Of a stretch of 41,514 nt of DNA, positions 1 through 41,514 are shown in pieces. The stretch's first letter is position 1. Each line of letters starts with the position of its first letter. The notes beneath the pieces were generated by a model. That model was given only the letters and a program-made list of their open reading frames with translations. It searched no databases and was not told the DNA's origin. The position numbers and the translations under genes were made by a program. The stretch covers positions 82,989,238 through 83,030,751 of the forward strand of contig NC_068990.1 of assembly GCF_001194135.2 (NCBI RefSeq), written 5' to 3'. This DNA comes from Octopus bimaculoides. Its lineage: Eukaryota.

Positions 1-13010: not shown

Positions 13011-13597
13011 CTTCAACGATTAGATGGGATATATTTTTTCTTTCTTTCTGTGTAAATGTTTCTGTATACAGTTGCCACACAACGAATTATGACATCTAAA
13101 TACATATCCTGCTTCAATTCACTCACTTTAATTGGCAAGAGAATTTGTTTATGACAATAAAATTTCATAAATGAAAAACAAAAATACAAAAACTAATGCA
13201 ATGGAAAACTAAATATTATGTAAAGATCACATTGAACAGCAAAGATTCAGCCAAGATTTTATTGCCAATTCCATTTCTGACAACCATTATGAACGAAAAT
13301 GATTTTATTTCGAAAGGTAGGAGGGAATGTAATGTTTTCTGATTTACGGAACTGTCAGAACACCTAACCACCAGCTGCTGCTTGAAGGCTTGGTCATGTG
13401 CACGTTTTCAGTGCAAATAAGTAGTTTAGAGACCTATCCGCTCCTAAAGAATTTAGGTATCACCTTACGAAAGAGGGGACAGCTTGCACAGTCTCACTAT
13501 TACTGTCCTATGTCTGTCTCCATCACTAAAGGAAACATGCACACACACACACATATACATATATATACATATATGTATATATATATATATATGTATA

Positions 13598-13632
<35 letters not shown>

Positions 13633-13988
13633 NNNNNNNNNNNNNNNNNNNNNNNNNNNNNNNNNNNNNNNNNNNNNNNNNNNNNNNNNNNNNNNNNNNN
13701 NNNNNNNNNNNNNNNNNNNNNNNNNNNNNNNNNNNNNNNNNNNNNNNNNNNNNNNNNNNNNNNNNNNNNNNNNNNNNNNNNNNNNNNNNNNNNNNNNNNN
13801 NNNNNNNNNNNNNNNNNNNNNNNNNNNNNNNNNNNNNNNNNNNNNNNNNNNNNNNNNNNNNNNNNNNNNNNNNNNNNNNNNNNNNNNNNNNNNNNNNNNN
13901 NNNNNNNNNNNNNNNNNNNNNNNNNNNNNNNNNNNNNNNNNNNNNNNNNNNNNNNNNNNNNNNNCATGATTTCTATGTTCTGTGACTT

Positions 13989-14058
<70 letters not shown>
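13989..14058. repeat. (GATA)n microsatellite
   Basis: Seen directly. Confidence 0.95.
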
Positions 14059-14059
<1 letters not shown>

Positions 14060-14085
14060 GTGTGTGTGTGTATGTATGTATGACG

Positions 14086-14217
14086 ACGACGGACTTCTTT
14101 CAGTTCCCATCTACCAAATCTTCAAGGCTTTGGTCGGCTCGAGGCTATAGTAGAAGGCATCGTCCAACGTGCCATGCGGTGGGAGTGAACACGGAACCAT
14201 GTGGTTGCCAAGCAGTT
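14086..14217 (-). mobile_element. SINE family A head/body
   Basis: ACGACGGACTTCTTTCAGTT..CAAGGCTTTGGTCGGCTCGAGGCTATAGTAGAAG..GGAACCATGTGGTT matches about 30497-30630. Confidence 0.85.
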
Positions 14218-14255
14218 ACGATGTATGAATGTAAAAGATGTATATGTGTGAGTAC

Positions 14256-14400
14256 AGGTGCAGTAGCCATGACAGTGTGGTTAAGATGGTTGTTCAACAA
14301 CTGTGTGGTTTGGGGTCTGATCCTACTGCGTGGTACCTTGAGCAAGTGTTTTCTTCTCTAGGACAAGGCTGCGTGCGAAATTTAGTAGAAGCCACGCAGG
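14256..14400 (+). mobile_element. Diverged SINE family A head
   Basis: AGGTGCAGTAGCCATGACAGTGTGGTTAAG..CTACTGCGTGGTACCTTGAGCAAGTGTTTTCTTC. Confidence 0.7.
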
Positions 14401-14915
14401 AGCTCAATTTTGTATACGTGCATGCATGCACGCGCTTTTGTCTTTATACCCGGAGAGCTGTGACTCTATGCTGTGACACTATGCCCGATATAATCAGAAT
14501 CTGGCAGCTTAGATTTTAGACATGCATAGATGTTGAATGAAATACCTCACTTGAAACTTGTGGCTGACATCATGTCATCCTGTCACAGAATACTGCATCA
14601 ATGAAATCTTGCTCAACTAATACAAGCGTATGAAAAAGTAGGCATAAGATATGATAAAAGAAAATAATTTTTGCACTGTGTGTTTGGATAAGCGGGTATA
14701 TGTATTCACGTACATATACAGACAAATGTTCACTTGCTTCACTAATTGAACTGCAACCATGCTGTAGCACTGTCTTAGAGTTTCTCAGTCATTGATCTCA
14801 ACCTCAGTAACTGTTTCAGTCCAGTTCATGTTTTCTTGATGCTATTTGTCAAACTGCAAAGTTATGGAACATAACTTAAATATAAGCCTTTAGATGGGTA
14901 CAAGATATAAAGCAC

Positions 14916-14950
<35 letters not shown>

Positions 14951-15139
14951 GACACTTGCATACACACTTGCACACACACACACACACATCCATAAGTTCT
15001 TAAACGCTTTGTAGAACAAAATCTAGTTTAAAGACATTGCTTAACCTTGAGCCTGCAGTGGTATTGAACCTAGAATCAAATGTTTGCAAAGTTGAGTTTT
15101 TAACCCATGAAGTCATAGTTGTTTGTGCCTATATACATA

Positions 15140-15149
15140 TTTGTGTGGG

Positions 15150-15198
<49 letters not shown>

Positions 15199-15230
15199 TT
15201 GTGTGTGTGTGTTTGTGTGTGTGTGTCTGT

Positions 15231-15264
<34 letters not shown>

Positions 15265-15278
15265 TTGTGTGTGTGTGT
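15140..15278. repeat. (TG)n microsatellite with TTTG interruptions
   Basis: Seen directly. Confidence 0.95.
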
Positions 15279-15499
15279 ATCGCTTTGCAGAGAAAAAATA
15301 CCTGTGATGATCTTTTATGATTTCCTTCATCCTTTTTTGTTTCTGTACCATTTCGTTCTTTTTTATTTATTTATTTTTTTTTTGCCCACGAGATTTTTCT
15401 CTCAGGCTCCTTCTGGTTCGCAGTTCTCACCTTCGGATGCAGGTTTTATTTTTCTGGACCAGTGAAATGTAATCACATCGAAGGTTTTGCCACATTGAT

Positions 15500-16030
15500 T
15501 GTTTAATAAGATATGCAAAGACTTTTTCTCTCTAAGTTCTTTCATCTCGATCTCCTTTCGTAGCAAGCGAAGATCGGTGCTTGTGTTCAATGGCTCTGTC
15601 ACCGAGACGTCTGCAGTATTCGCAGTTTGTTGACCAGGATATAGTCAATTTCATTCTTGAACTGGTCGTTTGAGGCTATCGAGGCCCATCTCCTTCTAGA
15701 TTGCTTCCTGAGTAGGCTGTTCCCAATAAAAAGTCTTCGTCTCTCTTCCATGGTAACACGAATCATTCTGTTTTGTTTCTCTCTCCCTATCCAATCTTGC
15801 CAAATTATTTCTCCCCTACCCAAGTTCTTTTCCAATCTTTGCATTGAAATCTCCAATTACTACGATGTAAGTGCATTTGTGAGCTAGGGTTAGGTTTAGG
15901 GTTAGCATTTTCTCTAGCTCTTTAGAAAACATTTCTATTCGCTAGGATTTGTGGGGACATAGGTCTAGATTATCTTCTTCGTGGTATTTACTAAGATATA
16001 GATGTTTAGCACTCATAGGAAAAGAAGACA
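15500..16030 (-). mobile_element. RTE-clade LINE, APE endonuclease fragment
   Basis: Minus-strand translation across frameshifts: KII*TYVPT (YAPT motif), ELEKML, YIVVIGDFNAKIG, LFIGNSLLRKQSRRRW, KNEIDYILVNK, DVSVTEPLNTSTDLRLLR (SDHR-like). Confidence 0.9.
15885..15908 (+). repeat. Short interstitial telomere-like repeat (TTAGGG variants)
   Basis: TAGGGTTAGGTTTAGGGTTAGCAT. Confidence 0.8.
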
Positions 16031-16048
16031 ATCGGCAGGAGACAAATT

Positions 16049-16100
16049 TAAGCCTTGTGACTGAATTTAGATATACAGAAACTGTATAGAAGTCTGTCAC
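16049..16100 (+). mobile_element. SINE family A body fragment
   Basis: AAGCCTTGTGACTGAATTTAGATATACAGAAACTGTATAGAAGTCTGTC resembles AAGCCTTGTGAGTGGATTTGGTAGATGGAAGCTGAAAGAAGCTCGTC at about 30977-31023. Confidence 0.6.
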
Positions 16101-16133
16101 AGTTTATAGGTCCAGACTTGTCGCATTTGTATC

Positions 16134-16151
16134 ATGCTAACCCTAACCCTA
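16134..16151 (-). repeat. Short interstitial telomere-like repeat (CCCTAA)
   Basis: ATGCTAACCCTAACCCTA. Confidence 0.8.
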
Positions 16152-17569
16152 CAGTTACGTTCATGGTTCATGTGTCATCCACTTCACACACTCTTTCAAT
16201 AAGTAGATCGTTCAAATGATCGAATAACATATGTTGAAATCAATGTGAGAATCGATCCTGTCATAATACAAGAATGGGAATGTTATCCATGGGATGCGTC
16301 TTTGATTATAGACCCACTCAATGACGAAAGACTTACTGTTTAATCTTATAGCTAAAAAACCAACTGAACGACTCAGAACGAATTATAAAAAAATGTCTGC
16401 CGATATTCTAATATCAAGAAAGCCTGTCTGATTTGTGACATAGCCATAGGTTATGACTAGAATTTACTAGGATTATATTACTTATGAATCTTTAATTTAT
16501 TCAGTATCCAATTCATTTTCCTTGAGAGTTAAACATATTACAACTAATAGATCTTTGCTTCGTTAATTGATGCGCCATAGTTTCGTATCTTGTTACTGCC
16601 GATGCACAGGCTTATCAGTATACTATTTATTTATGTTCTTTTAGATATTGAGTACAAATATCGGTGATGTAATATTGCCTTTCATTTTCCCGAAGTAGCT
16701 AAAATAATTGACAATCATGTCACGCTGCCAGTTTTATGTGTGACTTTAGCCAGTTAGAAATCAATAGTTCAATAAAATATCAATTAACATAATACAACGC
16801 TTACTAATCGATCTTCGTTGTCCATAATGAGTCTCAGAAGGAACGATGATTATCTACCGTTGCCTTTTTCAACTTCCACAAACTGGTGCTGTGCATGGAG
16901 TTGCTACTGAGCTTGAACTTTTTGACGTCAATGTTTGTTGGAAGGCCTATTTCAGCTGGAATGAAGTAAGTACCAGTCTCGTTAATTCTGAGAATACCAT
17001 TCAGTAAATTGCTTAATATGATATATAACTGTGGCAGTTCTGACGAGACGAAACAGGCGTATAAATCGATTCAGTTTGGGCAAGGGTGTAGTTCATTTAC
17101 TAACTTCACAGTTTTTTTATAGTTGTACAACTCGCGAAAGAAACAAGAAAATATTTTTGCATGCCTTTTATAATACATTAAGAAAGTTGGTACAGTAGTT
17201 AAATATACGTTGATATCAGAAAAGATTTTAAAAGCTTTTCAGCACACTGTATAAACTGATATAAAGTAAAAAAAAATGTTAAGAGCGCCACATCTTTTCC
17301 TTCCAGAATGCATTTTGCTGTTAGTAATGATAATTACGATTGCTATTTAAGGAAAAGAATTCGACTAACACAGAGGTTTATAAATTAAAAATCTTCCCAG
17401 GAAAACAAGGAATTAATTCTATACGAGAAAAGAAAGAAATAGAAATAATCATCACCAAAATAAACTGCATGCATTTTTATTTTTTAGTTTTGTTTTTTTT
17501 TACCAAATATTGCTATCAAATGTTTGAGTTGCAAAAGACGCTGAAAATATTTTTTTATTGGTGAGAATT

Positions 17570-17790
17570 AACATTCGAAAAGTTTACTCTCCAAATTGTA
17601 GCAATGAAAGCTAATGGTAAAAGACACCTTAAAAGCTTTCCTGGATGCGAATGAGGCAGACAGGGATGTCATAATATTAGTGAGAATTTCGAGAGTTATT
17701 AGCTGGAAATAACTGGAGTAAGAAAGAAAATTCTCACACGTAAGGATGGAGCAGGCGATTGAACAGAGGAGAGAGAGCAGCAATAAAATT
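17570..17790 (+). mobile_element. Decayed LINE APE endonuclease fragment (L1/Tx1-like)
   Basis: NIRKVYSPNCSNE (VYAPN-like), then TLKAFLDANEADRDVIIL and a decayed GDFN position. Confidence 0.45.
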
Positions 17791-18074
17791 GTTCCGTGCG
17801 TAAATCTAAATAAATGTTCAGTGACACCATAATGCTTTATATGTACATATGTGTGTATAGGTACATACACATACTCACACAGACACACACATATGCATAT
17901 CTGTATGTTATGTTTTTTACGTATATACATATATATANNNNNNNNNNNNNNNNNNNNNNNNNNNNNNNNNNNNNNNNNNNNNNNNNNNNNNNNNNNNNNN
18001 NNNNNNNNNNNNNNNNNNNNNNNNNNNNNNNNNNNNNNNNNNNNNNNNNNNNNNNNNNNNNNNNATATATATAT

Positions 18075-18117
<43 letters not shown>

Positions 18118-18119
18118 TA

Positions 18120-18164
<45 letters not shown>

Positions 18165-18166
<2 letters not shown>

Positions 18167-18800
18167 TCTGGAGAGATTTCACCAAAATTGGTTCAGGTGT
18201 AGCTTGGGAGCCAAGTGGGAATGTTTCGTACGAGATACAGAGGTTTTCCACATAGCCCACTTTAGCTCAACTGAACATGTCATCTTCGCTCAAACGAGAT
18301 GGGCTGGACATGTTATTAGAATGAAAGAGTAGCGATTGCCAAAGTGTCTTATGTATGGTGAACTGGTCTCTGGTAAGCGACCACAACATAAGCCAAGGAA
18401 AAGTTATAATAACTGGGTGAAAGAAAACCTGAAAAAACTAGATATGAACAAAAGTGATTAGCAAACTGATGCTTTGGATTAGAACAAGGGGAGAGGTGAT
18501 GTTAGCCCGGTCGCAACGGTTGGGAGGAAAGATGATTCTGCGTTTTGAGTTTAAAAGGGCCTGTCAGAAAGGATCAATTGGAATTGAAATCAGCGGTGAA
18601 TAATAGATATGTATTGTATGCGATCATGTTCCGTTGTCAAAAGCAGCATACGTTAATCATATGAAGTCACATGAAAATCGAAATGTCCAGACAAGTAATG
18701 ATCTTTAACTTCAAATGTCTCTTACGACTTGTAACATAAATCATAAGTGTGGTATTACAATATCTGGACTTAAAAGACATATGCTAGTTCACAAAAACAT
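18165..18800 (+). mobile_element. RTE-clade LINE, 3' end of ORF (RT thumb plus C2H2 fingers)
   Basis: ILERFHQNWFRCSLGAKWECFVRDTEVF..QTRWAGHVIRMKE*RLPKCLMYGELVSGKR matches the RTE/BovB-type C-terminus (LERFHQ..RWAGHV.RM...RLPK..LYGEL). C2H2 motifs at 18610-18672 and 18730-18792. Confidence 0.92.
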
Positions 18801-19111
18801 TCCTTCAGAATCAGATTCCGAAGGGCAAAGATGTAAAAGGAATTTGAGTAATATCTATCACTTTTCTCTTTAAACTTATTAGTAAGCAGCCGTTCTTACA
18901 AGTCATCTGAGGCCTTATCAACGGTGGGATTATGTTGCGTGATTGGCTATGGTGTGCGTGTTGATCGTACAGCTATCATGTGTCAAGATGAAGCGATCAT
19001 CATATGTGCGTGTGTGTGTGTATGTATGTGTTTCTGTTTGGTATTATTCTTCAGGACTCATAAAGTTGGTTACCCAGGTTCCATGGCGAAAGAGTGACAG
19101 AGATCATACTC

Positions 19112-19307
19112 CTATCCAGAAAGGCACGCCAAATTTTGTGAGAAGTTATCAAGTCGACTACATCAACCCAACGTGACTTATAGCGCAGCTTATCAACCCC
19201 CGGAGGAGTAATAAATTGGTAGAAGTTTAATTTAGAACGTATAGAGCCGGGGAAAATGCCGCTAAGCATTTTACCCGAAGCACGAACGATTCTGCCAGCT
19301 CACCTCA
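19112..19307 (-). mobile_element. SINE family B
   Basis: Reverse complement GAGGTGAGCTGGCAGAATCGTTCGTGCTTCGGGTAAAATGCTTAGCGGCATTT matches the head at 35098. Confidence 0.85.
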
Positions 19308-20004
19308 TATATATGTACGTGTGTATGTATGAGTGTGAGATATGTGTGTGTATGTGTGTGTGTGAGTGCATTAATGAGAAATACTCGGACGCCTCTGTTA
19401 TCGTAATACGACAACACTACAAAATCATTCATGTGTTTAGTAAATTAGAAGCGGTGCACCATAAAGCTGATCATACTTTAGCAAAATGATCTCTGTTGTA
19501 AGTATTCGAAACATGGTTCTCTTAGATATATCTTGAATGAGTGGCATTCGCATCCATCCCACTGGTCAGTAAAAGTTGGTAATAATAGCTAGCACAGCTA
19601 TTACTGAGTTGATGATGGAAAACTGAAAATAGCTCTTTTAACATTGAACACATGAAATATAAATTTGAAATATTCTACTAAATTAGTATTGTATAAATAT
19701 ATGTACTACAAGTCTGCTATAATTACTAATATTTAATGCAATTTCGACTCTGAACTTCTTAACAACACGCGTAATCTAGACTGAAGTGATCCGATATATG
19801 TCGCAAAATATCAAACTTTATACTTTTTTATGATATTTACATACTTCAATATTTTCCCGTTATAAGCGGTTTTATAGTTATTTGTCGAAGATGCAACGGG
19901 AATAGAAAATTCAAATTATGTCCAGTTTCCTATTTATCATTAATTAGATTTGACATGACATGATGTGAAGGAAATTTATGTATAAAAATATATTTAAACA
20001 CATA

Positions 20005-20095
<91 letters not shown>
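20005..20095. repeat. (CA)n-(TA)n compound microsatellite
   Basis: Seen directly. Confidence 0.95.
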
Positions 20096-20098
<3 letters not shown>

Positions 20099-20739
20099 TA
20101 AATTCATATTCATAAAAATATATATACATACATTATGTGTGTGTGCGTTGATGTATGTGTTTGTGTGTGTTAATGTTATATATTGCAAAAATTACAGTTT
20201 TTTACAAGTCGTTTACATCTGACCGATATACTACGGTTGATTTATTGGTATGCACACAATTTCACACTCGCCAATGCGCAATGAAAGTCACTTAGTACAT
20301 GCACCGCAGCGACTCACATTTATATATAGACACACATAGATTCATATATATATATATGTGCGTATGTGTGTGTGTGTAAACATGTATGCGTGAGTGTGTT
20401 TGTGCTTCTATGGCTATAAAATGTATTCAATTAAAGTATATTCTATTTAAGTGTATTTATCAGTCGTAAATATTAGTTTAATGACTGCTTAGCATTCATA
20501 TTTCAATTTCATTTAGTGTAGTGAGTTTCTGGTCGTAACCATTTTCCCGTGTTGGTTGTAAACACTTATTTTTATGCAGTTGCTGATTTGCCATGATATG
20601 TGTTGTCTCATTTTGTGGGGAAAGAATGTGTTCTGTCACAAATATATATTCGTAGGGTTTCTTTTCGATCCGTCTGCTAATTCTCGAGCCACAATTAAAT
20701 ATTATTTTTGTCGCCGCTGTTACCGTCGGATTTCGATAT

Positions 20740-21090
20740 TGAAACTATAATGATTTCTAATGCAGCAGCTAATGATCGAATATCTCTTTATTTAGGCAAT
20801 CGTTTTGTTTTGCTTTTTTTCTGTTCATATAACTGCTTTCATTGAACACCCGGTATTCGCCTCCCTAAGGAGGGTGACGTACTGCGTCATCGCACCTTGT
20901 TTCCTGAGAGCTTACAATATTGCGTTGATTTCGACGCTGTTGGAGGCTTCCTCATAATCAATGAACGCAAAGCACAGTTGTGGAAACGCTCGTTTCAGAA
21001 ACTGCGTTAGAGTAAATATGTTATCTTTAATGCTGTACTTCTTTCTGAACCTTGCCTGTTCTCCTAGTTGTCGCTCATCCAGATGATGAT
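20740..21090 (-). mobile_element. RTE-clade LINE, reverse transcriptase fragment
   Basis: HLDERQLGEQARFRK, IFTLTQFLKRAFPQLCFAFIDYEEASNSVEINAIL*ALRKQG and AAALEI correspond to EQAGFRK, HIFTL, AFIDYEKAFDSVE and ALE.I. Confidence 0.9.
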
Positions 21091-21608
21091 TATCATCATT
21101 TCGAACTGCAGTACACTGAACACAAAGATTCTAAACAACTTTAGACAGCCCTCTTTTAGATTATACCAATGTGTTTGGTTTTCTGAACAGTTGGCGTAGA
21201 AAGCAGACCATATAAGCTGATACATTTAAAATGTAACATCTCTTGAAGATTCTTCAATTCAAGTTATACACACTGAGGTAAGGTCACGCATAAATAGATC
21301 ATTATAGAACAAACACCAGTTGCACTGATTCAACATTATGTATACACTAACTCAAATCTCAATAATGTAGTTCATATGGCTGGCTTCAATCTGCCCTCCA
21401 GGAACCTCTGAAGCGAGTAGCACAAAGCCGATTACTGAATACGCGTTAAAAAGTATGAAGACATCTTTAAACCACTCTTTACTTTCATACTGAGATTGTT
21501 GGAGGAAAAACATATTCTGTAAGAAGTGAAGAAAACATCATATACCATTCTAATATTTATATATCCTCTCAATGATTAAAGCTGTGCACGAAGAAGTAAG
21601 ATGTACAG

Positions 21609-21665
21609 ACGGGGCCGGCTTTAGGAGGCGCGGGGCCCAGTTGGGAACAAATTCGGTGGGCGCCA
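21609..21665 (+). mobile_element. Possible terminus of a non-autonomous hAT-like DNA transposon
   Basis: GC-rich GGGGCCGGCTTTAGGAGGCGCGGGGCCCAG resembles CAGGGCCGGC-type hAT ends. No partner terminal inverted repeat found. Confidence 0.4.
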
Positions 21666-21717
21666 GATTCCCAGTCAACTTGCACCAAGGTCTATAGAAT
21701 TATAAAAATATTAAAAT

Positions 21718-22310
21718 GTCTATTATGCCAAACCATGCCAAATCAGACGGTTTGACTCACATTGTTAGTGCTTGTGAAAGTCCTTCGCAGAAACAGTCCA
21801 AGCGCGAACACGACAAGGCGGCCCAGAACCTTCACTGGCTACTATGCTGGAATTATGGATACGAGGTAACAGTTGCTTGGTACCAACATACATCAGAAAT
21901 GTTAATGGACGAAAAGGGCAAGGCAAACATTCTCTGGGGCTTTGACTTCCAGACAGACACCGAAGGTTGCATATAGTAACATTTGGGCGGGACAAATGTT
22001 ACTACATGAATGCCTAATAATCGACGTGACAGGGCCAGGAGATTAACAAATAATCATGAATTAAGAGAAAAGATTGATCAATATCAAGACATGAGAATTG
22101 AGATCGCTAAGATGTGGCAGCTACGAGTGTCAAACATAAAGGTTATCCCTATTGTCATCGAAGCATTAGGTTTAATACCACACAACCTGAAACTTTAGAA
22201 ATACCTTAGGCGAATTACAAAGATCAGCATTACTTGGAACTGCACGCGTATTGCGTAGAGTACTCTGTCAGAGATCCATGTTGTAACTTGACAGAGAGTA
22301 CAAACCCCAG
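21718..22310 (+). mobile_element. RLE-type non-LTR retrotransposon (R2 superfamily, R4/Dong-like), 3' fragment
   Basis: HIVSAC (CCHC knuckle end), REHDKAAQNLHW, WYQH, NILWGFDFQTD, REKIDQYQDMRIEIAKMW, VIPIVIEALGLIP. These match the R4/Dong-type C-terminus. Confidence 0.9.
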
Positions 22311-23043
22311 TACATGCAATATCTTCCATAAACAACATCACGATATTGGATATTGTGCGATGTCTTAAATAATGATAATTATGATATTATTTTTGTGCAA
22401 ATATAAGGCTATTTTCAAAATTGTTTATGCTAAATTCATATTAAAAGCTTATGCTTTGAAGAAATATAACTCATTTCCCATTCTCCGAGCGTGCAGGTAT
22501 TGCGTGAAACAGTGAGTAGGTGGTATATAATGTCTCTTTGAATGCATGTATGTATATATGTATGTATGATCATTGCCACGTACATGTAAGGTGTTTGTAA
22601 TTGTACTTTATTCTTGCATGTGTGTATGCATGTATGTATGCATGTATAGCTAGAGAGAGACAGAGAGCGGTAAGGGGAAATAGATAAGTATAATTATTAA
22701 AACCGGTCTAGTGGCTTGTTACTCTAGAATCTTCACGTTGCTCAGCTGCTTTTTCAGACGACTCGCGAAACCCATGTTTCTTTGAGGTTGCTGATGCATT
22801 ACGACAAGTCCAGTGGAGAAGGCCACCGATCTGCCAGAATAAATTACTGTAATATGTTTATAGATTACTGCTCTGGGACTTTCTTTAATATCAGATATAT
22901 GCTGGAAAGCCCAGAGACAAACTTTGTCCATTTGTGAGACAAGGTTAGTCTTTTTAATCAGTCTTCTGTATATGATACACGCACACATACATGTATGTAT
23001 TCACATATACATACACACACACACACGCATATATATATATATA

Positions 23044-23085
<42 letters not shown>

Positions 23086-23647
23086 CATACATAATATATA
23101 TGCAGTATGTGTTTATGTATACGATATCCTCTCAACAATACAATTAAGAAGCTGCATATTGAAGGAAGTAGATAATGTAAAATACATAATGAAGAGGTGT
23201 TGGAGAATGAATATGTGTTTTAATGACAACCAACTCCATTATCTGCGCTAATTGGTCACGTGGTGTCAATAAGCACGCAGAAAGATGTCTAATATATGGA
23301 GCTTCATGCGGTGAGATATATGTTGACGACATCTTACATAAACGAGATGCTGTAAGAAATCCAACTCATTATATTTAATTACCACTATTTTATGTTTTTA
23401 TATATATTCTTTTCTGACTTGAGTTTTTCACTGTTTTCTCTGTTTGTTATTGTTGTTTAACTGTCTTCATATGTGGTTACACTAAATATATTCTTTGAAT
23501 AAAGCAGAATATAACCAATTTAAAATGAGTTTGCTGGTATACGCTCCGTTTTCTTTTGCAAACTTTATCTTCATTTTAGTATGAAGATATTTCTTTTAGT
23601 TTTTGTTGTACTATCACATGTATCTTGCATTTCAGATTTTTTATGAT

Positions 23648-23722
23648 CTCGATCTCTCTCCCTCTCTCTCCCCTCCACACTCTCTCTGTCTCTCTCTCTA
23701 TCTCTCTATCTCTCTCTCTCTA

Positions 23723-23756
<34 letters not shown>

Positions 23757-23826
23757 TCTCTCTCTATCTCTCTATCTCTCTCACTCTCTATCTCTCTATT
23801 TCTCTCTCTCTATCTCTCTCTCACTC

Positions 23827-23910
<84 letters not shown>
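23648..23910. repeat. (CT)n/(CTAT)n polypyrimidine compound microsatellite
   Basis: About 260 bp pyrimidine-dominated strand, seen directly. Confidence 0.95.
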
Positions 23911-23912
<2 letters not shown>

Positions 23913-24357
23913 CAGCTTCATTTGGATTTACAATGCAATCTACATAAAACTGACTATTACTAAGTATCAGGACAAGACGTAAAACTGCATCTGGTAGTGG
24001 GTTTCTTGTTCGGGAGTTCCAATGTTTCAAGGAATCTGTAACCACATTTTATTCACTATTGTTTCCAAGTTTATTCTGACCCGGAATACTGACATCTGGC
24101 AGGTCCCAGCTGTGGGTTAATCAACATATAAATAGAGCTCAGCAATGAATTTAGAAATGAAGAACCCCAGAAAATATCACGGATTGTCCGTTCGTACTAA
24201 GCGACCATCCGAGCCAGAGTTACGTTGAAATCATGGGTTGAAGTTTAATACAATGATCACCCTTATTAACATTGGCGTAAAGCCAGTGTTAGTGAGGGGA
24301 GGGAAAGACGATCACAGTCGACCCCACCGGAGTCAGGATGCTTCTAGTCCGCCGCCT

Positions 24358-24392
<35 letters not shown>

Positions 24393-24405
24393 TTACTACT
24401 ACTAC
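24358..24405. repeat. (TAC)n microsatellite
   Basis: Seen directly. Confidence 0.95.
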
Positions 24406-24502
24406 CGATATTCTATCGGTCTCTTTTGCTGAACCGCAAGATATCGGGGATATAAACACACCAACATCGGTTGTCAAGTTGTCAAGCACGGACACAAATA
24501 CA

Positions 24503-24534
<32 letters not shown>

Positions 24535-24789
24535 NNNNNNNNNNNNNNNNNNNNNNNNNNNNNNNNNNNNNNNNNNNNNNNNNNNNNNNNNNNNNNNNNN
24601 NNNNTATATATATATATATATATGCACGACGGGCTTCTATCGGTTTCCGTCTACTAAATCCACTCACAAGGCTTTGGTCGGCTCGAGGCCATAGTAGAAG
24701 ACACTCGCCCAAAGTGCCACGCAGTGGAACAGAACCCGGAATCATGTGGTTGTGCAGGAAGCTTCCTACCACACGTGGCATTCCTACCT
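24403..24789 (-). mobile_element. SINE family A, near full length, with internal (CA)/(TA) microsatellite and gap
   Basis: Colinear with 30218-30661. B-box-like GGTTCTGTTCC on the minus strand. Confidence 0.9.
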
Positions 24790-24915
24790 GCACCAATAGA
24801 GAATATTTTCATTTCTTTTCATTTCACTTCAGTTCAGTGATCTATCTATTTGTATTTCTTTTAATATATCAATCTATCTGCATAACTTTTCATTTATCAG
24901 CCATGTATTCCTTAA

Positions 24916-35547: not shown

Positions 35548-37720
35548 ACAAACACACACACTCGCACACAGGAAAACACGGGCACTCATATAACTATATA
35601 TAAATAAATGTCTGTATATGTGTATGTATATATATAAACATCATATTTATATCTCCATGTATATATACGAGTGTGTATACATTTATGTTTTGTATATACG
35701 TCCGTGTATATGTCTGTATGCATGTATACAAACATATGTGTGTGTATTTATGTGTGCTTGCGTGGATACGTATATTTGAATATACTGATAGATGCATATA
35801 TACATATATACATACACACATTCATGCATGCGTAAATGCATACGTACCTACATACGTTTATTTAGGTGTTTATATATGTGTATCTTAGAACTGTATTTAC
35901 AACGTCCATTGAGAACGTAAGCATAAACGACTACCCAGTATACATACTAAGTTATACGTAATAATACCCGTATTGCAATCCATAGTACCACATTTCTAAT
36001 TGGATGGAAAGTAGCTGTATAAGTTTTTCATACGGGCTTAAAATTCTGTGTAGAAGTACAAGCGAGTATAATTGTGATGAAAGCTTTTGTGCATCAACTG
36101 AGGTAAGAAACGGAACTAATGAGACGTGATTTAAACAATTACGAGTACCTGAACACCGCTAAGAAAGTAAATTAGGCTGCTCATTTCAGATTGTATGTGG
36201 TTTTCAGCTGAGATAATAAGGTAATATTTTATTCTAAATGTTTACCGTTCTTTCTACTGCTTAATATCAGGTGTTTTGAAATTACTTGTTGTCCAGGATT
36301 ATATCTTCTAAAAGGTCTCCTGACATTATACGAGATGATACTAAATAATAAATATGTACATGTGTCTAGTTGTGTACGTGGATGTGTATATGAGTGTATG
36401 TATGTATGTAAATACATATGAGTGTGTGTGTGTAGAAAGAGGGGCGAGTGGGAACAGGGAGGGAGAAGAGACACAGCAAACATTATATATTTGTTTGTGT
36501 GCGTACTTATTTATATACATGTGTATACATGCATACATACATACATACACACGCACACACACATACTTACACACGCACGCGCGCGCACGCACACACACAC
36601 ACATACACACATATATATATATATGTTGGATGACTTTATTTTTTTAATTTTAATTCACGATTTCGCTCTGTGTGTTTGTTTGTATGTGTGTGTGTGTGAG
36701 GGTGCGTGTGTGTGTGCGTGTGTGTGTGTGCGCGCGCGCGCGTGTTAAGTATATTATTTACTTCATGCTTTTATCCATACTCACAGTTCTGTTCGGGAAT
36801 TCAAAGTTCATTTACTGAATCAACTGCAGTTCGTGAAATGCACTTAGTTTATAGAACAAGGAAGAACGAAGAGGAGGCGCATATTAAACCTCATTGAATA
36901 TTTTATTTCGTAAATGAGTTGAGAGAAATTAATCAGAGTGGCCAATGACATGAATATGAAAACAGATACAAGAAATTGAATCTTTTTCTAAGTCCAGCTC
37001 TCTTCGCTTCGAGACGCAAGGTAGGATAACTGAGACGTTGATGATGATGTCACGCTGAGACAGAAACACGTGTTCCAGATTGTTTTCTCAATATTTTTTT
37101 TTTTATTTTCGCAACTTTGGAGGATTGTTCATTTATTAGATTGTCCTCCCCGCTTTCCCTATAGAGGTGGTCTTAGTTGCCATTTCATAATAAAAAAACA
37201 CACCCCCTAGAGGTGAAGATAATTTTAATAAATCAAGAATTTATGCGGTATAGTATACACACACGCAACCACACACATACACTCACATGTATGTATGTAT
37301 GTAAAAACAAATAGTAAATGAGTATATGCATATATACGTACAGGTATGTGCATACCGACATCCACATGTATGTATAGGTGCATATCTGGGTACAGGACAT
37401 TGCAAACAAAACGTAGACGAGAAAACACACAAGCCACATAGCGAACATTCTACTTCATCAGCTACTCACGTTTTAACACCGGCGTTTCGAAGAGCTTGGG
37501 CAGGACGCATCGTTAAAACGGCTCATCCCATGGACCGCAGATTAAATTTGTATACGCAAATTAAATCTTGCCATGGAGGAATGTATGTATGTATGTATGT
37601 ACGTATGTATATATGCATCTTTGAAACGAGATTAAAGAGGTAAATAAGTATTTAAAATTCTGACTACCTCTTTTATTTAATATATAAAATCAGATACACC
37701 ACTTCAAACAATCTATAATA

Positions 37721-37809
<89 letters not shown>

Positions 37810-37990
37810 NNNNNNNNNNNNNNNNNNNNNNNNNNNNNNNNNNNNNNNNNNNNNNNNNNNNNNNNNNNNNNNNNNNNNNNNNNNNNNNNNNNNNNNNNNN
37901 NNNNNNNNNNNNNNNNNNNNNNNNNNNNNNNNNNNNNNNNNNNNNNNNNNNNNNNNNNNNNNNNNNNNNNNNNNNNNNNNNNNNNNNNNN

Positions 37991-38034
<44 letters not shown>

Positions 38035-38039
<5 letters not shown>

Positions 38040-38260
38040 TAACGTGGTGCCGGTGGAAGTCGTGTTTATGTTAACCTAGGTTTCCCAACTCTTTGCAACA
38101 ACATGGAAGCTTTTGAAGAGAATGCTGACAATGTTTTTTGTCATTTTCGAACATCGTTATGCGGGAGTAGTGGCTTCAGCGAAATTATATCTTCTCGCTC
38201 TCTATGTTGCTCAAACAACGTAAAAGATTATGTTAAGAGAATAGATTCACCTGCACCTCA
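38035..38260 (+). mobile_element. Possible decayed hAT (Charlie-like) transposase C-terminus
   Basis: FPTL..HFRTSLCGSSGFSEI loosely resembles YP.L..PF.TSYLCE.GFS. Confidence 0.25.
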
Positions 38261-38619
38261 AATCTATTTGTTTTATTAGTTGAAGTTATATCTAACCTTT
38301 ATATCTTACCATGTAAATTATTAAAAAACATTTCCGTTTTGGAGCAGGAAGATATCTCAAATGTCGGCTTATAAATATACATCTGTTTTTTTCTTCTTAA
38401 TATATTCATTTATCAACTTTAACATTTTAAGAACTGTTCACCTGTTAATGCATTGAATCTGTTATAAAAATGTAATACATATAGAGAAGTTCATACCGAT
38501 GCATTTAACCTGTAAACCTTTATCTACATTAGACAGCTTTATCAGTTCTGTCTTTGGTGACGTTCACTTTAATATGCAGAAGCCATTGAATAGGGCATCG
38601 GGGTCAATGTGATATAATA

Positions 38620-39120
<501 letters not shown>

Positions 39121-39500
39121 GCATTCATGAAGTCATACACTGGAAAATAGTCATAGATAAATAACAAAATACGCACAGATGTAGAGAGATACAAGTTACA
39201 TACCTACCTACATCAAAACCGACAATCATACGCAGAGACATACGTAAATACATCCATTCATAGATACATCGTAGTTACTCCATCTTCACGCATGTTTGCC
39301 GTCTTTGCACCTGGAGCAAAGTATAACTGAAATTGGGTTCTAACTTAATTGGGCTAAAATTGATCACGATTACTAGGGCTATAAAAATCTGAGAAGGCTC
39401 CTTCGGATTTAACAAGATGCTTCCCTTCACACGCTTGTTAACAAGCAGGTGACCTGTAAAAATGTATTCTAAATTAAAAAGAGGAAGATGAAAATGCTTG

Positions 39501-39533
39501 CATACATACATACATACATACATACATACATAC
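39501..39533. repeat. (CATA)n microsatellite at the 5' junction of the RLE element
   Basis: Seen directly. Confidence 0.95.
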
Positions 39534-39535
39534 GT

Positions 39536-39949
39536 AAGCATAATAAGCCGGATATTTGCCAGTGGGGCAAAGGTATGCACCGTCATAGAGGTTAGCAGCC
39601 CTGCAGATATCACTTTGAAAATCAAAGAAAAAGAAGATATCTATGGACAACTGCTTCGAAACATCCATTTTCTATATCCAGACTATAAATTCATAGCAAT
39701 AGGTTTTCTTAGTAAATTCTTAAAGGAGAATCTGGATAAACTGGGATTTACAGAAAGACAATCGATCGGCTAATTCATACATTACAAGTGCAATCTGTGA
39801 GTGGAACAGTAAAAATATGCAAAACTTTTCTCAAGTTCCGAATGTGAATTTGTTCGTGTTAACTACATCCCAAAGATGGAGCCTTGTATCTTTGTTGAAA
39901 ACCGGCTGCCTCCTCAATTGAAGATTTATGATAATTTAAAAATAGAAGA
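39536..39949 (+). mobile_element. 5'-truncated RLE-type non-LTR retrotransposon (R2 superfamily): endonuclease plus 3' UTR
   Basis: KHNKPDI..VCTVIEVSSPADITLKIKEKEDIYGQLLRNIHFLYPDYKF..LDKLGF..LIHTLQVQSVSGTVKICKTFLKFRM* (stop ends at 39847). PD..E.S.P..EK..Y is the PD-(D/E)xK RLE signature. Confidence 0.88.
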
Positions 39950-40152
39950 TACATACATACATACATACATGCATGCATGCATGCATACATACGTACGTAC
40001 ATACATTCATACATACATACATTCATACATACATACATACATACATGCATGCATACATACATACATACATACATACATACATACATACATGCATACATAC
40101 ATATATATATACATACATACATATATATATACATACATACATACATACATAT
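39950..40152. repeat. (CATA)n microsatellite with variants at the 3' junction of the RLE element
   Basis: Seen directly. Confidence 0.95.
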
Positions 40153-41470
40153 GTAAAATCAGACAGAGACGTACTTGCAAATATGTATTCTGCAAGGATT
40201 TTTCTGCAAAGAAGTGCACAACTAACGTGCATTTTACAAATACAGTCTCTAAGATGAACAACAAAATTGTGTAAAGCATTTCTAAACACATCATTGTTGT
40301 TTTCCAAATTCCAATGATAGAATTTGTTAGAAAACAGCCCCTTCTTTGAAGAGTTCAATTAGGAATGTAAAAGACAGAAAAAATGCTTATATTCCCACAT
40401 ATATATACATATATATATTTATATATATANNNNNNNNNNNNNNNNNNNNNNNNNNNNNNNNNNNNNNNNNNNNNNNNNNNNNNNNNNNNNNNNNNNNNNN
40501 NNNNNNNNNNNNNNNNNNNNNNNNNNNNNNNNNNNNNNNNNNNNNNNNNNNNNNNNNNNNNNNNNNNNNNNNNNNNNNNNNNNNNNNNNNNNNNNNNNNN
40601 NNNNNNNNNNNNNNNNNNNNNNNNNNNNNNNNNNNNNNNNNNNNNNNNNNNNNNNNNNNNNNNNNNNNTATATATATATATATATATATATATATGCATA
40701 TACATGCTCATAAAGATACACAAGGACTTATACACGGAATCAAGCAGAGCTGTACAAATACAAAGATACATACATGTAAAAAGTATAGACGAAAATAGGA
40801 TATAAATGGATAGATTAGTAAACAGGTATAAAGATAACAGATACGTACATGCATTAATAATTATTTACATAATTATCTATGGATGTACTTTTGTGTATAG
40901 GTGTGTATATTTATGCAAGTGTCTGTTTGCAGAAACAACCTAGAAAGAGGGGGGAGGAGAGAGAGTGGTAGGGATAGAAAGAATAATGACAACATGAAAA
41001 CGTATAGAGTAATATCTAGAGCAGAATAGAGAAATAGACGTGTTATCAAAAAAGCCAGGATAACCAATATCACAAAACACACACACAGACACGGACGCGG
41101 GAAGAGTGTGTAAGTGTGTGATTATATAGTTAGGCAAGCAGTCAGATAGATGAATAATTAGGTACACTGATATATGCACTGGCAGACACACAACTAGGCA
41201 AATAAATAAACAAAAGTTAAGTCCAGCAGATGGTATCAAAGATGAATATACTATGTAAATAATTCATGGAGAGAGAAAGGTAGGAAGAAAGGCAGAATTC
41301 ATAATGGAAGTACACATCTATCACATGATTTGCTAGAAAAACAAATTGATATACTAGAATAGGCATACTTAATTAGTTTCGACAAACATTGAATTACATG
41401 TGTATGAATGCACGTGTGTAAGTGCGTATATGTACGCATGTAAAGCCATAAAATCTGGTGGCATGGAAGA

Positions 41471-41514
<44 letters not shown>

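What the first reader, a model, noticed from the sequence alone, without database searches (positions are those of the whole stretch)
39501..40152. RLE retrotransposon bracketed by (CATA)n: candidate microsatellite-targeting element
Seen: a 5'-truncated element starts directly after a (CATA)n run (..CATACATAC|GTAAGCATAATAAGCCGGAT, KHNKPDI). After its stop codon and about 100 bp of 3' UTR it runs directly into a second, same-strand (CATA)n array (..AATAGAAGAT|ACATACATAC). A 3' array alone could be a tail, but the same repeat at the random 5' truncation point is what insertion into a pre-existing (CATA)n would leave. Established: RLE-type elements are often sequence-specific (R2/R4 rDNA, NeSL spliced-leader genes, Utopia U2, Dong TAA repeats). 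I am not aware of a described (CATA)n/(ATGT)n-specific family but cannot check the literature. Inference: such an element would use an abundant safe-harbour repeat and might help seed or expand it.
Basis: partly seen in the sequence, partly recalled or inferred. Interest (0 to 1): 0.72.

Follow-up and report, generated by a model that had tools for sequence, protein, structure and literature searches.

The report
LINE retrotransposon that targets (ACAT)n repeats
A dead, shortened copy of a jumping gene of the R2/Dong kind sits inside a CATA microsatellite, and related copies in octopus and argonaut genomes show that this family habitually lands in that repeat: a new target for a known behaviour, not a new kind of element.

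Summary
Window 39534-39948 is a 5'-truncated, frameshifted 3' end of a non-LTR retrotransposon with a restriction-like endonuclease (RLE). A perfect (CATA)8 precedes it at 39501-39533 and an (ATAC)51 follows it at 39949-40151. No element homology continues upstream of 39501.

I compared nine octopod copies from other loci and assemblies. Seven abut a same-strand, ACAT-type array at their 5' ends, six clearly and one in decayed form. These include five different truncation points and one full-length Argonauta element. Chance gives about 0.2% per junction. A Dong-like family in the same O. vulgaris locus is flanked by (AAT)n instead. Sister families in unidentified assemblies are flanked by (ACTT)n on both sides. 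The flanks are therefore family-specific.

This is best read as a lineage of microsatellite-specific, R2-group LINEs that insert into (ACAT)n. Microsatellite-specific RLE elements are already known: Dong (TAA)n, Togen (TG)n and some HERO families. ACAY repeats are a known target of the APE-type Waldo. The finding is therefore a new member of a known kind. It is unresolved whether protein recognition or pairing of the RNA tail sets the target, and seeding of repeats was not tested.

The parts
39501..39533 (+). 5' flanking microsatellite (CATA)8.2, perfect. Read as the upstream remainder of the target array.
   Evidence: TRF; sequence. There is no element homology upstream of it.
39534..39847 (+). 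Copy 1, coding remnant: the C-terminal restriction-like endonuclease domain (KPD..E.S..K motifs), 5'-truncated just before KHNKPDI. It has two frameshifts and a deletion of about 7 codons. Stop codon TGA at 39845-39847.
   Evidence: Translation; homologues; profile match E=2e-22; alignments.
39848..39948 (+). Copy 1, 3' UTR (101 bp), ending ..TTTAAAAATAGAAG(AT). The exact end cannot be separated from the first repeat unit.
   Evidence: Alignment with L002 and L006 3' UTRs. The terminal motif AAAA(A/T)A(A/G)GAG is shared with L002 and Argonauta L014.
39949..40151 (+). (ATAC)50.8 array, 91% pure. It is the 3' flank or tail of copy 1 and also the 5' flank of copy 2.
   Evidence: TRF.
40152..40388 (+). 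Copy 2: a second, more severely 5'-truncated copy of the same family but a different subfamily. It holds the last ~30 codons (..LQIQSLR.TTKLCKAFLN) plus a 3' UTR ending ..AAAAAATGCTT. Homology is clear from 40196; the first ~45 bp are uncertain.
   Evidence: Profile hit E=3.6e-4. DNA local score 42 against L006, where the shuffle maximum is 28. Alignments to L001, L006, L008 and L013.
40389..40429 (+). AT/ACAT-rich simple sequence after copy 2. It runs into an assembly gap (N 40430-40668), so the 3' flank of copy 2 is not readable.
   Evidence: Sequence; N runs.

Best explanation
The region holds two dead, 5'-truncated copies, in tandem, of a cephalopod non-LTR retrotransposon family of the RLE-bearing (R2) group. 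The family has a single ORF with an N-terminal helical domain without zinc fingers, then RT, a CCHC motif and a PD-(D/E)XK endonuclease, an R4/Dong-like architecture. The family integrates preferentially into (ACAT)n microsatellites in one orientation. The inferred mechanism is as follows. The endonuclease nicks the (ATGT)n strand of an existing array. The freed 3' OH primes reverse transcription at the element RNA's 3' end, which itself ends in (ACAU)n. cDNA synthesis often aborts, giving 5' truncation, and the cDNA is joined to the upstream part of the array. Each insertion therefore splits an array into a 5' remainder and a 3' remainder plus tail, and that array can receive the next copy, which gives tandem copies separated by arrays.

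Shown here: the element's identity, the junction structure, and its recurrence and family specificity. Inferred: the nick site, the order of steps, and what reads the target.
For: Identity:
- Homologues carry CCHC..RHD..EYWWN..HNKPD..(I/V)E(V/I)SCP.D..K..EK..Y.
- A profile of this domain hits only the C-terminal RLE of R2 proteins in the PDB (9nl3, 9dou; E about 2e-3).
- The RT of a relative hits R2 structures at E=4e-15.
- The full Argonauta ORF has RVT_1 and zf-RVT and no APE domain.

Targeting:
- 5' junctions directly on same-strand (ACAT)n are seen at window copy 1, window copy 2, L002, L006 ((CATA)21), L007 ((CCAT)n(ACAT)2.5) and the full-length Argonauta L014 ((ACAT)15). L013 copy 2 sits on a decayed ACAT-like tract.
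- Truncation points differ in every case.
- The chance rate is 0.19% per position, giving P(>=4 of 5) of about 7e-11.
- In L006 and L007 the upstream array is a compound (CCAT)n(ACAT)n microsatellite with no element in front of it, which indicates a pre-existing repeat.
- All arrays read ACAT on the sense strand.

Family specificity:
- A Dong-like RLE fragment in the same O. vulgaris locus is flanked by (AAT)n on both sides.
- Sister families in other assemblies are flanked by (ACTT)n on both sides: L012 full-length, L005 elements 1 and 2, and the L004 5' side.
- Tandem copies sharing an array recur in the window, L013 and L005.
Against: - The sample is small (nine octopod copies) and was gathered through protein hits, not a genome-wide census.
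- One copy (L013 copy 1) has no ACAT array at its 5' end.
- L008 has a mixed (ATAC)(AC)(TG) tract, and the truncated Argonauta copy L009 is obscured by a SINE.
- Some 3' flanks are (AT)n or decayed rather than (ACAT)n (L006, L008, window copy 2).
- L002 and L013 are short-read contigs, which tend to end in repeats.
- No empty site, polymorphic insertion or biochemical cleavage was available.
- The copies are old (70-77% DNA identity to each other), so flanks have had time to change.
- The clade assignment (R4/Dong versus HERO) rests on architecture, not phylogeny.
Confidence: 0.8

Rival explanations
1. RNA-tail-guided targeting. The endonuclease has little sequence specificity. Insertions succeed where the (ACAU)n 3' tail of the element RNA can base-pair with a nicked (ATGT)n strand to prime reverse transcription. 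The tail, not the protein, sets the target. This is a rival mechanism within the same targeted-insertion picture.
For: - The element's 3' end and its target are the same repeat in every lineage seen: ACAT, ACTT and AAT.
- ACAT- and ACTT-associated lineages are closely related and not cleanly separated in a crude tree of the RLE domain. Their units differ by one base, a switch that is easy for a tail and harder for a DNA-binding protein.
- From general knowledge, several LINEs need their 3' repeats for retrotransposition.
Against: - R2-group elements studied so far recognise targets through N-terminal DNA-binding domains (general knowledge; PMC7998251 argues the same for R4/Dong).
- The family has a conserved N-terminal three-helix module.
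- The tree has no support values.
- Nothing here measures priming.
Confidence: 0.3
2. Tandem copies made in one event. The reverse transcriptase jumped from the 5' end of one (truncated) RNA onto the (ACAU)n tail of a second RNA. The array upstream of a copy is then the tail of the next copy and not a pre-existing microsatellite.
For: - Copy-array-copy arrangements occur in the window (copy 1 - (ATAC)51 - copy 2), in L013 and in L005.
- Template jumping is known for R2 reverse transcriptase (general knowledge).
Against: - The DNA upstream of the window's (CATA)8 has no similarity to any element 3' end; scores equal those of shuffles, and there is no profile hit.
- The same holds for L006 and L007, where the array is a compound (CCAT)n(ACAT)n.
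- Full-length L014 and L012 have arrays preceded by unrelated DNA.
- The two window copies belong to different subfamilies.
Confidence: 0.1
3. Random insertion with an (ACAT)n tail only. The 3' array is an RT-made tail, and the 5' arrays are coincidences in a microsatellite-rich genome.
For: - Octopus DNA is rich in simple repeats; the window alone has several other CATA/TATG runs.
- Many LINEs end in microsatellite tails (general knowledge).
- One copy (L013 copy 1) lacks a 5' array.
Against: - Same-strand (ACAT)n precedes only 0.19% of positions, yet it directly abuts the 5' end in most copies, with P about 7e-11 for 4 of 5.
- Orientation is always the same.
- Other RLE families in the same DNA have other flanks.
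Confidence: 0.04
4. The repeat expanded inside a longer element, so the ORF continues upstream of 39501.
For: None found.
Against: - The profile and DNA searches of 39000-39540 find no RT, CCHC or RLE homology.
- The expected upstream codons (EYWWN..IKT..) are absent.
- Alignment shows truncation exactly at the array.
Confidence: 0.01

Closest known systems
Dong (R4 clade, RLE-type LINE; Bombyx mori, Anopheles, Biomphalaria, ostracods, cnidarians)
   Same: - Single-ORF element with RT, CCHC and a C-terminal PD-(D/E)XK endonuclease, and no N-terminal zinc fingers.
- Inserts into a microsatellite that then flanks it on both sides (PMC3812793, PMC7998251).
- LINE/Dong-R4 is an abundant, partly active class in octopus genomes (PMC8967140, PMC13282606).
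   Different: - Dong's target is (TAA)n; here it is the tetranucleotide (ACAT)n, with (ACTT)n in sister lineages.
- A true Dong-like fragment flanked by (AAT)n in L006 is only about 31% identical in the RLE domain and falls outside the tetranucleotide group in a crude tree.
- Clade membership was not tested by RT phylogeny.
Waldo (WaldoAg1/2, WaldoFs1; R1 clade)
   Same: Targets ACAY microsatellites, which include (ACAT)n (PMC3812793, citing Kojima and Fujiwara 2003). The 3' flank of the Argonauta copy is in fact ACAT/ACAC mixed.
   Different: Waldo is an insect element with an N-terminal apurinic-like endonuclease. The family here has a C-terminal restriction-like endonuclease and no APE domain. 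The shared target is convergent.
Togen (NeSL-related, fish) and microsatellite-specific HERO families (leech)
   Same: RLE-bearing LINEs with microsatellite targets: (TG)n for Togen, and unspecified microsatellites for some HERO families (PMC4640811).
   Different: The repeat units and hosts differ. HERO is annotated separately from Dong-R4 in O. vulgaris (PMC13282606). I could not place this family relative to HERO.
R2 (28S rDNA-specific)
   Same: It gives the only solved structures that match both the RT (E=4e-15) and the RLE profile (E about 2e-3). It presumably shares the target-primed reverse transcription chemistry.
   Different: R2 has N-terminal zinc fingers plus a Myb domain and a unique rDNA site. 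This family has no N-terminal Cys/His motif and a repeat target.

Membership tests
RLE-bearing (R2-group) non-LTR retrotransposon | Reverse transcriptase domain of the LINE type | tested here: met
   The window copy lacks it because of truncation. Family members carry it: RVT_1 at E=8e-27 in Argonauta L014, and R2 structures are the best PDB hits at E=4e-15. L006 retains the RT thumb region upstream of the RLE.
RLE-bearing (R2-group) non-LTR retrotransposon | CCHC motif followed by a PD-(D/E)XK endonuclease C-terminal to RT | tested here: met
   C.LC..E..H.I..C, then KPD, (I/V)E(V/I)S and K..EK..Y are conserved in 26 sequences. The profile aligns KPD, the acidic residue and the EK..Y stretch with the R2 RLE. 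zf-RVT scores 28.8 bits. The window copy keeps KPD, IEVS and KEKEDIY.
RLE-bearing (R2-group) non-LTR retrotransposon | No apurinic-like endonuclease | tested here: met
   Pfam finds no Exo_endo_phos domain in the full L014 ORF.
R4/Dong clade | Position within the R4 clade in an RT phylogeny with reference elements | not tested
   No named reference sequences (Dong, R4, Rex6, HERO) were available. The database hits carried no element names.
R4/Dong clade | N-terminal Myb/SANT-like domain without zinc fingers (PMC7998251) | tested here: inconclusive
   The conserved N-terminal block (RNRDY..W.YEL...LY..Y....GY.KR...W...HPE....K.L.DQA.RI) is predicted as three helices with pLDDT 71-89. There is one Cys in the first 100 residues. 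Pfam gives no Myb hit and the fold search gives no significant match.
R4/Dong clade | Target is (TAA)n (Dong) or 28S rDNA (R4) | tested here: not met
   The flanks are (ACAT)n, whereas a separate Dong-like fragment in L006 has (AAT)n.
Target-sequence-specific LINE | The same sequence flanks independent copies at both junctions, including variable 5' truncation points | tested here: met
   Seven of nine octopod copies have an ACAT-type array or remnant at the 5' junction, at different truncation points and at one full-length 5' end. One is negative and one mixed; L009 is obscured and counted as uninformative. P is about 7e-11 against chance.
Target-sequence-specific LINE | Fixed orientation relative to the target | tested here: met
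   All flanking arrays read (ACAT)n on the element's sense strand. (ATGT)n arrays exist in the same DNA.
Target-sequence-specific LINE | An empty target site exists, or the endonuclease cleaves the target in vitro | not testable with these tools
Waldo (R1 clade, ACAY-specific) | N-terminal APE endonuclease and R1-clade RT | tested here: not met
   The endonuclease is a C-terminal RLE and no APE domain is present.

The most novel reading that the evidence does not exclude
In this lineage the target may be chosen by base-pairing between the element's own 3' repeat tail and the nicked microsatellite. A one-base change of the tail unit (ACAU to ACUU) would then retarget a whole family. Each insertion would lengthen or renew the array, so the elements would build their own landing pads and help shape the unusual tetranucleotide-repeat load of cephalopod genomes.
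Probability: 0.2. Interest if true: 0.7.

Novelty: new member of a known kind. Interest (0 to 1): 0.42.

Why it matters
Target-specific RLE retrotransposons are the natural models for site-directed, RNA-templated gene insertion, so every independent change of target shows how specificity is encoded. This lineage has sister families flanked by (ACAT)n and (ACTT)n, whose units differ by one base, and a (TAA)n Dong-like family lives in the same genome. That contrast allows a clean test of protein-read versus RNA-tail-read targeting.

For cephalopod genomics, part of the abundant 'Dong-R4' annotation is tied to tetranucleotide arrays. Such arrays are frequent assembly break points; the window has a gap right after copy 2. 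This may bias estimates of both repeat and element content. If the claim is wrong, the region is simply two decayed LINE fragments next to microsatellites.

Tried and rejected
- **A third copy upstream of (CATA)8.** I suspected by eye that its 3' end lies there (..AAAAGAGGAAGATGAAAATGCTTG resembles the element termini). Local alignment scores of 18-23 equal the shuffle means of about 20 and there was no profile hit, so I rejected it.
- **A fixed 5' junction phase.** Four junctions end ..ATAC|. The alignment shows 1-5 nt of possible microhomology at L007 and L002, so I do not count this as evidence for a fixed second-strand cut.
- **Rfam search.** I looked for a 5' ribozyme or other RNA in the window (38000-41514) and at the L012 5' end. 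Only sub-threshold, repeat-derived miRNA look-alikes came up.
- **Clade naming by database names.** No element names were attached to any hit.
- **N-terminal fold.** The model has mean pLDDT 63.8 and no PDB match with E below 0.7.
- **Pattern scans.** I scanned the metagenome and prokaryote-genome collections with a conserved 18-mer. Of 134 loci, none carried the element, and one weak protein hit is SufS.
- **Argonauta L009.** The 5' junction is obscured by a SINE and no 3' array is present, so the copy is uninformative.
- **L010.** The (ACAT)12(ACAG)25 array lies 1.8 kb upstream of the ORF, with low-complexity DNA between, so the 5' end could not be fixed.

Full report
**1. The observation**

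Tandem Repeats Finder reports a perfect (CATA)8.2 at 39501-39533 and a 91%-pure (ATAC)50.8 at 39949-40151, on the same strand.

The 415 bp between them translate in frames +1, +2 and +1 as KHNKPDI / ..KVCTVIEVSSPADITLKIKEKEDIYGQLLRNIHFLYPDYKF..GFLSKFLKENLDKLGFTERQSI / DRLIHTLQVQSVSGTVKICKTFLKFRM*. The stop codon is at 39845-39847 and a 101-bp untranslated tail runs into the array.

A search of the protein collection with this stitched peptide returned 16 homologues. The best is an intact 176-residue C-terminal ORF (P0001, 63% identity).

**2. What the element is**

- An alignment of 26 homologues shows a CCHC motif (C.LC..E..H.I..C) followed by RHD, EYWWN, HNKPD, (I/V)E(V/I)SCP.D and K..EK..Y.
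- A profile of this alignment matches only the extreme C-terminus of R2 retrotransposon proteins among all solved structures (9nl3, 9dou; E about 2e-3). The match aligns KPD, the acidic residue and the EK..Y stretch with the R2 restriction-like endonuclease.
- Upstream parts of related elements carry a LINE reverse transcriptase whose best structural relatives are also R2 proteins (E=4e-15).
- A nearly intact element in Argonauta hians (L014) has one ORF of about 1173 codons with two in-frame stops. It encodes an N-terminal conserved block, RVT_1, zf-RVT and the endonuclease, with no apurinic-type endonuclease.

The window copy is therefore a dead 3' fragment of an RLE-type (R2-group) LINE. 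It has two frameshifts and a small deletion.

**3. The surroundings in the window**

A profile search of six-frame translations found no element homology in 39000-39540, so the ORF does not continue upstream of the repeat. I suspected by eye that the DNA just upstream might be the 3' end of another copy. Local alignment scores were no better than shuffles, so I dropped this idea.

Downstream, the same profile hit the DNA immediately after the (ATAC)51 array (..QRSAQLTCILQIQSLR.TTKLCKAFLN, E=3.6e-4). DNA alignments to four other copies confirm a second, more severely truncated copy at about 40152-40388. It belongs to a different subfamily. It ends ..AAAAAATGCTT, followed by AT/ACAT-rich sequence and an assembly gap.

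The finding is therefore array - copy 1 - array - copy 2, rather than a single bracketed element.

**4. Other copies**

Read mapping was not available. I collected loci through exact look-ups of homologous proteins, and the junctions are tabulated.

| Copy | Source | 5' flank | 3' flank |
|---|---|---|---|
| L002 | short-read contig | (ACAT)n; 872-bp copy truncated about 460 bp further upstream than the window copy | (ACAT)n |
| L006 | O. vulgaris | (CATA)21; 1.6-kb copy truncated in the RT | (AT)45 with ACAT remnants |
| L007 | O. vulgaris | (CCAT)n(ACAT)2.5; 275-bp copy | degenerate (ATAC)13 |
| L013 | short-read contig | two copies separated by about 150 bp of decayed ACAT-like sequence; the upstream copy has no array at its 5' end | ACAT-like, decayed |
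| L008 | O. vulgaris | mixed (ATAC)(AC)(TG) tract | decayed |
| L014 | A. hians, full-length | (ACAT)15, directly preceding the element | ..AAAAAAGAG then ACAT(AC)nACATTCATAC |
| L009 | A. hians, truncated | obscured by a SINE | no array |

The first bases of L014 (ACACGTGG..) share an ACGTG motif with the 5' ends of two other full-length relatives.

Counting the two window copies, seven of nine octopod copies abut an ACAT-type array or its remnant at the 5' end. This holds at five different truncation points and at one full-length end, always in the same orientation.

In about 100 kb of octopus DNA a perfect same-strand 10-nt (ACAT)n precedes 0.19% of positions. Four or more hits in five would have P of about 7e-11. 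In L006 and L007 the upstream array is a compound (CCAT)n(ACAT)n with no element in front of it. This is what a pre-existing microsatellite looks like, not a retrotransposon tail.

**5. Family specificity**

The same O. vulgaris locus (L006, minus strand) holds a fragment of a different RLE family with the classic ..IDM..GALG..LTGTSHALRR ending. It is flanked on both sides by (AAT)n, the known Dong target.

Another RLE family ends in 20-bp tandem units instead. It is seen in the window at about 21740-22350 and in L010.

Sister families about 50-55% identical in the endonuclease domain occur in unidentified eukaryotic contigs of three ENA assemblies. They are flanked by (ACTT)n:
- a full-length element with (ACTT)6 at the 5' side and (ACTT)24 at the 3' side (L012);
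- two elements in tandem sharing an (ACTT)108 array (L005);
- a truncated copy abutting (TTAC)45 (L004).

One further element ends in (ATAC)48 (L010).

Each family therefore carries its own repeat at both ends. This argues against a general effect of a repeat-rich genome. A crude neighbour-joining tree of the endonuclease domain groups all tetranucleotide-associated copies apart from the two Dong-like fragments. It does not separate ACAT from ACTT lineages, and it has no support values.

**6. Mechanism**

The best-supported reading is target-specific integration by target-primed reverse transcription into (ACAT)n. It has these inferred steps:
- a nick in the (ATGT)n strand;
- priming at the RNA's own (ACAU)n end;
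- frequent abortive cDNA synthesis, which gives 5' truncation;
- joining to the upstream part of the array.

This splits an array in two and leaves a fresh array for the next insertion, which explains the recurrent copy-array-copy pattern. The junction anatomy and its recurrence are shown. The nick site and the order of events are inferred from what is known of R2.

What reads the target is open. One possibility is a DNA-binding module. The conserved N-terminal block is predicted as a three-helix unit with pLDDT 71-89 and has no zinc-finger residues. This is compatible with the Myb/SANT-like domain reported for R4/Dong (PMC7998251), but neither Pfam nor the fold search confirmed it. The other possibility is pairing of the RNA tail with the target. 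The one-base difference between the ACAT and ACTT units of closely related lineages makes this attractive but unproven.

A template-jump origin of tandem copies cannot be excluded for the copy-array-copy cases. It does not explain arrays preceded by unrelated DNA.

**7. Comparison with what is known**

- Microsatellite-specific LINEs are established: Dong for (TAA)n, Waldo for ACAY, Mino for (AC)n, Kibi for (TC)n and Koshi for (TTC)n (PMC3812793).
- Togen targets (TG)n and some HERO families target microsatellites (PMC4640811).
- R4/Dong elements are described as inserting into rDNA or microsatellites and as lacking N-terminal zinc fingers (PMC7998251).
- LINE/Dong-R4 is abundant and partly active in octopus genomes, and Hero and R2 are also annotated (PMC8967140, PMC13282606). 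Neither paper mentions target preference.
- I found no description of an RLE-type family specific for (ACAT)n or (ACTT)n in the searchable library. Repbase Reports and Dfam notes are not searchable here.

The family works like Dong. Membership of the R4 clade proper was not tested by phylogeny, and the defining (TAA)n/rDNA target is not met. Waldo shares the target but not the endonuclease type.

**8. Verdict**

The element is ordinary in kind and new in target: a new member of the known class of microsatellite-specific RLE retrotransposons.

The seeding or expansion idea remains untested. Array lengths at the 5' and 3' sides show no consistent asymmetry.

The main weaknesses are the small, non-random sample of old copies and the lack of empty sites. 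A genome-wide junction census would settle the matter.

Noticed in passing
window 21740-22350 (+): Fragment of a different RLE-type LINE (..IIDVTGPGD..EKIDQYQDM..IPIVIEALG..LLGTARVLRR-like; tblastn E=2e-15 to the L010 minus-strand element). Its 3' end carries GATATTAT/GCAAATAT-like units that resemble the 20-bp tandem tail (ATCGCAAATATGATATTATC)18 of that element. It is not flanked by a microsatellite at its 5' side.
   Followed up: partly
L006 4140-3480 (minus strand), O. vulgaris OX597815.1: Dong-like RLE fragment flanked on both sides by (AAT)n, the classical Dong target. I used it as an internal control for family-specific flanks.
   Followed up: yes
P0035 (NCBI 'MAG: Pseudomonadota bacterium' AAFN09_17640) versus L014 12770-13519: The protein of a bacterial metagenome-assembled genome is 98% identical over 248 residues to the Argonauta hians retrotransposon. 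The MAG almost certainly contains a mis-binned cephalopod contig.
   Followed up: partly
L005 about 12100-12440: A long, near-perfect inverted repeat (two arms of about 160 bp) sits inside the 5' UTR of the full-length (ACTT)n-flanked element. It could be an inserted foldback element or an assembly artefact.
   Followed up: no
L007 9990-10070 and L013 240-320: The same SINE-like sequence (..GGTTGCAAAGCAAAC..CTTAACCAC..) lies just upstream of the 5' junction of two independent truncated copies. ARAGORN finds no tRNA. It might be a SINE whose tail array served as the target, or a partner SINE.
   Followed up: partly
L014 9185-9200, L012 6750-6780, L005 11881-11925: The 5' ends of three full-length relatives share an (A/G)ACGTG(G/T)TT motif within about 40 bp of the upstream array. 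It may be a conserved 5'-terminal signal (promoter or RNA-processing site). Rfam found no ribozyme at the L012 5' end.
   Followed up: partly
window 38619-39120: About 500 bp of compound tetranucleotide arrays ((GATA)n, (GACA)n, (GGAC)n and (GATC) variants), in two blocks about 380 bp upstream of the finding. The whole window is riddled with simple repeats and 11 assembly gaps that mostly abut (AT)n/(AC)n runs.
   Followed up: no
L004 16125-17568: A 167-bp satellite (8.6 copies, 77% matches) in the unidentified ENA assembly.
   Followed up: no
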